Below, piece by piece: positions 1-64,000 of a stretch of DNA of 64,000 nt (its first letter is position 1; every line of letters starts with the position of its first letter). The notes under the pieces were generated by a model. That model made no database searches and was not told the origin of the DNA. It worked only from the letters and a program-made list of their open reading frames with translations. Made by a program: the position numbers and the translations under genes. The stretch is from a virus (lineage: Duplodnaviria > Caudoviricetes), in the IMG/VR virus record IMGVR_UViG_2833436851_000001, positions 1-64,000 of that record; one strand, written 5' to 3'.

Positions 1-271
1 CGTATTGATATACGATTTGATTTTTTTGGGGGGGGGCGTCAGGGCAATTGGCAAATTATAGTTTATTACTCTTTACTATTTGATGAAGTATCACTGACAC
101 CCGTATTTCACCTCGCAGTCGGTTGCCCTCAATGATTTCTATAAAACAATCGAATTTGTTTTAGTTTACGTGGTTCTACGAAAACGATTTTCCGCATACC
201 CTTCGTCACGATATACTTCTTCAACATAGGCGAATAAAGCCTCATAATCGGTACTCGAATAATTAGATGGC

Positions 272-865
272 TCATTTAACGAATATATACTCCGAATACC
301 GTATTTCCGCATACGGATTGTCACTTGAAATGGTCTGATGAACGGCCTTTACCCGCCGCCAGAACCACCAGCCCTTATATTCCATCCACACCGCCTGGTG
401 TAGCGTAACCGGCACCCGTATCTCACCCCGCAGCCGGTTGTCCTCGATGATTCCTGTAAGCTGGATGTGCGGCGTGATCATCTCCACCCTCTGGCGCAGA
501 ATCGGCACTGTATCCCGCACAACCACTGTGTCCCGTATCACGGCATCTATCGGTCCGGCTACCTCGACCTCATGCCGTGCCGCCGCTTCGAGGTGTTTGA
601 TTTTCACCCCGAGCCGCCTGATTTTCTCAGCATCCTCGGCACGCAGCCGCTTGTATTCGTCCACCCGCAACCGCAGCGCGTTCACATCCACCGCCATCGT
701 CGTCGAATCCACCCGGATGCGCTTCATATCCGACAGCAACGCCTCGGTATTGCTCCGGTAGCGGTTGCGTTCCTCCTTGAGATAGCCGTTGCGCTGCCAT
801 AGAACTGCGACAGCCCCACCGAGCAACAGCACGGTGAGGCTCAGATACAGGGTACTCTTACGCAT
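272..865 (-). CDS. Membrane-anchored coiled-coil lysis protein (i-spanin-like)
   Basis: Start MRKSTLYLSLTVLLLGGAVAVLW gives an N-terminal TM helix followed by a coiled coil; lies downstream of the endolysin. Confidence 0.6.
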   Translation of the reverse strand: MRKSTLYLSLTVLLLGGAVAVLWQRNGYLKEERNRYRSNTEALLSDMKRIRVDSTTMAVDVNALRLRVDEYKRLRAEDAEKIRRLGVKIKHLEAAARHEVEVAGPIDAVIRDTVVVRDTVPILRQRVEMITPHIQLTGIIEDNRLRGEIRVPVTLHQAVWMEYKGWWFWRRVKAVHQTISSDNPYAEIRYSEYIFVK

Positions 866-1070
866 GGCAGACCGATTCGGCGGGGATGAACCACTCGTAT
901 TCCTCTTGGTACGGGTCTTTGAGAAACACCATATACCCCTTGCATCCGCGACGTTCGGGACCGGTGAGGTCTTCCGACACGACACCCGTTTTCCCGACCA
1001 GTTCCTCCAGCATCATCTCCGTAAGCTGGGACGATGCCACTATCTTCACTTTTGAATTTCTTGCAATCAT
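858..1070 (-). CDS. Hypothetical 70-aa protein
   Basis: MIARNSKVKIV...WFIPAESVCHA fills the gap between endolysin and spanin-like gene, overlapping the latter. Confidence 0.6.
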   Translation of the reverse strand: MIARNSKVKIVASSQLTEMMLEELVGKTGVVSEDLTGPERRGCKGYMVFLKDPYQEEYEWFIPAESVCHA

Positions 1071-1078
1071 AACGCTTT

Positions 1079-1552
1079 TTATTTGATGAATAGGATTTTG
1101 AATTCTTCTTCGCGTCGCCTCCGGATGGAGGGTACGGCTTTCCCTTTGTAGTGGCAGAATGCCGCATACTCGGAATAAATGTCCCGGTCTCCGGCTTCGA
1201 GCTTGCACACCAATCGGCTTTTCGGCCGTTTTTCGTACCCTAACAGCCGGTATTCACCCACATTGTAGGCCAACACGCCGAGCAACAGGGAGTCCGCTCC
1301 GAAACGGCGGAATACGGCGCATTTCTTTCTCAGGTCGGCACGCAATAACGAGTCCGCGAGTTTCTCGGTCATTGTCGGGAACGATTCGCCCGGCAGGAGT
1401 TTGTGCCCGTAACCGACATACGGGAGATGGCGGTGGTCGTGCATGCCTTCGTAATGTTTGATACAGGCCACGGCCGACTCGAAGCGTGCGTCTTGCGCCC
1501 GGATATGCCCGGCGGACAGGAGGAGCGCAACAGACAATATCCATCTGCTCAT
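1079..1552 (-). CDS. Endolysin, GH24 lysozyme-like, with N-terminal signal-peptide-like segment
   Basis: IKHYEG...YVGYGH, LAYNVG and RRREEE motifs typical of phage lysozymes; hydrophobic N-terminus ending AGHIRA-Q. Confidence 0.85.
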   Translation of the reverse strand: MSRWILSVALLLSAGHIRAQDARFESAVACIKHYEGMHDHRHLPYVGYGHKLLPGESFPTMTEKLADSLLRADLRKKCAVFRRFGADSLLLGVLAYNVGEYRLLGYEKRPKSRLVCKLEAGDRDIYSEYAAFCHYKGKAVPSIRRRREEEFKILFIK

Positions 1553-1839
1553 CGGTTGTGTTTTAAGAGTTCCTTGATGTCCTCCCGCATTTCCCGGATG
1601 TCAGTCTGCAAGGAGGTGAACTGGGTCATGGTGGCCTCGAAGACAGCCTTGTCGAGCTTGATGGCGTCGATGCGTTCGTACTGGTCCTGTACTTTCAGCT
1701 CCAGCGTCTGGCAGCGGCGTGTCAGTTCGTTGATATGCTCGGTGTTGCTGACATGCTGCACATAGAGGGTCACGACGAACGAGACGATGATGATAATCGT
1801 CCGAAAGTTGTCGCTGATGAAGTTTCTTACTTGTGTCAT
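1549..1839 (-). CDS. Holin/antiholin-like membrane protein
   Basis: One TM helix (TIIIIVSFVVTLYV) plus coiled coil, directly upstream of the endolysin with ATGA overlap. Confidence 0.55.
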   Translation of the reverse strand: MTQVRNFISDNFRTIIIIVSFVVTLYVQHVSNTEHINELTRRCQTLELKVQDQYERIDAIKLDKAVFEATMTQFTSLQTDIREMREDIKELLKHNR

Positions 1840-2012
1840 GATGGATTTTGTATTAAGATGGAAAAAGCATTCGTAATGGCCTCCATAAGCCGGGCGGCGA
1901 CCTCGGAGTCCCGTAGCAGACCGTATAACAACAGCCCGAGGATAACGAGGATGTAAATCACCCGTTCCGCCGTGCGGCGGCTGAACTTCGGTCGGTTCCT
2001 ATTTTCACTCAT
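1836..2012 (-). CDS. Small membrane protein (58 aa, holin-like); not in the ORF track
   Basis: Translated by hand: MSENRNRPKFSRRTAERVIYILVILGLLLYGLLRDSEVAARLMEAITNAFSILIQNPS; overlaps both neighbours. Confidence 0.6.
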   Translation of the reverse strand: MSENRNRPKFSRRTAERVIYILVILGLLLYGLLRDSEVAARLMEAITNAFSILIQNPS

Positions 2013-2529
2013 GGGGCGTGGATTGCGGTACGATGACGTTGAAGACTACGCCGCCCTCACCGCCGTCGATACGGAGTTTGGTTTCCTGCGAGCACTTGAT
2101 GGGATAAAGCTCCATGAGGGCTTTGGCGGCATTGACGGCTACGGCACGCAACGGTGCCGGGGAAAGCGGCACGCCGAATTTGTCGGTGTACTCGGCCGAG
2201 GAGGTTTCGCTCATCACCGCTTTGAGTGTCTCGGCCACCTGCAACCGGGTGGCGATGGTCTCGACGTCGAACTGCACACTGTCAATCATCTCCCGAATAC
2301 GGGCCGAGATATGCGGACGCCCCAGCAGCAGACGGCTGGCGATGGGTACGTTCTTGCCCTTGCCGAACACCTCCTCGTAACACTTGCGGTGGTTGCCGGC
2401 ATAGAGCGGACCGCCGGAGACGTACAGCTCGCAGAACTTGTCTTCCTCTTCGGTCAGCGGCTTGTCCGCCAAAGGGACAGGCACCGCCGGCAGCACCTCG
2501 TTCGTCTTATCGCTATCTTTCTTTTTCAT
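2005..2529 (-). CDS. Probable terminase small subunit
   Basis: LTEEEDKFCELYV...ASRLLLGRPHISARIREM resembles the TerS HTH; AAKALMELY C-terminal motif; preceded by the phage promoter motif. Confidence 0.6.
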   Translation of the reverse strand: MKKKDSDKTNEVLPAVPVPLADKPLTEEEDKFCELYVSGGPLYAGNHRKCYEEVFGKGKNVPIASRLLLGRPHISARIREMIDSVQFDVETIATRLQVAETLKAVMSETSSAEYTDKFGVPLSPAPLRAVAVNAAKALMELYPIKCSQETKLRIDGGEGGVVFNVIVPQSTPHE

Positions 2530-2558
2530 CACATTGTCGTTTGAAAAAGAATAGAGAA

Positions 2559-2825
2559 TTACGGCTTCGGCGGTTGAATAAAATCCGCCTTTCTGGAGAT
2601 AAGCTGCTCCATCAGTGTCTGGTAAAACACATCGGCCAGCGCGTCGGCACACGCTTCGGCATCTGCCAGCGAGTTGATGAGCCGCATGTTGAACATCACG
2701 TTCAGGTCATACCCCGTAATGGCGGCCATCAGCTCGTTGCCGTCGTAGTTCAGTATCCCGTAGGTCATGCGGTCTTCCACCCGGAACGTGACCCGTTCTA
2801 TCTTGTCTCCTTTCTTCTCTTCCAT
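2559..2825 (-). CDS. Hypothetical protein
   Basis: 88-aa ORF in operon order. Confidence 0.6.
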   Translation of the reverse strand: MEEKKGDKIERVTFRVEDRMTYGILNYDGNELMAAITGYDLNVMFNMRLINSLADAEACADALADVFYQTLMEQLISRKADFIQPPKP

Positions 2826-2829
2826 AACT

Positions 2830-3603
2830 TCAGATTTTGAAATGGTTCCTCATCTTCGGTGTCCGCTGCTGCGAAATATCCGTATCCCCGTTCTGCCGCA
2901 GACGGCGGCTGCACAGAGCGGCCACTTCCCGTGTGGCCGTCACATCGGCATCGGCATCGTGGGCATCGTCCAGTTCGATGCCGAGACGTTCGGCCACCAG
3001 CTCCAGCTTGTAGGACGTGACCTGCGGATCGGCGGCTAAACAGAGCCGTGCCAGGTCGATGGTGTCTAAGTAATGAGGCTGGAAGTTCCCGTAAAAATCC
3101 GTCGTGCCGGCGAATACCTGCGCGAACTCTTTCTGTAACCCGGCATAAGCCATCATCTGTTGGAGAAAGCCCACGTCGAACGGGATGTTCTGCCCGATAA
3201 GCACGGGCTTGTAACGGACGCCCTTGCACAGGGTATGTTTGCGGGCGAAGTCGATGACATCCGCCGCCACCTGTTTCAAGAGGATGCCCCGTGTCCGCAG
3301 TAGGTCCATCGTGATGTCGGTGTAGTTCAGCGCGGCGGCCTCGTAGTTCATCGATTCGGAGGTGCTCTCCTGTTCGATCTCCCGACGTGTCTTGAGCACT
3401 TTGCGTTTGGGTGCCCCGCCCAAAGGCTGCTTGTCGTAAGGGGCGATATAGTTCGCATAGCGTCCCAGCACCTCGAAGGTGTCGAGCCGCACGGCCTGCA
3501 TGGCGATCTGCGTGCAGGCGCAGCGCGTGCAGTCCAGACCGCCGGTCTCGAAGTCGAGCACGACGGCCGTATAGATTCCTTGTTCTGTCTTGGGTGTTGC
3601 CAT
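2830..3603 (-). CDS. DEDDh 3'-5' exonuclease (DnaQ/epsilon-like proofreader)
   Basis: VLDFETGG (Exo I), GQNIPFDVGFL (Exo II), AHDADADV (Exo III); directly after dnaE. Confidence 0.9.
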   Translation of the reverse strand: MATPKTEQGIYTAVVLDFETGGLDCTRCACTQIAMQAVRLDTFEVLGRYANYIAPYDKQPLGGAPKRKVLKTRREIEQESTSESMNYEAAALNYTDITMDLLRTRGILLKQVAADVIDFARKHTLCKGVRYKPVLIGQNIPFDVGFLQQMMAYAGLQKEFAQVFAGTTDFYGNFQPHYLDTIDLARLCLAADPQVTSYKLELVAERLGIELDDAHDADADVTATREVAALCSRRLRQNGDTDISQQRTPKMRNHFKI

Positions 3604-3624
3604 ATTATCCGAATAAGTTGATTC

Positions 3625-5802
3625 TCATACGATATGAATGATAGTCGATTTGGTGCTTTGGAGGTTGTTTGTGCCGGAATAGTCGCTGTACTTGACCATC
3701 CCCGACACGATGACGATACGGTCTTTCAGTGCGGAGATTTCCTCCCGATGGGCTTCGCAGGTCTCGCTCCAGCAGACCATCTCCGCCACGTCGTTATTCT
3801 GCTGGAGCGTCAGCTTGATAAACCGCTTGCGTTCGCCGCTCGTCCGGTCTTTGTACGTGTGCTCGGACAGCTCCGTGACGGAGGCGCATACGGCGGCACG
3901 CCGTCCGTCGCTGGCCGGGTCGAGCACGTCGTGCAGACTCAGGTAGGAGGCTTTGCCTTTCACGAGCGCACGGGCTTCGGATGCCTCGAAGATGCGGCGG
4001 TAGTCCACCGAACCGATGCCCGACACGGCAATCTGCTGGCGGCTCCAAAAGTAATGCCGCCCGACCAGCTCCTCGGGGAAGTCTTTCTCCGAAAGCGTGA
4101 AGCCTAATTCTGCCGCTGCACGGGCAAGCAGACCGTAACGCTCCGTCACCGTACCGATACCTTCCACCTTGTCGAAGCATCCAGACAGAATCATGTTCCG
4201 CACATGCCGGGCATTGACCGGTACCCGCACGGATTCTTCAGCATTGTCGGGGTCGTCCCAGTAGGCGTATTTCTTCAATTTGTACCGGAATATCCGGTGG
4301 ATGAAGTGCTCGATGGAGGTGTAAGGACCGTTTTTCTCGCGTTCCTCGACGATGCAGGCAACGGCTTTGGCTCCGAGCTGTTTGATGCGGCCGAGTGACC
4401 AGAAGATTTCATCCGTGCCGTAGTCGGTGAAGAATACCTGCCGGGAGGTGTTGATTTCGGGCGGCACGATGCGGGCTTTCGAGCAGAGCTCCATCTCGGA
4501 CATCAGCAACGGGATTTCTTTGTCGTCGGCCCACTGCAATGCCACGGTGTAGAACGCTGTCGGATAGTTGGCTTTGAGATAGGCTCCCACGTAGCTGGTG
4601 ACGGCATAAGCGGTGGCATGGCTGGCATTGAACAGGTAACCGCCGCCGGCTTCGATCATTTCCCAGATGTGTTCCGCATCTTCTTTGGGACACCCTTTGG
4701 CGGCAGCTCCCGTCATGAACTTCTCCTTCATGGCGCGGATGACATCGATTTTCTTTTTGGAGATGAGTTTCAGCAGCCGCACGCCCTCGGCCAGCGAGAA
4801 ACCGCCGACTTCACGCGCCATCTGGGCGAGCTGTTCCTGAAAGACCAGTACGCCGTAAGTGTTTTTCAAGGCATCGTAGGTTCCCCACAAATAAACGGGG
4901 GCCACTTCCTCACGGCGGCAGAGCAGGTATTTTTCGGCCGAACCGGAATCGAGCGTCGCCGGACGGTACAACGCTCCGGCGGCAATCAGGTCGCCGATGC
5001 ACTGCGGCCGCATGTCTTGCAGGAAGCGGGTCATGCCCGGCGAGGAGAACTGGAAGACGTTCTGCGTGTAGCCCTCCGACAGGATACGGAAGGTCTTCTC
5101 GTCGTCCAAGCCGCTGCGCACGATACCCTCGAAGGAGAGCCCCGCACCGTATTCCCGGTTGCAGATGTCGATGACCGCCTGTATTTTCGACAGCTCCTTG
5201 ATGCCGAGACAGTCGTTTTTCAGCAACCCGACCTCGTCGATGGAGTATCCGTCCAGCTCGGAAATGAGCAGGTCGTCCACTTTCTTGATGGGCGTGTAGT
5301 CGAAGCACTCCATCGGCTCGCCGTCCTGCTGCTTGGGCGTGATGATGATGGCCGAGGCATGGACGGAACCGGAACGGGGCTGACCCATAAGCGGCCGAAT
5401 GTCCTCGATGACCCTCGGGTACCGTAGGATGAAGTCCCGGACTTTCTTGTTGGTGGCGGCCAACTTGAACAGGTCGGTCCAGGTCATGTTGTCGTCCCCG
5501 AAGATGGCCGTGATGTAGTTCACCACACTGACCGGCACACGGTGTACGCGGCTGACATCTTTCAGCACGGCTTTCATTTTGAGGGTCGTGAGCGTACCGG
5601 CGGAGAAGACCTGCTGTCGCCCGTCGGTGTTGTACCGACGCTCCAAATACTCCTTGACCTCCTGCCGGCGGTCGGACTGGAAGTCGATGTCCACGTCGCT
5701 CATGGTTTTACCGGAACCTTGAAGATAACCGTCACCGACCTCACAATCATACGCTTTTACAATGTGCCGGGATTCAATCTTCCTTATTGATTCTATTTTC
5801 AT
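3625..5802 (-). CDS. dnaE: DNA polymerase III alpha, C-terminal part (palm DxD, thumb, fingers, HhH, OB), with an intein-C-like N-terminal peptide
   Basis: SDVDIDF, HASAIII, KNDCLGI, VFQF, LYRP, FQEQ, FNASHATAY. Confidence 0.92.
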   Translation of the reverse strand: MKIESIRKIESRHIVKAYDCEVGDGYLQGSGKTMSDVDIDFQSDRRQEVKEYLERRYNTDGRQQVFSAGTLTTLKMKAVLKDVSRVHRVPVSVVNYITAIFGDDNMTWTDLFKLAATNKKVRDFILRYPRVIEDIRPLMGQPRSGSVHASAIIITPKQQDGEPMECFDYTPIKKVDDLLISELDGYSIDEVGLLKNDCLGIKELSKIQAVIDICNREYGAGLSFEGIVRSGLDDEKTFRILSEGYTQNVFQFSSPGMTRFLQDMRPQCIGDLIAAGALYRPATLDSGSAEKYLLCRREEVAPVYLWGTYDALKNTYGVLVFQEQLAQMAREVGGFSLAEGVRLLKLISKKKIDVIRAMKEKFMTGAAAKGCPKEDAEHIWEMIEAGGGYLFNASHATAYAVTSYVGAYLKANYPTAFYTVALQWADDKEIPLLMSEMELCSKARIVPPEINTSRQVFFTDYGTDEIFWSLGRIKQLGAKAVACIVEEREKNGPYTSIEHFIHRIFRYKLKKYAYWDDPDNAEESVRVPVNARHVRNMILSGCFDKVEGIGTVTERYGLLARAAAELGFTLSEKDFPEELVGRHYFWSRQQIAVSGIGSVDYRRIFEASEARALVKGKASYLSLHDVLDPASDGRRAAVCASVTELSEHTYKDRTSGERKRFIKLTLQQNNDVAEMVCWSETCEAHREEISALKDRIVIVSGMVKYSDYSGTNNLQSTKSTIIHIV

Positions 5803-6338
5803 CGGACGTAGGTTTTATTGTTCACGATGTTGCATATTGCCTGTTTGCACACGCCGAACATACCGGCCAGTTCGACTTGGCGGATACCCCACAGATAGTG
5901 TAATAACCGAATTTGACAAGCCTCCTCGTTTGTTAATTTCGCGTGGGCATGGTTCTCACCGTAATCTCTTTTCAGATTCTGTTCTATGGCATGTCGATAG
6001 TTTTCTTTCCGCGTGCACATTTCGAGATTATCGGCTCTGTTGTTCAGTTTATTGCCGTCTTTATGATTGACTTCCAGGACTGAATTCCAATCCGGTAAAA
6101 AAGCACTGGCGACAAGCCGGTGAATCAGAAAGTGTCTGGTGTTGTTTCGTGTACTTAATTGTACCTGAAAATAAGGGGATGTTCTGCCTTGAGCGGGAGT
6201 CAGGATATGGCCTTTGAGCAGACGTTCTTTTCTATTCTGCACGAGCACTATCCTGTCCAGGCTTCGTACTTGCCCGAAATTACTGACTTGATAACACTTT
6301 TCGTAACCGGGTATATCTTTCCATATTTCATCTTCCAT
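5799..6338 (-). CDS. NUMOD4-HNH homing endonuclease (free-standing, between the dnaE halves)
   Basis: True start MEDEIWKDIPGYEKCYQVSNFGQVRS (NUMOD4); HRLVASAF...VNHKDGNKLNNRADNLE (HNH); C-terminal HTH. Confidence 0.9.
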   Translation of the reverse strand: MEDEIWKDIPGYEKCYQVSNFGQVRSLDRIVLVQNRKERLLKGHILTPAQGRTSPYFQVQLSTRNNTRHFLIHRLVASAFLPDWNSVLEVNHKDGNKLNNRADNLEMCTRKENYRHAIEQNLKRDYGENHAHAKLTNEEACQIRLLHYLWGIRQVELAGMFGVCKQAICNIVNNKTYVR

Positions 6339-8052
6339 ATCGCATATCTTTGTTGATTTCAAATAGTAAATCCCGATTGTCGAACAGGATATCATCCCCC
6401 TCCCGAAGCTCATCGGCATAGACCTCGATCTGTTTTTCGCCACGGCGTACCGCCAACCGGGCATCGCGGTCAAAAAGCACTGTCTGACCATTACTCAAAC
6501 ATAGTTTCACGTAGCTCGTAGATGCAATCGTTCCGACAAGTTTGGTCGCTTTGGCCGGATAGAGCCCGGCACGCTCGGGCAGCAGGAAACGCTCGAAGAG
6601 CAGGTTGTACCGGATGGGGTCGATAAGCGTGATACCCAACAGGTACAAAGCCAGACAACCTCCTGCCGAACCGCGCCCGCACCCCACAAGAATACCGTTG
6701 CGACGTGCCCAGTTTACCGTATCGTACTGCACGAGCATGTAGTCAATGTTATCTGTAGATTCGAGAATGTAGATCTCTTTATCGAGTCGCTTCCTGTACT
6801 TGTCCTTTTGTTCGGCGGGTACCAGTTTGGAAAAACCCTCTTCGAGCAGGGAAAGGAACATCGTATGCGTATCGCCGTAACGCTGCCGCTCCTCCGCCGT
6901 CATGTCGTAGCGGGGCATGTAGTTCCGCTCGGTCTGGTAACGGGCTTCGGCACCCTCGGCAATCTCCACCGTGTGGCGGCACATCCGCTCGAAGAGCGCG
7001 TCCGTGTTCCACCGCTCGCCGTCGAAAAGCGCACGGACGGCGGTATAGTGCTCGTCGATGTCTTTGAAGTATTGGTCGTCGCTCTGGGCATGGGCGGCAC
7101 CCGTGGCGATTTTGTTGAGCACGGTTTTCGTGCGGGCGTCGTCCTTGTCCGGATAGTAGCAGTCGGCGATGAGTATCGGCTCCACTAAGAAACTGTCGTT
7201 CTTCTCGTCGTAGAAGGTGTGGAAGAAATGGGCGGCAGCCTTCAGCACCTCGGCGTCCAGCCGCTCGGCCTTGTACTCCGACAAATCCACCTGGTAGAAC
7301 ACCTTATCGAAGGTGTCTTTAATGGCCTTGACCACATGCAGATTCTTTTCCATCCAGCACGGCGAGAGCTTGCCGAACACCAGCACGTTCCCTTCGCCCC
7401 GGCGGAGCAGTTCGGGAAGCGGGACGGTCGCGTCCGCAGCATCCACCATGACGGCTTTCTGGATGCGCAACAGGTTCCTGAGTCCGCGCTGGCTCTGACA
7501 GTAGATTTTCACCTCCACTTTCTCGCCCTCATGCGCCAGCGTGCAGGTGTATCCGATGACGGGACGGATGCCGGCCTTGTCGCAGGCTTTCTGCAACGCC
7601 AACGTCGCACCCATCGTGTTCCGGTCGCAGATGCCGAGGGCGGTATGGCCCATCCACACGGCTTTCCGTACCCACTGCGACACATCACCCGAGGCATTTA
7701 GCAGTTCATAAGGGGTATGGACACCTAAGTTCACGAACGGGGTTTTCTGCTTGCAGGGAACCCGCCGCCCCACGTATTTGAGGATGTTCAACCCGAAGCC
7801 CTCCCGGAGGGAGTAGTAGTACCAGTTGTCCCCGAACGGGAAGACGACGTATTCGATGCCCTCGGACAGCAGCACCTCCGGATGTTCCATCAGGTTGAAT
7901 TCCACCTCTGCGCCTCGCACACGGAAAATCGACTCCACCCCGGAAAGGTCCGCGAGGAACAGTTTGCCGAGCCCTTCAATTTCGACCACTTCACGGTCTA
8001 TGGGCCGGTAAGCGATGCGGTGCGCTTTCAGCCATTCATGTAATTCGTTCAT
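6328..8052 (-). CDS. dnaE: DNA polymerase III alpha, N-terminal part (PHP domain and start of palm), with an intein-N-like C-terminal tail
   Basis: NLGVHTPYELLN, ICDRN, GCGRGSAGGCL, LLFERFLLPER. Confidence 0.92.
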   Translation of the reverse strand: MNELHEWLKAHRIAYRPIDREVVEIEGLGKLFLADLSGVESIFRVRGAEVEFNLMEHPEVLLSEGIEYVVFPFGDNWYYYSLREGFGLNILKYVGRRVPCKQKTPFVNLGVHTPYELLNASGDVSQWVRKAVWMGHTALGICDRNTMGATLALQKACDKAGIRPVIGYTCTLAHEGEKVEVKIYCQSQRGLRNLLRIQKAVMVDAADATVPLPELLRRGEGNVLVFGKLSPCWMEKNLHVVKAIKDTFDKVFYQVDLSEYKAERLDAEVLKAAAHFFHTFYDEKNDSFLVEPILIADCYYPDKDDARTKTVLNKIATGAAHAQSDDQYFKDIDEHYTAVRALFDGERWNTDALFERMCRHTVEIAEGAEARYQTERNYMPRYDMTAEERQRYGDTHTMFLSLLEEGFSKLVPAEQKDKYRKRLDKEIYILESTDNIDYMLVQYDTVNWARRNGILVGCGRGSAGGCLALYLLGITLIDPIRYNLLFERFLLPERAGLYPAKATKLVGTIASTSYVKLCLSNGQTVLFDRDARLAVRRGEKQIEVYADELREGDDILFDNRDLLFEINKDMRYGR

Positions 8053-8053
8053 G

Positions 8054-9091
8054 CTATTTCTGTTGTATTTTGGTGAGTTGATATTCGACAGGCGTTTTCA
8101 ACCCGTAGGCGAAAACACGGTAAATCTCTTCCGCCGTCAGGTCTTCCCAGTCTTTCTCCGGATCGGGAATGTCCGCCACGAAGACCTCGAAATAGGCGGA
8201 GAGCTCCGAGGCGGTGTGTTTGACGGCTTCCACGGCATCTCCGTCGTAGCCGATGACCACCATGCGGACGCCTTTTGTCTGGAGTTTGTAAATCTGGGTA
8301 CGGGATATTTTCTTTCCGAAGGTGGCAACGGCGACGATACGGCGGTTGTCGTACAGGTCTAATTTGCGGGTCAGGGCGACCACATCGAAGATGCCTTCGG
8401 TCAGGATGACCGTATCGGTCTCACCCTCCACGATGCCGTCGTAATGATAGAGCAGCTTCACGAAGTCGTTCTCGGTGGAGTTGCGCCAGCGCAGCATCTT
8501 GTACTCCCCGTTGCGTGCGGCACGACGGTTATGGAGGTCGATTTCCTCCTTGCTCCACGTATGGCGGGCCACGTAACCCACCGTGTCGCCCTCGTCGATG
8601 ACGGGAAAGATTACGTAGTCGTCCCAACGGCGGTTCAGCCGGCAGGTAGTGCCCACCGGAAAGCGGTCGTAATCGTCGTAGGTAAATCCCCGGCTTTGCA
8701 GATAAGGATGGGTAAAGGTACGCCGCCAGTATTCCGGAAGGGATACGATGCCCAACTCGTCATCGACCTCGTCCTCTGCATCCTCCAACGGAAACAGTGC
8801 ATTGGGAAGCGGCTCGTCGAATGCCACCGTTTCCGTCGGCAGCAGGTCCATCCGGCCGAGGCTTTCGAGCAGCTTTCCCAAAGTGGTGGTCGAGCGTCCG
8901 CACGAGAAGCAGTGCGCCATGAAAGGTTTCTTGCGCACCGTCTCCTTGCCGATATAGACCCCGAATTTTCCGTCCTTGCCACAGAACGGACACCGCGCGA
9001 TGAGGTTCTTCCCACCGCCGTCCGTCCGCGCCCCAAGCTCCGCCCGGAGCTCGGCCACCAACAAATCATATTCTTTCCCTGTGATGTACAT
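8054..9091 (-). CDS. DNA primase (Zn finger plus TOPRIM)
   Basis: CPFC...CFSC zinc finger; LTEGIFDV and GYDGDA TOPRIM motifs. Confidence 0.88.
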   Translation of the reverse strand: MYITGKEYDLLVAELRAELGARTDGGGKNLIARCPFCGKDGKFGVYIGKETVRKKPFMAHCFSCGRSTTTLGKLLESLGRMDLLPTETVAFDEPLPNALFPLEDAEDEVDDELGIVSLPEYWRRTFTHPYLQSRGFTYDDYDRFPVGTTCRLNRRWDDYVIFPVIDEGDTVGYVARHTWSKEEIDLHNRRAARNGEYKMLRWRNSTENDFVKLLYHYDGIVEGETDTVILTEGIFDVVALTRKLDLYDNRRIVAVATFGKKISRTQIYKLQTKGVRMVVIGYDGDAVEAVKHTASELSAYFEVFVADIPDPEKDWEDLTAEEIYRVFAYGLKTPVEYQLTKIQQK

Positions 9092-9186
9092 ATAAAGAAA
9101 TAGCCCGCCTTATCATGAAATGGTTATTAAAAATGATTTTAGTGAGAAACTTTTTAGAAAACACAGGGAAAGAATAAGCAATAGTG

Positions 9187-9194
9187 TACTTTTG
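9187..9194 (+). promoter_or_regulatory. Bacteroidota primary-sigma -7 element
   Basis: TACTTTTG matches TAnnTTTG, 37 nt upstream of the 9232 ATG. Confidence 0.6.
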
Positions 9195-9231
9195 CAGATA
9201 ATGTAATATATTTATAGAAAAAACAGAGATT

Positions 9232-10731
9232 ATGGATAAGCAGAATTGTTATATAGATTATTTAGAATGGGAAGTGTTAGATAATAAGGTTGTTATTCAA
9301 CATTTAGAATCTCAAGGCAATTTGTACCATTTTAATGATACTTATACAATCACGATTTTCAGAGATGACGATTATAAGTTGAGAGGCATTTTAGAGGGAC
9401 AAGATGCTATTAACTCTGATTTGTTGTTCCCTTCTATCTCAAAAGGTGAAATGACATTTGGTGAGACCATTTTAGGGATAGGAAATGATGGGTTTACATA
9501 TATATTGCAGGGCATGATAATAGACACTTATAATGTAATGCCAAATATTGATGATTTAAGTCGAAGTTCGTTTAAGGCAAATCTTAGTATTGCATCCATT
9601 ACCAAATCAAAGAAACAAGTTCCTCAATTCAATAAGGTTCAATATTGGTATCTATGCTCAAAACATGATATTCCATTTCCAGCTACGACACAAAGAACTA
9701 ATAATCCTCAATTTCCCAAACAGAGAATGGGCTTAGACGAAGAATGTTCTATTGAAAAAATGTTTATACCAGGAGGAACATACCAAACTTCTCGTGATTA
9801 CCTTCCTATATCACTTAGTGATAAACAAATTATTGTTCTATCAAAGGTCCCTCAACTATACCTTCCCCAACAAGCAAATGGATTATGTATTGAATGTAGA
9901 GAAAATTTTGGAGGAATTCCTGACGATAAAGAAATTTTGGCGGCAACAGAATTGTTAAGTTTTGTTATTGGGACACAAATGACATTAGTTGGCATATCTT
10001 ATTATAAAGACCATGACTTCTTATGTCAAATCAGTATCTCACCATCAATATCAAATCTACAACAAAAATTGCAGCAAGTCTCCGACCCTCCTATTGATTG
10101 TCATCATTATGCCAATTATCAAACTTTTATTAGTGCAATATTTACTCTTATGCCACAATATCTACAAAAAAGAGAGGTGCTTCAATTAAATTATGCTTTA
10201 GCCCATTATTGGATTGCCAAAGATGCTCCCATTGGTGTAAATCTGCCAATCTTGTCCAGTGCATTAGAAGCTATCGCAAGTGCTTCATTGAAAGATCTGA
10301 CTAATGATAGACAACAAAGTACGTATATGCCAGCAAAAGAATATAGAAATCTTATAAAAGATGAGGTTGAAAAAATCAAAGCTAAACTTGAAGAAAAAAA
10401 TGTGGTATATAGACAAAAGATTCTCAATAAAATCGATGGAGCATACAATATGGGTGGAAATGAAAAAATAGATTTATTGTTTGACCGTTTTGGTATTATT
10501 ATAGGGCCTTTAGAAAAAGAAGCTCTTAAAGCTCGTAATTTGATGGCTCATGGTACCATGAAAACCTTGGATTATGAGAGGTATAAGGAAATTATTCGAA
10601 AATCTTATGCGTATAGAACATTATTTCATAGAGTTATTCTAAAAATATTATCATATAATGGAGAATATATAGACTATTATACATACGGTTATCCGTCGAG
10701 AAATATAGATGATCCAATACCAACAGAATAA
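9232..10731 (+). CDS. ApeA-like HEPN-domain protein, putative anti-phage effector
   Basis: C-terminal RNLMAH (HEPN R-x4-H) preceded by SSALEAIA; about 500 aa, AT-rich, antisense to phage genes. Confidence 0.65.
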   Translation: MDKQNCYIDYLEWEVLDNKVVIQHLESQGNLYHFNDTYTITIFRDDDYKLRGILEGQDAINSDLLFPSISKGEMTFGETILGIGNDGFTYILQGMIIDTYNVMPNIDDLSRSSFKANLSIASITKSKKQVPQFNKVQYWYLCSKHDIPFPATTQRTNNPQFPKQRMGLDEECSIEKMFIPGGTYQTSRDYLPISLSDKQIIVLSKVPQLYLPQQANGLCIECRENFGGIPDDKEILAATELLSFVIGTQMTLVGISYYKDHDFLCQISISPSISNLQQKLQQVSDPPIDCHHYANYQTFISAIFTLMPQYLQKREVLQLNYALAHYWIAKDAPIGVNLPILSSALEAIASASLKDLTNDRQQSTYMPAKEYRNLIKDEVEKIKAKLEEKNVVYRQKILNKIDGAYNMGGNEKIDLLFDRFGIIIGPLEKEALKARNLMAHGTMKTLDYERYKEIIRKSYAYRTLFHRVILKILSYNGEYIDYYTYGYPSRNIDDPIPTE

Positions 10732-10758
10732 AATTGATTGGGAATCTCCCAATCAATT

Positions 10759-12132
10759 TTATGTTTCCTCCATCTGCTGCAACGCCATCGACCGCTGCGG
10801 GTCATAGAACACTTCGTTGTCGTAGTCGGTGGCGATTTTGATGGTGTCGCCCTTCCGGAAAAACCGGCTCTTGGCCACATGCAGGCGCATCAGGCACTCT
10901 TTCCGCTCGGCCGACGACTGGTTCAGGGAAATCAGATGTGTGCAGGGCCGCGCCAGTCCCTTCGCCTCCGAACAGTTGTATTCGGTCAGCACGTTCCGCT
11001 CGTTGTTGAGCCAGTCCCGGTCTTCGATGGTACTCTGGTAGGTCACCACCATCCACACGTTCTCGTCCGCCGCCAGGTCTTTGAGGTCGTTCGCTACGGC
11101 AATGCGTTTCGAGCGTTCATGCTCGGCGCCCCACTGGCGGCGCGTGGCGTCGGTCAGCAGGTCCATTGAGTCCACGATGACCACATCGGGCGAGTAACCG
11201 TTGATTTTGCGGTATTCGGCAATCCCGTTCTTGATGTCCATCGTCGAGATGCGGGCGGCAAAGCGCGGGAACGAACGCACCGTGATACTGCCGGCGTAGC
11301 TCATCACCAGCTCCTCGAAGTGCTTGAATTCCCGGTCGGAAATCTTTCCCTGCTCGAAGTAGTAGGCATTGCGGGAAATCATCCCGCCCGAATAGGCGTC
11401 CAGCGCCTCCTGCTCGGAACCTTCCAACTGGTAGTGCAGCACATGCAGCCCGTCGTCGATGTCGGCACGGATGCCGATGTGCTTGGCAAGATGGGATTTA
11501 CCCACGCCTGTCGATGCAAGAAAGCAGGTCAGTTGCCCCCGGAGGTCCCGGCCGCCGTTCAGAGCGTCGAGGTACGGGATGTAGAAGCGGCACACCTGCG
11601 GTAGGCTGTTCTCGCGGCTCTCGGCTTCGCGGCGGCGGTTGTGCTCGAAGCGCTCCCGGAAGGTTTTCGCCACGTCCACGAATGCCGTGGTGCGGAGCGT
11701 GAACGACGAGAGCCACCCGGCATATTCGGCGAGCAACGCCTCGGCCTTGTCCTGACGGTTCTGGTTGTAGAGCTTGCCGACCTCGGTATAGACTTTCTGC
11801 AACCGCACGCCCTTGATGTAACCTTCGAGCAGGTCGGTAAGGGACTCCGTGTTGGTGTTCTCCTCCTCGTATTCGCGGAAGGTCTCCAACAGCTCGATGG
11901 CATCGTAGTCGCCCTGGAATGTCTGAGAGAGCGTGGCATACGTCGGCGGGGACTTATAGGTACGGTAGTGGTTGGCGATGACCTCCTGAATTTTCTGGAA
12001 GCTGCGGTCCGGCAGGAACTCCTTGCGCATATTCTCCGCCACCACACCGCACAGGGTGTCGTAGCGCAGGGCGGCGGCATAAAGCTCGTAGAGAAACTCC
12101 GCCGATAAAGGATTGACAGATGCGTTTTTCAT
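10759..12132 (-). CDS. DnaB-like replicative helicase
   Basis: Walker A ASTGVGKS, Walker B VVIVDSMD, LHVAKSRF. Confidence 0.88.
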   Translation of the reverse strand: MKNASVNPLSAEFLYELYAAALRYDTLCGVVAENMRKEFLPDRSFQKIQEVIANHYRTYKSPPTYATLSQTFQGDYDAIELLETFREYEEENTNTESLTDLLEGYIKGVRLQKVYTEVGKLYNQNRQDKAEALLAEYAGWLSSFTLRTTAFVDVAKTFRERFEHNRRREAESRENSLPQVCRFYIPYLDALNGGRDLRGQLTCFLASTGVGKSHLAKHIGIRADIDDGLHVLHYQLEGSEQEALDAYSGGMISRNAYYFEQGKISDREFKHFEELVMSYAGSITVRSFPRFAARISTMDIKNGIAEYRKINGYSPDVVIVDSMDLLTDATRRQWGAEHERSKRIAVANDLKDLAADENVWMVVTYQSTIEDRDWLNNERNVLTEYNCSEAKGLARPCTHLISLNQSSAERKECLMRLHVAKSRFFRKGDTIKIATDYDNEVFYDPQRSMALQQMEET

Positions 12133-12749
12133 GGGCGGCTTCTCCTTTCAGCTTCTTCGTGGCGCAAGCGATAGAGTTCCGGATAACGGGCTGCTGTACG
12201 CTTGCGGCAGAGCTCGACGCGGGAGCATCCCCGGCAGGCGGCCGAGAACGGATTCCACAGCAAGGTCGAAATACCGCAGACGTAGTAACCCACAGGCGTG
12301 TTCACCACCCGCTGTTTGGTCGCCTCCTCGTATGCCGGATCGAGGAACTGCCACAAGGGATGTTCCCGACGGTCTTTGAGCAGCAGCGGCAAGGCGGCAC
12401 GGTTGAGCCCGGCCTCCTGAAGCCATCGGTCCTCGTGGTAACGGCGTACCGGTGTGGTGGCGGCAAAACGCTCCCGGGCTTTGGGTCCGAAGGAGTGCGA
12501 CGGCATCCATCGGCACGACAGGTAGCTTTCGTCAAACCGGCTGATGGCATGCACCTGGCAGATGCAGAAGTCCGCGATACGCTCGTCGGAGAGCTCCCCG
12601 CCGCCGTGGGTACGCAGGAGCTCCAAACAGGCCGCCACCGTCCGCCGTCCCGACTCTCCGCCGGGAAAGCGGAACGAGGCATCGATGAGCCGGCGCACGA
12701 GCATCTCGAACAGTGATACCGTCACACGGGTCTTATCGTTTCTCTCCAT
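12129..12749 (-). CDS. Hypothetical protein (C-terminal Cys cluster)
   Basis: 206 aa, translationally coupled between sigma and helicase. Confidence 0.65.
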   Translation of the reverse strand: MERNDKTRVTVSLFEMLVRRLIDASFRFPGGESGRRTVAACLELLRTHGGGELSDERIADFCICQVHAISRFDESYLSCRWMPSHSFGPKARERFAATTPVRRYHEDRWLQEAGLNRAALPLLLKDRREHPLWQFLDPAYEEATKQRVVNTPVGYYVCGISTLLWNPFSAACRGCSRVELCRKRTAARYPELYRLRHEEAERRSRP

Positions 12750-13335
12750 CGGGCGTAATGAGTTTGCGCATCTGCTGTTTCGCCAGGAAAATCCGGCTCT
12801 TCATCGTGTCGAGGCTCCGGCTTTTCATGTTGCCGTTGCGGTATGAAATCTCGACGATCTCTTCCAACTTGTATCCCGCCTGTTGAAGCAGCAGGGCTTC
12901 CCGGTAGATGGGTTTGAGCGAATCGAGGGCATTCAGGATGTCGTCGTTGTAAAACTCCCGGTAGTTCTCCATACCCATAGCGTTGCCGTGCGTGTCGTCT
13001 TCATCGCTCAACGACGAAGCCAGCGAATAGACGTCCACGTTTTCCGAAACGGGCAGGCGGCCGTGACGGCGGTTCTGCTCCATGACGAACCGTTTGGTCA
13101 CGATGTGTATCCAGTTGAGAATGCTCCGCTGGGGATCGTAGGTGGTGATGTACTTGAAAAAGTTCACTAATGCCTCGCTGTAATTGTCCGCAATGTTCTC
13201 CTGCAAGTAGGTGTAACGGATGCAGAGCCGGTACACCAGATTTTTGTTGGGCAGGATGTAGCGGTTGAACAGCTCGGTACGCAGTTCGATATTTTTTAAC
13301 TCCTCTTCCGGGAGTGGCTTTCCCTGTTGCTCCAT
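12733..13335 (-). CDS. Phage-encoded sigma70/ECF-type sigma factor
   Basis: Region 2 (NLVYRLC...ADNYSEALVNFFKY...NWIHIVTKR) and region 4 (ALDSLKPIYREALLL...GYKLEEI...TMKSRIFLAK). Confidence 0.85.
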   Translation of the reverse strand: MEQQGKPLPEEELKNIELRTELFNRYILPNKNLVYRLCIRYTYLQENIADNYSEALVNFFKYITTYDPQRSILNWIHIVTKRFVMEQNRRHGRLPVSENVDVYSLASSLSDEDDTHGNAMGMENYREFYNDDILNALDSLKPIYREALLLQQAGYKLEEIVEISYRNGNMKSRSLDTMKSRIFLAKQQMRKLITPDGEKR

Positions 13336-13421
13336 AGGCCGACGGATTGATGGTTCAATCTGAATCTCAATCTGTCAGCAACTCTATGTGCGTCAATTCT
13401 ATAAATGTTTGTCATAACTTC

Positions 13422-13907
13422 TTAAATACGATATTTGCGGATATAGTAATGATAAAGATGGCAGGCGTCTGCGGCGTTGTCGTCCACCGGCACGATGCCG
13501 TATTTGTTCTTGCACGCCGCGATCATCTGCGCCTTAGTGGCGTGTCCGTCGCCCGTCGCCCATTTTTTCAATGTCGCAGGATTTACGAATTCGGGTTCCG
13601 GCAGGTCCAATTCGTCGCAGACCTCCAGCAGAATGCCCCGCAGCTCCGAAAGACGGCGCATGTCGTAGAAGTGGCGGTTCACAGCCACATCCTCGGCCAC
13701 GACCTGCCGGATACCGTAACGGCGCATGTAAGCGAGGAGCATCGTGCGGAATGCGCCGTGCATCTTGTTGCCGTTGCGGCGTTTCGACTCGGTGAAATTC
13801 CATACTCCGGCCTCGTGCAGCGAGAAGTATCCCGTGTGTGTGGCGATGTCCAACGCCAGCACCTGCTCCCTTGTCAGGAGGCTATTCTCCGATACGCGAT
13901 TCTCCAT
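13422..13907 (-). CDS. RuvC-like Holliday junction resolvase
   Basis: LALDIAT, VVAED, LKKWATGDGHATK, DDNAADA acidic tetrad pattern. Confidence 0.8.
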   Translation of the reverse strand: MENRVSENSLLTREQVLALDIATHTGYFSLHEAGVWNFTESKRRNGNKMHGAFRTMLLAYMRRYGIRQVVAEDVAVNRHFYDMRRLSELRGILLEVCDELDLPEPEFVNPATLKKWATGDGHATKAQMIAACKNKYGIVPVDDNAADACHLYHYYIRKYRI

Positions 13908-16206
13908 GCTCCTTGACGATTACCAGTTTGTTGGGATATCCCTCCGCGACATTCCCGTGCGATACCACCAGCACGGTCCCGCCGAGGGCGTTCAGTGCCT
14001 CGAACATGGACGCCAGACCGGCCTCGTCCACCGCCTCCAGTATCTCGTCGAGAACGAGCAGGTCCAGCCCTTTTTCGTCGTCGCAGTTGGCGTTGACGAG
14101 CTTTTGCATGGCAAGGATTGTCGCCAAATTCACGCGGGCGGCTTCACCTGCCGAGAACTTGCCGAACGAGCCGCAGTCCACGCCGTCACGCAGCAGTGAA
14201 ATGGAGATTTTCTCGCGCACCTTGCCGCTTTTGAGCACCGTGTAACCGTCGAAACGGATGCGGATGTCGCTGCCGATACCGATGAGGAACTCGTTGGTGA
14301 TGCGGCTGAGGGTCTCGATTTTCGTGTTGGCCAAGTAGGTCTTGAACTGTACGAAACGCTCGCGCTGCACTTCCAATGCCCGCACTTTGTCGTCCACGTT
14401 GAACTTGCGTTTGGCGGTCTCCATCGAGCGTTGCTTTTCCTGTTTCAGCGTAGCGCGAAGCGACTGGGTCAGGTCGGCCGCGGCAGCCTCATTGACCTCG
14501 CGGATGGTCTCCTGCAAGGTCGCTACGGCGCACTCGGCGGCGCGAATCTCCTCTTCGGCTTTGCGCTTCTCCCGACCGAGTGCGGCACCCCGCTCGTCGA
14601 TGAACCCGAACACCTCGTCGAATACCTTGCGGCGAATGCCGTCGATCTCCTCCTGCATGGCGGTAATCCCGGCTTGGATGCGCTTGCGGTTATGCTCCGT
14701 ATCCTCGACGCTGCTCGTGGCACTGCGCACGGCTCGCTCGTGTTCCGACAGTTTCTGTTCCCAATCCCGGTGCTCGTTCTCCATGTCGCGGCGTTCGGTA
14801 CGGATACGGTTCTGCCGCATCTCTACCTCTTCGGATTGTCTCTCCCCGGCCTCTATGCGGCCGTTCAACTCTCCGAGTTGTTGCTGGCGAAGACGCAGCT
14901 CCTTCGTGCCTGCCTCGATGTCGAACTGAGGCTGTGCCACCAAGAACTCGTGCCCGCAGGCAGGACATGTAATTGAACCGGCCAGTTTGTTGGCCAGCTC
15001 GTCGATACCTGCCGAGACGGTACGGCGCTTGCGGCGCAGTTCGTCCAGACGTCCGGCAAGGTCGCGCAACTGGTTGTCTATCTTCTGCAACCGCGACTGA
15101 TAACCCGCCGTCTGTTCCTCGTACTGCGAGCAGAAATTGGCGTAATCTTTTTTGAACTGTTCCCATGCCGCACGTTTCTCCGCCAACGTCCTTTCGGCGT
15201 GCTTGACCGCAGCATCGAGGTTGTCAAGAGAGGCGCGGGCGATTTCCATATCCTCCTTTTTGAGTCGGAGGGTACGGTCCCAGTCCGTGCGCCGTGTGTT
15301 CGTGAAGAGCGGCATAAACGTTTCGATGGCTTTCAGGCACTCTTCCAACGAGGTGTCCGAAGATTCCAGCTCCTGCAACGCTTCGTCCGCCTGCCGGACT
15401 TTCTCCATCATTCCGTCAGTTTCGTCCGCCGACGCTTTCCGGGCACGTATCTGTTCCCGTTTGGCAGCGATGGAGGCTTCGAGTTCCGCAATGCGGGCCG
15501 CACGATTGCGGCCGCGCTCTTCGCCTGCCGCCGTCTCGCGGTCGATTTGCATTAACAACATCTCGATGCGCCCGTCAATACCGGCCAGTTCGAGGTTTAT
15601 CTTCTGCTGTTCGCTGCCGAGAGGCTCGATGTCCTCCTCGACACGGGCGATGGCTTCATCCACAAGGATGCCGTTCGAGAAGCGGTTGATGATTTCTTTT
15701 TTCTCTTTGTCCGATGACGATAGAAAGTCCTCGTAACGATATTTCGAGAGAATGAAGTTGTTCAACAGCTCGTCGCGCGTGATGCCCAATTTGTCGAGGA
15801 TGTAGCGGTTGTAGGCATCGACCGAGGGCTGTACGGCCTCGTCTGTCTCTACGTTCTTGCCGCCTCGCCGGAGCGTACAGGTAACCGTCGATGTCCCTTT
15901 GCGGGGGATGCAGCGTGAAACGATGAGTTCCTCATTGGAAGCGTCGTTTGCCAGATGTAAATTGATACGGCACTCCTCGGCAGCATCGTTGATGATTTCC
16001 TCCGAACGTATCTTACGCAGCGGACTGCCCGTGATGCCGATGGCGATGCTCTCCAACAGGGCGGATTTTCCGGCACCGTTCGACTGCTGGGAGTCGTTGT
16101 CGCGGTTGTCGCCGAATATCAGGGTCGTAACGCCTTGCTGCAAGGTGTACGACAGGCGGCGGAAAGCGCACAGGTTTTCCGCCTCTATATTTCTCAGTTT
16201 CCACAT
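13882..16206 (-). CDS. SbcC/Rad50/gp46-like ATPase
   Basis: NGAGKS Walker A, coiled coil with CPAC zinc hook, FSAGE signature, LVLDE, VVSH. Confidence 0.92.
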   Translation of the reverse strand: MWKLRNIEAENLCAFRRLSYTLQQGVTTLIFGDNRDNDSQQSNGAGKSALLESIAIGITGSPLRKIRSEEIINDAAEECRINLHLANDASNEELIVSRCIPRKGTSTVTCTLRRGGKNVETDEAVQPSVDAYNRYILDKLGITRDELLNNFILSKYRYEDFLSSSDKEKKEIINRFSNGILVDEAIARVEEDIEPLGSEQQKINLELAGIDGRIEMLLMQIDRETAAGEERGRNRAARIAELEASIAAKREQIRARKASADETDGMMEKVRQADEALQELESSDTSLEECLKAIETFMPLFTNTRRTDWDRTLRLKKEDMEIARASLDNLDAAVKHAERTLAEKRAAWEQFKKDYANFCSQYEEQTAGYQSRLQKIDNQLRDLAGRLDELRRKRRTVSAGIDELANKLAGSITCPACGHEFLVAQPQFDIEAGTKELRLRQQQLGELNGRIEAGERQSEEVEMRQNRIRTERRDMENEHRDWEQKLSEHERAVRSATSSVEDTEHNRKRIQAGITAMQEEIDGIRRKVFDEVFGFIDERGAALGREKRKAEEEIRAAECAVATLQETIREVNEAAAADLTQSLRATLKQEKQRSMETAKRKFNVDDKVRALEVQRERFVQFKTYLANTKIETLSRITNEFLIGIGSDIRIRFDGYTVLKSGKVREKISISLLRDGVDCGSFGKFSAGEAARVNLATILAMQKLVNANCDDEKGLDLLVLDEILEAVDEAGLASMFEALNALGGTVLVVSHGNVAEGYPNKLVIVKEHGESRIGE

Positions 16207-17261
16207 GGTCTGTTCTCGATTTTAGATAAGTATTCCAGTCCGACAGCCACCTCATCGATCTGCTTCTCGCGGCAGAACTCCTCGTAAGTCTCGCGGATAC
16301 GGCGGCTGTCGAATTTCTCGAAGAGCGACGAGGACGATGCTTCAAGCATCTCTTCCTCATCAGCGATAAGCTCTACCTTGGTGGCGCCGGCCTCCAAGAG
16401 CGCAGCCTTGTCCACCGACTTCATGGCCGCCTGTGGGGCATGGACCCGCACCTTGACCTTGTAGCGGCCGTCGGCATCGATCTCCCTGAGCTCGTCCATG
16501 AGGTGCAGGCTCGCCCGCTCGGCCGACACGTCCAGCACTTTGTAGCGCGTGTTCACCTTGTTCTTGATGAACTCGTGCGTACCGTCGGTGTAGATGACCG
16601 TGTATCCCTTCTCCTCGTCCTCGCCGAAATTGTGCTGGCGCGAAGAACCGATATACTCGATTCGGGTTTTCGGGATGATGCACCGGTTGTGGTAATGGCC
16701 GACGAACACCTTGTCGAACGCCTTGAAGAGGTGTACAGGCAGTTCGTTGTCGGAAGGCTGGGACAGTGCCCCGTTGATGCCTTCATGGATGTACAGGTAG
16801 TTCAACCGTTCGGGGTCGAGACGCACCCGCTCCAATTTCTCCGGAAAGCTGCCGTTCTCCGGAAAGTAAGCGACCATGTGCAGGATGAACCGCTGCCCGT
16901 CGGGACAGGGCAAGGCGATGTAGTCGTCCGCGACCAGCACGTTGTCGTGTTGGTCGAATATGTGGCAGTAGCCGCGCGGCGATTCCTGGTTTACCTTGTC
17001 ATGGTTGCCGTTAATCATCGTGACGCGCATGCCGTACTCGGCAGCTAATAGCAGGGCGTCGTGAACGGCCAGCAGCACGTCGAGGGTCTGGGCGGCACGG
17101 CTCAGAAAGAGGTCGCCGCCGAGGGCGATATCCCGGATGTCCATCTTCCGGCAGATGTCGAGGGCCTCCCGCCAGTTGGCCGTAAATTCGGGTATGTTAT
17201 CTTTGGATACGTGTATGTCGTTCAGTAACAACAGACACGGATAATTCTTTTCCTTTGGCAT
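16194..17261 (-). CDS. SbcD/Mre11/gp47-like nuclease
   Basis: NDIH, GGDLF, GNHD, GHYH metallophosphoesterase motifs. Confidence 0.9.
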   Translation of the reverse strand: MPKEKNYPCLLLLNDIHVSKDNIPEFTANWREALDICRKMDIRDIALGGDLFLSRAAQTLDVLLAVHDALLLAAEYGMRVTMINGNHDKVNQESPRGYCHIFDQHDNVLVADDYIALPCPDGQRFILHMVAYFPENGSFPEKLERVRLDPERLNYLYIHEGINGALSQPSDNELPVHLFKAFDKVFVGHYHNRCIIPKTRIEYIGSSRQHNFGEDEEKGYTVIYTDGTHEFIKNKVNTRYKVLDVSAERASLHLMDELREIDADGRYKVKVRVHAPQAAMKSVDKAALLEAGATKVELIADEEEMLEASSSSLFEKFDSRRIRETYEEFCREKQIDEVAVGLEYLSKIENRPCGN

Positions 17262-17336
17262 AAGCATGTGATGTAGGAAAGGGAAGCGCAGCACAAGGCT
17301 GCTCCTTCCCTGAAATGAATAACTCTATGTGTCTGT

Positions 17337-18563
17337 TTATCTGCGACGGCGACGGGGTTCCTCCTCGGCCGACAGTTCGGGTGCTTCCTCCTCTTCGGAA
17401 GGGACGGGACCCTGCATCGCCTCCTCGATCATATCCAGCAGCTCTTTGTTCGAGGTCGAACGGGTCACGCGGATCTGGAGACCTTCCTGCTCGATGTAGG
17501 CGCGGATAAGCCCGCGAAGTTCCTGTCCCTGCTCGGTGCGGTCGCCCAACCCCTGCTCCTGCAAGCTGTCGAACCGTTCGAACAGGTCGTCGAGGGTGGC
17601 GGCTCCGGCCGCCGGGTTGTCCTTGTTGTCTTTCGTGCGTTTGTCGAACGAGAAGGAACTGGTGTCCTCTTTCGGGAGGGCGGCCATGATGGTTTCGATG
17701 GCCTCCTTCATTTCGTCCGTCTCCATGATGGCCATACCGTAACGGGCATCGCACTGCTTGAGGTACTCGACGGTCGCCTCGGCCTGATAGCGCGAGTAGC
17801 GGTAGATGATGTCGGGAATGCGGGGCGCTGAGAGCAGGGCCGAAAGTTCCTCCTTCGAGAGCACGTCGGTGTCGCTTTCGTTGTCGATGCTCACGAGGTA
17901 TTCGGTCTTGCCACCGTTCTTTTTCTTCTCGATTTCTACCGGATAGGCATCGTGTACCGAGCACACGGGACAGGGATGGTTGGGATTCTTGGCCAGTTTC
18001 TTCTGCCAGAGTTTGAATTTCCGCTCGTCGAGGTCTTTGAACTGGCTGTGCGAGAGCGTAAGAAGCTGGAGGCCTTTGGCCCGCTCGTCGAGGTCGAGGA
18101 CGTAGAGCGCATGGCCGTAGCTGTATTTGAGACCGCCGCCGAAGCTGCCGCCCCCGATTTTCTCGGCCAGTTTGTCGTCCCCCTGTGCCTTGGCTTCCGC
18201 CACGGCAGCCTTGCGGTAGATGTCGATCAGGTCCAGCGGATAACCGGCATCGGTAGCTCGCGGGACGGTCACGTACAGGTACGAGGCTTTGCCGCCCGTG
18301 GACGGTTTCTCCAGTTCGAGCAGCAGTTGGTGGACGGGAAATTCGTAACCCGGACGGGCAAGGACGCCGTCGGTGGTTGGTGCGATGGGCAGCACGCGCA
18401 GGCGGTACACGCCCAACTTGTCCATGCGGAAGAACTCGGTGCGGGCGAATGCCTTGTTCTCTTCCTGCGCCCGCTGTTGCGCCTGGGCATAAGTCTCCTG
18501 CGAGGCAAGGAATAAATCCTCCACGGAAACCGGATTCTCTCTTTCAAGATTTTCGTCTTGCAT
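17337..18563 (-). CDS. Probable single-stranded DNA-binding protein (T4 gp32-like)
   Basis: YRLRVLP strand, acidic C-terminal tail, position next to SbcCD. Confidence 0.6.
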   Translation of the reverse strand: MQDENLERENPVSVEDLFLASQETYAQAQQRAQEENKAFARTEFFRMDKLGVYRLRVLPIAPTTDGVLARPGYEFPVHQLLLELEKPSTGGKASYLYVTVPRATDAGYPLDLIDIYRKAAVAEAKAQGDDKLAEKIGGGSFGGGLKYSYGHALYVLDLDERAKGLQLLTLSHSQFKDLDERKFKLWQKKLAKNPNHPCPVCSVHDAYPVEIEKKKNGGKTEYLVSIDNESDTDVLSKEELSALLSAPRIPDIIYRYSRYQAEATVEYLKQCDARYGMAIMETDEMKEAIETIMAALPKEDTSSFSFDKRTKDNKDNPAAGAATLDDLFERFDSLQEQGLGDRTEQGQELRGLIRAYIEQEGLQIRVTRSTSNKELLDMIEEAMQGPVPSEEEEAPELSAEEEPRRRRR

Positions 18564-18569
18564 AGTGTT

Positions 18570-18696
18570 GAAAGTGATAAAATTACTAATGCCGAAGAAT
18601 CTAAAAGACGACGAGGGACGGGTTCGGATGCACCGCCGCTCTTCAGTTTAGAAACTGGATGGAAAGCCGGACGATACCGTTCCGTTTATCACTTTC
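18570..18696 (-). promoter_or_regulatory. Structured 5' leader of the SSB gene (12-bp long-range stem)
   Basis: GAAAGTGATAAA (18570-18581) is the exact reverse complement of TTTATCACTTTC (18685-18696). Confidence 0.55.
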
Positions 18697-18847
18697 CCTA
18701 TGCGCCGCCCGAATGGGCGGATTCAATTGAATGTTTACAAAAATAGCCTCCTTTCACGAGCGGGCAAAATAAACGGTTGAATGTTTGCTGAAAAAGTGGA
18801 TAACCCACTGTTTTCAAACGATTTATTTTATCCTGCAAATAATCGTT

Positions 18848-19381
18848 TCAGGGTTTTCCCGTCGTAGGGTTCTGCCACGGAAGACGCAGGCGCTCCGCCG
18901 GATAGAGGCTCGACGTGTCCACCTTCGAGGCGTCCTCGACCATCTGGCGGCGGATGGCGGAGATGAGTTTCCGGTTCCGACAGATGAATTTCTCCAACTT
19001 GTGCCGCCGCATCTCGTCGTAGAAGGGTTTCTTCGCCGGGGTCATCACGGTAGCGCGGCGGCAATAGAGGCCGTCCCGTTCGTAGAGTTCCATGTAACGC
19101 CGGAACTTGGGTTTGCGCAGGGACGGGTCTTTGGAGGCCGAGCAGACGATACGGATCAGCGGCAAGGGCGGAGCCCGGTGCCTGCCCGCCGGCAACGACT
19201 GCATGATGAGCTGGAACACTTCGGGGACTTCGTATTTGAGGAAGAATCCCAATTTGGTCTCCTCGAAAAGGTAACGCTTATACGTCCCCTTCGGCCTTCC
19301 GGACTTTCCGGGACGTTTTGCGGGGTTCTGCTCCGCTTTGCGGGTGATCCTCGCGCCCCGGTGTTTCTTCGCTTGTGCCAT
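18848..19381 (-). CDS. Basic hypothetical protein with AT-hook-like motif
   Basis: KSGRPKG; very Lys/Arg-rich. Confidence 0.6.
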   Translation of the reverse strand: MAQAKKHRGARITRKAEQNPAKRPGKSGRPKGTYKRYLFEETKLGFFLKYEVPEVFQLIMQSLPAGRHRAPPLPLIRIVCSASKDPSLRKPKFRRYMELYERDGLYCRRATVMTPAKKPFYDEMRRHKLEKFICRNRKLISAIRRQMVEDASKVDTSSLYPAERLRLPWQNPTTGKP

Positions 19382-19497
19382 GTGTTTCGGGTTTTACGGG
19401 TTCGACAGATGCCTGGGCGACGCTGTGCGTGCGGCGGCGTTTTTCGCTGATGGCGGCGCGGCTGTTCAGGTCACGCTGGATGTTGAGTTTTTTCATG

Positions 19498-21567
19498 TTA
19501 CGTCATGTATGAAAAGTGAATATTGATTTCAGTGTTGTACATGCCCCGTTCGTAGATACGGACGTAGCGGCTTCCGGCATCGATGGTAAAGGACGAACCC
19601 CGGTTGTATTTATGGTCGTCGTTCCAGTGTGCCATCGTGGTGCGCAAGCCGTATTTGGGCGGCTCGACCTTATTGGGAATGACAGCGATGATGCCGCCCT
19701 CGTTGCTTCCGTCACGCCGGGCGGTGTTGATACGTCCCTGTATGCAGACGATGCTGCCGATCTGACGCACGAACAGCTTGCTGGTATCGGTTCCCGAACC
19801 GCTGTTCGACATCTGGAGCCAGCCGGTATCGAGCAGTTTGGGCTGGTAGTCGGCGGCGTAGGCAGCCCCGATATTTTTGCAGGCTAATTTACGGGCATCG
19901 TCATCGGGTAATGCGAGGTCCGACAATTTCTTATCCCGCCGCACATAGTTGTCCGCAAGGTCTTTGCTGCCGGCGGCGGCCAACCTCTCCCGAAGCATCT
20001 GCTGGGCTTGGACCGAACTTTTTCCTTGACGGACCAAAAAGGTGATGTAGTCCTGGAACAGCTCGGCAAGACGGCCGAAACGGCTGTCCGCGTCTTTCTT
20101 GGAATAGACACCCAGATTCCCGGCGGCGGTCTGCCGCTCACCCTCGTCCAGACCGTCAAGCAGGCGGTCTGCCTTTTTCCGGAGTTCGGCGGCGACCTGC
20201 GTTGTGGTGACGTATCCCTCGCTCTGGGGTGTGTCCTCCCCGGCGAAGTTGCCGCTGGCAATGGCGCTCAGTTTGTCGTAGAGTTCTTGGGTGAAATCTT
20301 TGGTCGATAGCCCCTTGCCCTCGACGGCATCCACTTTCTTATTCAGTCCGTCGATCAGGGCCTGTTGCGTGGCGTAGGTCTTGGCAATGGAGATACCGTT
20401 TACCTGCAAATCGCCCTGCACATCGACGAAGTTCTTCGGGACGAGCAGAATACCTCCTGCCGTGTTGGTGATGGAAAAATGAGGGCGTTTGTCTTCGGTA
20501 TAGCCCACAATGGCGGCTTCCGCTCCCGATAGGTCGCACCAGCGTATCACCCCGCCGAATGCGGCATCCGTCAGGACGTGGTCTGCGTCCGAGAGCGTGA
20601 TGCCATGCGCCGAATCGACGGCCAGCACGGCATGTACCGCCACCCGTTTGTCGGCTCCGCAGACCTGCAACAGCGGCAGCGTACACCGCTTGCCGTCGTA
20701 CACCTCGAAGTTCCGGAAGTAGGCCGTGCCCTCATTGTAGCCGTCGTAGTTGATGCGGACGGTTCCTTTGTCGCTACGCTCGGCGATGTTTTTCAGTTGG
20801 TTGCCCGTCAGGTAAAGCGATCCGGCACGCACCGTGTCGCTGCGCAGGTCGGACAAGGTGCAGAGCCGCTCCGTGAAAGTGGCGGCGACAACGCCCTTGC
20901 TTTCGATGATGATGCGACCTTTAAGCAGGTCGAATACGACAGCGGCGGTGGGAGTCGCATTCGTGCCGGCTTCGAGGCGGGCGACGGAGGCTTCGGAAAA
21001 GTAACCCCGCAGAATCTTTTTGCTGCCTGTCGGGGAGACCAGCAGCGAATGTTTGCTCTCGATGCCTTTCTCGACGGTCAGGGTGCCGGTCAGCAGGAGG
21101 TCTTTGCGGACGGTCTGCCTGGCAAAAGGACTGTCGGTCATCAGGGCGTAGCGGCCAAAGAATTTATCCGCCAGCCGGGGTGCATAGTCGGCCGTCACCT
21201 CGATGTACTGGGGCAAGGCTCCCGTAACGGAATCGACGGTATCGGGCACGGAACGGCCGCCCGAAGCCAGGTAGCAGGCACGGCCGCGTTTGTTGACTTC
21301 GTTGGCATAGGTGACCGACTCGTTGCTGTTTTTCTCGTAGATGTAGTACGGATACGAAGCGTCGGCACACCCCTCGAAACGGCGGATTTTATCGCCCAAC
21401 CAGACGTATCCGGGGGTAATGACGGCACCTTGGCACTGGCAGCCGGAGACGATGAAGTTGGAACAGCCGTCTAATAGGCTGCCGACGGCCAACACCATGT
21501 CCTGTAAGTTGATGATATCGTCGGCGTAGGTATAACGGCCGCCGGGTTCCGCGATGAATTCTTTCAT
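19498..21567 (-). CDS. Tail fibre/baseplate-associated structural protein
   Basis: Follows baseplate genes; KVDAVEGKGLSTKDFT and DTGW...RQIGSIVCIQG motifs seen in phage fibre proteins. Confidence 0.65.
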   Translation of the reverse strand: MKEFIAEPGGRYTYADDIINLQDMVLAVGSLLDGCSNFIVSGCQCQGAVITPGYVWLGDKIRRFEGCADASYPYYIYEKNSNESVTYANEVNKRGRACYLASGGRSVPDTVDSVTGALPQYIEVTADYAPRLADKFFGRYALMTDSPFARQTVRKDLLLTGTLTVEKGIESKHSLLVSPTGSKKILRGYFSEASVARLEAGTNATPTAAVVFDLLKGRIIIESKGVVAATFTERLCTLSDLRSDTVRAGSLYLTGNQLKNIAERSDKGTVRINYDGYNEGTAYFRNFEVYDGKRCTLPLLQVCGADKRVAVHAVLAVDSAHGITLSDADHVLTDAAFGGVIRWCDLSGAEAAIVGYTEDKRPHFSITNTAGGILLVPKNFVDVQGDLQVNGISIAKTYATQQALIDGLNKKVDAVEGKGLSTKDFTQELYDKLSAIASGNFAGEDTPQSEGYVTTTQVAAELRKKADRLLDGLDEGERQTAAGNLGVYSKKDADSRFGRLAELFQDYITFLVRQGKSSVQAQQMLRERLAAAGSKDLADNYVRRDKKLSDLALPDDDARKLACKNIGAAYAADYQPKLLDTGWLQMSNSGSGTDTSKLFVRQIGSIVCIQGRINTARRDGSNEGGIIAVIPNKVEPPKYGLRTTMAHWNDDHKYNRGSSFTIDAGSRYVRIYERGMYNTEINIHFSYMT

Positions 21568-22136
21568 GATTTCGTTTTATTGGGTTTGAGCTCTTCGCCG
21601 TCTATTTTGATCAGATAGGTCTTGCCTGCCGTGCGGTAGGTGTTCACCGCATAGGAAAGCATGTAAACAAACTCCTGCGTGGGGATGGTGATGGACGGCA
21701 CGCACACCATGAAGCTGACTTTCGCAATGGCTTTCTCTTCGATGAACAGATGGAACGGCCGGGGATTTTCATCGTCGCTATCCGTCGTGACCTGCTCACC
21801 CTCGTACCACACCGTAAACGGCCGGCCGACCGTCGCACCCTCGTGGTAGAGGTCCACGCCGAGCGGTGTGCTGTCGGTGATGTAAATGGCGTCAGAGGCG
21901 TCGCGGAAGTAGCGACGGAACCGGTAGTTCAGCCACCACTCGAACCACATCACCTGCGAGGTCATGCGCGCCTCGATCTGCCGCTCCCGTGCCCATGCGC
22001 AAAAACGGTCATTCAGGCTTTGCAGCGGCCACACGAGGCTCTGCAACAGCAGGATGTAACGCCGTCCCGACAGATAATGCGGGGTCAGGCAGTTGATGAG
22101 CCTGTCGGTTGGCAATCGGTATCTGTTATTGTCCAT
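21564..22136 (-). CDS. Baseplate protein (P2 gpI-like position)
   Basis: Position after J-like gene; YRTAGKTYLI C-terminus. Confidence 0.55.
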   Translation of the reverse strand: MDNNRYRLPTDRLINCLTPHYLSGRRYILLLQSLVWPLQSLNDRFCAWARERQIEARMTSQVMWFEWWLNYRFRRYFRDASDAIYITDSTPLGVDLYHEGATVGRPFTVWYEGEQVTTDSDDENPRPFHLFIEEKAIAKVSFMVCVPSITIPTQEFVYMLSYAVNTYRTAGKTYLIKIDGEELKPNKTKS

Positions 22137-23013
22137 CGACGCTGAGTTTTAGGGCTTGTCGGAAATTGGGTATCTGCTCTTCGTCGCCCTTCCCGGAGGA
22201 CTGGCGCAGGTATCCCGAGGCGGTATGCCGCATCCGGACGATTCGTTCCATCGGCATTAAAATACCTTCGCTGTTGTGGCAGGCTAAAAAGACACCCTGC
22301 CGGGGCGTGGCCTCTTCGTCGATCCACACGTCGGTCACATGCTCGGCCGAGCGGATGGCTTCCATGACCTTGGAGACATAGACGATGGCATTGAACTCGA
22401 TGTTCATCATGTACTCCTTCAGCTTCTCTTCGATGTTGTCGAACACCTCCGCCTCGGAGATGGCACCGTCCCAGAAGACGGAGAGCCGGGGTACCAGTAG
22501 GTCGCCAGGCAGGGAGGTAACCTCGACGCGGGTGCCGGCGAACTTGATTTTGGCGAGATAGGCGCGAATCTGCACCAGTTCCTCCTCATCTACGGCGGAC
22601 AGGTTGCCCTTGTCCCCTGTGGCGACTTTCAAGACCAGTTTGCTGTCGAGGTTCACGTCGTCGCTGCTTTCGTCATACGACACTTGCGTGATGATACGCT
22701 TGCTTTCGTCCACGGAGGCGTACCCGAAAGCCAGACCGTCTTCGCGGACGGTCAGTTCGTCGCCTTTCTGGTACTGGAGCAAGGCACGGGCGTAGTAGTC
22801 CGGAGTACCGTTGATACGTCGGTTGATGGTTTCGGAGATGTCGTAGGCGAAGACATCGAGCAGGGTCTCGAAGCTGTGGATGACGGCAGCGACCGTCCAT
22901 GTGATACCGTTCAGGATGGAGAGCTTCGAGTCGCTGGAAAACTCGTTCAGCTCCATGCGCTTGTTGCGTTCCCGGACGGCTTCATCGTATATTTCTTTCA
23001 GGGTTCGGCTCAT
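22126..23013 (-). CDS. Baseplate J-like wedge protein
   Basis: Start MSRTLKEIYDE; GTPDYY, IKFAGT motifs; synteny. Confidence 0.6.
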   Translation of the reverse strand: MSRTLKEIYDEAVRERNKRMELNEFSSDSKLSILNGITWTVAAVIHSFETLLDVFAYDISETINRRINGTPDYYARALLQYQKGDELTVREDGLAFGYASVDESKRIITQVSYDESSDDVNLDSKLVLKVATGDKGNLSAVDEEELVQIRAYLAKIKFAGTRVEVTSLPGDLLVPRLSVFWDGAISEAEVFDNIEEKLKEYMMNIEFNAIVYVSKVMEAIRSAEHVTDVWIDEEATPRQGVFLACHNSEGILMPMERIVRMRHTASGYLRQSSGKGDEEQIPNFRQALKLSVDGQ

Positions 23014-23017
23014 GGGT

Positions 23018-23959
23018 TCAAGGTTGATTGGGGATGTAACGATAGCATTTTTCAGGGGTACGGATGACCCAGGCGCCGCCTTCGTTCCAGCTCTCCTCGT
23101 GGGTGAGCAACCAAACGGCTTCCAGACCGGTGGCGGGGACACATGCACCGACCGCATCCCGCACGGGTTCCGCGTATGTGCCGGAGGGAACGACAGGCAG
23201 TGTGAGGTCGCAGCTGCGGCGGCCGTAATGATGGGTGACCAACCGGATCAGGTATTCATCGACGGCAGCACGGCTTATGTCGGCATCCGTCAGATCGAGT
23301 GTCATCAACTGCCGGCACTCCGCCAACGGTAGCAATGTTCCGCAGCTTAGGCGGCTGAGGTCCATCCGGAAGACACCGTCTAACAGAGGTACGAAGTCCA
23401 ACGGGTATGAACCGCCGCAAAGCGAGAACCGTTCGCAGCGAAGCGGCTCGGACAGACGGATGCGACGGGCACTACACGCGCTCAAATCGAGGCTCTGAAA
23501 GGTGAAGTCCCCGTAAAGGCGTACCTGCCGGGGTGTGACGACCGTGTTGTCGAAACGGTGCTCGATAAGCCGCACGGAGGAACTCAACACTACGGGTTCC
23601 AACGCGGAGTTGTCGCCCCAGTCGATTTCGGCGGTACCGCTGCCGGAAAGGGAGAAAGCCGTAGCGATTTGTGCGGCTTCCAGCGTGAACCACAGACGGC
23701 GGTTGCCAGACGGATACTTGGGATAAACGTTACGTTCTCCGCCGGCCGGTACGATTTGTTCCCGACGGTATCGGGCGACCACATCCGCGTTGATGACGAA
23801 ATCGTCCGTGTAAAAGAGCTCGTCCCCGCTGTGGAGCGTATCGGCCAGAGAGAGTGCGGGATTGCAGATCAGCAGGTCCACGATGCCCTCGATGGAACCG
23901 GTCAGGTGCAGGGCTACATCATACAGGTTCTGACCTTCGGTGACGGTATATTTACCCAT
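23018..23959 (-). CDS. LysM-like/tail X baseplate protein with extra C-terminal domain
   Basis: YTVTEGQNLYDVALHLTGSIEG N-terminus. Confidence 0.6.
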   Translation of the reverse strand: MGKYTVTEGQNLYDVALHLTGSIEGIVDLLICNPALSLADTLHSGDELFYTDDFVINADVVARYRREQIVPAGGERNVYPKYPSGNRRLWFTLEAAQIATAFSLSGSGTAEIDWGDNSALEPVVLSSSVRLIEHRFDNTVVTPRQVRLYGDFTFQSLDLSACSARRIRLSEPLRCERFSLCGGSYPLDFVPLLDGVFRMDLSRLSCGTLLPLAECRQLMTLDLTDADISRAAVDEYLIRLVTHHYGRRSCDLTLPVVPSGTYAEPVRDAVGACVPATGLEAVWLLTHEESWNEGGAWVIRTPEKCYRYIPNQP

Positions 23960-24641
23960 TCTGTTCCTCCTTTTCTTCGGTTTCTAATAAGAGTTCTCCG
24001 GTAACGGAATCCATGTAGGCGTTGATGATAACCATGTTGTCGCCCTTGAACTCGGCTTGCAGTCTGGCAGCGAGGTTGTTGTTCTCGAAGTTGCCGTGCA
24101 GGAAGTCGATCAGCCCGACTCCGGTGGTGGGATACTGGTACAGGTTTCCCGGAAAGGCTTTCAGCAGGAACACCTCGTTCTGGTATTTGGCGGCACCGAT
24201 TTCCAGATCGGTGTCGTCACCGGAATAGAGAAGCAGGCAGCCGTCCCGAAGGACAAGGTGGTAACGGCCCTCTTCATTGATGGTCTCGTATTCGGAGAGC
24301 CGTATGACCTGCGTCGCACCCTCGCTGTCCTGCAAATACACGGGAAACCAGGTGGTGTTGTTCGTGGAGTTGACGACATATTCGGGATGTCCCGTCCCGG
24401 TGTCCAAACGCAGGCGCACGAGCAGCTCCTTGTAGAGTGGCGTGTAAGGGATTTGGACGTAGAAACCCTGTTCGCCACGGCGACGCACGGTGAAGTCCGC
24501 CGGGACGGTAATCTCCCCGCGAACCCGTTTTTCGTCCTGCTCTCCCGACAGACGAAACGGGTAGAACACCTTGCCGGCCAGACCGGTCGAGGTGTTTACC
24601 TCACCCAAAGAGGGATTCATCGTGATGTCCATGCGTGCCAT
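23952..24641 (-). CDS. Baseplate wedge/sheath-initiator-like (gp25-like C-terminus)
   Basis: PGNLYQYPTTGVGL motif; synteny. Confidence 0.5.
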   Translation of the reverse strand: MARMDITMNPSLGEVNTSTGLAGKVFYPFRLSGEQDEKRVRGEITVPADFTVRRRGEQGFYVQIPYTPLYKELLVRLRLDTGTGHPEYVVNSTNNTTWFPVYLQDSEGATQVIRLSEYETINEEGRYHLVLRDGCLLLYSGDDTDLEIGAAKYQNEVFLLKAFPGNLYQYPTTGVGLIDFLHGNFENNNLAARLQAEFKGDNMVIINAYMDSVTGELLLETEEKEEQNG

Positions 24642-24812
24642 AAACAAGTATTGAAAAGCCCCGGACACAGGTGCGCCGGTACTGCGTGTTACTGATAAAG
24701 ATTAGCGACAAAAAAATAGAATGGTTTATAGATTTGCTGTGAAGTGGATTTATTATCAATTATAAGCTGAATAGTTGATTATTCTATTTCCGTTAATTAT
24801 TAAGCCTTTATA

Positions 24813-24844
24813 TTTGTTCGCATTAAGTCAAATTGTTAAATTTG
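24813..24844 (+). promoter_or_regulatory. Bacteroidota primary-sigma promoter for the SPARSA gene
   Basis: TTTG (24813-16), 20-nt spacer, TAAATTTG (24837-44): full match to the -33/-7 consensus. Confidence 0.75.
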
Positions 24845-24905
24845 CAACAGCATTTATGTTTTTATAGAAAGGATGCTGTAAGTTGAGATAAAGATTCAGT
24901 AAAAT

Positions 24906-27900
24906 ATGGACCAGCACAATTTATATTTGGATTTTGATGCTTTTATTCGTTCGTTTGTCCAGAACCGAGATACATCTTTTGCATTTCTATTAGGTGCTGG
25001 TGCATCTATTACTTCAGGAATGCCTTCTGCTAACGATTGTATATGGGATTGGAAGAAACTTATTTATTGTTCTTCCCAGTCTTCAACTCCTTCATTTATT
25101 GATCCTAAATCAGATACATGTAAAAACATCATTCAGAAATGGCTTGATAATCAAGGTAAATATCCACCTGTTGGGGATGCTCATGAATATTCCTTTTATG
25201 CGGAAAAAGCATTGCCCATTGAGGGGGATAGAGTAAAATATTTTGAGCATTTAGCTCAAGGAAAGCAACCCTATATTGGGTATAAACTTTTATGTCTTCT
25301 GAACAAATACGGCATTGTCAAATCTGTATGGTCAACTAATTTCGATGGCTTGGTTGAACGTGCGGCTCAACAAGCCAACATAACGCCTATCTGTATAAAC
25401 CTGGATTGTACTGATCGAATATATCGGACTGAAAGTAACAATGAATTACTATATATAGCTTTACATGGGGACTATAAATACACATCGTTAAAAAATACTT
25501 CCAAAGAGTTGGATAATCAACACCCGACTTTTGTGGCAGCATTGAAACGATATTTTAGCGATAAGAATCTCATAGTAATCGGTTATAGCGGTCGTGATAA
25601 ATCGCTAATGTCGGCATTAACGGAAGCATTTTCAGAAAGAGGTTCTGGACGCATATATTGGTGTGGTTATGGTTCTGATATACCACCAGAAGTGGAAACC
25701 CTATTAAAAGCTGCAAAAAATGCAAAGCGGGAAGCGTTTTATATTGATACTGACGGTTTTGATAAAACGATGCTTTCGCTGGTTATGAATAGTTTCCATT
25801 CAGACGTAGAAAAACAAAAAGAAATTATGTCTATATTGGAGAGCGTCCCTGAAGACGACAATACATCTCCATTTTCTATTCATATCACGAAGACGGACAA
25901 ATACTTGAAAAGTAATTTGTATCCCATAATCTTTCCTAAGGAACTATTTCAATTTGAGATTGAATATAAAGAAGATGAAAGACCTTGGGCTCTTTTAAGG
26001 GAGCTAACTAAAGACCAAAGTATTATAGCTGTTCCATACAAGCAAAAGGTATATGCTTTATCTACCGGTTCTGCCATTAACAATGTATTCGGATCCCGAC
26101 TCAAAAGTGATATTGAACGGATTCCTGTTTCAATAGACGATATAGAGCAAAAAAGCAGTTATAGGGAACTGTTTTTAAGAGCAATACTACAAAGTATATC
26201 GACAATTCGGGGTCTCAACGTTGATGTTAGGCATAATACACTTTGGCGACCTGATATTTTCAGGAACGATAATGGCATATTGATTCATGAAGCAATAGAA
26301 TGCTCACTTATTTTTGTGCCACAACAAAAATACGCCCTGCTTTCCTTGCGACCAACAATATATATAGAAAACCCACGCACGGTTTCAAAAGAGAAAAAGC
26401 AGGAGTATGCACGGATATATCTGGATAAAATGTGGAACCAGGCATATAGCAATAAACTTATCCAATGGGAGAATATTGTATTTGGCAATGCACGCCTTAT
26501 TTTTGAGTTCCCTCAAAATTCTGGCAGTGGATTTAAATTCCAAATAAGCAACAATAGCGGATTTTCCGAAATACAATATCAGGACAACAACGAACGAGGA
26601 TATTTTTCAAGATCGTATGATAATAGAAGAACGATTTACCGGGGACTTCAACTCAAAGAACCTGAATTAGAATTCGTAAATACATTTGCAGACAGACCTT
26701 TTTTAGATTCAAATCCTATGAGAGGATTATCTAATCATAAGCCTTATGATTCTTGGCAAAAAGATGTTTTGCCTCAAAATGTAAGACTGGGTGTGATCTG
26801 CCCTCATGCTCACACGGATAGATTCAACTCTTTTTTACAACGCTTAAACACAACCGTACAGGCAAACGATAATTCGGATTACATTCAGCCATATACAGGA
26901 TTTCACAGTATATATAAAACATTACTGGAGATTCCTGACCGCAATACAGATAAGTGGATAAAAACAGAAGATACGCCGAGAGATACGATAAGCCTTGCAC
27001 AATCAATATGTCACCAAGCCGGTAGTTTAGCAGATAAATATCCGGGAATTGTGGTTGTAATTTACATACCTACATCTTGGAGTATTCACAAACAATTCAA
27101 GCATAACAGCGAATCGTTTGATTTACACAATTATATAAAGGCTTATGCAGCTCAGCACAGTTTTACAACTCAAATTATAGAAGAAAAGACTCTGAGTGAT
27201 CCAATGGTGTGCGAAATCTGTTGGTGGTTGTCGTTAGCTTTATTTGTTAAGGCAATGCGTATCCCTTGGGCATTAGCCAGTCTTGATTCAGATACGGCGT
27301 ATGCAGGCATTGGTTATAGCGTCAAAACGAATAGTAAAGGAAAAGTGGACATCGTTTTGGGTTGTAGCCACATATACAACGCTAAAGGTCAAGGGTTAAG
27401 ATACAAATTATCAAAAGTTGAGCAACCTCAATTTGATGGGAAAAAGAATCCTTACTTAACTTATGAGGAAGCATTCAAATTTGGAATTACCATACGAGAA
27501 TTGTTCGTTAAATCTATGGATAAATTACCTCGCAGGGTTGTCATTCACAAACGAACACCATTTAGAAATGAAGAAATTGAAGGCATTACTCATGCGCTAA
27601 GTCAAGCGGGAATTAAAGACATCGACTTGATAACCATCAATTATGAATACAATGCTAAATTTATAGCACAAAGAGTTTATAACAACAATATTTCTGACGA
27701 TTCATATCCGGTATCGCGTGGAACTTGCATAAAACTGTCATCAAGAAATGCTTTACTATGGACACATGGTGTTGTTCCATCAATTCGGGGTGGACGGCGC
27801 TACTATCCCGGTGGCAGGTGTATTCCAGCTCCTCTAAAAATAACTAAGTATTATGGTAAAGGAGATCTATCTACTATTGCTTCTGAAATTATTGGATTTA

Positions 27901-28037
27901 CGAAGATGAACTGGAACTCATTCAATTTATATACGAAATTGCCAGCAACAATTGACACTTCTAATACATTGGCACAAGTAGGTAATTTACTGCATCAATA
28001 TAATGGAGCAACATACGATTATCGATATTTTATTTAG
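24906..28037 (+). CDS. Fused SIR2-APAZ-short prokaryotic Argonaute (single-chain SPARSA)
   Basis: SIR2 motifs LLGAGAS, TNFD, LHGDY, IGYSGRD; MID-PIWI (IKAYA...TTQII, AYAGIGYS, VVIHKRTPF, VSRGT, TKMNWNS, LPATI); catalytic Asp positions of PIWI substituted. Confidence 0.9.
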   Translation: MDQHNLYLDFDAFIRSFVQNRDTSFAFLLGAGASITSGMPSANDCIWDWKKLIYCSSQSSTPSFIDPKSDTCKNIIQKWLDNQGKYPPVGDAHEYSFYAEKALPIEGDRVKYFEHLAQGKQPYIGYKLLCLLNKYGIVKSVWSTNFDGLVERAAQQANITPICINLDCTDRIYRTESNNELLYIALHGDYKYTSLKNTSKELDNQHPTFVAALKRYFSDKNLIVIGYSGRDKSLMSALTEAFSERGSGRIYWCGYGSDIPPEVETLLKAAKNAKREAFYIDTDGFDKTMLSLVMNSFHSDVEKQKEIMSILESVPEDDNTSPFSIHITKTDKYLKSNLYPIIFPKELFQFEIEYKEDERPWALLRELTKDQSIIAVPYKQKVYALSTGSAINNVFGSRLKSDIERIPVSIDDIEQKSSYRELFLRAILQSISTIRGLNVDVRHNTLWRPDIFRNDNGILIHEAIECSLIFVPQQKYALLSLRPTIYIENPRTVSKEKKQEYARIYLDKMWNQAYSNKLIQWENIVFGNARLIFEFPQNSGSGFKFQISNNSGFSEIQYQDNNERGYFSRSYDNRRTIYRGLQLKEPELEFVNTFADRPFLDSNPMRGLSNHKPYDSWQKDVLPQNVRLGVICPHAHTDRFNSFLQRLNTTVQANDNSDYIQPYTGFHSIYKTLLEIPDRNTDKWIKTEDTPRDTISLAQSICHQAGSLADKYPGIVVVIYIPTSWSIHKQFKHNSESFDLHNYIKAYAAQHSFTTQIIEEKTLSDPMVCEICWWLSLALFVKAMRIPWALASLDSDTAYAGIGYSVKTNSKGKVDIVLGCSHIYNAKGQGLRYKLSKVEQPQFDGKKNPYLTYEEAFKFGITIRELFVKSMDKLPRRVVIHKRTPFRNEEIEGITHALSQAGIKDIDLITINYEYNAKFIAQRVYNNNISDDSYPVSRGTCIKLSSRNALLWTHGVVPSIRGGRRYYPGGRCIPAPLKITKYYGKGDLSTIASEIIGFTKMNWNSFNLYTKLPATIDTSNTLAQVGNLLHQYNGATYDYRYFI

Positions 28038-28045
28038 TTCTATAA

Positions 28046-28076
28046 AACATTAGTCTGGCAATGCCAGACTAATGTT
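28046..28076. terminator. Hairpin between convergent genes, probable terminator
   Basis: AACATTAGTCTGGCA-A-TGCCAGACTAATGTT, 15-bp perfect inverted repeat. Confidence 0.75.
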
Positions 28077-28105
28077 AATACGGAAATTTGTGCTGCAAAT
28101 TCATA

Positions 28106-28420
28106 CTATTTCCCGTCATAAATTTTCTCCACGACCATCCACATGTCGTCCGGCAGCTTCTCGTCCGAGATTTTCTCGCACGCCTGTTTCAGGTAGGCCA
28201 GTTCGTCGGCAGTGAAAGCGATGGACTGCGGCGTGTCTTTCTCGATGTCCCACTCGATGCGACCGTTCTCCTCATTCTCGTGCAGACCGACCGCTTCGCG
28301 CTCCTTGGCGGAGATTTCGATTTTGCGGAGAATCTCTTTCTTGGTGTTGAACTCCTTGAATGTGCCGTCTTTGGGCAGGATAACCGGAATGTAGAGCCGG
28401 TCCTTGATGTTTAATTCCAT
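28106..28420 (-). CDS. Hypothetical protein (possible fibre chaperone)
   Basis: 104 aa, downstream of the long fibre gene. Confidence 0.6.
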   Translation of the reverse strand: MELNIKDRLYIPVILPKDGTFKEFNTKKEILRKIEISAKEREAVGLHENEENGRIEWDIEKDTPQSIAFTADELAYLKQACEKISDEKLPDDMWMVVEKIYDGK

Positions 28421-28443
28421 ATTGCTGATAATTGGTTTTCGTG

Positions 28444-28746
28444 TTATTCGGTTGCTGTCTCGGCGGTAACGGCGGACTGGATCAGAGCCATAAAGTTCTC
28501 GAAGTCGGCCATCATGCCGGCAATGGACACTTCTTTGGGCAGAGAACAGAAGATTTGTCCGTTTTCGTAAGTAACGGTGCCGATAAAGACCGGAGGCGTG
28601 TCGCTGTCGGGGCGGCTTTCCGGGGTGTAAACAGTCGCCACCACCCGCTCCAATGCGTTGTCGGTGATGGTGAAGTCCAGATTGTAGAAGGCGCGGTCCG
28701 TGCGTTCCTGCGCCGTCTTTGTCGTCGTGATACGGATGATGTTCAT
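28444..28746 (-). CDS. Hypothetical protein
   Basis: Start MNIIRITTT directly after a phage promoter motif. Confidence 0.6.
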   Translation of the reverse strand: MNIIRITTTKTAQERTDRAFYNLDFTITDNALERVVATVYTPESRPDSDTPPVFIGTVTYENGQIFCSLPKEVSIAGMMADFENFMALIQSAVTAETATE

Positions 28747-28811
28747 ATAGCAGGTTTTATGAAAGAATAGCATATTAAGGAACGGAACAGGTGACAATGC
28801 TCCAAAAAAGA

Positions 28812-31800
28812 TCACAAATCCCAGTCCGCCGTACTGATTACCTGAAAATTGAACGAGCCGTCATTCCGGGAAGCATCGTCCTGCGTGTAGATGTCGAAAT
28901 AGTAGGAATAGATCGCTTTTACTGTCGGGTAAATCGGGGTGTTTTCCGCCGTGGAATAGATTCCGGTAGCCATGACGAGGTAACGGCTCGACAATCCCCA
29001 CGAAGAGGGAAGATAGACGCGGTACATGCCTTTTCCCAATCGGCTGACGGATACGGATTTTGAACCGTCGAAACAGAAATAGCGGATAGATGCGCTGGAA
29101 GTTGTTCCGGTAACAATGCCTGTAACAAGAATTTGCTGAAACTTTCCGTATCGGCTGGTTGTCATCAGGTCCCGGCGGTTGAGTATAATCCATCCGAAAA
29201 AGGTCTTGTCGTCCCCGTAACCGATCATCTCGATGACCTCTCGGGAAAATTTGAGCGTCGTTTTCGAGATGCCATCTTCGTAGAAATATTTCCCGCTCGG
29301 AGCCGTGATGCTCATCACTCCCGTGGAGACGGTCGAGCCCCATTTATAATTGACCAGACAAATCCGGCGGCCGGAGTTTTCCAGTGTCCATTGCAGGTTG
29401 ATGTTTTCGTTCCAGCCTCCGGATTGCGTACACACCACGTTGTCGTAATGCACGGGGTCGGTCTGTACATCACTGGTCGTGCCGCCGCCTACGACAATCC
29501 AGATGGAAGGGTCGTTCTGGACGAAGGCACTGCGGATGGTCCCCTGTATGGTCACGTCCTTGAATTTACCTCCTTGGGCGATGATGTTGCCGGCGGCATC
29601 CCACTTGAATTTGCCGTTGGCCACCTGTCCCGAGCCATCCGTGTTGAAAAGGCTGCGTCCGGAGCCGAACGAGGCGGAACCGTCGTTGTTGAGTTTCCAC
29701 CGCGTACCGTTGGTGATGGAGCCGTCGGCGCCCAACGAGACGTTGTTTTTCCAGATGCGGCTGTTGTCGAAAGCCCAGCCGGCAATGCGGTTATAAATCT
29801 CCTTGGCTCCCGATTTTGTGTAGTTGGCCGACAGACAGAAGTATTCCACGTTGTCCCAGGTCATCATCTGGATGCCGAGAAAGCCCGTCTTGACCGTACT
29901 GCCCGAAGCGGCGATCTGTCCGAAGACCACATGCCCGGCATTGCTGCTCTGACGCCATGTCATTACGATGCCCAAGGGTTTATAGGCACCGCTGTACCAA
30001 TAGCCCGAGCCACTGGCCGCCGAGCGAATCTGAATCGGCATGGCACCGACAGCACCCACACTGCCGGCCGTGATGTTGTCCGCCCCGATGGTCCAGCCGC
30101 CAATCTTGCCCCGCACGAATGTACAGGTCAAACCGTTGATATAGTCCGTGTTGATGATATTGGCTTTGATGCTGGTCGCGTCGAGTTTGGAAGAGTTGAT
30201 ACTCCCCGCAGCAATACGGTCGGCACTGAGCGTCCCCGTCCGGATACTGCCTGCGTCGATGGCGATGGCATTGACCTGCGTCGCAGTCAGTGTACCGGTA
30301 TAGATACCGTTGGCATCGATGGTTGTGGTGTACCGTTCCGATGAAGTGACATCGAACACGGTCGCGTATGCCACCTGCCATGTAACCGGTGCTTCGGCTG
30401 TAGCGGCCGCACCACCTGTCAGATAAAAAAAGTTGGTCGAGGAAAAGGATGCAGTGCCGCAGACTACTTTATAGATATACTCGCACCAGTCTCCCGTACC
30501 GGCTGTCGGAGTCAGCCATTTGCTGGAGCCGCCCGTACCGATGTTATTTGTCGCCCAGGCAATTTTTCGCCCGGCCGGAATTTTGGCTATGATACGGACA
30601 ATGAATATCTTTTTATATCCGGTTTGGGTATAGAACGTGAAGCCTCCGAATCCGGGAGAGGCACTTCCGGTAGTTTTAATCTCCAATACATAACCGCTGT
30701 CATTGGGAGCCGATGCGCCGGTTCGGGTTATGGTCACCGTACCGTTACCTGCATTGTTATAGACATTGGCGCTATTATTGCCGTTACGGAAAGTCGGATC
30801 ACGGTAGAGCATTTTACCGAATGCCATCGCCCGTGCCAGTTCTTTGGCAGCATCGGACTTGCTGGTGGCATCTGCTGCCGCTGCATTGACGGCTTCCGTT
30901 TTCTTGGTATCAGCATACGTTTTGGCGGACGCCAATGCCGAATTGGCCGCATTGGTCCAGTTCAGCGATACCGCCGCCGAAAAGGTTACCGCACCGGCTG
31001 CATTCCATGAGATATTCCCCGACGCGATGCTGCCGGAACCGTCGTTGTTGAGTTTCCACTTGCTGCCGTTCGTGATGGAGCCGTCCGCACCCAATGCGAT
31101 GCTGTTTTTGTAGATACGGTTCGCATCGATGTTCCACCCGGCAATCTGGTTGGCCGAGCCGAAACGGGCAAGACAAGTGCCGGCGGCATCCGTGGCATAG
31201 AAACCGAAATCCGTATCGGAATTGTAGTAAAGCTGCACCCGCTTGCCGCTTGTCGCTCCAGAGCTTGCCCCGTACACGACCACCCGTTTGTTGCCGCTGT
31301 CCAACAGGATGTGGCTGTTGGATAACGTGGTTGCACCGATGGTCCAGCCGCCGATGGTGCCCCGAACGAAAGCACACGTCAGACCGTTGATGTAAGCCGC
31401 ATTGATGATGTTCGACCGGATTTCCGCAGCATTCAGACGGGCGGTAGCGATGGTGCCTGCCGTAATCTGCGAGGCGTTGATGTTGATGGCGCTGACGGTG
31501 TTGGCGGATAGTTTCCCCGTGAATATGCCGTTTGCATCGATGTAGGTCAGCTTGTTCGACCAGCCTTCCGTATTGGCTTTCGAGGTGATAGCATCCGCCA
31601 CGGCACGGGCATCTGTACCGGCTTTCTTGGCATCGGCAATGGAGGCGTTCAGCGTAGTGGTCAATGCAGAGATTTTACTGTCCGCATCTTTGCCTGCCTG
31701 CGTGATGGCTTCGTTTTTTTTCGTGTCGGCATAACTTTTGGCCGAATTCAAAGCCGCATCGGCCTTACTTTGGGCGGTAGCGGCAGCACTGTTAACGGCT

Positions 31801-32651
31801 TCGCTTTTTTTGGTATCGGCATAGCTTTTGGCACTACCCAATGCGGCGTCCGCTTTATTCTGGGCAGTAGCAGCAGCGGCGTTAAGCGTTTCAGTCTTGG
31901 CTTGCTGGATGGCATTGGTCCAGTTCAGGCTGACACCCGCACCGAACGTGATTTTGCCGGTTGCAGCATCATAGCGGACAAACTGGTCGCCATAACCGAG
32001 CTGGACGTTGCCGCCGTTATCCAAAAGAAAGGTTTTGTATCCGTTCTTGAACCCGCAGATCCCGTCGATGGTTTCGGTGGTAATACTGCCCGAAGCGGTT
32101 TTCGTACTGAGGGCAAAACGGCCGATGGCAGTACCCGTAATGGTTCCGTCTGTGTTCTTCACACCGGCAAAGAGTTTCGGCGTGATGACGGTATGGCTGT
32201 CGATGAGCGTTTTCCCCGTATTCCATTCTCGTACCCAGTCCAGCAGGTTGGCATCGGCACCTGCTGGACCCGGCGTACCGGCTTTCGCTTTCGACCAGAC
32301 GAACGACAGGCGGTAAACCGTCCCCGCAATGGTAATGGGAATATCCAAAGAACCGTGGTCGGCAAGGATTGTTGTTCCGGAAGCAACCGTATAGGTTACG
32401 GTCTTCCGGCTGTTGTCCACTGTTATGGAGGAAAAACCCGTCGGCTTGATAATCGCTCCGATGGTAAAGTCCTTGTATTCCGAATCACCCAATACGACCT
32501 TGATGGTCGAGGTCAGGGTAACGGCAGAAAGTAGCTTCCCCGAATGGTCTGCGGGGAAGACATATTCCCCGAGCGATTGGCTGATTGTGTAGGAATCTTT
32601 CTGTATGTAAAGCGTGGTTTGCCCACGGGCGATAAGTTGTCGGCTGCTCAT
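28812..32651 (-). CDS. Long tail fibre/receptor-binding protein with internal repeats
   Basis: About 1279 aa from MSSRQLIARG; Gly/Ala/Thr-rich; duplicated GGWTIG/IAGW modules; 29-aa Ala-rich tandem repeat. Confidence 0.75.
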   Translation of the reverse strand: MSSRQLIARGQTTLYIQKDSYTISQSLGEYVFPADHSGKLLSAVTLTSTIKVVLGDSEYKDFTIGAIIKPTGFSSITVDNSRKTVTYTVASGTTILADHGSLDIPITIAGTVYRLSFVWSKAKAGTPGPAGADANLLDWVREWNTGKTLIDSHTVITPKLFAGVKNTDGTITGTAIGRFALSTKTASGSITTETIDGICGFKNGYKTFLLDNGGNVQLGYGDQFVRYDAATGKITFGAGVSLNWTNAIQQAKTETLNAAAATAQNKADAALGSAKSYADTKKSEAVNSAAATAQSKADAALNSAKSYADTKKNEAITQAGKDADSKISALTTTLNASIADAKKAGTDARAVADAITSKANTEGWSNKLTYIDANGIFTGKLSANTVSAININASQITAGTIATARLNAAEIRSNIINAAYINGLTCAFVRGTIGGWTIGATTLSNSHILLDSGNKRVVVYGASSGATSGKRVQLYYNSDTDFGFYATDAAGTCLARFGSANQIAGWNIDANRIYKNSIALGADGSITNGSKWKLNNDGSGSIASGNISWNAAGAVTFSAAVSLNWTNAANSALASAKTYADTKKTEAVNAAAADATSKSDAAKELARAMAFGKMLYRDPTFRNGNNSANVYNNAGNGTVTITRTGASAPNDSGYVLEIKTTGSASPGFGGFTFYTQTGYKKIFIVRIIAKIPAGRKIAWATNNIGTGGSSKWLTPTAGTGDWCEYIYKVVCGTASFSSTNFFYLTGGAAATAEAPVTWQVAYATVFDVTSSERYTTTIDANGIYTGTLTATQVNAIAIDAGSIRTGTLSADRIAAGSINSSKLDATSIKANIINTDYINGLTCTFVRGKIGGWTIGADNITAGSVGAVGAMPIQIRSAASGSGYWYSGAYKPLGIVMTWRQSSNAGHVVFGQIAASGSTVKTGFLGIQMMTWDNVEYFCLSANYTKSGAKEIYNRIAGWAFDNSRIWKNNVSLGADGSITNGTRWKLNNDGSASFGSGRSLFNTDGSGQVANGKFKWDAAGNIIAQGGKFKDVTIQGTIRSAFVQNDPSIWIVVGGGTTSDVQTDPVHYDNVVCTQSGGWNENINLQWTLENSGRRICLVNYKWGSTVSTGVMSITAPSGKYFYEDGISKTTLKFSREVIEMIGYGDDKTFFGWIILNRRDLMTTSRYGKFQQILVTGIVTGTTSSASIRYFCFDGSKSVSVSRLGKGMYRVYLPSSWGLSSRYLVMATGIYSTAENTPIYPTVKAIYSYYFDIYTQDDASRNDGSFNFQVISTADWDL

Positions 32652-32718
32652 ACGTTTTGTTTGTATAAGAATAGCCGTATGTGTGGGCAATGAGTTTATA
32701 GAAAAGAACGGCAAAAAC

Positions 32719-32752
32719 AAAAGAAGCATGATCCTCTGACCATGCTTCTTTT
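32719..32752. terminator. Intrinsic terminator
   Basis: AAAAGAAGCATG...CATGCTTCTTTT. Confidence 0.75.
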
Positions 32753-32771
32753 TCGATGTTGTCGAACAGGC

Positions 32772-32945
32772 TTACTTCGAAGCCTCAATCGAAACCTTAC
32801 GGAATTCTTTCAGTGCTTTCTCCAGTTCCAACGATGCTTTGCGGGCACGTGTACCGGCAGCTTTGTTGCCGGCTTCGATCTGAGCCTTGGCATCTTTCGA
32901 GAAGGACTCCATCAGTCCGTTGATTTTTTCTACAAGTTCTTTCAT
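32772..32945 (-). CDS. Histone H1-like (Hc1-family) small DNA-binding protein
   Basis: MKELVEKI...GNKAAGTRARKASLELEKALKEFRK, the signature of Bacteroidota Hc1-like proteins. Confidence 0.75.
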   Translation of the reverse strand: MKELVEKINGLMESFSKDAKAQIEAGNKAAGTRARKASLELEKALKEFRKVSIEASK

Positions 32946-33011
32946 ATCAATGTTTTTTATTTTCAAGGGAAAAGATAGAAATTTTTAGGGATTTCACATG
33001 TAACGCGGTTC

Positions 33012-35267
33012 CTATTTGAATACTTCGCAGTTGAATACCGCCTTGCGCCATACATCCTCTCCGGTAATCCGCAGCGTGCGTCCCCGATGTTCCTCCGCAT
33101 TCCAAAGGGCATCGCTCTCGGCATCGTCGCTCATACGGCTCCAGAGAAACTGTTCATCGGGAATCCGGTCTGTAATCTCTGTTCCCGCTTTGTAAAGGCG
33201 GGCGCGGAGTGTCGTCTCGACCATGTGGTTGCGGAAAACGGTACCCGAATCGGACTCCACATGCAGAGAATAGCTGTCACTGCCGTCGTATTGTTTGGAG
33301 ACGGTATGGGTGGCATGATACGACGCGCCGGAGGAGCGAACGACGAAGCGGAGTGTCAGCACGTTCCGACCTTCCCAGCCGGGAAAGTCCGGCGTGAGCG
33401 TGTAAACGGACGAGTTTCCTCCGGTGTCTTTCCACCCGCCGTCCGCAGCAAGGTATTCCCAACGGCAGGAATCCGCTGTCAGATTCTGCGCCGTGCCCGT
33501 CAGGAGGATTTCCGCCGGGTCGCAGAGATTGTCTGAAACGGCATCGGGATAATGAAACACCGTACCGCCCTCGATAGTGACGAAACGGGGTCTCATCTGT
33601 TCCTGCATTTCCTCGTCCAAATCCTCCCAGCGGATGGTGACATCCTGCAAGATGATGGAATCTTTGTTCCAGCGGAAACGGCCGCCGGAGAAGTATCCGC
33701 TGCCGTCGGGGTTGATGACGAACGAATCGTTGCCGGCACGGATGGAACCGTCCGGCTCCAACCGCAGCAGAGGGTGCTGGATCGTGCCGCCCACACCGCC
33801 CCGGCAGAACCATGCCCCGTATTCGTCGGTCTCGTTCAGAGTGTCGTCCGTGGGCTGGTACAGTGTCGGCACGTTCCCTTTTTCGAATTGCGGGGAACTG
33901 AAAAACCAGACCACCCGGTTCTCGGTGCGAAAATCGATGCAAAGGTCGTTGCCGGGGACAGGTTCGATGTCGAAAGCCACATGTACCCGTTGCCAGGATT
34001 GGGGCATTATAAGGCTGGCAAGCACCTTTCCCCCGTGAAGAATATCGAACGAGGTCTCTTGCTTGGACGGGCAATAACACCAGAACGAAAGGCAGTAACG
34101 CTCGCCTGCGTGTTTCTCCGCCCATGCTTCTTTCTGGCATAGCAAGGTCCCGCCGCTAACGGGAAGCAGGATGTTTTTGCCGATACCGCTCGGAGAGTGG
34201 GACGAAAGGCGGACGACCGTCGTGGTGAAATTACCGTTCAGAGAATCGAGGATACAGTTCTTGTGAATGCGTCCGGCGTAGAAGGTGCTGCCGAATCCTC
34301 CCTCGTCACCGGCGGTCAGCGTTCCGGCCACATGAACGTCCCGCGTGGCGTAGAGACGCTGGAAGTAAGCCCCGTAGCCTTGCAGCATGCCGAACAGCGG
34401 GTCTGCGATTCCCGTGATGCGGCCGATACGGATTTTGGCGGCTTCGGAAAAAGAGGAAAGGTGTTCTGACAGGCAGACATTGAGGTCGCCGACCTCGCAC
34501 CAGTCGCCCGGATTAAGATGTTTGGAAAGGCCGAAAGCCAGTACACGGGCATATTCCGCAGGAAAGTCCACCGTAATCAGGCTCAACCCGTATTGCCACT
34601 CGGTCGTAACGTCCACGGTGTCCTGTCCGTCCGTCTCTGTACCGTCAGCATACCCGAAGCGCAGCGGCACGGCGGACAACTCTTTGGAGGCACGGATACG
34701 GAAGGAAATCACCAGACGCTGGGGATGGGAAACGGACCGGGGAAACGGAATCTGCAAACCGCCTGAAACTGCCGCCTGATCGGCAGAACGGGTAATTCGG
34801 ATAATCCGGCTGGCCGGACCTTCCGAGGGAAGATAACGATAGCTCCATGTCGCATTGTCACTGCAACCGAATGTGGCAAGCGATGCCGGACGGTACAAGG
34901 AACGTTCCGTCCCCATGCCGTCGATGACATCCATGTACGGAGCTTCTTCGTCCGAGGCGGTCAGGTACATGGCACCGCTGCGCCGTTCATCGGTCAGGCT
35001 CGTGAGGCGGACGAAGTCCAGCAGCTCCCCGTCACGGGGCTCGTCGCCCTCGATGAGCGCACCAATGAAATACGGCGACGACGCCTCCTTCCCGTCAGGC
35101 AGCAACACGGAGTCCTCGCCGGTGGTCAGCACGACCATCAGGCTGTAAAAGGTCTGTGCGCCGTCTACGTACTGGCGGCGCACGACGTCTCCGGTGTGCA
35201 ATCCCTGCCGTTTCTTGGAACCGGGGTCGATACGTATCTTGAATCGGGAATATTCGTATAGGGCCAT
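33012..35267 (-). CDS. Tail/baseplate structural protein with carbohydrate-binding-like domains
   Basis: Start MALYEYSRF; EAPYMDVIDG, RIGRITGI motifs; synteny. Confidence 0.6.
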   Translation of the reverse strand: MALYEYSRFKIRIDPGSKKRQGLHTGDVVRRQYVDGAQTFYSLMVVLTTGEDSVLLPDGKEASSPYFIGALIEGDEPRDGELLDFVRLTSLTDERRSGAMYLTASDEEAPYMDVIDGMGTERSLYRPASLATFGCSDNATWSYRYLPSEGPASRIIRITRSADQAAVSGGLQIPFPRSVSHPQRLVISFRIRASKELSAVPLRFGYADGTETDGQDTVDVTTEWQYGLSLITVDFPAEYARVLAFGLSKHLNPGDWCEVGDLNVCLSEHLSSFSEAAKIRIGRITGIADPLFGMLQGYGAYFQRLYATRDVHVAGTLTAGDEGGFGSTFYAGRIHKNCILDSLNGNFTTTVVRLSSHSPSGIGKNILLPVSGGTLLCQKEAWAEKHAGERYCLSFWCYCPSKQETSFDILHGGKVLASLIMPQSWQRVHVAFDIEPVPGNDLCIDFRTENRVVWFFSSPQFEKGNVPTLYQPTDDTLNETDEYGAWFCRGGVGGTIQHPLLRLEPDGSIRAGNDSFVINPDGSGYFSGGRFRWNKDSIILQDVTIRWEDLDEEMQEQMRPRFVTIEGGTVFHYPDAVSDNLCDPAEILLTGTAQNLTADSCRWEYLAADGGWKDTGGNSSVYTLTPDFPGWEGRNVLTLRFVVRSSGASYHATHTVSKQYDGSDSYSLHVESDSGTVFRNHMVETTLRARLYKAGTEITDRIPDEQFLWSRMSDDAESDALWNAEEHRGRTLRITGEDVWRKAVFNCEVFK

Positions 35268-35275
35268 AGTCGGAT

Positions 35276-36958
35276 TTACAGTTTCTCGACACTGTCCCCC
35301 GAACAGGTATCGGTAACCCACAAGGCTCCGTTGGTCGCCGAGGAACGCTGCACCTCCAATTCGTAAAGCCGCATCCGTTTCCGGACGGTCAGTTCGTCGA
35401 AGGTCGCCGAGATGCTTCCCGTCGTTCGGCTGCGCAGGATCGCCCAACCGGTGCCGGCCATTCCGGAGGTGAATCGCTCCGAGGAGAGACTGCCGTCGAA
35501 GTAGGCGTTACCGCTGTGACGGATGCCGTCCTTGATCTGTCTGAGACAAATGTCGTCGGTAAAGAATAGTCCCTCCGCCGTAAGACGGGTGAAGCTCCCG
35601 TCGATGCCGATGTGTCCCGTGACCTCGACGGGATTCAGGGCGACGATAAAGTCCCCGAATGTACCGATGCGCAAGGAGTTCGAAGTACGGTTTAGCGGAG
35701 CGTAACGGCTGGTGGAGGGTGAATGAAACAATAGCGTCGCAACCTGTTCGTATTGACCGCCGGGAGTCAGGGTGTGGTCGCTGCGGGAAACGAAAGCCAG
35801 CATGTCGTCTTCTCCGGTCAGATAACAGCCGCCCGTGCTCCCGAAACGCAGTCGCTTATGGATGACGATGCCCTCGTCTTCGCTGTCGGTGCGGTACGAA
35901 GAGAGCAAATCCCCGCCGTAATTGTGCCGTACCCGGATGGAGTCGGGAAAGTACGCCGCCCCGTATGGGGAGAGCAAAACGTGCTCGCCGTCGATGTCCG
36001 TGAGGTTCGACATCAACCGGATTTTAACCGTGCGGTCGCCGCCCACGAGCAGGTCGCCATCGGCACCCTCCAACCGGATGTCGCTCGCACCGAAACCTTT
36101 GAGTACGGTAATTCCGCTGATTCGCACACCACATCCGGCTGAAAAGGTCAGGTCGCTCAAACAGGATACGGTCTCCCCGAGAACAGAAAAGAGCAACCGG
36201 CCGCCGTCGCCCAACTCCACGCCATGCAAGGCTCGCAGCTTTCCGGAGAGTGTCGCCGCTCCCGAGACTTCGAGAGAACCGGCTACGGTAGCGTTGTGCA
36301 TCGACCAATCCACAGTGGGAAGGTTGGCATTACCGCCGTGATAGACTTCCCGCCCATGAATGAGCAGGCTGTCCGAAGTCAGGAGCACTCCGTTTTCTTT
36401 GGACTCGCCCAGCAGGATACTTCCGGTCAGGGAAAGGTGGGCATCGGCGAAATCGACCCGGTTCCCGCTTAGGTATATCGTACCGGTAGCCTGTTCGCAA
36501 CGGAGCGGCTGCATACCGCCCACAAAGAGTTGATTGCCGCCGACGTGTACGTCGCCTGTCAGGCGGATACCATAGGTGTAACCGATGATATTTCCCTCGT
36601 CATCGCTTTGAGAGGTGCGGTACGTTTCCAGCAGACGACGGTTGTCGATGCCGGCGGTAAAGCCGTAATCGGCACATAACGGTCCCTGCATGTCGCCGCC
36701 GCTTTTGGGCAGATAGCCTGCCCAGCTACCCGTACCGCCGCCCTCTCCGGAAACACCGGACGAAATCGCCTCGGCAAACCCGTAAGCCGTGTTGTGCAGA
36801 CGGATGGACGTGTCGTCACCCTCTTCTACACCATAAGGATTGTTCTCGCTCTTGCGCTCCTGGGCGTTGAAGAAAGTCTGGTATAACTGGCGGTAGATAC
36901 TGTAACACAGGCTCTGCGGATCCAAACCGCCGATGCCAGGATGAAGGGTGACGCTCAT
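35276..36958 (-). CDS. Tail structural protein
   Basis: YLPKSGGDMQG, VYHGGN, FDELTVRK...ATNGALWV fibre-type motifs. Confidence 0.6.
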   Translation of the reverse strand: MSVTLHPGIGGLDPQSLCYSIYRQLYQTFFNAQERKSENNPYGVEEGDDTSIRLHNTAYGFAEAISSGVSGEGGGTGSWAGYLPKSGGDMQGPLCADYGFTAGIDNRRLLETYRTSQSDDEGNIIGYTYGIRLTGDVHVGGNQLFVGGMQPLRCEQATGTIYLSGNRVDFADAHLSLTGSILLGESKENGVLLTSDSLLIHGREVYHGGNANLPTVDWSMHNATVAGSLEVSGAATLSGKLRALHGVELGDGGRLLFSVLGETVSCLSDLTFSAGCGVRISGITVLKGFGASDIRLEGADGDLLVGGDRTVKIRLMSNLTDIDGEHVLLSPYGAAYFPDSIRVRHNYGGDLLSSYRTDSEDEGIVIHKRLRFGSTGGCYLTGEDDMLAFVSRSDHTLTPGGQYEQVATLLFHSPSTSRYAPLNRTSNSLRIGTFGDFIVALNPVEVTGHIGIDGSFTRLTAEGLFFTDDICLRQIKDGIRHSGNAYFDGSLSSERFTSGMAGTGWAILRSRTTGSISATFDELTVRKRMRLYELEVQRSSATNGALWVTDTCSGDSVEKL

Positions 36959-37848
36959 TTGGTATAGGAGGTTTTGGATAGGAACTTCTGAATCTTGGAG
37001 GTCAGCGAGAGGAAGTTGGGGAAGTTCAGCGGCTGCATGGTCCCCATCAGCGTAGGCGTCATGATCTTGCTACACTCCGTCAGGAAGTCCAGCATAAGCT
37101 GCGCCAGCTCGTTCCCCAAAACAAGCGGTTCGGTGGCGTTCTCGTCGCCGAGCGTCACTTTGTTATCCGCTACGGCAACTGTCGTGGAATTTACTTTCTG
37201 CACGATTTTGTCGGCGGTCTGTTTGACTTCCGACTTATCGACGGTCTGCGTGATCTCTTCCGCACCCTGCACGACCGACGACTCTTTGCCGCTGTCGTTC
37301 TTGACCGTTGCCGTGATACCTTCGGCCGTGTAGCTGGTATGGGCTTCGTTTCCGGTCGGTTCCAGTTCGTCGTAGTCGGGCGAAGAGTCGTTGTCGGGGT
37401 CGAGAGCCTCGGTTTCCGTCATGCCGATGCTGACCTCGGAATGCGCCTCCATGCGGATGGTCTCGGCATGGGAGTAATTGACGATATAGGCATGGCGGGT
37501 GGCGGCGTCCAGTACGATGGTTACCTCCGAAAAAAGGGTCGGCACGATGAGAAAACCACCCTCGTTGTTCCGGGCGGCAGCCAGCAACACGCCTTTGTGG
37601 ATGATACCGCCTGCCGAGGCGGTTTCGTCGGGATATTCGCCCACGTCCACCGTGCCGCCGTAGTCGGCAAACTCTTCATCGCCGGGGTCGTCATGTATCT
37701 TGGCGACATAGCCGTGAATCATGCGGGCCGTACCCACACCGCCCATGCCGCCCGGAGCCATCTCGATACGCTCGATACTGCGCCCCAATGCGATTTTGCG
37801 GATCGCCTCCTGTATCATCCGCCGGTTGTTGTCCTGTGAATTCTTCAT
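36955..37848 (-). CDS. Baseplate spike (gpV/gp45-like)
   Basis: N-terminal OB-like region, beta-repeat, EPLVLGNEL C-terminus; synteny. Confidence 0.6.
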   Translation of the reverse strand: MKNSQDNNRRMIQEAIRKIALGRSIERIEMAPGGMGGVGTARMIHGYVAKIHDDPGDEEFADYGGTVDVGEYPDETASAGGIIHKGVLLAAARNNEGGFLIVPTLFSEVTIVLDAATRHAYIVNYSHAETIRMEAHSEVSIGMTETEALDPDNDSSPDYDELEPTGNEAHTSYTAEGITATVKNDSGKESSVVQGAEEITQTVDKSEVKQTADKIVQKVNSTTVAVADNKVTLGDENATEPLVLGNELAQLMLDFLTECSKIMTPTLMGTMQPLNFPNFLSLTSKIQKFLSKTSYTK

Positions 37849-37936
37849 ATTCAAAGAATAGATAAATTCGACAATAGACAGTTGGATGAAGGCTTTTTAC
37901 TATCTTTGAATACTTATAAATGAAACTTTATAAAAA

Positions 37937-39256
37937 ATGAATATACAAGAGAAATTATTATCGTTAGGAGTATCTGAAAAAGAGATAGCATCTATTTTGC
38001 GGGGAGCTTACAATACTTCATTCTTCCATATTTACACAGCAGGAGATTTCAACACCGATTTAAGCCTAATAAGCCAAGAAGATCGAGGGACTTTCATTCA
38101 TGAATACATCCACTATTGGCAAAACATAGGTACTTTATGGGGATTATCTTCCAGTATTTTACGCTATGAAATGATGTTAAAACTGAAAGAGGAAATAGCC
38201 GTTCTGGATGAAGTCAAGTTACCGTATTCCATTTCTCCGACAGACCGAATGAAGCATCTTGACAGTATGTTCAGAGTTGGAAATGGATTTTTCAATGACC
38301 GTCAATTTTATGGATTTAAAATAGACCAAACTAAACGAATCGAGATTAGAACAGGTGTGAAAAATGTCGAAGTGAAAAACATGCCTGTAATATCATTGAT
38401 TATAACATTTGAGAACAAGGTTACGGATACTTTAGAACTGGGAGCACACATCATCAAGGAAAGTATGGCAGCATTGTATCAAAGTTTAGTTGACCCTGAT
38501 GCTACGCATGATGATGTACCGTATAATGTTGTGAAAATATTATGCAAATACAACTATCCTTCATTATGCCACAATACCAAACTTCTTATCTGTTGTTGCC
38601 ATGCAGCTCTTTTCAGTATGACTCCAGGTGAGACTTTAATTATGTTATTGGCAAAAGCTGAAAAAGAAAAGATTACCGATGGTATGCAACTATTTTCTGA
38701 CTATATCAATCAGTCTACAATTACAACACCACAAAAGAAAAACATTCCTATTCCCGATTTTTTCGATGAAAAGGTCAATGACTTTTTGGAAATGTTGGAC
38801 CGGAACCTGATAGCTCCGTTAGATTATATTAAGACGGTTCTGGAGCGAGTGCGTTTATCCAATAAGATGCTTCCTCTATTGACAGTTCTATATGAAGAAA
38901 AAACAGATTGCATTTCGATAGAAAACTTAAATGCTATTATTAGTTGGTTAGGCATCCCTTATATTCAAACTCATAGTTGTGGGCATCATAACCCTGCAAC
39001 AGCAACAAAACGTGCTGAAGATATAGTTGAAGGCGATGATTCGATGGATGTTCTTGAATTGATCGCTTTGGAGGCAATGTATAAATTTTTATTAGGTAAT
39101 TCATCCTTTCGATGTTGTCCACTCTATGGTATGATGTGTAGTGAATCACCCATAGCGAAATCCGAATGTTTCGATACCCCGTGGTTGGGAACTCCTTGTG
39201 CATTCACGGTCGTAAGTTTACCGCTGGAATTGGATAAGAAAAATGTTCATTGGTAA
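37937..39256 (+). CDS. Orphan zinc metalloprotease-like protein (HEXXH), candidate defence gene
   Basis: FIHEYIHYWQ plus downstream IKESMA; Cys-rich C-terminus; AT-rich, antisense; TATCTTTG -7 box at 37901-37908. Confidence 0.6.
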   Translation: MNIQEKLLSLGVSEKEIASILRGAYNTSFFHIYTAGDFNTDLSLISQEDRGTFIHEYIHYWQNIGTLWGLSSSILRYEMMLKLKEEIAVLDEVKLPYSISPTDRMKHLDSMFRVGNGFFNDRQFYGFKIDQTKRIEIRTGVKNVEVKNMPVISLIITFENKVTDTLELGAHIIKESMAALYQSLVDPDATHDDVPYNVVKILCKYNYPSLCHNTKLLICCCHAALFSMTPGETLIMLLAKAEKEKITDGMQLFSDYINQSTITTPQKKNIPIPDFFDEKVNDFLEMLDRNLIAPLDYIKTVLERVRLSNKMLPLLTVLYEEKTDCISIENLNAIISWLGIPYIQTHSCGHHNPATATKRAEDIVEGDDSMDVLELIALEAMYKFLLGNSSFRCCPLYGMMCSESPIAKSECFDTPWLGTPCAFTVVSLPLELDKKNVHW

Positions 39257-39264
39257 AATCATCT

Positions 39265-40617
39265 TTAAGAGTTGTTTCCATACGTCGTTTTTGTTCCTTT
39301 GATTTTATGCGGTATCGTGATTTTCTGTCGGTAGCCTCCCGTCCCGAAGGTGGTCGTGACCTCCTCGACGATGTAAGTGCCGTTCTTGGCCGGGTTCCGG
39401 TCATCGGTAAGCTCCACCTGGCAAGCCGGATATAACCCGAAATCCCCGAAGAGCGTCACCGAACCACTGATACCGTTCAGGTTGTAGCTGCGGAAGTATT
39501 CGATGGCCTCCTCGACGAGCTTGTCGGAGTTGATTTTCATGTTCGGCGACATGTAGGGCACGATGGTGTAGGTTGAGAGGTCGGCTTTCGTGCGGGTCTG
39601 TGCGCCACTGGCCGTGGTGTTACCCGTCACTTTGTGCGTCTTTTTGCTGATTTGCGTGGCGTTCACGGTCTGAAACTCTTTGCTGCCGGGGGTATCCGGG
39701 TCGTAATCGGGGTTCAGGCGCACCGTCACCTCGAAGAATTTCTCATCCGAGCCCAATGCCTTGGCCTGCACGGCAAGGAATTTCGGATCTGTTTTGAGCA
39801 CTTTCAAATCCGACGATGCCACGTGCGTGTCGAAGCGTATGCGGAAAGGGCCGGACGAAGTGTCTTCCGGAAACCGGGGCTGGCTCTTGGCCGATGAATA
39901 CGGGCGGCCGATGGCGATGGCAGGCATCTGGTCGGGACTGTTCTCGTCGTATTTCAGAAAGCAGTAAATGCGATAGCGGCTCCACGCCGAGAGAATATCG
40001 GCCACGGTGAAGTTGTCGGTGATTTTGATTTTCCCGATCTGGATGTCGAACCGTTTGGTCTCGGAGTGCAGTTTGAACCCGGTATCTTTCAGAAGGTTGT
40101 ACTTGCCCTCCATCACATCGTTCACGCTCGTACCCGATGCCGACGTCTCGAACTTGGGCGCCTGTTTCAGCTTGAGCTTGTAGGCCATATTTTCGCATTT
40201 CAGCTCGAAACTGCTCTCGGTGTTATAGCCGGTGATGTACCCGTCGAACATCGTGCGCAACATCCCGTTATACCCCAAGCGGATACGCACCCGTTGCCCG
40301 ATTTTGAAGGTCGTGGCGTCCATCGCCGAGTAACTGGAACGTTTCTCGATGACCACGCCGTCCTGCATGACCTCGGTGGTTATCCGGCTGGCATCTTTGC
40401 CTTCGAGGGTAGCCGTGCCGACAATGGTGGAACGGAAAACGGTCCCTTTGGGAAAGCGGATGGTCGCCGTGCCGATGAGTTTCTTGTAGGTCTCGACGAT
40501 TTCGACCTCCTGCACCTCTGTGAGTGTGACAGGGTTCTGTATCGCCATTGGGTTCCCCGGGTCAGGATCGCCGATGGTAATCCGGCAGCATAGTACGTCA
40601 AGCGGTGCTACAGCCAT
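39265..40617 (-). CDS. Baseplate hub (P2 gpD/Mu gp44-like)
   Basis: RVRIRLGYNG...FDGYI, LKCENMAYKLK, NGTYIVEEVTTTFG. Confidence 0.75.
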   Translation of the reverse strand: MAVAPLDVLCCRITIGDPDPGNPMAIQNPVTLTEVQEVEIVETYKKLIGTATIRFPKGTVFRSTIVGTATLEGKDASRITTEVMQDGVVIEKRSSYSAMDATTFKIGQRVRIRLGYNGMLRTMFDGYITGYNTESSFELKCENMAYKLKLKQAPKFETSASGTSVNDVMEGKYNLLKDTGFKLHSETKRFDIQIGKIKITDNFTVADILSAWSRYRIYCFLKYDENSPDQMPAIAIGRPYSSAKSQPRFPEDTSSGPFRIRFDTHVASSDLKVLKTDPKFLAVQAKALGSDEKFFEVTVRLNPDYDPDTPGSKEFQTVNATQISKKTHKVTGNTTASGAQTRTKADLSTYTIVPYMSPNMKINSDKLVEEAIEYFRSYNLNGISGSVTLFGDFGLYPACQVELTDDRNPAKNGTYIVEEVTTTFGTGGYRQKITIPHKIKGTKTTYGNNS

Positions 40618-41600
40618 AGGTTGTTCAGTTTTAGTATGGAGGTCGGGTCGATGACATCAGTGCCGAACCGTACCCACTTGATCCATTTGTTCGTATGTTC
40701 GATGGCTTCATCTACCACCTCCGCATCTTTGGAAATCAGCTCTACCGCCTCGGACGGCTCGACAGCCACACAATGTAAGGTATAGGGCTGAACGTTCCTG
40801 TACTCGGCAGCCGGAAGCGAGTAGCCCAGAATGATAAGCTGCGAGATTTTCAACTGCCGCAGGATGGTGTTGTCACAGTCTATGACACCTTTGTACTGGA
40901 CGATTTTCAGGAATTTCGACAGCTCGGCTTCCGGGTACACGTCGGGATATTTGCTGGTTATCCGACCGTTTACGGTAAATTCCAAATCGCCGCCCGAAAT
41001 GAACTCCTTGCGGGTGTAGTCGCGGCCCTGCACCGTGGTCAGCACGATGTTGTTTTTCGAGGAGAGCTGTACCTGCGGACCCAAATCGACGAAAGTGATC
41101 AGCCCGTATTTGCTGTTGGGCTCCACCTTGCCGCTTTCCTTGTCGTAGTAGGTTCCCTCACCGCTGATTTTCAATTCGATGTAGTCTGCCACCGTGCGGC
41201 CCACGATGCTGTCGGTGTAGTTCTTCTTTTCGGCGACAGCCTGCTGCTCCTTGATGAGTTGGTAGTATTGTCCCGACTTGTTGACGATGGCACTCTGCGA
41301 CTGGGTTTCGAGGTATTTGTCCCGCTCTTTCTGTTCCCAGTATTTGATATATCGGGGATAAGAGCGGAGCATACCGTAGGCCGTCTGGCAGGCAAACTGG
41401 ATGACGGCACGTTTCAGGATGTCGCTGTTCTTGGAGAAGTAATGCACGGCACCGTCCTGAAACTCCGCGAGTCCCAGACCGATGGCGCGACGGGCGGCAT
41501 CGCTGATGTAGCCGCCCAGTCCGCCGTGCGAAAGGATACCCCCGCTCAGAAGCGTCGAGGCACCGATATTGAGCAATCTGCTGCCGAATAGGTTCTTCAT
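40608..41600 (-). CDS. Tail tube initiator-like protein
   Basis: KNNIVLTTVQGRDYTRKEFISGGD; lies between tape measure and hub. Confidence 0.6.
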   Translation of the reverse strand: MKNLFGSRLLNIGASTLLSGGILSHGGLGGYISDAARRAIGLGLAEFQDGAVHYFSKNSDILKRAVIQFACQTAYGMLRSYPRYIKYWEQKERDKYLETQSQSAIVNKSGQYYQLIKEQQAVAEKKNYTDSIVGRTVADYIELKISGEGTYYDKESGKVEPNSKYGLITFVDLGPQVQLSSKNNIVLTTVQGRDYTRKEFISGGDLEFTVNGRITSKYPDVYPEAELSKFLKIVQYKGVIDCDNTILRQLKISQLIILGYSLPAAEYRNVQPYTLHCVAVEPSEAVELISKDAEVVDEAIEHTNKWIKWVRFGTDVIDPTSILKLNNLWL

Positions 41601-41619
41601 GTTGTTGTTTTTTCGTTAA

Positions 41620-44600
41620 TTAACCGTTCCACGAGGCATCGAAGTCATGCACCACGTCGATAAGGGCCTGCGCCATCTGTTCCTTGAAATGCTGGATTTC
41701 TGCGGTCTGGCCTTCGGGCGATTTCAGCAGGTCGATGGTCTCCACGCTCATTAGGTTGGTGATGTTGACGATGACCTGCTTGGGAGCCGCTGAAGACAGC
41801 CGCCCCGTACCGGAGTAGTTGCCGCCCGCACCGCCATCGTCATCCCCGGAAACACCCGTGATGCGGTTGGCATTGAACGGGGAGGTGTCGTTCGAGTCCG
41901 GCTCGTTGGCGTAGAGCGCAGCCGAGAAGCCTGCCTTGCGGAGAATGTTTTCCGCAGCCTCCGAGGAACCGCCGAATACCTGGCGCAGGGTGCCGGAAAG
42001 ATTTACCAATAGGTGGTGCACGCGCTGCCGGCCGGCCAGCATCTCCTGACGCTCCTTGTCGGTAGCCTGCGCGTTCAAAGCCTTTTGCACCCACAGCCCG
42101 TCTTTGTTCTGCGTAAAGCCGCCACGGGTCAGCTCACCGTAGTCGAATCCCGACTTCTCAATCAGGGCACGGGCGCCCGCCATGCTCTCGATGGCATCGA
42201 GATAACCTTGTGCCGCCGTGGTGATGTGTTTCACGGTGGTGTTGTTTTGATAGGCGGCATAGGTGGGCGTATAGGCCGCAGCCACCTCCGGCAAATCACC
42301 GAGAGCGTTGCTGTAAGTAACCTTGCCGTCACGCTCGAACCAGAAAGGTTTGTCCAGTCCGAGTTTCTTTGAGGCTTCGGCCGCCGTCACCGCCTGTTGC
42401 CCGTATTTGAGGGCGATGTTCTCGATAAAAGCACGGACCTCCAGCGGGTCGGACATCTTGCCGAACTCGGCATAAGCGGCATTCAGGCGCGACTGGCTGT
42501 CGCGGCGGGCAATGGCGGTGATGGCCTCCCGACTGTCGTCCTGCTGGGCATCCTCCGGACCATATACGTCTAATATCGTAATCATACCGTCAGAGGCACC
42601 CACGGCGAAAGTGCCGGCCCAACCGGCCCACCAGTTTTTGGTAAAGGCTCCAATTTTATGTCCGCTGCTCTCCTCGATGGTCTTGCCGGTAGTCAGGTCG
42701 TCCACCGCCTTTTTGGTGTCGATGGCCTGCTGGTAGGTTTTGTGCAAGGCGGCATACAGGTCTTCGATAACCGGATAGCGGTATTTCTCGTTGGCGGTAA
42801 TGTCTTCCAGCACGGCATCCTTGGCTTTCTTGATTTGCCATGTCTTGTAGGCGACCCAGCCCAACGCTCCCACCAATGCGGCGATACCGGCCGTTGCAGC
42901 TACGGCGGTCGTACCGATGGCACTCAAAGAACCGGCGGCACCGACCAAACCGCCGCCCGTAGCGACCTGCGAGGAGAACAGCGAGGAGAATCCGGCACGG
43001 GCGGCAAAGGAACCTGCGCCACCTTGCAGCAAGGCGCGACCCATCGCACCCTTGCCGCTGACTCCGGCTGCCTGCAAGGCCGTGACAAGGGCCCGCTTGT
43101 TGGCAAAGGAGAGTGCTTTGATTCCTCGGGCACTGGTCAGACCCGTCAGACCGGAAACCAGCTCGACAATGGAGTTGCCTGCGGCCTGTTTGCCGATAAA
43201 GCCGACCGCAACGCCGACATTGGTCAGGGCTCCGGCAAGTTTGAACAGCCGCGTGGCGACAAAGCCCGTGAACAGAAGCGGCTCGATCCAGTAAAAGTTA
43301 CGGGTCATCCACGAAGCGAAGTTGCCCAGCACGGAGAGCAGGCTCATGACACCCTGCCCGATGGAGGCGAGACCTCGGGCGAACTCGCGGGAATTGAATT
43401 TGGCAAGGAAGTCTTTCAGTGTGCTCCGGATGACCGGCTCGACGAGTTCGTACCCTTGCATGAAGGATTCCGTGAGCTGGGAGGTCATCTGGTACCACAA
43501 ACCTTTGGTCGTGTCCTGTTTCACTTGTGCCAGTTCGGAGGAGATGCCCTGTGACGCCCGGTTCTGGGAAGCAAGCGTCCGAAGCTGCCCGTAGTTGCTG
43601 ACGAACATCATGGCGGCATTGCCTCCGATTTTGCCGAAGATGGTCTGCATGTCGGCCATCGTCGCCCCTTTCTTGTTCAGGTCCTCGAAGATGTCGGCCA
43701 ACGGACGCAGCTTCTCCACCTGCTTGCCGTAGATGTCCTCCATGCGTGTGAATTTCACACCCAGGCGGTCCAACGCCTCCCGTGCCTCTTTGGTGGGCTT
43801 AGCGAAGCGGGTGGCCATAGCTCGCAAAGCCGTACCGGCCATCGTTCCCTTGATACCCATGTTGCCGAGTACGCCGATGGCGGCGGATGCCTCCGTGAAA
43901 TCGACGCCCGACAGACGCAGGTAACCGGCCGCCATCTTGAAGGACTCGGCCATCTCGATGATGTTCACGTTGGAACGCGAGACGGTAGAGGCAAGTATGT
44001 CTGCCACCGAGCCCATGCTGGTGTTCTTGATGTTGTAGCCCGTCTGGATGTTGGTGGCGAGGTCGGCGATCTGCGAGATGTCGTTGTCCCCGATGAGCGC
44101 AAGGTTCGTAATCGGGCGGATCGATTCGTTGATGGTCTCGATACCCATACCGGCCATACTGAGGAATTTCACCGCACCCGCCACCTCGATGGCCGTGAAC
44201 TTGGTCTCGACGCCGATGCGGCGCACGTACCGGGCCATCCGGTCGAAACGCCCCTCGAAGGTCGCCAGGTCGGAATCGGCAACCCGGAGAATCGAGTGTG
44301 CCGATTGCATGATGTTGGAATACTCGACGGCCTCCGTGAACTGCGTGCGCAGGAAATTATAGGCCATGTAGGCGTTGAGCATACCGGCCATCGGGAGGTT
44401 TCGCCACGACGGGGCCTTGGAATATTGGATGCGATTGATGGCCGCACGGCGTTTGCTGCCATATACGGAATCCTCGAAAGCTGCCTGACGACGTATGGAG
44501 GTTACCGCACGGGCTGCGTTGCGCCGCCGCTGGGTCTCCTCGGCCTGACGGCGTCGCTTCTCCGCATTGAGTTCCTCACGTCGGGTGCGCTCGGCAATTT

Positions 44601-45492
44601 TGCGCAACTCCCGGTCGGCACGCGCACGTTCGCTTTCACGTAAGCGTGCGGCACGCTCGGCAGCACGGATCTCCGACATCTGGCGGAAGGTCTCCACCTG
44701 TAAGGCGGCTTTCTCTTTGGCCTGCTGCATGCGTTGACGGTTCTTGGCCTCGTCCGCATAAAGGCGTTTGTTCAGCCCCGCCTGTTCTTTGTCGGAAAGC
44801 ACGGCCGCTGCGACCGGGGCATACGGAGGTCGCACGACTGAACCGACAGAGACAGAGGTTGCGGGTGCTGCCGTGTCCAAGTGCAGCGTCATAGTAGCAG
44901 CGCCACGGATGTTACCCAAAAGCGAGAGAATCTCCTGCAAGCGTACACGGGCCGTGTCGGTTTTGATGTTTACTTCACGCCCTTTCTCTAAATGAGCGAG
45001 GGCCGAATTGATTTTGCCGATGGAACGGGTAACCGTCCGCTGGGTGTCCATGACGCTCTTGACAGCCGAAGCGGCATTTCGTTTCGCTTCGGCCTGCTGC
45101 TCGTCCAATTTTTTTTTGCCGACCAACTTATTGGTCTGATTGCGGAGCGCACGGCCGTCAATTTTCTCGCCGGGATTGATGGTCAGCCTAATGCCCTGCG
45201 TCAGCTCTTTGATTTCGGTCAGCAGGTTCTTGACACCTTCCAGCCGTTTCTCCGTCTCGCCGGTTCGGATTTCCAGGTCGAAGTTGAAATCCTTCTTCTT
45301 GCCGTTCTTTCCCCGAAAAGTCTTTTCCACGGCCTGCATCATCTCGTTGATGTTGGTCACGACCGGCGCAAAGCTCACACGGCCCTTGCTCAGTTTCTCG
45401 ACGGCATTGGCAAAGGCGGTGACCTGCTCGGTTCCTTCCGTGGCATTGACCTTTATATCGTAATAGACTTCGTAATTCTGCGTTTGAGCCAT
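41620..45492 (-). CDS. Tail tape measure protein
   Basis: About 1290 aa from MAQTQNYEV; TP901-type core (TKFTAIEVAGAVKFLSMAG, GIKGTMAGTALR). Confidence 0.92.
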   Translation of the reverse strand: MAQTQNYEVYYDIKVNATEGTEQVTAFANAVEKLSKGRVSFAPVVTNINEMMQAVEKTFRGKNGKKKDFNFDLEIRTGETEKRLEGVKNLLTEIKELTQGIRLTINPGEKIDGRALRNQTNKLVGKKKLDEQQAEAKRNAASAVKSVMDTQRTVTRSIGKINSALAHLEKGREVNIKTDTARVRLQEILSLLGNIRGAATMTLHLDTAAPATSVSVGSVVRPPYAPVAAAVLSDKEQAGLNKRLYADEAKNRQRMQQAKEKAALQVETFRQMSEIRAAERAARLRESERARADRELRKIAERTRREELNAEKRRRQAEETQRRRNAARAVTSIRRQAAFEDSVYGSKRRAAINRIQYSKAPSWRNLPMAGMLNAYMAYNFLRTQFTEAVEYSNIMQSAHSILRVADSDLATFEGRFDRMARYVRRIGVETKFTAIEVAGAVKFLSMAGMGIETINESIRPITNLALIGDNDISQIADLATNIQTGYNIKNTSMGSVADILASTVSRSNVNIIEMAESFKMAAGYLRLSGVDFTEASAAIGVLGNMGIKGTMAGTALRAMATRFAKPTKEAREALDRLGVKFTRMEDIYGKQVEKLRPLADIFEDLNKKGATMADMQTIFGKIGGNAAMMFVSNYGQLRTLASQNRASQGISSELAQVKQDTTKGLWYQMTSQLTESFMQGYELVEPVIRSTLKDFLAKFNSREFARGLASIGQGVMSLLSVLGNFASWMTRNFYWIEPLLFTGFVATRLFKLAGALTNVGVAVGFIGKQAAGNSIVELVSGLTGLTSARGIKALSFANKRALVTALQAAGVSGKGAMGRALLQGGAGSFAARAGFSSLFSSQVATGGGLVGAAGSLSAIGTTAVAATAGIAALVGALGWVAYKTWQIKKAKDAVLEDITANEKYRYPVIEDLYAALHKTYQQAIDTKKAVDDLTTGKTIEESSGHKIGAFTKNWWAGWAGTFAVGASDGMITILDVYGPEDAQQDDSREAITAIARRDSQSRLNAAYAEFGKMSDPLEVRAFIENIALKYGQQAVTAAEASKKLGLDKPFWFERDGKVTYSNALGDLPEVAAAYTPTYAAYQNNTTVKHITTAAQGYLDAIESMAGARALIEKSGFDYGELTRGGFTQNKDGLWVQKALNAQATDKERQEMLAGRQRVHHLLVNLSGTLRQVFGGSSEAAENILRKAGFSAALYANEPDSNDTSPFNANRITGVSGDDDGGAGGNYSGTGRLSSAAPKQVIVNITNLMSVETIDLLKSPEGQTAEIQHFKEQMAQALIDVVHDFDASWNG

Positions 45493-45547
45493 GAATAGCG
45501 TGTTTACATCCGTTGAAAGAATAGCCCTTTTCGGCTGCCGGGGACTG

Positions 45548-45585
45548 AAAAGGAAAGCCCCGCAGTCACAAGGGCTGCGAGGCTT
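45548..45585 (-). terminator. Intrinsic terminator after the chaperone gene
   Basis: Minus strand AAGCCTCGCAG...CTGCGGGGCTT followed by TCCTTTT. Confidence 0.65.
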
Positions 45586-45596
45586 CGGGAAGCGGA

Positions 45597-45794
45597 TCAG
45601 GGAGACGGCGGTTGCAGGGTCAGACGGGAGACGAGCACCTGCTGGTGAAGCCACAGCGCCTCCTCGGAAAGCATGGCGAACTCCTCGTCTGTGATGCTGT
45701 CAAGATGAACACCCGGAAAGTAGTGGCGGATATAGATCAGCCGCTGACGAATCCGCTGGTCGTCACGTACCGCCCAGGTGTCTATCAGTTTACC
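45597..45794 (-). CDS. Tail assembly chaperone -1 frameshift extension (gpT-like)
   Basis: Start-less 65-codon frame GKLIDTWAVRDDQRIRQRLIYIRHYFPGVHLDSITDEEFAMLSEEALWL... entered at G-GTA-AAC. Confidence 0.7.
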   Translation of the reverse strand, partial: GKLIDTWAVRDDQRIRQRLIYIRHYFPGVHLDSITDEEFAMLSEEALWLHQQVLVSRLTLQPPSP

Positions 45795-46138
45795 AGCAGG
45801 CTCTGACGGGTGGTGATGATCTCTGAAAGTTGTGACATCAGACCGAAGAGGAACAGCGATTCGTTGTCCACCAGCTCCTTATCGCCGTCGAGGAAGCAGT
45901 CGCGGGCGAGCTGACGCATGGCGTTCACCTCGTCCTTCTTCGATGCCGCCATGAACTTCGAGAATTGCGGGAAGGTCGGTTCACCCATGTAGGCGACGTA
46001 GAACTCTTTCTCGCCACAATCCGTATCGCCGAACACGACCATCGGATAGACCTTGCGGACTTTCTTCTCGGCTTTCAGCGCGGCCGCTTTCTCCTTAATC
46101 TGGGCTTCCTGCTCCAGTGTAAGATTCTTATCTTCCAT
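45785..46138 (-). CDS. Tail assembly chaperone (gpG-like)
   Basis: 117 aa, upstream of the tape measure gene, ends on a slippery site. Confidence 0.75.
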   Translation of the reverse strand: MEDKNLTLEQEAQIKEKAAALKAEKKVRKVYPMVVFGDTDCGEKEFYVAYMGEPTFPQFSKFMAASKKDEVNAMRQLARDCFLDGDKELVDNESLFLFGLMSQLSEIITTRQSLLVN

Positions 46139-46282
46139 TTCTGCGTGATATTTGGTTACAAAAAGGAATAGCGGCTTTATCGCTTCAACGGGTGTAAATC
46201 GGGGAAATATTTCGATAAAATACAGAAATTAGAAAGATATTGCTTATATTTGCGGAAAATCTACATATAACGACGATATTAT

Positions 46283-47527
46283 ATGATTATTCAGTTCACA
46301 GTTGAAAATTTCCTTTCATTCAAGGAGGCGGCGACACTTTCGTTGGCAGCTTCGGCTTTGAAGGAAAAACAAACCTCGTCGGAGGACATCGTTTTTGAAC
46401 TGACCGGAACGAATCTTTCTTTGCTGAAAAGTGCCGTTGTGTACGGAGCCAATGCCAGCGGAAAGTCCAATTTGATAAAGGCTCTTGATTTCTTCAAGTG
46501 GTTTGTCATCAACTCGTCCAAAGGCGTGCAGTCCGGTGAGCGCATACAGCAGGTGGAAAGTTTTCGTCTCAACCGCAGTACAGAGAATGAACCCAGCTAT
46601 TTCGAGGCTGTCTTTGCGGATGAACAGTCCCAGTACCGGTACGGTTTCGAAGTGGATGAGAAACGGGTTTACAGAGAATGGCTTTACCAAAAGAGCAATA
46701 AGAAAAAGGCAAAGGAAGTCGAGTTGTTCCTGCGCAACCTGGATGAGTATGAATTGCATCCGAAATTTGCCGTCGGGAAAGAGGTGGTTGCTAAAAAGAT
46801 GGTGCGCGACAATGCACTGTTGTTGTCCGTAGCCGCGCAATTCAATGAAACCGTTTCGGTGGAAATCATGGAGTGGCTGGCCAATACGACCATCGTGCTG
46901 GGGAGCAGTGACGAGCGGATATGGAAAATGGCAACCCAGCAAATCGATAATCCCGAAATGAAGCAGCGTATTGTCGAGTTTGCCCAATTTGCCGATTTCG
47001 GAATAGACGACATCCGCAAGGTTGATAATACGGTCATCAGTTCGCATCAGCAGTATGACGAAACGGGAAAAGCCACGAAAATGGTCACTTTCCCGTTCCG
47101 GAAGAACGAATCGGAAGGCACAATCAAGTATTTTTCATTGGCCTATCCGATTATTGACGCGTTGGATCACGGCAAACGGCTGGTCATCGACGAGTTCGAC
47201 TCGAAGATGCACCCGCTGCTGACCTGTAAAATCATTGCGCTCTTCAACTCCCGGCTGACGAACTCCAAAAATGCACAGTTGATTTTTACGACGCATGATA
47301 CGAACCTGTTGAATGCAAATCTGTTCCGCAGGGATCAGGTGTGGTTTACCCAAAAAGATTCGCTGGGGGCGTCGGAGTTGTATTCGCTGGCAGAGTACAA
47401 AGTGCGCAATAGTGCGCCTTTTGAGAAAGAGTATCTCATGGGGAAATATGGTGGTGTGCCTATCGTTGGCCAATTCGAGCGTTTGTTTGACCAGAAAGAA
47501 GAGACGGAAGATGGCACGGATGAATAA
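46283..47527 (+). CDS. RloA/AbiLi-like AAA (ABC-type) ATPase
   Basis: VENFLSF, YGANASGKSN, ESEGT, VIDEFDSKMHP, QLIFTTHD, YLMGKYGGVP; TATATTTG -7 box at 46245-46252. Confidence 0.88.
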   Translation: MIIQFTVENFLSFKEAATLSLAASALKEKQTSSEDIVFELTGTNLSLLKSAVVYGANASGKSNLIKALDFFKWFVINSSKGVQSGERIQQVESFRLNRSTENEPSYFEAVFADEQSQYRYGFEVDEKRVYREWLYQKSNKKKAKEVELFLRNLDEYELHPKFAVGKEVVAKKMVRDNALLLSVAAQFNETVSVEIMEWLANTTIVLGSSDERIWKMATQQIDNPEMKQRIVEFAQFADFGIDDIRKVDNTVISSHQQYDETGKATKMVTFPFRKNESEGTIKYFSLAYPIIDALDHGKRLVIDEFDSKMHPLLTCKIIALFNSRLTNSKNAQLIFTTHDTNLLNANLFRRDQVWFTQKDSLGASELYSLAEYKVRNSAPFEKEYLMGKYGGVPIVGQFERLFDQKEETEDGTDE

Positions 47528-48140
47528 ACGAGATCCACGGGTTGCCCGTAATCTTCGGCGGGTAAGTTTTGTCCGGGACGTCAAGCAAACCTTTCTGATT
47601 GTGTGCGAGGGTGTGAATACCGAACCTGACTATTTCAATGCTTTCCGTCTGACATCAGCCAACATTAAGGCTGTCGGACAAGGCATCAATACGGTCGGCC
47701 TTGTGCAGAAAGCTCTTCGGATAAGGGAAGAAGAACGGAAGAAAGGTCGTATCTATGACCAATGCTGGGTAGTATTCGATAAGGATGATTTTCCGGATAA
47801 CGATTTCAATCGTGCAATAGCATTGGCTCAAACTGGTGGAATGAAGGTGGCATATAGCAACCAGGCATTTGAATACTGGTTCCTGTTGCACTATAACCTG
47901 TTTCAAGGACCGATGCACCGAAACCTGTACGCCGAAAAGCTGAGCGGATTGCTGGGGATAGCATATAGCAAAGAAGCCGGATTTGCCGGTCAGGTATTTC
48001 GAGTGCTGGCTGACAAACAGGACCAAGCGATACGGAATGCCAAAGCCATCATGCGCCAAATGGAAAACGTACCGCCGGCACAGGCTGAATCATCCACAAC
48101 AGTACATCTTCTTGTCGAAGAGTTGAACAAATATGTATAA
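47511..48140 (+). CDS. RloB/AbiLii-like TOPRIM protein
   Basis: LIVCEGVNTEPDYF, WVVFDKD, SNQAFEYWFLLHY, SSTTVHLLVEEL; overlaps the ATPase gene. Confidence 0.88.
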   Translation: MARMNKRDPRVARNLRRVSFVRDVKQTFLIVCEGVNTEPDYFNAFRLTSANIKAVGQGINTVGLVQKALRIREEERKKGRIYDQCWVVFDKDDFPDNDFNRAIALAQTGGMKVAYSNQAFEYWFLLHYNLFQGPMHRNLYAEKLSGLLGIAYSKEAGFAGQVFRVLADKQDQAIRNAKAIMRQMENVPPAQAESSTTVHLLVEELNKYV

Positions 48141-48149
48141 TCGGAGGTT

Positions 48150-48194
48150 GTACAAACTTACCGCACTTTTGAAAATTTGTGGTAAGTTTGTACA
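48150..48194 (+). terminator. Terminator of the rloAB-like operon
   Basis: TGTACAAACTTACCGCA...TGTGGTAAGTTTGTACA followed by GTTTT. Confidence 0.75.
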
Positions 48195-48263
48195 GTTTTC
48201 AGACCAAAACGAAAGATTGCCTTAGCGCAATCATTACTATAATAAAATAGCTAAAATAGAAAA

Positions 48264-48306
48264 ATATCGCCGCTGTATGAAGGAATTTTACATACAGCGG
48301 CGATAT
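48264..48306 (-). terminator. Terminator after the methyltransferase gene
   Basis: 16-bp perfect inverted repeat ATATCGCCGCTGTATG...CATACAGCGGCGATAT, T-run on the minus strand. Confidence 0.75.
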
Positions 48307-48308
48307 GA

Positions 48309-48791
48309 TTAGATTTTCACCAATTTACCTTCAATACCGCAGCGTTCCAGCACTGCGGTATTTTCTTTGTCGAAAGCAATCAGGCAGGACGGAGCGCCTG
48401 CCGTGCCTCCCTGCTCTCCTGTCACGTGATAGAAACTCAGCCGTCCTTTAATAAACAAGATGGAATCCGCATTCGGAAACACCAGCTCATGGAATAACCG
48501 TGTGTCTGTTCGCGCAAAAGTCAAGGCAACGGCATTGCGGTGTTCCACGCAACGTCTGATAAACTGTACGATGAGTGCCGTATCATACGGAGGATTGCAG
48601 AACACACGTCCGAACCATTGCTGTTTGAGCCCGTCATCTTCGATGGTATAATGGTGTGCCGCTGTATTCCACGGTCGGTTCACGGGAGCGCAAGGGTCCA
48701 AATCGAACGGCCCCAACCGCCGCAGAATATGTGGCGGTGTGAGCCATTCGTTTTTCCCTGTCGAGGATTTTCCTTCGAAAGTTACATCCAT
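48309..48791 (-). CDS. Phage-type DNA N6-adenine methyltransferase
   Basis: EWLTPP, FDLDPCA, DGLKQQW, FCNPPY, ARTDT, FIKGRLSF. Confidence 0.88.
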   Translation of the reverse strand: MDVTFEGKSSTGKNEWLTPPHILRRLGPFDLDPCAPVNRPWNTAAHHYTIEDDGLKQQWFGRVFCNPPYDTALIVQFIRRCVEHRNAVALTFARTDTRLFHELVFPNADSILFIKGRLSFYHVTGEQGGTAGAPSCLIAFDKENTAVLERCGIEGKLVKI

Positions 48792-48797
48792 AACCTC

Positions 48798-49253
48798 CTA
48801 AATAGTATCCCCGTCACCGATCTGGATATCAAAGGGATTGAGGTCGAATTCATGCACGATATTGGTATCGTCCTGCTGGCTCTCCATGCCGTCCTCGCTG
48901 AAGATACAGCCTTTCAGCGTGACGGTGGTGGTCGTCCAGTCATCGCTGGCCATCGGGTTGGCGAACGAGATGATCAGATCGAACTCTCCGATGTCCATCA
49001 GACTGCCGTAGGTCGAGCGCAGGGTTTGCTGCGTGGCATAGTCCATCGTGATGCTCGCCGTGTAGGAGATGTTTCCGAAACCCCGGCTGACCGGTTTTCC
49101 GCCCAGACCGTAGTTGGGCTCGATTTTGCGTTTCTTGCTCCATTTGATACCCGAAACGCCTTCGAGTACAGTGGAGCCTTCCTCGATTCCCAGAGCCGTA
49201 CTGGCTAAGGTAATCATCGACCAAGAGTATGCGACGTTGTTTATAATTGCCAT
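48798..49253 (-). CDS. Tail tube protein
   Basis: 151 aa directly after the sheath; INNVAYSW, YGLGGKPVSRGFG. Confidence 0.8.
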   Translation of the reverse strand: MAIINNVAYSWSMITLASTALGIEEGSTVLEGVSGIKWSKKRKIEPNYGLGGKPVSRGFGNISYTASITMDYATQQTLRSTYGSLMDIGEFDLIISFANPMASDDWTTTTVTLKGCIFSEDGMESQQDDTNIVHEFDLNPFDIQIGDGDTI

Positions 49254-49261
49254 GTTTACAT

Positions 49262-50605
49262 CTATTTAGCGGTTAGTGATAAGCCTTCCTCGACATAGAT
49301 TTTCACGGCCACGCCGACGGGTACGATGACGTAGCTGATGCGCAGCGTATCGTCCACCAGTACGTTCTGGTTAGGGTCGATGGTCACGGCATAGCCGCTG
49401 ATCTCCTGCGCTGCCTGCATCTTGGCCAGTATGTCACCGATCAGGGTCTTGAAGGCCGTAATCTTTGAGGGTGCGAGAAAGCCCGTTGCAGGGTTCACCA
49501 TCAGAGGGCTGTGCAGATACGGCAGCAAGGCTTCGCGCACGGCACGGCGGCTCTTGTTGATGGTACGGTTGCGGGCGATGGTGCGGTAGTCCCCGTTGGA
49601 GCAGGTCTGGTCTTTGGAGATGTAAATGCCGTTCTCCCGACCCGAATACTTGATGGGGAAAATGTATCCCTTGTCATCCAGCTCGTCCAGCAACACCGGC
49701 GAGAGGGATTCGTACAGGTTGGTCGATACGAACTCATCTTCGGCATCGAGCGTGAGGTCTCCGAACCCGAGCTCAATCTGCTGGAAGTCGTCGGCAAAGA
49801 GGTTGAACTGACGCACCCAGGCGATGGACTCGTGAACGCTCGCCTTGGCAAGAGCGCCCATGACAGCACCCAGAAAACCGACCGGCGTATGGTTCGGGTT
49901 GCGGTACTGGATTGTCGTGTTCTGGTCGTTTCGTGCCTGGCCGAAGATGACGCTGGTACGCGACGATTCACAGATAGCCGACGGAATGCGGTTCAGGTCG
50001 ATGACCTTCGCCTCTTCCGTATCGCCACCCGTGTTGGCGGGGTTGGCACACAGCACCACTGACAGGGGCTGGTTCAGCTCGGCCAGAGCCACCGCCTTGT
50101 CGTTGATGCCTTTGACGAGGTTCAGGTTGTATTTCTCCTGCTCGCCGTTGAGTTTCCACAGCGGCTGCTCGGTCCAGATGCCCACCTGCGAGATGAGCCC
50201 GTCTGCGGCACGCTGCATCACATCGAGGGCGTCCCAGTTCTCGGAGCAGTCCGCGAACATGACGTACAGCCGGCCCGGTCCGTCGATGTTGCCGCTCATG
50301 CGGAAGAACTCGCGGATGTGGTAGGCCGGAATGCCGAACAGGAAGTTTTCGTTCGTCTCTTCGTCAAGGTCGCACGCGACACGTTCCTTGATGCCGAAGT
50401 CCTGCACGGAGGATTTACGGCTGGTGATGCAGATGACATCGCCCAGTGCCACGTTCGCCTCGTTGCTTTTCCCGTAGCCGGCGGTAAAGAGGTCGGGCTG
50501 TCCCGATACGTCGAACAGCAGGCCCGTGATTTTCTCGTTGCTTGCGGATGCGGCATACGGCAGATTGCCGTCCACATCCTTGATGATTACATTGCCTAAT
50601 GCCAT
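49262..50605 (-). CDS. Contractile tail sheath protein
   Basis: DYRTIARNRTINKSRRAVR, AQEISGYAVTIDPNQNV, IVPVGVAVKI sheath C-terminus. Confidence 0.85.
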   Translation of the reverse strand: MALGNVIIKDVDGNLPYAASASNEKITGLLFDVSGQPDLFTAGYGKSNEANVALGDVICITSRKSSVQDFGIKERVACDLDEETNENFLFGIPAYHIREFFRMSGNIDGPGRLYVMFADCSENWDALDVMQRAADGLISQVGIWTEQPLWKLNGEQEKYNLNLVKGINDKAVALAELNQPLSVVLCANPANTGGDTEEAKVIDLNRIPSAICESSRTSVIFGQARNDQNTTIQYRNPNHTPVGFLGAVMGALAKASVHESIAWVRQFNLFADDFQQIELGFGDLTLDAEDEFVSTNLYESLSPVLLDELDDKGYIFPIKYSGRENGIYISKDQTCSNGDYRTIARNRTINKSRRAVREALLPYLHSPLMVNPATGFLAPSKITAFKTLIGDILAKMQAAQEISGYAVTIDPNQNVLVDDTLRISYVIVPVGVAVKIYVEEGLSLTAK

Positions 50606-50617
50606 ATAGCCTGCGTG

Positions 50618-50914
50618 TTATGATTTATAATAGGGATTCTTGTAGAGGATGGCCTTGCCCCGGATGGCCGGAGCGGTCTGCGGCGTGTACATGCTGCCAT
50701 CGGCATCGATGTAGAGTTCCTTGTAGTCGGGGAACTTGCCGAGGATGGCCAACGCGGCGGCAGGAATCTCGGCCGCCGCTTTCGGCGCCTGTTCTTTCTT
50801 CGGGGATTTCTCGGTCGCCGTATCTTTCTCTCCGGTCGTTGTCGTAGGTGCTGCGACTGTCGCATCCGGCTGGGCGGTATCTGTTTCAGGAATGGTCGTT
50901 TGAGTCTTTGCCAT
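50618..50914 (-). CDS. Hypothetical virion-associated protein
   Basis: 98 aa, Thr/Ala/Pro-rich N-terminus, between capsid and sheath. Confidence 0.6.
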   Translation of the reverse strand: MAKTQTTIPETDTAQPDATVAAPTTTTGEKDTATEKSPKKEQAPKAAAEIPAAALAILGKFPDYKELYIDADGSMYTPQTAPAIRGKAILYKNPYYKS

Positions 50915-50930
50915 AGATATTGCGGTATGA

Positions 50931-50962
50931 AAAAGGGGGATGGAGTATGGTGTCCATCCCCC
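50931..50962 (-). terminator. Terminator after the capsid gene
   Basis: GGGGGATGGA...TCCATCCCCC with a T-run on the minus strand. Confidence 0.7.
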
Positions 50963-50993
50963 GCACGTTGATATTCGGTGATTCGGTAAAGGG

Positions 50994-52043
50994 TTATGCC
51001 GTTTTGGTGTAGGCCGTATGGACGACGATCTCGGCAGGCTTGACGATGTTCACGTCCATCTTCATGCGCATCTGGAAGAAGAAGAGCTCCGAGTTGGATT
51101 GCAGACGGTCCACCTTCAGGACTTCGGCGTCGTTGGCGTAATCTACGCCCATCCACAGGTTGGAGTCCATTCCCGACGTGAAGTTGCCCATGACGATGGT
51201 GTGTTCCGGCACGCCCGTAATCGGAATGATACGCTTGCCCTTGAAGCGGTAGCGGTTCACCTCGCTGTTCTCGGAGTATTTCACCATCTTGTCGGTGATA
51301 TACTGGTCGTAGGCGTCCCACGCTTCCCAGCCCATGACGATGCTCAGGCCCGAGCGCTTGCGGATCTGCTTGGGACATTTCCGCCACATCGAGTAGAGGG
51401 CTGCCTCGACCGCAGCGCCGTCCTTGAGCTCGGTCGTACCGGAGACGATGCACTGGCCGCCTGCAACGGTCTGGGCATCGGTGGCGTTCACGTTGTCGAT
51501 GATACGCTTGATGACCCCGTCGAAGTATTTCTCCTTACCGGCTCCGATCTGCACGGCACCGGCGGGAGCCGTGATACCTGCGGCGGCCGCACCGCCCTTG
51601 GCCGAAGTCCAGATGGCATTGCCGATGAACTCGTTTTTCTTGTCCATCAGAAGGCGCAGCATCGTGGCCTGCAACTTGGGGTCGAGCTCGCGGAAGACGA
51701 GGTTGCCCGTCGGCTGTGCGAATTTCCAGTACGCCTCGAAATCGCGCGGGTTGAATTCGAGGTAAACCATGAACTCGGCGGGTTCGAGGTGGCGTTCCGT
51801 GAACTGGTATTCGTTCTCGCCGTTCTCACCTTTGGCCCCGTGCGAACTCTGGGGCGTAGGTACGTTGTCCTGAATGATGTCTCCCAGCCGGATGGCGGGA
51901 AGAGTGTACTTGTGCTGGATGCCGGACTTGATGTGGATCAGCCCCTCACGAAAGGTGTCGTTGCCCTGCGCCGTATAGGAGAGCAGGTCTTCCAATACCT
52001 CTCCGGCATAGCCGTTCTGTAAGAAAGTTACTGTATCTGCCAT
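50994..52043 (-). CDS. Major capsid protein (probable)
   Basis: 349 aa from MADTVTF, after protease/scaffold, followed by a terminator. Confidence 0.75.
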   Translation of the reverse strand: MADTVTFLQNGYAGEVLEDLLSYTAQGNDTFREGLIHIKSGIQHKYTLPAIRLGDIIQDNVPTPQSSHGAKGENGENEYQFTERHLEPAEFMVYLEFNPRDFEAYWKFAQPTGNLVFRELDPKLQATMLRLLMDKKNEFIGNAIWTSAKGGAAAAGITAPAGAVQIGAGKEKYFDGVIKRIIDNVNATDAQTVAGGQCIVSGTTELKDGAAVEAALYSMWRKCPKQIRKRSGLSIVMGWEAWDAYDQYITDKMVKYSENSEVNRYRFKGKRIIPITGVPEHTIVMGNFTSGMDSNLWMGVDYANDAEVLKVDRLQSNSELFFFQMRMKMDVNIVKPAEIVVHTAYTKTA

Positions 52044-52175
52044 TGTGTTAGTGATTTTCTGGGTTAGAATCTCGGCCGCGAACAGGGAGCATCGACTCAA
52101 AGCGGTAAACCACTTCCGGCAAATCAGTTTATGTGTATCAAGGTGGCGGGATGGTACGTCTCCCGTCGGACGGGG

Positions 52176-52721
52176 TTATTGTAGTTTCTTGAACTGGAAG
52201 TCTTTGCCCACGACGGCTTCGACCTGCTCGGCCATCTTCTGACCGGCACTCTTCAGGGCGTCGGCGGCCGCTTTGGCGTTGTCGGGGTCGGTGGCGATCT
52301 GCTCGCTGATTTTCTCGCGGGCGGGAATCGAACCGATGGTGTCCTGCACCAACTGAAAGTTCGTGGCTGCCATCTCTTTCCAGCCGGACACCGCATCCGC
52401 CTCGATCTTGCCTTCGTCCACGGCTTTCTGCAAGAAGCTCTGGATGGCACTCGCTTTGGCATCGGCCTCTTTCTGCTCATAGACCTGCAACCGGGCGGTT
52501 ATGCTGTCGAGGTCTTTCTGGAGATTGCCGATGGTGGCGTCCTTGCCGGCAATCACGGTTTTGGCGTCGCTCAGGGCTTTGTTCGCCTCGGCCAGCCGGG
52601 CTTCCACACCGGTCAGCTCCGTAATGCGGGAGAGCACGTCTTTGACCTCGTTCTTCTCCTGCATACCGAGTGAGGCGACCACCGCGCTGTATTCCGGGGA
52701 TAATGTTTTCTCTTCGTTCAT
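52176..52721 (-). CDS. Nested in-frame scaffold protein (181 aa)
   Basis: Internal ATG (MNEEKTLS) with an A-rich upstream region and its own phage promoter motif at 52746-52775. Confidence 0.6.
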   Translation of the reverse strand: MNEEKTLSPEYSAVVASLGMQEKNEVKDVLSRITELTGVEARLAEANKALSDAKTVIAGKDATIGNLQKDLDSITARLQVYEQKEADAKASAIQSFLQKAVDEGKIEADAVSGWKEMAATNFQLVQDTIGSIPAREKISEQIATDPDNAKAAADALKSAGQKMAEQVEAVVGKDFQFKKLQ

Positions 52722-53432
52722 GGATCTGTGATTAAGTTTCGTATTAAGAATAGTGGTTTTCTCGTCCGACGGGTGATTTCCCTCTTTGGGTGGTGTGATG
52801 CGGTTCATGACCGCCTGTATGGCCGCCGCGTCCGTGATACCCGACAGGTCGGCACGCACCTTGTCCCGGAGCTGCTTGCTGGTCCTCAGCACATGGCTTT
52901 CGGGGATGATGCCCGCCTTTACGGCAGCCGCAGCATCGAAGAATGTCCCGTCCTGCCCGGCAGCCCCGTCCATGATGGCCCGGACCTTTTCGCGGCTCAA
53001 CCCGAACCGCTTGCGGTAGATGGTCTCGATCTGCGTCGTGAAGGCTTTGACCATCTCGGACGGTTCCCCGTCGTTTTCGTCAGGCAGGAACGGGTTGTGA
53101 ATCATCAGGATGCCGTAATCGCGCATGAACGACTTGTCCCCGGCAGCCCAGATGACGGAGCCCATCGAGGCGGCCATGCCTTCGATGACGCATTCGGTAG
53201 GCACCGAGGCGTTCTGGATGGCGGCATAGACCGTCATGCCGTGCAGTACCGAACCGCCCTCCGAGTTGATGAGCACTCGGATAAGGGACGGACGCACGAT
53301 GTTCTCCAAAAAGTCGAATGCCTCGCTGAAACGTCCGGCACTCTCTTCTGTGATGCGGCCGAAGAAGCGGATGGAAGCCGGACGTCCGGCACCCGACTGA
53401 CAGACGATATGTTCAAAAGTTTCCGTGTTCAT
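52176..53432 (-). CDS. ClpP-like prohead protease fused to a scaffold domain
   Basis: INSEGGSV, GMAASMGS, LMIHNP; coiled-coil C-terminus. Confidence 0.88.
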   Translation of the reverse strand: MNTETFEHIVCQSGAGRPASIRFFGRITEESAGRFSEAFDFLENIVRPSLIRVLINSEGGSVLHGMTVYAAIQNASVPTECVIEGMAASMGSVIWAAGDKSFMRDYGILMIHNPFLPDENDGEPSEMVKAFTTQIETIYRKRFGLSREKVRAIMDGAAGQDGTFFDAAAAVKAGIIPESHVLRTSKQLRDKVRADLSGITDAAAIQAVMNRITPPKEGNHPSDEKTTILNTKLNHRSMNEEKTLSPEYSAVVASLGMQEKNEVKDVLSRITELTGVEARLAEANKALSDAKTVIAGKDATIGNLQKDLDSITARLQVYEQKEADAKASAIQSFLQKAVDEGKIEADAVSGWKEMAATNFQLVQDTIGSIPAREKISEQIATDPDNAKAAADALKSAGQKMAEQVEAVVGKDFQFKKLQ

Positions 53433-53474
53433 CTTTTCCTTTGGGTAAGAATAGCTTCGCTCGCGTGAAATGGT

Positions 53475-54275
53475 TTATAATCCGCTTTCGGAGCCGTTCG
53501 GGACATCCTCGGCAGGCTTTTCCTCTTCAGGTTCTTTTTCATCCTCCTCCGGCAGGTCCGGCACATCTACCGACGGCTCGAATCCCGTAACCTGTTCGTA
53601 AACCGGTTCGGCATGGTGTCCGTGTCCTGCCGTGTCATGCTGCGGAGCATCGGTATGCTGCGTGAAAGGCGGCATGACCAGATAGCGTTCTACCCAGTTC
53701 CGGTATTTCCAGGCGGAGGATTCCCGGAACCAGACCTCGTAATCCACCCAGTACGCCTGCAACATGTTGGTTGTCATCGGCATGTCGAAGTAAAGGAGAT
53801 TGCATCGCTCCGTGAGTGCCGGTTCATGGCTTTTGGCATCCTGAATGGCGACGTTCAACCGCTGGAAAACGATGAACGGGTCGCATTCCCGCTCCGGGTC
53901 GGTGTGGTTGAGCGTATTGAGGATGAAGCGGATGCGCATGGTGGCGCGGCCCTCGCCGATACGTTGCTGCTGCACGAGGTAGCGCACGTTCACGAAGCGG
54001 ATGAAGATGGCAGGAAAGGCGATTTCCATTTCCAGATTTTCGCTGCGCACGATTCGGGAGAACTGTCCCGTGTCGATCATGATGGTCTTGAAAAATGGCG
54101 GACTTTGCGGCTCTTCCGGATGCTCCCGCAGTGTGAGGATGGCACGGCGGACAGCCTGATACATGTTCACGAACGGATTCTCCGATACCTGTTCGGGCAC
54201 GGCGACCGCAGGTTGTTCCGCTCTCGGAGCGGAACCGTTTACGGGTGGATTATATGGCTTCTTGTCTTTTATCAT
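53475..54275 (-). CDS. Hypothetical head-tail joining/tail completion protein
   Basis: FPAIFIRF motif; synteny. Confidence 0.5.
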   Translation of the reverse strand: MIKDKKPYNPPVNGSAPRAEQPAVAVPEQVSENPFVNMYQAVRRAILTLREHPEEPQSPPFFKTIMIDTGQFSRIVRSENLEMEIAFPAIFIRFVNVRYLVQQQRIGEGRATMRIRFILNTLNHTDPERECDPFIVFQRLNVAIQDAKSHEPALTERCNLLYFDMPMTTNMLQAYWVDYEVWFRESSAWKYRNWVERYLVMPPFTQHTDAPQHDTAGHGHHAEPVYEQVTGFEPSVDVPDLPEEDEKEPEEEKPAEDVPNGSESGL

Positions 54276-54853
54276 GGGTTGGGAAAGGGAAATCCCCGGA
54301 ACAGAATGGGGATAAACAATTGGTTGACGGTATGATTCAATTTCGGGCTGATGCCGATAAACTGCCGATGTTCGGGCCGGCGGCTGCTATATTGGTTGAC
54401 CGTGTAGAGTCCCAACGCCGGATCAGTGTTGTGGACAGCGGCGTAGCTCTTGGAAGCGCCGCGTTTGCCCGGCTGCTTGAAATTGCTCGCTTGGGTCCGA
54501 ATGGCGTAACGGGCTCCTCGGCGGAAAATCTTCTTCCGCTCACCGTAGCCGCGCTGGGTAATGTTGGTGTGGTCCATACGGTCGGCTTCCCCGGTGATGG
54601 AGCGCGACAAGGTTCCGGTGTCGTTCATCACGGGATGGGTGAAGCGTCGGCCCCAGCGGGATTTGCGTTCCGGCCACGGCTTGCCGCTGCCGTAAAAACC
54701 GCCTTCGGCGAAACTGGTGCGGAACCGACTTATGGAGTATTCGCCGGCCTTTGTCACGAAGTCGTGGGTGTTGAACTCCATCTTGTTAGGCAAATACCGG
54801 CCGTTGCCTTTCGGCGCCCACTGCTCGCAGAATTGTTCAAGGGTGATTCTCAT
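54272..54853 (-). CDS. Virion morphogenesis protein (Mu gpG-like)
   Basis: KPWPERK, DTGTLSRSI, YAAVHN, RQFIG. Confidence 0.75.
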   Translation of the reverse strand: MRITLEQFCEQWAPKGNGRYLPNKMEFNTHDFVTKAGEYSISRFRTSFAEGGFYGSGKPWPERKSRWGRRFTHPVMNDTGTLSRSITGEADRMDHTNITQRGYGERKKIFRRGARYAIRTQASNFKQPGKRGASKSYAAVHNTDPALGLYTVNQYSSRRPEHRQFIGISPKLNHTVNQLFIPILFRGFPFPNP

Positions 54854-54855
54854 GG

Positions 54856-56163
54856 CTACGGATTGGTATCGGTTTGTTTTACGCCACGGGGATGACCGTA
54901 GCGTTTGTAATATTCCTCGTCCGACATGATGCCCCGGTCGGATGAGCTTCCACCGACTGCCACACTGCCTCCGCCACCCATGCCGGGTATCACATTGAGC
55001 TGCTTGCCCACGACGATGCCGAACTCTTTCTCTATTTCATCCGCCGCCACCTCGTACTTGTCCGTGATGAGCGAGTAGAGCTTAATACGGTCTTCGTTAT
55101 TCATGTCGATGCGGTTGGAATACTTGAATTCCAGTCCGGCGGGGATATAGCCCATCGCCACGAGCCGGGGGATGATCTGCTCGTTCATCACGTTCTCGAT
55201 ATAGCGGCGATATACCTCGATGCGGTCGCGGAAGATGTCCTGATGCGCCTTGGTGGAGCCGACATACGACTGCATGCCTCCGGCCATCGATTCGGAGCCG
55301 AGAATAAGGTTCGAGACCTCCTTGTTGGCGAACTGAATCAGTCCGGTATATATCTTCTCGCTGTTGGACATGGTGAAGGTCTTGATATCAACTTCATCCT
55401 CCAGCCCCGTTACGATGATCTTATTCTGAGCCGCATTGGAGATGTCCTGTGCCAGACGCTTGCGGTCCATATTGTTTTCACTGACGGTCTTTCCGTGAAT
55501 AACCGGCTGACCATACGAATGACTGAAATTCAAATAGTTAGCAACCGTAAACTTTTTGGCGAGAATCAGCGGCGTCGTGGCCGAGAAAAGCCCGAGATCT
55601 CCCGTCTTGATGAGCACATAACGCTTCCGGTAGGCGGCCGAGTGAATGTCCCAGTGCGGCAGCCACAGTCCTTGCCGTTTGACGACAATGCCCTGTTCGG
55701 GTAGGACGTTGCGGCGTTCGATACTGTTTACCTCCTTCAGCCGTCCCGTCTCAGGATCGGTATCGGGCATGATTTCCAGCAGCGTATAGCCGTAGAGCTT
55801 GGCCTCGATGATGCCTCGGATGATTTTGTCGAACTGAGAACCCTGTATCTTCTGGCTCTCTTTCACATCCTTGACGTATTTGCCCTTGTCGTTCAAACGG
55901 GCGAGCATATAGCGGTCTCCGAGTATCTGGCTTTCGAGTGTCTCGATGACCGCGCGGATGTGCGCATCCTGTTGCAGGCACGCATCGTACAGGTCGATCA
56001 GACGCGCCCGGTCGTCGAGGATGGTTCCCAGCAGCATGTTCGAGCGCACCGAACGGTAGCGGTTGTGCCGTTCGATTTCCCGCACGTATTCCTGAATCGT
56101 TTTTTTCGACGTGTGGAATATGCTTTCGAGCAATTCGCGGTTAAATGTTCCTTCTTCCTGCAT
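54856..56163 (-). CDS. Portal protein (Mu gp29/DUF935-like)
   Basis: LYDACLQQDAHI, YGYTLLE, YGQP, NKEVSNLILG; heads the morphogenesis operon. Confidence 0.8.
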   Translation of the reverse strand: MQEEGTFNRELLESIFHTSKKTIQEYVREIERHNRYRSVRSNMLLGTILDDRARLIDLYDACLQQDAHIRAVIETLESQILGDRYMLARLNDKGKYVKDVKESQKIQGSQFDKIIRGIIEAKLYGYTLLEIMPDTDPETGRLKEVNSIERRNVLPEQGIVVKRQGLWLPHWDIHSAAYRKRYVLIKTGDLGLFSATTPLILAKKFTVANYLNFSHSYGQPVIHGKTVSENNMDRKRLAQDISNAAQNKIIVTGLEDEVDIKTFTMSNSEKIYTGLIQFANKEVSNLILGSESMAGGMQSYVGSTKAHQDIFRDRIEVYRRYIENVMNEQIIPRLVAMGYIPAGLEFKYSNRIDMNNEDRIKLYSLITDKYEVAADEIEKEFGIVVGKQLNVIPGMGGGGSVAVGGSSSDRGIMSDEEYYKRYGHPRGVKQTDTNP

Positions 56164-56435
56164 TTTTTTCGGGTTTCAAAAAGAATAGTTTGATCCCGAA
56201 AAAATGGGTTATCTGCCCCCTTCAGACCATACGAACAAATCGGCTCCAATATGTTCGGTTTACCATACAAAATAGGCGGACGGTTACTTATAGATTTTTG
56301 GCCTGTTTTTGCACTCGAAATGCGATTGTAAATACCTATGAATGAATTATTAACGATAAAATTTATCGGCAAATTTATAGTCAAAATCGAGCCGAAAAGT
56401 ATATATTTGCCTGCAAAATTCAATATTTTGAGAAA

Positions 56436-56876
56436 ATGAGAAGAATAGAAAATCATCAAGGGTTCAGACTTCGGTTCGGCGAGTTTCCGGATTTGCTGTT
56501 CGTCGTCACTGATACCCGGACTTATTTTGACATGACACACTTCCTGCAATCCATGAAGCTGGACCCGGAAGAAAAGATTGCTGAATTTACCACAGGATTC
56601 GCCTTGTGGATAGACCATCTGGGCAAGATGTACGGCATACCGCCGGACGAACGCTTCGCCGTTGATACCGCTACGGGGCACTCTCTGGCGGAAGAATCTT
56701 TCGCCCTGCCGTTCCTCTGCTGTGTTGATCCCGTATTCGGGGTGTACCTGCTGGACAACATGTCGCAGATGCTGTTGACCGGAATCGCGTGTTCAGACTC
56801 CTACATCCTAATGCAGGCGCAGCAGCGGTTTACCCATGAAGAACTGCTTTCCACCCCAAACACCGATGAGCTATGA
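56436..56876 (+). CDS. Hypothetical protein
   Basis: 146 aa; TATATTTG -7 box at 56402-56409. Confidence 0.65.
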   Translation: MRRIENHQGFRLRFGEFPDLLFVVTDTRTYFDMTHFLQSMKLDPEEKIAEFTTGFALWIDHLGKMYGIPPDERFAVDTATGHSLAEESFALPFLCCVDPVFGVYLLDNMSQMLLTGIACSDSYILMQAQQRFTHEELLSTPNTDEL

Positions 56877-57256
56877 AAACGAAAGGTCCATTTTTACCGT
56901 CGAAGCAGTTGCTGGTCTTCAACGGAGCGTATGTACTCATCGCCGTGGTGCGCTCGCTGCACAGCGCGGCGGATTTTTCAGGCATCAACCTCCAAAGCAT
57001 ATCGTTCTCCTGTACCGGGAAGTATGTAGCCACTGGAGGCTTCTATTTCCGACATGCGCACCCCGATGTGCAAATCGACCTGTCGGACCTCGACAACCTG
57101 ACATTGCAGGAATACGACCGCCTTTGCGGTGTGGAGCGCCGCTATTTCACCGTGCGGGAGATCGCCCACAAGCGACAGGCGTATGAGGAACGGCGCAAGG
57201 AGTTCCGGAAATTCTGTAAACAACGTGATTTAGAAGAGAAAGAGAATGAAAAATAA
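56873..57256 (+). CDS. NUMOD1-like HTH DNA-binding protein
   Basis: SLHSAADFSGINLQSISFSCTG...GGFYFR; paralogue of 59192-59557. Confidence 0.6.
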   Translation: MKTKGPFLPSKQLLVFNGAYVLIAVVRSLHSAADFSGINLQSISFSCTGKYVATGGFYFRHAHPDVQIDLSDLDNLTLQEYDRLCGVERRYFTVREIAHKRQAYEERRKEFRKFCKQRDLEEKENEK

Positions 57257-57262
57257 TACAAG

Positions 57263-58747
57263 ATGAAAAGCAATGCGATACTATGTGAAGAGTACCCGGT
57301 CAGGGTGCTGTTCAACGATGACAAAACCTTGGCATGGGTAAACCTCCATGACCTCTGCAAAGTATTGGGGCGCGAGGAGATGTTGACCGACAAGGCGGCT
57401 ATCCGCCAGTTGCCCTCCAGTATTCAGATTCCGTTCCGCAAGAAAGGACGCGAGATGTGGGCCATCAGCCCTTACGACGTCTATAAGCTGATCCGGCCCA
57501 TGCGGCGCGAAAACTCCATCGCGGCAAAGAAGTGCGCCGCAGTGGAGACGTGGCTGAACGAACTGCTCGAAGACGCGGCCATACAGTCTGCCAAAGCGAC
57601 GCGACCCGCACAGCAGGAAGACGTGGTGTTCAGCTATCAGGACCATCCGATCTCTTTTCGTGCTGCGAACAATAAGATGATGATAAACGCCACGCAGATG
57701 GCCCGCAGCTTCGGAGTTTTGCCCGCAGAGATACTGCGCAAGGCGGATTTCGTCCGCTATCGCCAACATCTGGTCGAGAAGGGCATCTCGGAAAGCCTCG
57801 ACAGCCAGATTTTTACCACGCGCGGCCGTAACAACGGGGCGACATGGATCGATGAAGAGCTGGCGATGGAGTTCGCCCGGCAGTTGTCGCCGGAGTTCTC
57901 GCAATGGTGCAACACGAAAATCAACGAACTGATGACACGGGGCTATGTCACATTGGAACCCAGACCCGAAAGCGGCATGGGCACTACCGAGAATCTGCCC
58001 GTGCCGCAAAGCCTCGACGAGGCGCAGCAGTTGATTGTCGCCCAACGCCACGAAATACACCTGCAACAGGAACGCATCGAAGCCGATTCCTACAAGGTGG
58101 AGTTTTACGACAACCTGATCGAGGGTCGGGACTTCTATTCGACGACATGGCTCGCGCAGGAGCTCAATACGACACCCCGGCAGTTGCACCAGTTCCTTGC
58201 CGAGAAAGGCATCTGCAAGTTCTCGAAAAACCAGTGGATAGCCTTCCTGCCATACCGAAGCTGGCAAATCGACATGCCGTATTACTGGAATAACCTGCGC
58301 ACCGGCAAGTGCTACGCGGCAGGAACACGGAAACGATGGAGCAAGATCGGCCGTGACCAGATTCTTGAACTCTGGAACAGGGAACCGCCTAAACGTCCAG
58401 AGCTGCCGTCCGGACGCCGTAGGGTGGAAAACCCGTACAGCCATCTGACGGAAGGCGTGGATTATTTCACACCCACACAACTCGCCCGGGAAATCGGTAT
58501 CTCAGCCAACCGAATGAGTCAGTTTTTGGAAAATAGCGGCATTTGTCAGTTCGAGAAGAGGCAATGGGCTGTCCTGCCTGAATATCGGGAATGGCAAATC
58601 GACGTGCCGTACTACTGGACGAATCCCAAAACTCAGAAACGATGGGCATTCGGTACCCGTAAGCGGTGGTCACTACTCGGCAGGGAAAAAATCATCGAAT
58701 TGTGGAACAAACGAAATGCCGAACAACAACCGGAAGAGACAGCATGA
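57263..58747 (+). CDS. Antirepressor-like protein: BRO-N-like, KilA-N and two KilAC/ANT-like domains
   Basis: WVNLHDLCKVLG; MINATQMARSFG...GATWIDEELAMEFARQLSPEFSQWC; duplicated C-terminal domain. Confidence 0.8.
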   Translation: MKSNAILCEEYPVRVLFNDDKTLAWVNLHDLCKVLGREEMLTDKAAIRQLPSSIQIPFRKKGREMWAISPYDVYKLIRPMRRENSIAAKKCAAVETWLNELLEDAAIQSAKATRPAQQEDVVFSYQDHPISFRAANNKMMINATQMARSFGVLPAEILRKADFVRYRQHLVEKGISESLDSQIFTTRGRNNGATWIDEELAMEFARQLSPEFSQWCNTKINELMTRGYVTLEPRPESGMGTTENLPVPQSLDEAQQLIVAQRHEIHLQQERIEADSYKVEFYDNLIEGRDFYSTTWLAQELNTTPRQLHQFLAEKGICKFSKNQWIAFLPYRSWQIDMPYYWNNLRTGKCYAAGTRKRWSKIGRDQILELWNREPPKRPELPSGRRRVENPYSHLTEGVDYFTPTQLAREIGISANRMSQFLENSGICQFEKRQWAVLPEYREWQIDVPYYWTNPKTQKRWAFGTRKRWSLLGREKIIELWNKRNAEQQPEETA

Positions 58748-59184
58748 GCAAGGAACTGACCGAGAAGATTTCAAGAGCAACGGGGCGCTATCCCGTGAGC
58801 TGCGACTGTCCCCGTTGTCGGAGACAATGCCTGACGCCCTGCCTGGGTACACCGGAGGACATCTGGCGACTGATAGAGGCCGGATATGAAGAACGGCTGC
58901 GAATTACATTTTGGGCTGTCGGTATGCTGGTCGGAGCCATACCGTTCCCGATACTGATGGTGCAGGCCCTCCAGACGGAGCACGGCTGCATATTCTGGAA
59001 AAACGGGCTCTGTGAACTGCATGAGCTAAAACTCAAACCGACGGAAGGACGCCTGTCGTATCATATCCTCACGGAAGAGAGTATCTGTTTTAGTAAATCA
59101 CTGAGCTGGAACGTGGCAAAAGAGTGGATCAACGTGGAAAACATCCCGCTCATTACCCGAATCCTGCAACGCATGGTAAAATGA
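58744..59184 (+). CDS. Cys-rich (Zn/Fe-chelating, YkgJ-like) protein
   Basis: CDCPRCRRQC...PC, GCIFWKNGLCELHELKLKP. Confidence 0.6.
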   Translation: MSKELTEKISRATGRYPVSCDCPRCRRQCLTPCLGTPEDIWRLIEAGYEERLRITFWAVGMLVGAIPFPILMVQALQTEHGCIFWKNGLCELHELKLKPTEGRLSYHILTEESICFSKSLSWNVAKEWINVENIPLITRILQRMVK

Positions 59185-59191
59185 AAACCGT

Positions 59192-59557
59192 ATGAAACAC
59201 AAAGGGAAAAGCAGCAGTTCATTCCGGCATCCGAAGCAGGTGCTGCTGTTCGGCCACACGCGCATACTGGTCGCCGTCTTCAAGTCGATGCAATCGTGCG
59301 CCGAAATCACCGGAACATCTGTCAAGACGGTCAGCCGGGCCTGCAAAGGCGAATATGCGCAGGCGGCGGGATTCTATTTCCGCAGGCTGCATCCAGACGT
59401 GGAGATTGAAATGGCAGACCTCGACACGCTCCCTCTGGAAGAGTATGACCGGCTCTGCGGCGAGGTGCGCCGCTACCTGCCCAAAGAGACGGTAAAGGCT
59501 TTCAGGGAGAAGTTCGAGCAAACCTACGGGCATAAAAAAAGCCCCGATGGGGGCTGA
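59192..59557 (+). CDS. NUMOD1-like HTH DNA-binding protein
   Basis: FKSMQSCAEITGTSVKTVSRACKG...AGFYFR. Confidence 0.6.
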   Translation: MKHKGKSSSSFRHPKQVLLFGHTRILVAVFKSMQSCAEITGTSVKTVSRACKGEYAQAAGFYFRRLHPDVEIEMADLDTLPLEEYDRLCGEVRRYLPKETVKAFREKFEQTYGHKKSPDGG

Positions 59558-59585
59558 CCGACAACTATTTCTAACTCTATAAAAC

Positions 59586-59770
59586 AGAAAAGTAAGATGC
59601 AGTAATATTATATATACTATACTACTATCTTACTTTTCTCTTTTTATCTACTAAAAGAAAAACAGAGCGAACCCCTTTAGGGGTGAGCATTAAAGGGTAT
59701 AAATAAACACTGGAGCGTAGCGGAAGTGCTTTATTTATACCCTCCATCTTGCTTCTTCTTTAGAAGAAGA
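59586..59770. repeat. Cluster of inverted repeats in an AT-rich intergenic region
   Basis: 13-bp IR 59586-59598/59627-59639; ACCCC-TTTA-GGGGT; 14-bp IR 59694-59707/59730-59743; TTCTTCT-TT-AGAAGAA. Confidence 0.75.
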
Positions 59771-59853
59771 TAGAGAATACCGATACAGAAATTTCAAAGC
59801 GGGATTTACTTTTCCAGCAACAAGGTGACGGATAGCGGATGATTGTAAAACGG

Positions 59854-60948
59854 CTATCCCTTTAACGGATAACGGGACAGTTGTTCCTTCCGTTTATCCT
59901 GTAACTGTAAGGCAAGTTTTTTTATGCTCTCTTCATCGGTGGAATAATTACCGGCATTGGCTCGCTTTATATCCCTCCGTCGTCCTTTATCCGTCGTCTT
60001 GCAGACCTTCCAGAACTCTTTCAGGTAGTAATATACGGTCTCTTCAGAACGGGAAACAGCACCGACACCCAGCTCGCTGAAAAGATACCTCCGGAGTTCC
60101 TCCAGCGGTTCCCGATACCGGGAATAGTTTCCGTTATTGAAATACTTCGCACCTTTGGCCTTGCCTTGCTCGATAGTCCTGCATACCTCCCAGAACTCGT
60201 CCAGGTAGTAGTAGCCTTTCCCTGCCGGAGCCAGATAATTGACCGGCTCGATGCGCTTGTAAAACCCGTTCCAAAGGACACCGGCCTTTTCCAGTTCTTT
60301 CGCCAGTTCCTCACGCTGTCCTACATTGATTGGCTCCAGCTGGTAATCTTCTACCGGTCCGACAACCTCCCGCAGCGAATACCGCACTGTACCGTCCTCC
60401 GGTTTCATGCAGTACATGACAATCCGTCCCTCGGCATCGATTTCCCGAAACACGCCGTAGCCGATTTTCCGCCCCAATACGCTGATCTGGTACTGGACAT
60501 TCTCTTTAGGCACTTCACGTGGCTTGATTCGGTTACGCCATCGGTTCCAGACCAGACCTTCCCTGTAAAGAGACCGTTGGAGGTGGAGAACCGTCTCCTT
60601 GTCGGCGATTTCCAACGAGGTGTAGTCGAAGCATCCGGAAGAGGCGTTCAGTTCATCACCTCTGATGGAGACGTACAGGCACACGGATTGGTTTACACCC
60701 ACCGTTTCGACAATTCCCGAAATCCCTTGCCCTACAAGGTTCACGACATCACCGCGCCTGGGCGTATCCGTCTCGAACCATTGCCGGAACTCTTCGTATG
60801 TTACGGGCAACCGTTTGTCGGGTGTTGCGTCGATAGAGACGACAAAGCGTCGCTGGGCACAGAACTGCGCTATGGCCAGTTCATGCGTCTCATTCTTCGG
60901 TCTGTAACATCGGAAGAAATCATGGATTGCCGACTTGCTTTTACTCAT
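59854..60948 (-). CDS. Hypothetical protein with duplicated C-terminal YYYLxEFW...GNYS module
   Basis: Start MSKSKSAI; TATCTTTG -7 box on the minus strand at 60991-60998. Confidence 0.7.
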   Translation of the reverse strand: MSKSKSAIHDFFRCYRPKNETHELAIAQFCAQRRFVVSIDATPDKRLPVTYEEFRQWFETDTPRRGDVVNLVGQGISGIVETVGVNQSVCLYVSIRGDELNASSGCFDYTSLEIADKETVLHLQRSLYREGLVWNRWRNRIKPREVPKENVQYQISVLGRKIGYGVFREIDAEGRIVMYCMKPEDGTVRYSLREVVGPVEDYQLEPINVGQREELAKELEKAGVLWNGFYKRIEPVNYLAPAGKGYYYLDEFWEVCRTIEQGKAKGAKYFNNGNYSRYREPLEELRRYLFSELGVGAVSRSEETVYYYLKEFWKVCKTTDKGRRRDIKRANAGNYSTDEESIKKLALQLQDKRKEQLSRYPLKG

Positions 60949-61777
60949 CCGGTATTTGCATCTATAAATTATATACAGGTTTACTTTAGGCAAAGATAGA
61001 GATTGTCCGGGAAATGCGGGCTTAATTTATCAATTTTCTTTTTAGGGGAACCTAATAAAAGTTTCGACAAAAAATTCGATAATTCATTAGCGCATAAATT
61101 CCTATACAAGACTATATATGCGACCGCCTGCTTTGACATCCAAGCTCGGTATGTTTCAGCCGGTGACATTCTCCGCATAACCGTGTCTGCCATAACATGA
61201 AATGACAATCGTCAAAAGGATCCGCCAATGCAAAGCCGGCGGGTAAATGGATTCTTGCAAAGTCTGTCAATGACCTGACGGATTCTCCTGCTGCAAATCC
61301 TGTTCTATTTTGAACAAATAATCCCCCGAAACCGTGCCAAACTTTGAACAAAAAAGTCAGAGCCAAAAATGGGACTTGAAAATCAGGCCGTAGGGCGCGT
61401 ATCGAATCCGCACCAGGGGTAGTACCCACCCCGTTATTTTTAAAAATTATTAGTACATTGTTATTCAATTATTTACAACCTTCACTTTGTAGAAAAGTGA
61501 AACTAAAAGCCTATAAATAGACCTTTGTTTCTTTCGGATTGAAAGCAAAAAAAAATTCTCCCTTGTTTTTAGTCTGTTTTTTAACTCGCAAATAATTGAC
61601 TATCAATATATATAGTTTTTCTTTCAGTCTGTTTTTGAGCGTTGAACCCTATATTTTTTTTGAAAAAATTTTTTCTTTTCTGCAATAGGTTGATTTTCAA
61701 TCAAATAGGAATAACCCTCGCGCGCGGGCGTCCACTCTCATTTTAGAGCCGTTTTGTCAGTCGGACGAAAAAAATTA

Positions 61778-61809
61778 TTTGGAGGATTGAAAAATTTGTT
61801 TTAGAGTTG
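61778..61809 (+). promoter_or_regulatory. Bacteroidota-type promoter ahead of the structured region
   Basis: TTTG (61778-81), 20-nt spacer, TAGAGTTG (one mismatch to TAnnTTTG). Confidence 0.55.
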
Positions 61810-61814
61810 AATTG

Positions 61815-62615
61815 AACCCGAAAGGGAAACAGCCCCGACAAACAGACGGGGAAAACAGAAACAAAAAATATACAGACTTTCAAAAGCGACACAACCGCAA
61901 CAAGTCTGTAAATAGTAAAAACAAAAAAAGTCAGTAAGTAAGAAACAGACAGCAAAAACCGCAACAGCGAGAAAACAAAAGCCTTTTTTGTGGGAAACCT
62001 ATTTTTGAGGCTTGGAAAATCAAAAATTCGTCCGTGCGTTTTGGAACGCTTAAATAGGGTGTCAAACAACCACACCGAGCGGAACGGCAAACCAATGCCG
62101 CAAGTCGGAACGGTCGAAATACGTGTATTTTGTCCGCATACGCAAAGCCCGTGATTTTGGGAGGGCGAGAGTCGTATGGAAAAGGGAGGCGATAAAATAA
62201 TGCCATAAGTCTGCCCTTGCGCAGCCGGAGATAAAAATCGCTATGCGGTAAAAACAATCCGCACGGAGCTTGAGAAAAGAGCATTGCCAATGTCATGCCC
62301 ACAATCACCAGCCGCCAACCGCCCTAATGTTAGCTGCCCCGTTGGAAAAGACGGGGGACGTGCCAAAGAAGCACCCGTCGAAATTGGAGTATGTCGGGCT
62401 TGCCATGACAGCGGATAATCGTCTTTGCGTGTGAACGATGCAAATATAGGGCTTTTTTCCGAAATAGCGAGTATAGGGCACGTTTTAGTGAGGTGCAAAT
62501 TGAGATGAAATCTGCACGCTATCGGGTGAAAGGTAGCGTGCGATTTTTGGGCACGCACAGGTCGTGCCGTTTTGCCATCCGCAGAACGTGCGGTTCGATT
62601 CCGCAGTGCCCTCAA
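61815..62615 (+). ncRNA. Candidate large structured non-coding RNA (about 800 nt) ending in a tRNA-like domain
   Basis: About 15 hairpins separated by A-rich linkers, one long-range helix, terminal acceptor stem plus T-arm; no convincing ORF. Confidence 0.6.
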
Positions 62616-62654
62616 TATGCACTATCGCATAGAAACCAACTAAATTTTATCATT

Positions 62655-63263
62655 ATGGCAATCAGTAAGTTAAATGCAGAACAGTTTGCAAACATGGCAG
62701 TTAATGCCGCAGGTGTGGTTTTCGAGTATGCCGGCAAAGACGGCAAAAACACGGCTATGCACTTTTTCGGTGCCGATTACGAAGCGACCGTGAAAACGCA
62801 GGACGAAATGTTCCGTGTACTGCGCAACGTGGTAACGACATTCTGGGAAGTGAAGACCAAAGAATCGCTGCTCCGTGAATCGAATGACGGTATCCGCTCG
62901 AAACTCCGTGCAGGAACTCCGCACCGGCTCATCATTCGCACCTCCGCAGGCATTACGGTCAAAGTCTTCGACCTCGATGCAAGCGTATGGGCGCGAATCG
63001 GGTTAATGCCGACCAAAAAGGACTTGGAACGCTCCGCCCGCGACCGCAAGAAGTACATCCACAATGCCACCAAAGCACTCATGGAGGCACTGAATTTCCG
63101 TGTGGAACTGCCCAAGGACATCGCCCAGACCGAAGAGGTGCAGACCGAACAGGTTGTCGCCGAAAGTGCGACGCCCGTAGCCGAAACGGTGGCGGAACAG
63201 CCTGCCCGCAGGCGTGGCAGAAAGCCGAGAAACGGAGCGGAACCCGTAGCTGTTGCAGCGTAA
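62655..63263 (+). CDS. Hypothetical protein (202 aa, acidic/basic disordered tail)
   Basis: Start MAISKLNAEQ after an AT-rich initiation region; followed by a terminator. Confidence 0.75.
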   Translation: MAISKLNAEQFANMAVNAAGVVFEYAGKDGKNTAMHFFGADYEATVKTQDEMFRVLRNVVTTFWEVKTKESLLRESNDGIRSKLRAGTPHRLIIRTSAGITVKVFDLDASVWARIGLMPTKKDLERSARDRKKYIHNATKALMEALNFRVELPKDIAQTEEVQTEQVVAESATPVAETVAEQPARRRGRKPRNGAEPVAVAA

Positions 63264-63294
63264 CGGCATAACGAACCCTATACAATCGAAGCAA

Positions 63295-63327
63295 GACAGC
63301 GTGCAGAAAATGTGCGCTGTCCTTTTT
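63295..63327 (+). terminator. Intrinsic terminator
   Basis: GACAGCGTGCA-GAAAA-TGTGCGCTGTC then CTTTTT. Confidence 0.7.
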
Positions 63328-63337
63328 GTTTCATACC

Positions 63338-63580
63338 ATGTATAAACTCATTGCTTTCAACGAAGTGGCGGAAAATTTTTCTGCCCACTTTGCGCTCGGT
63401 ATCTCCCCGTACTTCGACCGCTGCAAAAGCCATGAAACGGGGATGCTGCACTTCATCACGCACAAATTTGTGCGGTACTTATGCCAGAATTGCGGATATG
63501 AACGCACCGAATCGTTAGAGAATTTCGTGTGCCGGAGATACAGCCCGCAGGCTTGGAAATTCCTCAAAAAACTAATGTAA
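63338..63580 (+). CDS. Hypothetical protein
   Basis: 80 aa from MYKLIAF. Confidence 0.6.
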   Translation: MYKLIAFNEVAENFSAHFALGISPYFDRCKSHETGMLHFITHKFVRYLCQNCGYERTESLENFVCRRYSPQAWKFLKKLM

Positions 63581-63593
63581 CAAACCTGAGTGT

Positions 63594-63968
63594 ATGATTG
63601 AAATATTCAGCGAAGACCGCACTCGTAATTACGGGCGTTATGCCCATTTCAAGGCGGCCAAAGACACGCTCGACAGGCTGCGGGTAAAAGGCGAAATTGC
63701 CGGCGAACCGCCTGCCGTACTGGTCATGTGCTACAAAGGCACGGAGTTGCAACGCATCTATACGGCAACGTTCAACGGCCGTTGGCGTGTGCCTAAAGAA
63801 GCGAAAACACCCGATGCTGGAGAAAAATTGCGGGCAAAAGGAGTACCGCAAAAACAATCTAAAAAGCCTCGGCGCATCCGTGCGAAAGAAGCGCAAAGGC
63901 GTGCTGACAAGTGTTTCCATGCCGGTCAGCCCGATTGGCTCGTAAAGCCGCTGCCGATATTCATGTGA
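63594..63968 (+). CDS. Hypothetical basic protein
   Basis: 124-aa ORF in the same orientation. Confidence 0.6.
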   Translation: MIEIFSEDRTRNYGRYAHFKAAKDTLDRLRVKGEIAGEPPAVLVMCYKGTELQRIYTATFNGRWRVPKEAKTPDAGEKLRAKGVPQKQSKKPRRIRAKEAQRRADKCFHAGQPDWLVKPLPIFM

Positions 63969-64000
63969 GTTCGGCAATCCAATCATGCACTAAAATCAAA

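Follow-up and report, generated by a model that had tools for sequence, protein, structure and literature searches.

A compact tRNA-like cloverleaf in an mRNA leader of gut Bacteroidales prophages and its possible cutting by host tRNA end-processing enzymes

Introduction

Why would a prophage keep the outline of a tRNA in front of a protein-coding gene, and which bases draw that outline? tRNA mimics are already known from tmRNA, plant viruses and eukaryotic long non-coding RNAs. The DNA considered here, called the window below, covers the first 64 kb of a provirus record in IMG/VR that is 85.7 kb long. The original prediction placed in it a tRNA-like domain closed by AGGGCAC (62475-81) and GTGCCCT (62606-12), with a T-arm TGCGG-TTCGATT-CCGCA (62589-605) and two internal hairpins, and all of these pieces are present as written. 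Part of that domain stood up to the present analysis: a tRNA-like RNA with an intact acceptor and T-arm half is encoded on the plus strand. The tmRNA-like three-way architecture drawn around it has no support from covariation. The conserved element is a compact cloverleaf of 64 nt (62549-62612, + strand), the last part before a CAA and a hairpin of a leader of about 170 nt. We give a probability of roughly 0.4 to the reading that this mimic, at the 3' end of the leader, is a substrate of the host tRNA end-processing enzymes, which would split the leader.

Genomic Setting of the Element

The element lies at the end of a stretch of about 1.6 kb that is poor in open reading frames, and 42 nt separate its end from the ATG (62655) of a conserved gene for a 202-aa protein (62655..63263, + strand), the first of a rightward run of plus-strand genes. 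A domain search of the window genes gave a Mu-type portal (54856-56163, - strand) and a KilA-N/ANT antirepressor (57263-58747, + strand); a ClpP-type protease and a tape-measure-like protein are also encoded near the element. Two defence-type genes are present, one with a SIR2-like domain (24906-28037) and one of the AAA_21 type (46283-47527). The leader belongs to gut Bacteroidales prophages whose portal is of the Mu type, a hint that they transpose rather than integrate at a tRNA site. A diversity-generating retroelement around a downstream reverse transcriptase was considered and dropped, as no direct repeat of at least 40 nt was found within 12 kb.

The product of the 202-aa gene matched no Pfam, PHROGs or NCBIfam family, and all 98 of its homologues are unnamed or “hypothetical”. 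Its AlphaFold2 model has a mean pLDDT of 70.5. Foldseek with this model against the PDB and BFVD returned nothing at E <= 0.001, VIA-align reached a best Z of 4.5, a profile search of the PDB with the protein gave E values of at least 0.055, and a search of the ESM Atlas gave no usable match.

Rfam 15 finds a single family in the 64-kb window, the Bacteroidales-2 RNA (RF02943; 61972..62363, - strand; 392 nt, 434.3 bits). Even at a permissive E of up to 10 over 61700-62800 nothing else appeared, neither tRNA nor tmRNA nor C4, and ARAGORN called 0 tRNA or tmRNA genes in the window, as the original prediction had expected. The minus orientation of Bacteroidales-2 is indicated by the Rfam match together with a terminal hairpin and U-run on that strand and promoter boxes. 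The cloverleaf, which lies on the opposite strand 186 nt past the 5' end of this RNA, is not part of it. It had been proposed that the tRNA-like domain releases a large RNA from the downstream mRNA; since Bacteroidales-2, the one large RNA of this region, is transcribed away from the element on the opposite strand, the element cannot release it from that mRNA.

The two RNAs nevertheless travel together. Bacteroidales-2 is found about 110 nt from the leader, head-to-head on the opposite strand, at 24 of 28 loci (7/8 and 17/20); of the four loci where it was missed, one is truncated and three belong to the most divergent clade. Among 151 sampled genomes, the leader and Bacteroidales-2 were each found only in the same one. 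The main text of the paper that defined Bacteroidales-2 does not discuss the motif. Transcript data add little about the leader: one RNA run yielded a 259-nt contig (62030-62288) that falls inside Bacteroidales-2 only and holds nothing specific to the leader, and two metatranscriptome runs yielded 71.7-kb contigs that span the whole region and are uninformative for RNA ends.

Distribution Among Relatives

An exact 25-mer of the element occurs in ten viral contigs. Further loci were gathered through the downstream 202-aa protein and comprise 32 viral loci, 17 species genomes and 79 metagenome loci, the last out of 148 stretches that a metagenome scan found to code for a relative of the gene. 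These were searched with a covariance model of the leader, R1. Its first round placed the leader upstream of the 202-aa gene in 29 of 34 sources; of the five others, two are cut off by the end of their contig and three are unrelated loci that an unspecific pattern scan had contributed. In the second round the leader was present in every locus searched that carries the gene (72/72), which gave 44 distinct sequences. The pattern scan itself, run on genome contigs with GTGCCCNCAATATGC, was rejected as too unspecific, for it returned 120 mostly unrelated loci, and three Bacteroidales-type loci from it (L080, L082 and L093) have no element.

The copy number is one in each of the five genomes or records tested. 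Over the 151 Bacteroidales genomes R1 matched the known lysogen and, weakly, two other places (about 23 bits) only. A blastn search with the element against a phage collection gave no match, and tblastn with the 202-aa protein against that collection gave one unannotated record, in which the leader is present. Named carriers include Alistipes, Rikenellaceae, Butyricimonas, Bacteroides and Dysgonomonas, and one cultivable lysogen with the element is Alistipes putredinis DSM 17216 (locus L169/L265). The element is common in Bacteroidales of the human and animal gut.

Structure of the Leader

Read from its 5' end, the leader is built from a hairpin P1, a hairpin P2, a U-rich linker, the cloverleaf, CAA and a last hairpin, P5. 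Over the 72 loci (44 distinct rows), 94.8% of the cells in this structure are paired against 79.4% after shuffling, with 0 of 500 shuffles as high, although this value and the paired percentages of the single helices below are inflated, coming from alignments (A6 and A7) fitted by a model that already held the structure. Double-sided changes occur in 32 of the 42 pairs (44 distinct sequences), and when partners are slid by 1-3 columns pairing falls to 30-50% (44 distinct rows). A plain MAFFT alignment of 14 diverse copies, not fitted to any structure, recovers the acceptor, D-like, T and P5 helices. The structured strand is the plus strand, as the many G-U pairs would be A-C mismatches on the minus strand.

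Within the cloverleaf, the acceptor stem has 6 bp (62549-54/62606-11; 95.8% of cells paired, 3/6 pairs changed on both sides). It is followed by a D-like hairpin with the loop AGGTC (62555-67; 100% paired, 4/4 pairs covarying), an anticodon-like hairpin with a 5-nt loop (62569-87; 93.7% paired, 7/7 pairs changed on both sides) and a T-arm with the loop TTCGATT (62589-62605), whose stem is 99.4% paired with 3/4 pairs changed on both sides. One unpaired base (62612), equivalent to base 73 of a tRNA, closes the element and varies between U, A and G among relatives; the base after it, C74, is a C in all 32 rows of alignment A7. The decisive acceptor pair, 175-305, is held in register by invariant flanks and appears among the 44 distinct rows as CG in 29, GC in 6, UG in 4, UA in 3 and AU in 1. 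A 65-nt piece on its own also folds as the cloverleaf (-32.2 kcal/mol, z -4.15). The T-loop alone carries no such weight. Its 11-mer has a second exact copy inside a gene (52324-34, - strand), and with one mismatch allowed it matches 6 times against 5.85 expected, which is not beyond chance; the weight rests on the combination of features and on their conservation.

Upstream of the cloverleaf, P1 (GCAAATT/AATCTGC, 62495..62515, + strand; helices 1 and 2 of the model) is 90.7% and 78.3% paired and has the weakest helices; its pair 36-97 is AU in 30 sequences and GC in 8. P2 (62516..62539, + strand) has a stem of 8-10 bp that is 94.0% paired, with 7/8 pairs changed on both sides, and a loop, GGGTGAAA (62524-31), that is invariant in the relatives; its pair 107-132 is UG in 17 rows, and such G-U pairs fit the plus strand only. 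The P2 loop and the anticodon-like loop are complementary in the window only, and the idea that they form a kissing contact was rejected. TGC at 62513-15, in the 3' strand of P1, can pair within P1 or extend P2, and RNAalifold pairs it with the bases after P2, where pair 97-143 is UA in 21 sequences, CG in 5 and GC in 2. This alternative pairing suggests an attenuator-like layout, with the qualification that the covariation comes mainly from one or two clades.

P2 is followed by the linker GCGATTTTT (62540..62548, + strand), which would form the 5' leader of the tRNA-like part and is U-rich before G1 in most lineages. A terminator scan flags 62513-62542 plus ATTTTT as terminator-like. The T-run is absent in the clade of L240, L177 and L227, so termination is not a universal feature. 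Downstream of the cloverleaf come CAA and P5 (62613..62631, + strand), the hairpin being TATGCA-CTAT-CGCATA (62616-31), 98.9% paired with 3/6 pairs changed on both sides; in 9 sequences a UA pair of P5 has become CG. The CAA is invariant, as is CAATATGC, and an A/T-rich stretch separates P5 from the ATG of the gene. P5 had also been considered as a small open reading frame, a candidate dropped when one clade was seen to change its ATG to ACG with a compensating change, as expected of a hairpin.

Two Copies of GGGCAC and the Choice of Acceptor Strand

Which 5' strand closes the acceptor stem? GGGCAC occurs twice, at 62476-81 and at 62549-54, and either copy can pair with GTGCCC at 62606-11. The first copy is the strand originally proposed, and in the window and its close relatives energy favours it: the minimum-energy fold of 62475-62613 uses it (-63.2 kcal/mol, z -5.2), and RNAalifold also picks it on an alignment dominated by close relatives. 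Conservation tells against it. In 32 diverse sequences, the pairing of the first copy with 62606-12 and 62583-87 reaches 75.4% against 75.2% in shuffled columns (236/500 as high), so that the stem 62475-81/62606-12 does no better as a conserved acceptor than chance. Double-sided changes are seen at only 2 of the 12 pairs (4 cells), where shuffles average 2.4 double-change pairs and 417 of 500 are at least as high as observed. Pair 12-305 is broken in 10/32 rows and pair 7-311 in 22/32; the first copy's invariant C loses its match in those 10 rows, wherever its partner changed, and this 3' base instead varies in step with the second copy. Judged by this covariation, the conserved partner of the 3' acceptor strand is the second GGGCAC (62549-54). 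The second-copy pairing gives a four-arm cloverleaf, with the D-like and anticodon-like hairpins inside 64 nt. The claim that there is no anticodon arm, and that about 100 nt replace it and the D arm, does not apply to this conserved fold.

What, then, keeps the first copy (AGGGCAC-GTTTTAG..., 62475..62492, + strand)? Its CACGTT core is nearly invariant across relatives, and it is retained even where it has lost its pairing partner, in L041, L176, L179 and L045. On the plus strand, most lineages read CAAATATA, 19 nt, CAAA, 8 nt and GGCACG. On the minus strand the same bases read TTTG, 19 nt, TAnnTTTG and face Bacteroidales-2, a spacing and sequence that we take to be the Bacteroides promoter consensus. 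The promoter-box search placed a -7-like box, TATATTTG, at 62441-48 (- strand), and in most lineages the first copy sits just beyond the -33 box, directly upstream of the minus-strand promoter. An inverted GGCACGT begins the Bacteroidales-2 model at 62357-63. The first copy may be a site acting at the DNA level, the 5' end of the plus-strand RNA or a target for pairing. Its TGGCAC was also inspected as part of a sigma-54 promoter, and the reading was given up because the expected -12 element is absent, by eye, at the right spacing.

Likeness to tRNA

Several tRNA features are kept. G1-C72 is retained, as is a covarying 5-bp T-stem including its fifth pair, and G53-C61 is invariant. Of the 32 rows, 30 have the T-loop TTCGAnn, in accordance with the canonical TTCRANN, and 30 carry GG in the D-like loop. 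L039 and L215 lack the GG and are also the only rows with U in place of C56 of the T-loop; this change resembles the replacement of the G19-C56 elbow pair by A-U and, being a single evolutionary event, is no more than suggestive. Together with the unpaired base 73 and a trailer like that of the host, these features make up an acceptor/T minihelix with an elbow, as in substrates of RNase P and of the 3'-end pathway.

Elsewhere the likeness breaks down. The acceptor and T stack has 11 bp, not 12, with 6 conserved acceptor pairs, and in one clade (10/44 rows) a U-U mismatch is conserved at acceptor pair 5. Between the T-stem and the acceptor 3' strand there are 0-1 extra bases, one in most lineages; bases 8 and 9 are missing, the D-like stem having no spacer before it, and the variable region is 1-2 nt. 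A canonical 7-bp acceptor set directly on a 5-bp T-stem, with bases 8 and 9 and a variable loop of at least 4 nt, is thus not found. Nor is a canonical anticodon arm with a 5-bp stem and a 7-nt loop carrying U33 and a purine at 37: the arm of the window has a 7-bp stem and the 5-nt loop CATCC, and among relatives the stem ranges over 4-7 bp and the loop over 4-9 nt with unrelated sequences, while L176 lacks the arm altogether. Given an arm so variable or absent, the element cannot decode. Nor does the element fit tmRNA, whose tRNA-like domain replaces the anticodon arm by a long-range helix, with a tag frame and pseudoknots in between: the long-range stems originally proposed have no support from covariation, and ARAGORN calls no tmRNA.

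Gene finders treat the element accordingly. ARAGORN also reports 0 genes in L262, L176 and L173, and RF00005 has 48 tRNA matches in the Alistipes lysogen, none of them at the leader. From the other direction, the two weak off-family matches of R1 are tRNA-Ala(GGC) and tRNA-Cys(GCA) according to ARAGORN, and they align with the model arm for arm.

The trailer can be compared with that of the host. The 3' flanks of 20 of the 48 lysogen tRNA genes, the higher-scoring ones, show C74 in all 20, CAA in 5 and a full CCA in 3. In the element CAA comes directly after base 73, and its C never varies. That it encodes no CCA, as pointed out earlier, is true and normal for this host, in which only 3 of the 20 tRNA genes examined encode one. 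On this comparison the mimic copies the trailer rule of its host. The variation of base 73 argues against charging by one synthetase.

A Candidate Substrate for tRNA End Processing

Selection keeps the acceptor/T stack, the canonical T-loop, a D-like loop with a GG that can close the elbow, the unpaired base 73 and C74, and ignores the anticodon-like arm. An acceptor/T minihelix with its elbow and a free base 73 is the set that RNase P and the tRNA 3'-end pathway recognise. Since the kept features coincide with that set, a processing signal is the favoured reading. Host RNase P would cut between U62548 and G62549, and the 3' tRNA maturation pathway of the host at or just after base 73. The products would be a small P1-P2 RNA with a U-tail, a free tRNA-like RNA of about 64 nt and the mRNA, whose 5' end would lie three bases before P5, a hairpin that could shield the new end. 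Precedents for such unusual substrates are available, as RNase P reportedly cleaves pre-tmRNA, the tRNA-like ends of plant viruses, the phage C4 antisense RNA and mRNAs (PMC11143913).

Some observations count against processing. The 11-bp stack, the extra base, the clade with the U-U mismatch and the missing spacers produce a shape that the enzymes may reject, and no clear Bacteroides-type promoter for the plus strand was found over 62363-62650. The invariance of CAATATGC and of the P2 loop points to sequence-specific binding and counts against simple punctuation.

Alternative Readings

The leader may instead be bound rather than cut, a cis-regulatory element in which the tRNA-shaped module, the P2 loop and CAA-P5 serve as docking sites for proteins. 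The binder could be the 202-aa product, in an autoregulatory circuit, or a host tRNA-binding factor, and its binding would govern translation or decide between P1 and an extended-P2 terminator. We regard this, taken as a whole, as possible though doubtful. It would account for the position directly upstream of the same gene at all 72 loci and for the invariance of the GGGTGAAA loop and of CAATATGC; P2 with its U-run resembles a terminator, and the two-way pairing of TGC at 62513-15 is laid out like an attenuator. However, the 202-aa protein has no recognisable RNA-binding family or fold, one clade lacks the U-run, most of the three-way covariation is contributed by one or two clades, and binding leaves unexplained why exactly the features of tRNA end processing are kept.

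An excised tRNA-like RNA could also act in trans as a regulator of immunity or of the early operon, its 3' half pairing with the first copy in nascent leaders, or the RNA partnering Bacteroidales-2. In sequence the first copy duplicates the 5' strands of both the acceptor and the anticodon-like stem, and in the window it is complementary to their 3' strands over 7/7 and 5/5 positions; in L173 both copies changed together. The leader and Bacteroidales-2 co-occur, as described above, and the phage C4 RNA, an RNase P substrate (PMC11143913), offers a parallel. Against this, the complementarity is no better than in shuffled columns over the 32 relatives and is broken in L041, L176, L179 and L045, and there is no Rfam C4 match at E up to 10. 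Action in trans is rather unlikely.

A more specific version joins the mimic and Bacteroidales-2 in a two-RNA control module at a divergent early promoter region; we offer it as speculation and would not expect it to hold. The mimic would be excised by RNase P and the 3' tRNA pathway. It might then act in trans on its own leader through GGGCAC-GTTTT and lead to termination at P2, in the manner of P4 CI and P1 C4 immunity, or its tRNA elbow might dock the 392-nt Bacteroidales-2 RNA.

Could the originally proposed fold, with its acceptor strand at 62475-81 and hairpins in place of the D and anticodon arms, be a real alternative conformer in the clade of the window? It is both the minimum-energy fold and the choice of RNAalifold on the close-relative alignment, and it has a canonical stack of 7+5 bp. 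The broken pairs 12-305 and 7-311 and the covariation of the competing second-copy pairing speak against it, and its 5' strand may lie upstream of the transcription start. Such a conformer seems distinctly improbable.

A role as a decoy that captures tRNA-targeting nucleases or toxins of the host defence is very unlikely. The element is a tRNA look-alike carried by a phage, and the prophage has the SIR2-like and AAA_21 defence-type genes. A decoy against anticodon nucleases, as once suggested, would have to mimic a particular anticodon loop, which an element whose loop varies in length and sequence, and whose arm is missing in L176, cannot do; it is moreover present in a single copy per genome (5 tested) and fixed inside an mRNA leader. 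A functionless decayed tRNA gene or tRNA-derived half of an att site, the outcome that would have undone the original prediction, might explain a tRNA-like sequence in a prophage without an ARAGORN or Rfam tRNA call, but is hardly credible in view of compensatory changes in every helix (44 distinct sequences), a constant place ahead of one gene, well inside the prophage and away from its ends, and a portal of the Mu type.

Comparison With Known Systems

The mascRNA type of tRNA-like punctuation is a eukaryotic cloverleaf of about 60 nt with an unconserved anticodon loop, found at the 3' end of a long non-coding RNA. The element shares with it the size, the acceptor, T-arm and elbow and the place inside a longer transcript, in which cleavage by RNase P and RNase Z would set where the adjoining RNAs begin and end. 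It differs in its setting, the 5' leader of a bacterial prophage gene, in its 11-bp stack and in having almost no core spacers, and its processing is put forward here as a prediction. With tmRNA it has in common an acceptor, a canonical T-arm and the lack of a decoding anticodon. However, tmRNA has no D stem, a long-range helix for the anticodon arm, a tag frame and G3-U70, whereas the element has G3-C70, lacks a tag frame and forms its D-like and anticodon-like hairpins locally.

The 3' tRNA-like structures of plant viruses and the bacterial YrlA RNA resemble the element in mimicking the L-shape around the T-loop/D-loop elbow. The plant viral structures are 3'-terminal and aminoacylated, whereas here the position is a 5' leader and base 73 varies. 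YrlA ends at the anticodon side and lies beside a Ro protein gene.

Among phage RNAs, the P4 CI RNA is an immunity RNA. To our knowledge, neither it nor the C4 RNAs are cloverleaves with a T-loop. What the element shares with the C4 RNAs of P1 and P7 and with P4 CI is to be a small structured RNA in an operon leader of a temperate phage. C4 RNA is cut out by RNase P (PMC11143913); the element has no match to it in Rfam at E up to 10, and no conserved complementarity to a target was found. GOLLD and ROOL have been noted for their proximity to tRNA genes (PMC5737381), and so also combine a large prophage RNA with a close neighbour of tRNA type. In the present prophages the large RNA is instead Bacteroidales-2 (392 nt), and beside it, on the opposite strand, lies a mimic and not a tRNA.

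The element is a new RNA family, with no match in Rfam 15. A full-text literature search gave no report of a tRNA mimic fixed in the 5' leader of a prophage operon, with the supplements of the paper defining Bacteroidales-2 outside its scope, and no paper linking a tRNA-like element to Bacteroidales prophages or to Bacteroidales-2.

Significance

The orphan Bacteroidales-2 RNA is now tied to a defined partner and a defined locus, in lysogens that can be cultivated and in which the relationship can be tested. If the two-RNA module were true, it would provide the first functional context for that RNA. And if the host tRNA-processing enzymes do cut the mimic, the leader would offer a clean example, from bacteria, of tRNA-type punctuation in an mRNA.

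The Bacteroidales-2 RNA and its surroundings

The Bacteroidales-2 RNA (Rfam RF02943) occupies positions 61972-62363 of the minus strand, opposite to the leader, and ends at its 3' side in a hairpin followed by a U-run. Upstream of it, on the same strand, lie promoter boxes near 62441-48 that include a Bacteroides-type -7 box. A 259-nt contig from an RNA library (run X5), identical to the window, falls wholly within the Bacteroidales-2 RNA (62030-62288). Together with the leader and the downstream 202-aa gene, this RNA forms one module whose parts travel together. Two inverted copies of GGCACGT (62357-62363 and 62477-62483), spaced 113 bp apart, enclose the divergent promoter region, one copy coinciding with the start of the Bacteroidales-2 model and the other with the start of the leader. 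These copies may represent paired operator sites or, alternatively, 5'-end motifs common to both RNAs.

Within the leader, the P2 hairpin and its T-run (62513-62548) score as an intrinsic terminator. The TGC at 62513-15 has two pairing options, leftward as part of P1 or rightward in an extension of P2, giving this segment an attenuator-like layout.

The most divergent clade of relatives (L045, L256, L257, and L258) carries an insertion of ~50 nt in the D-like arm, and in the three clade loci scanned for Bacteroidales-2 (L045, L256, and L257) no match reached the gathering score. Past the Bacteroidales-2 terminator, ~1 kb of the window (about 61000-61970) contains no convincing ORF, and neither do the stretches from two divergent relatives (L041:750-1800 and L045:510-2000). 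This ORF-poor DNA may hold a further non-coding RNA or regulatory DNA.

As for host tRNA 3' ends, C74 is encoded in all 20 tRNA genes examined in an Alistipes lysogen genome (G001, loci L271-L290), where the following base is A in 11, T in four, C in three, and G in two; the full CCA is encoded in only three.

Other genes of the prophage region

Beyond the window, a 421-aa reverse transcriptase (RVT_1; L002:6896-8161, record positions 68896-70161) shows weak similarity to group II, retron, and Drt enzymes. Its neighbors include a DUF3846 protein and fragments of an N6-methylase and of an integrase-family protein. The locus is probably not a diversity-generating retroelement, because no template/variable repeat pair occurs within 12 kb of the gene. 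Two plus-strand genes of the window, encoding a SIR2-like domain protein of 1043 aa (24906-28037) and a 414-aa AAA_21 (AbiEii-type) ATPase (46283-47527), are defence-type genes located within or adjoining the prophage.
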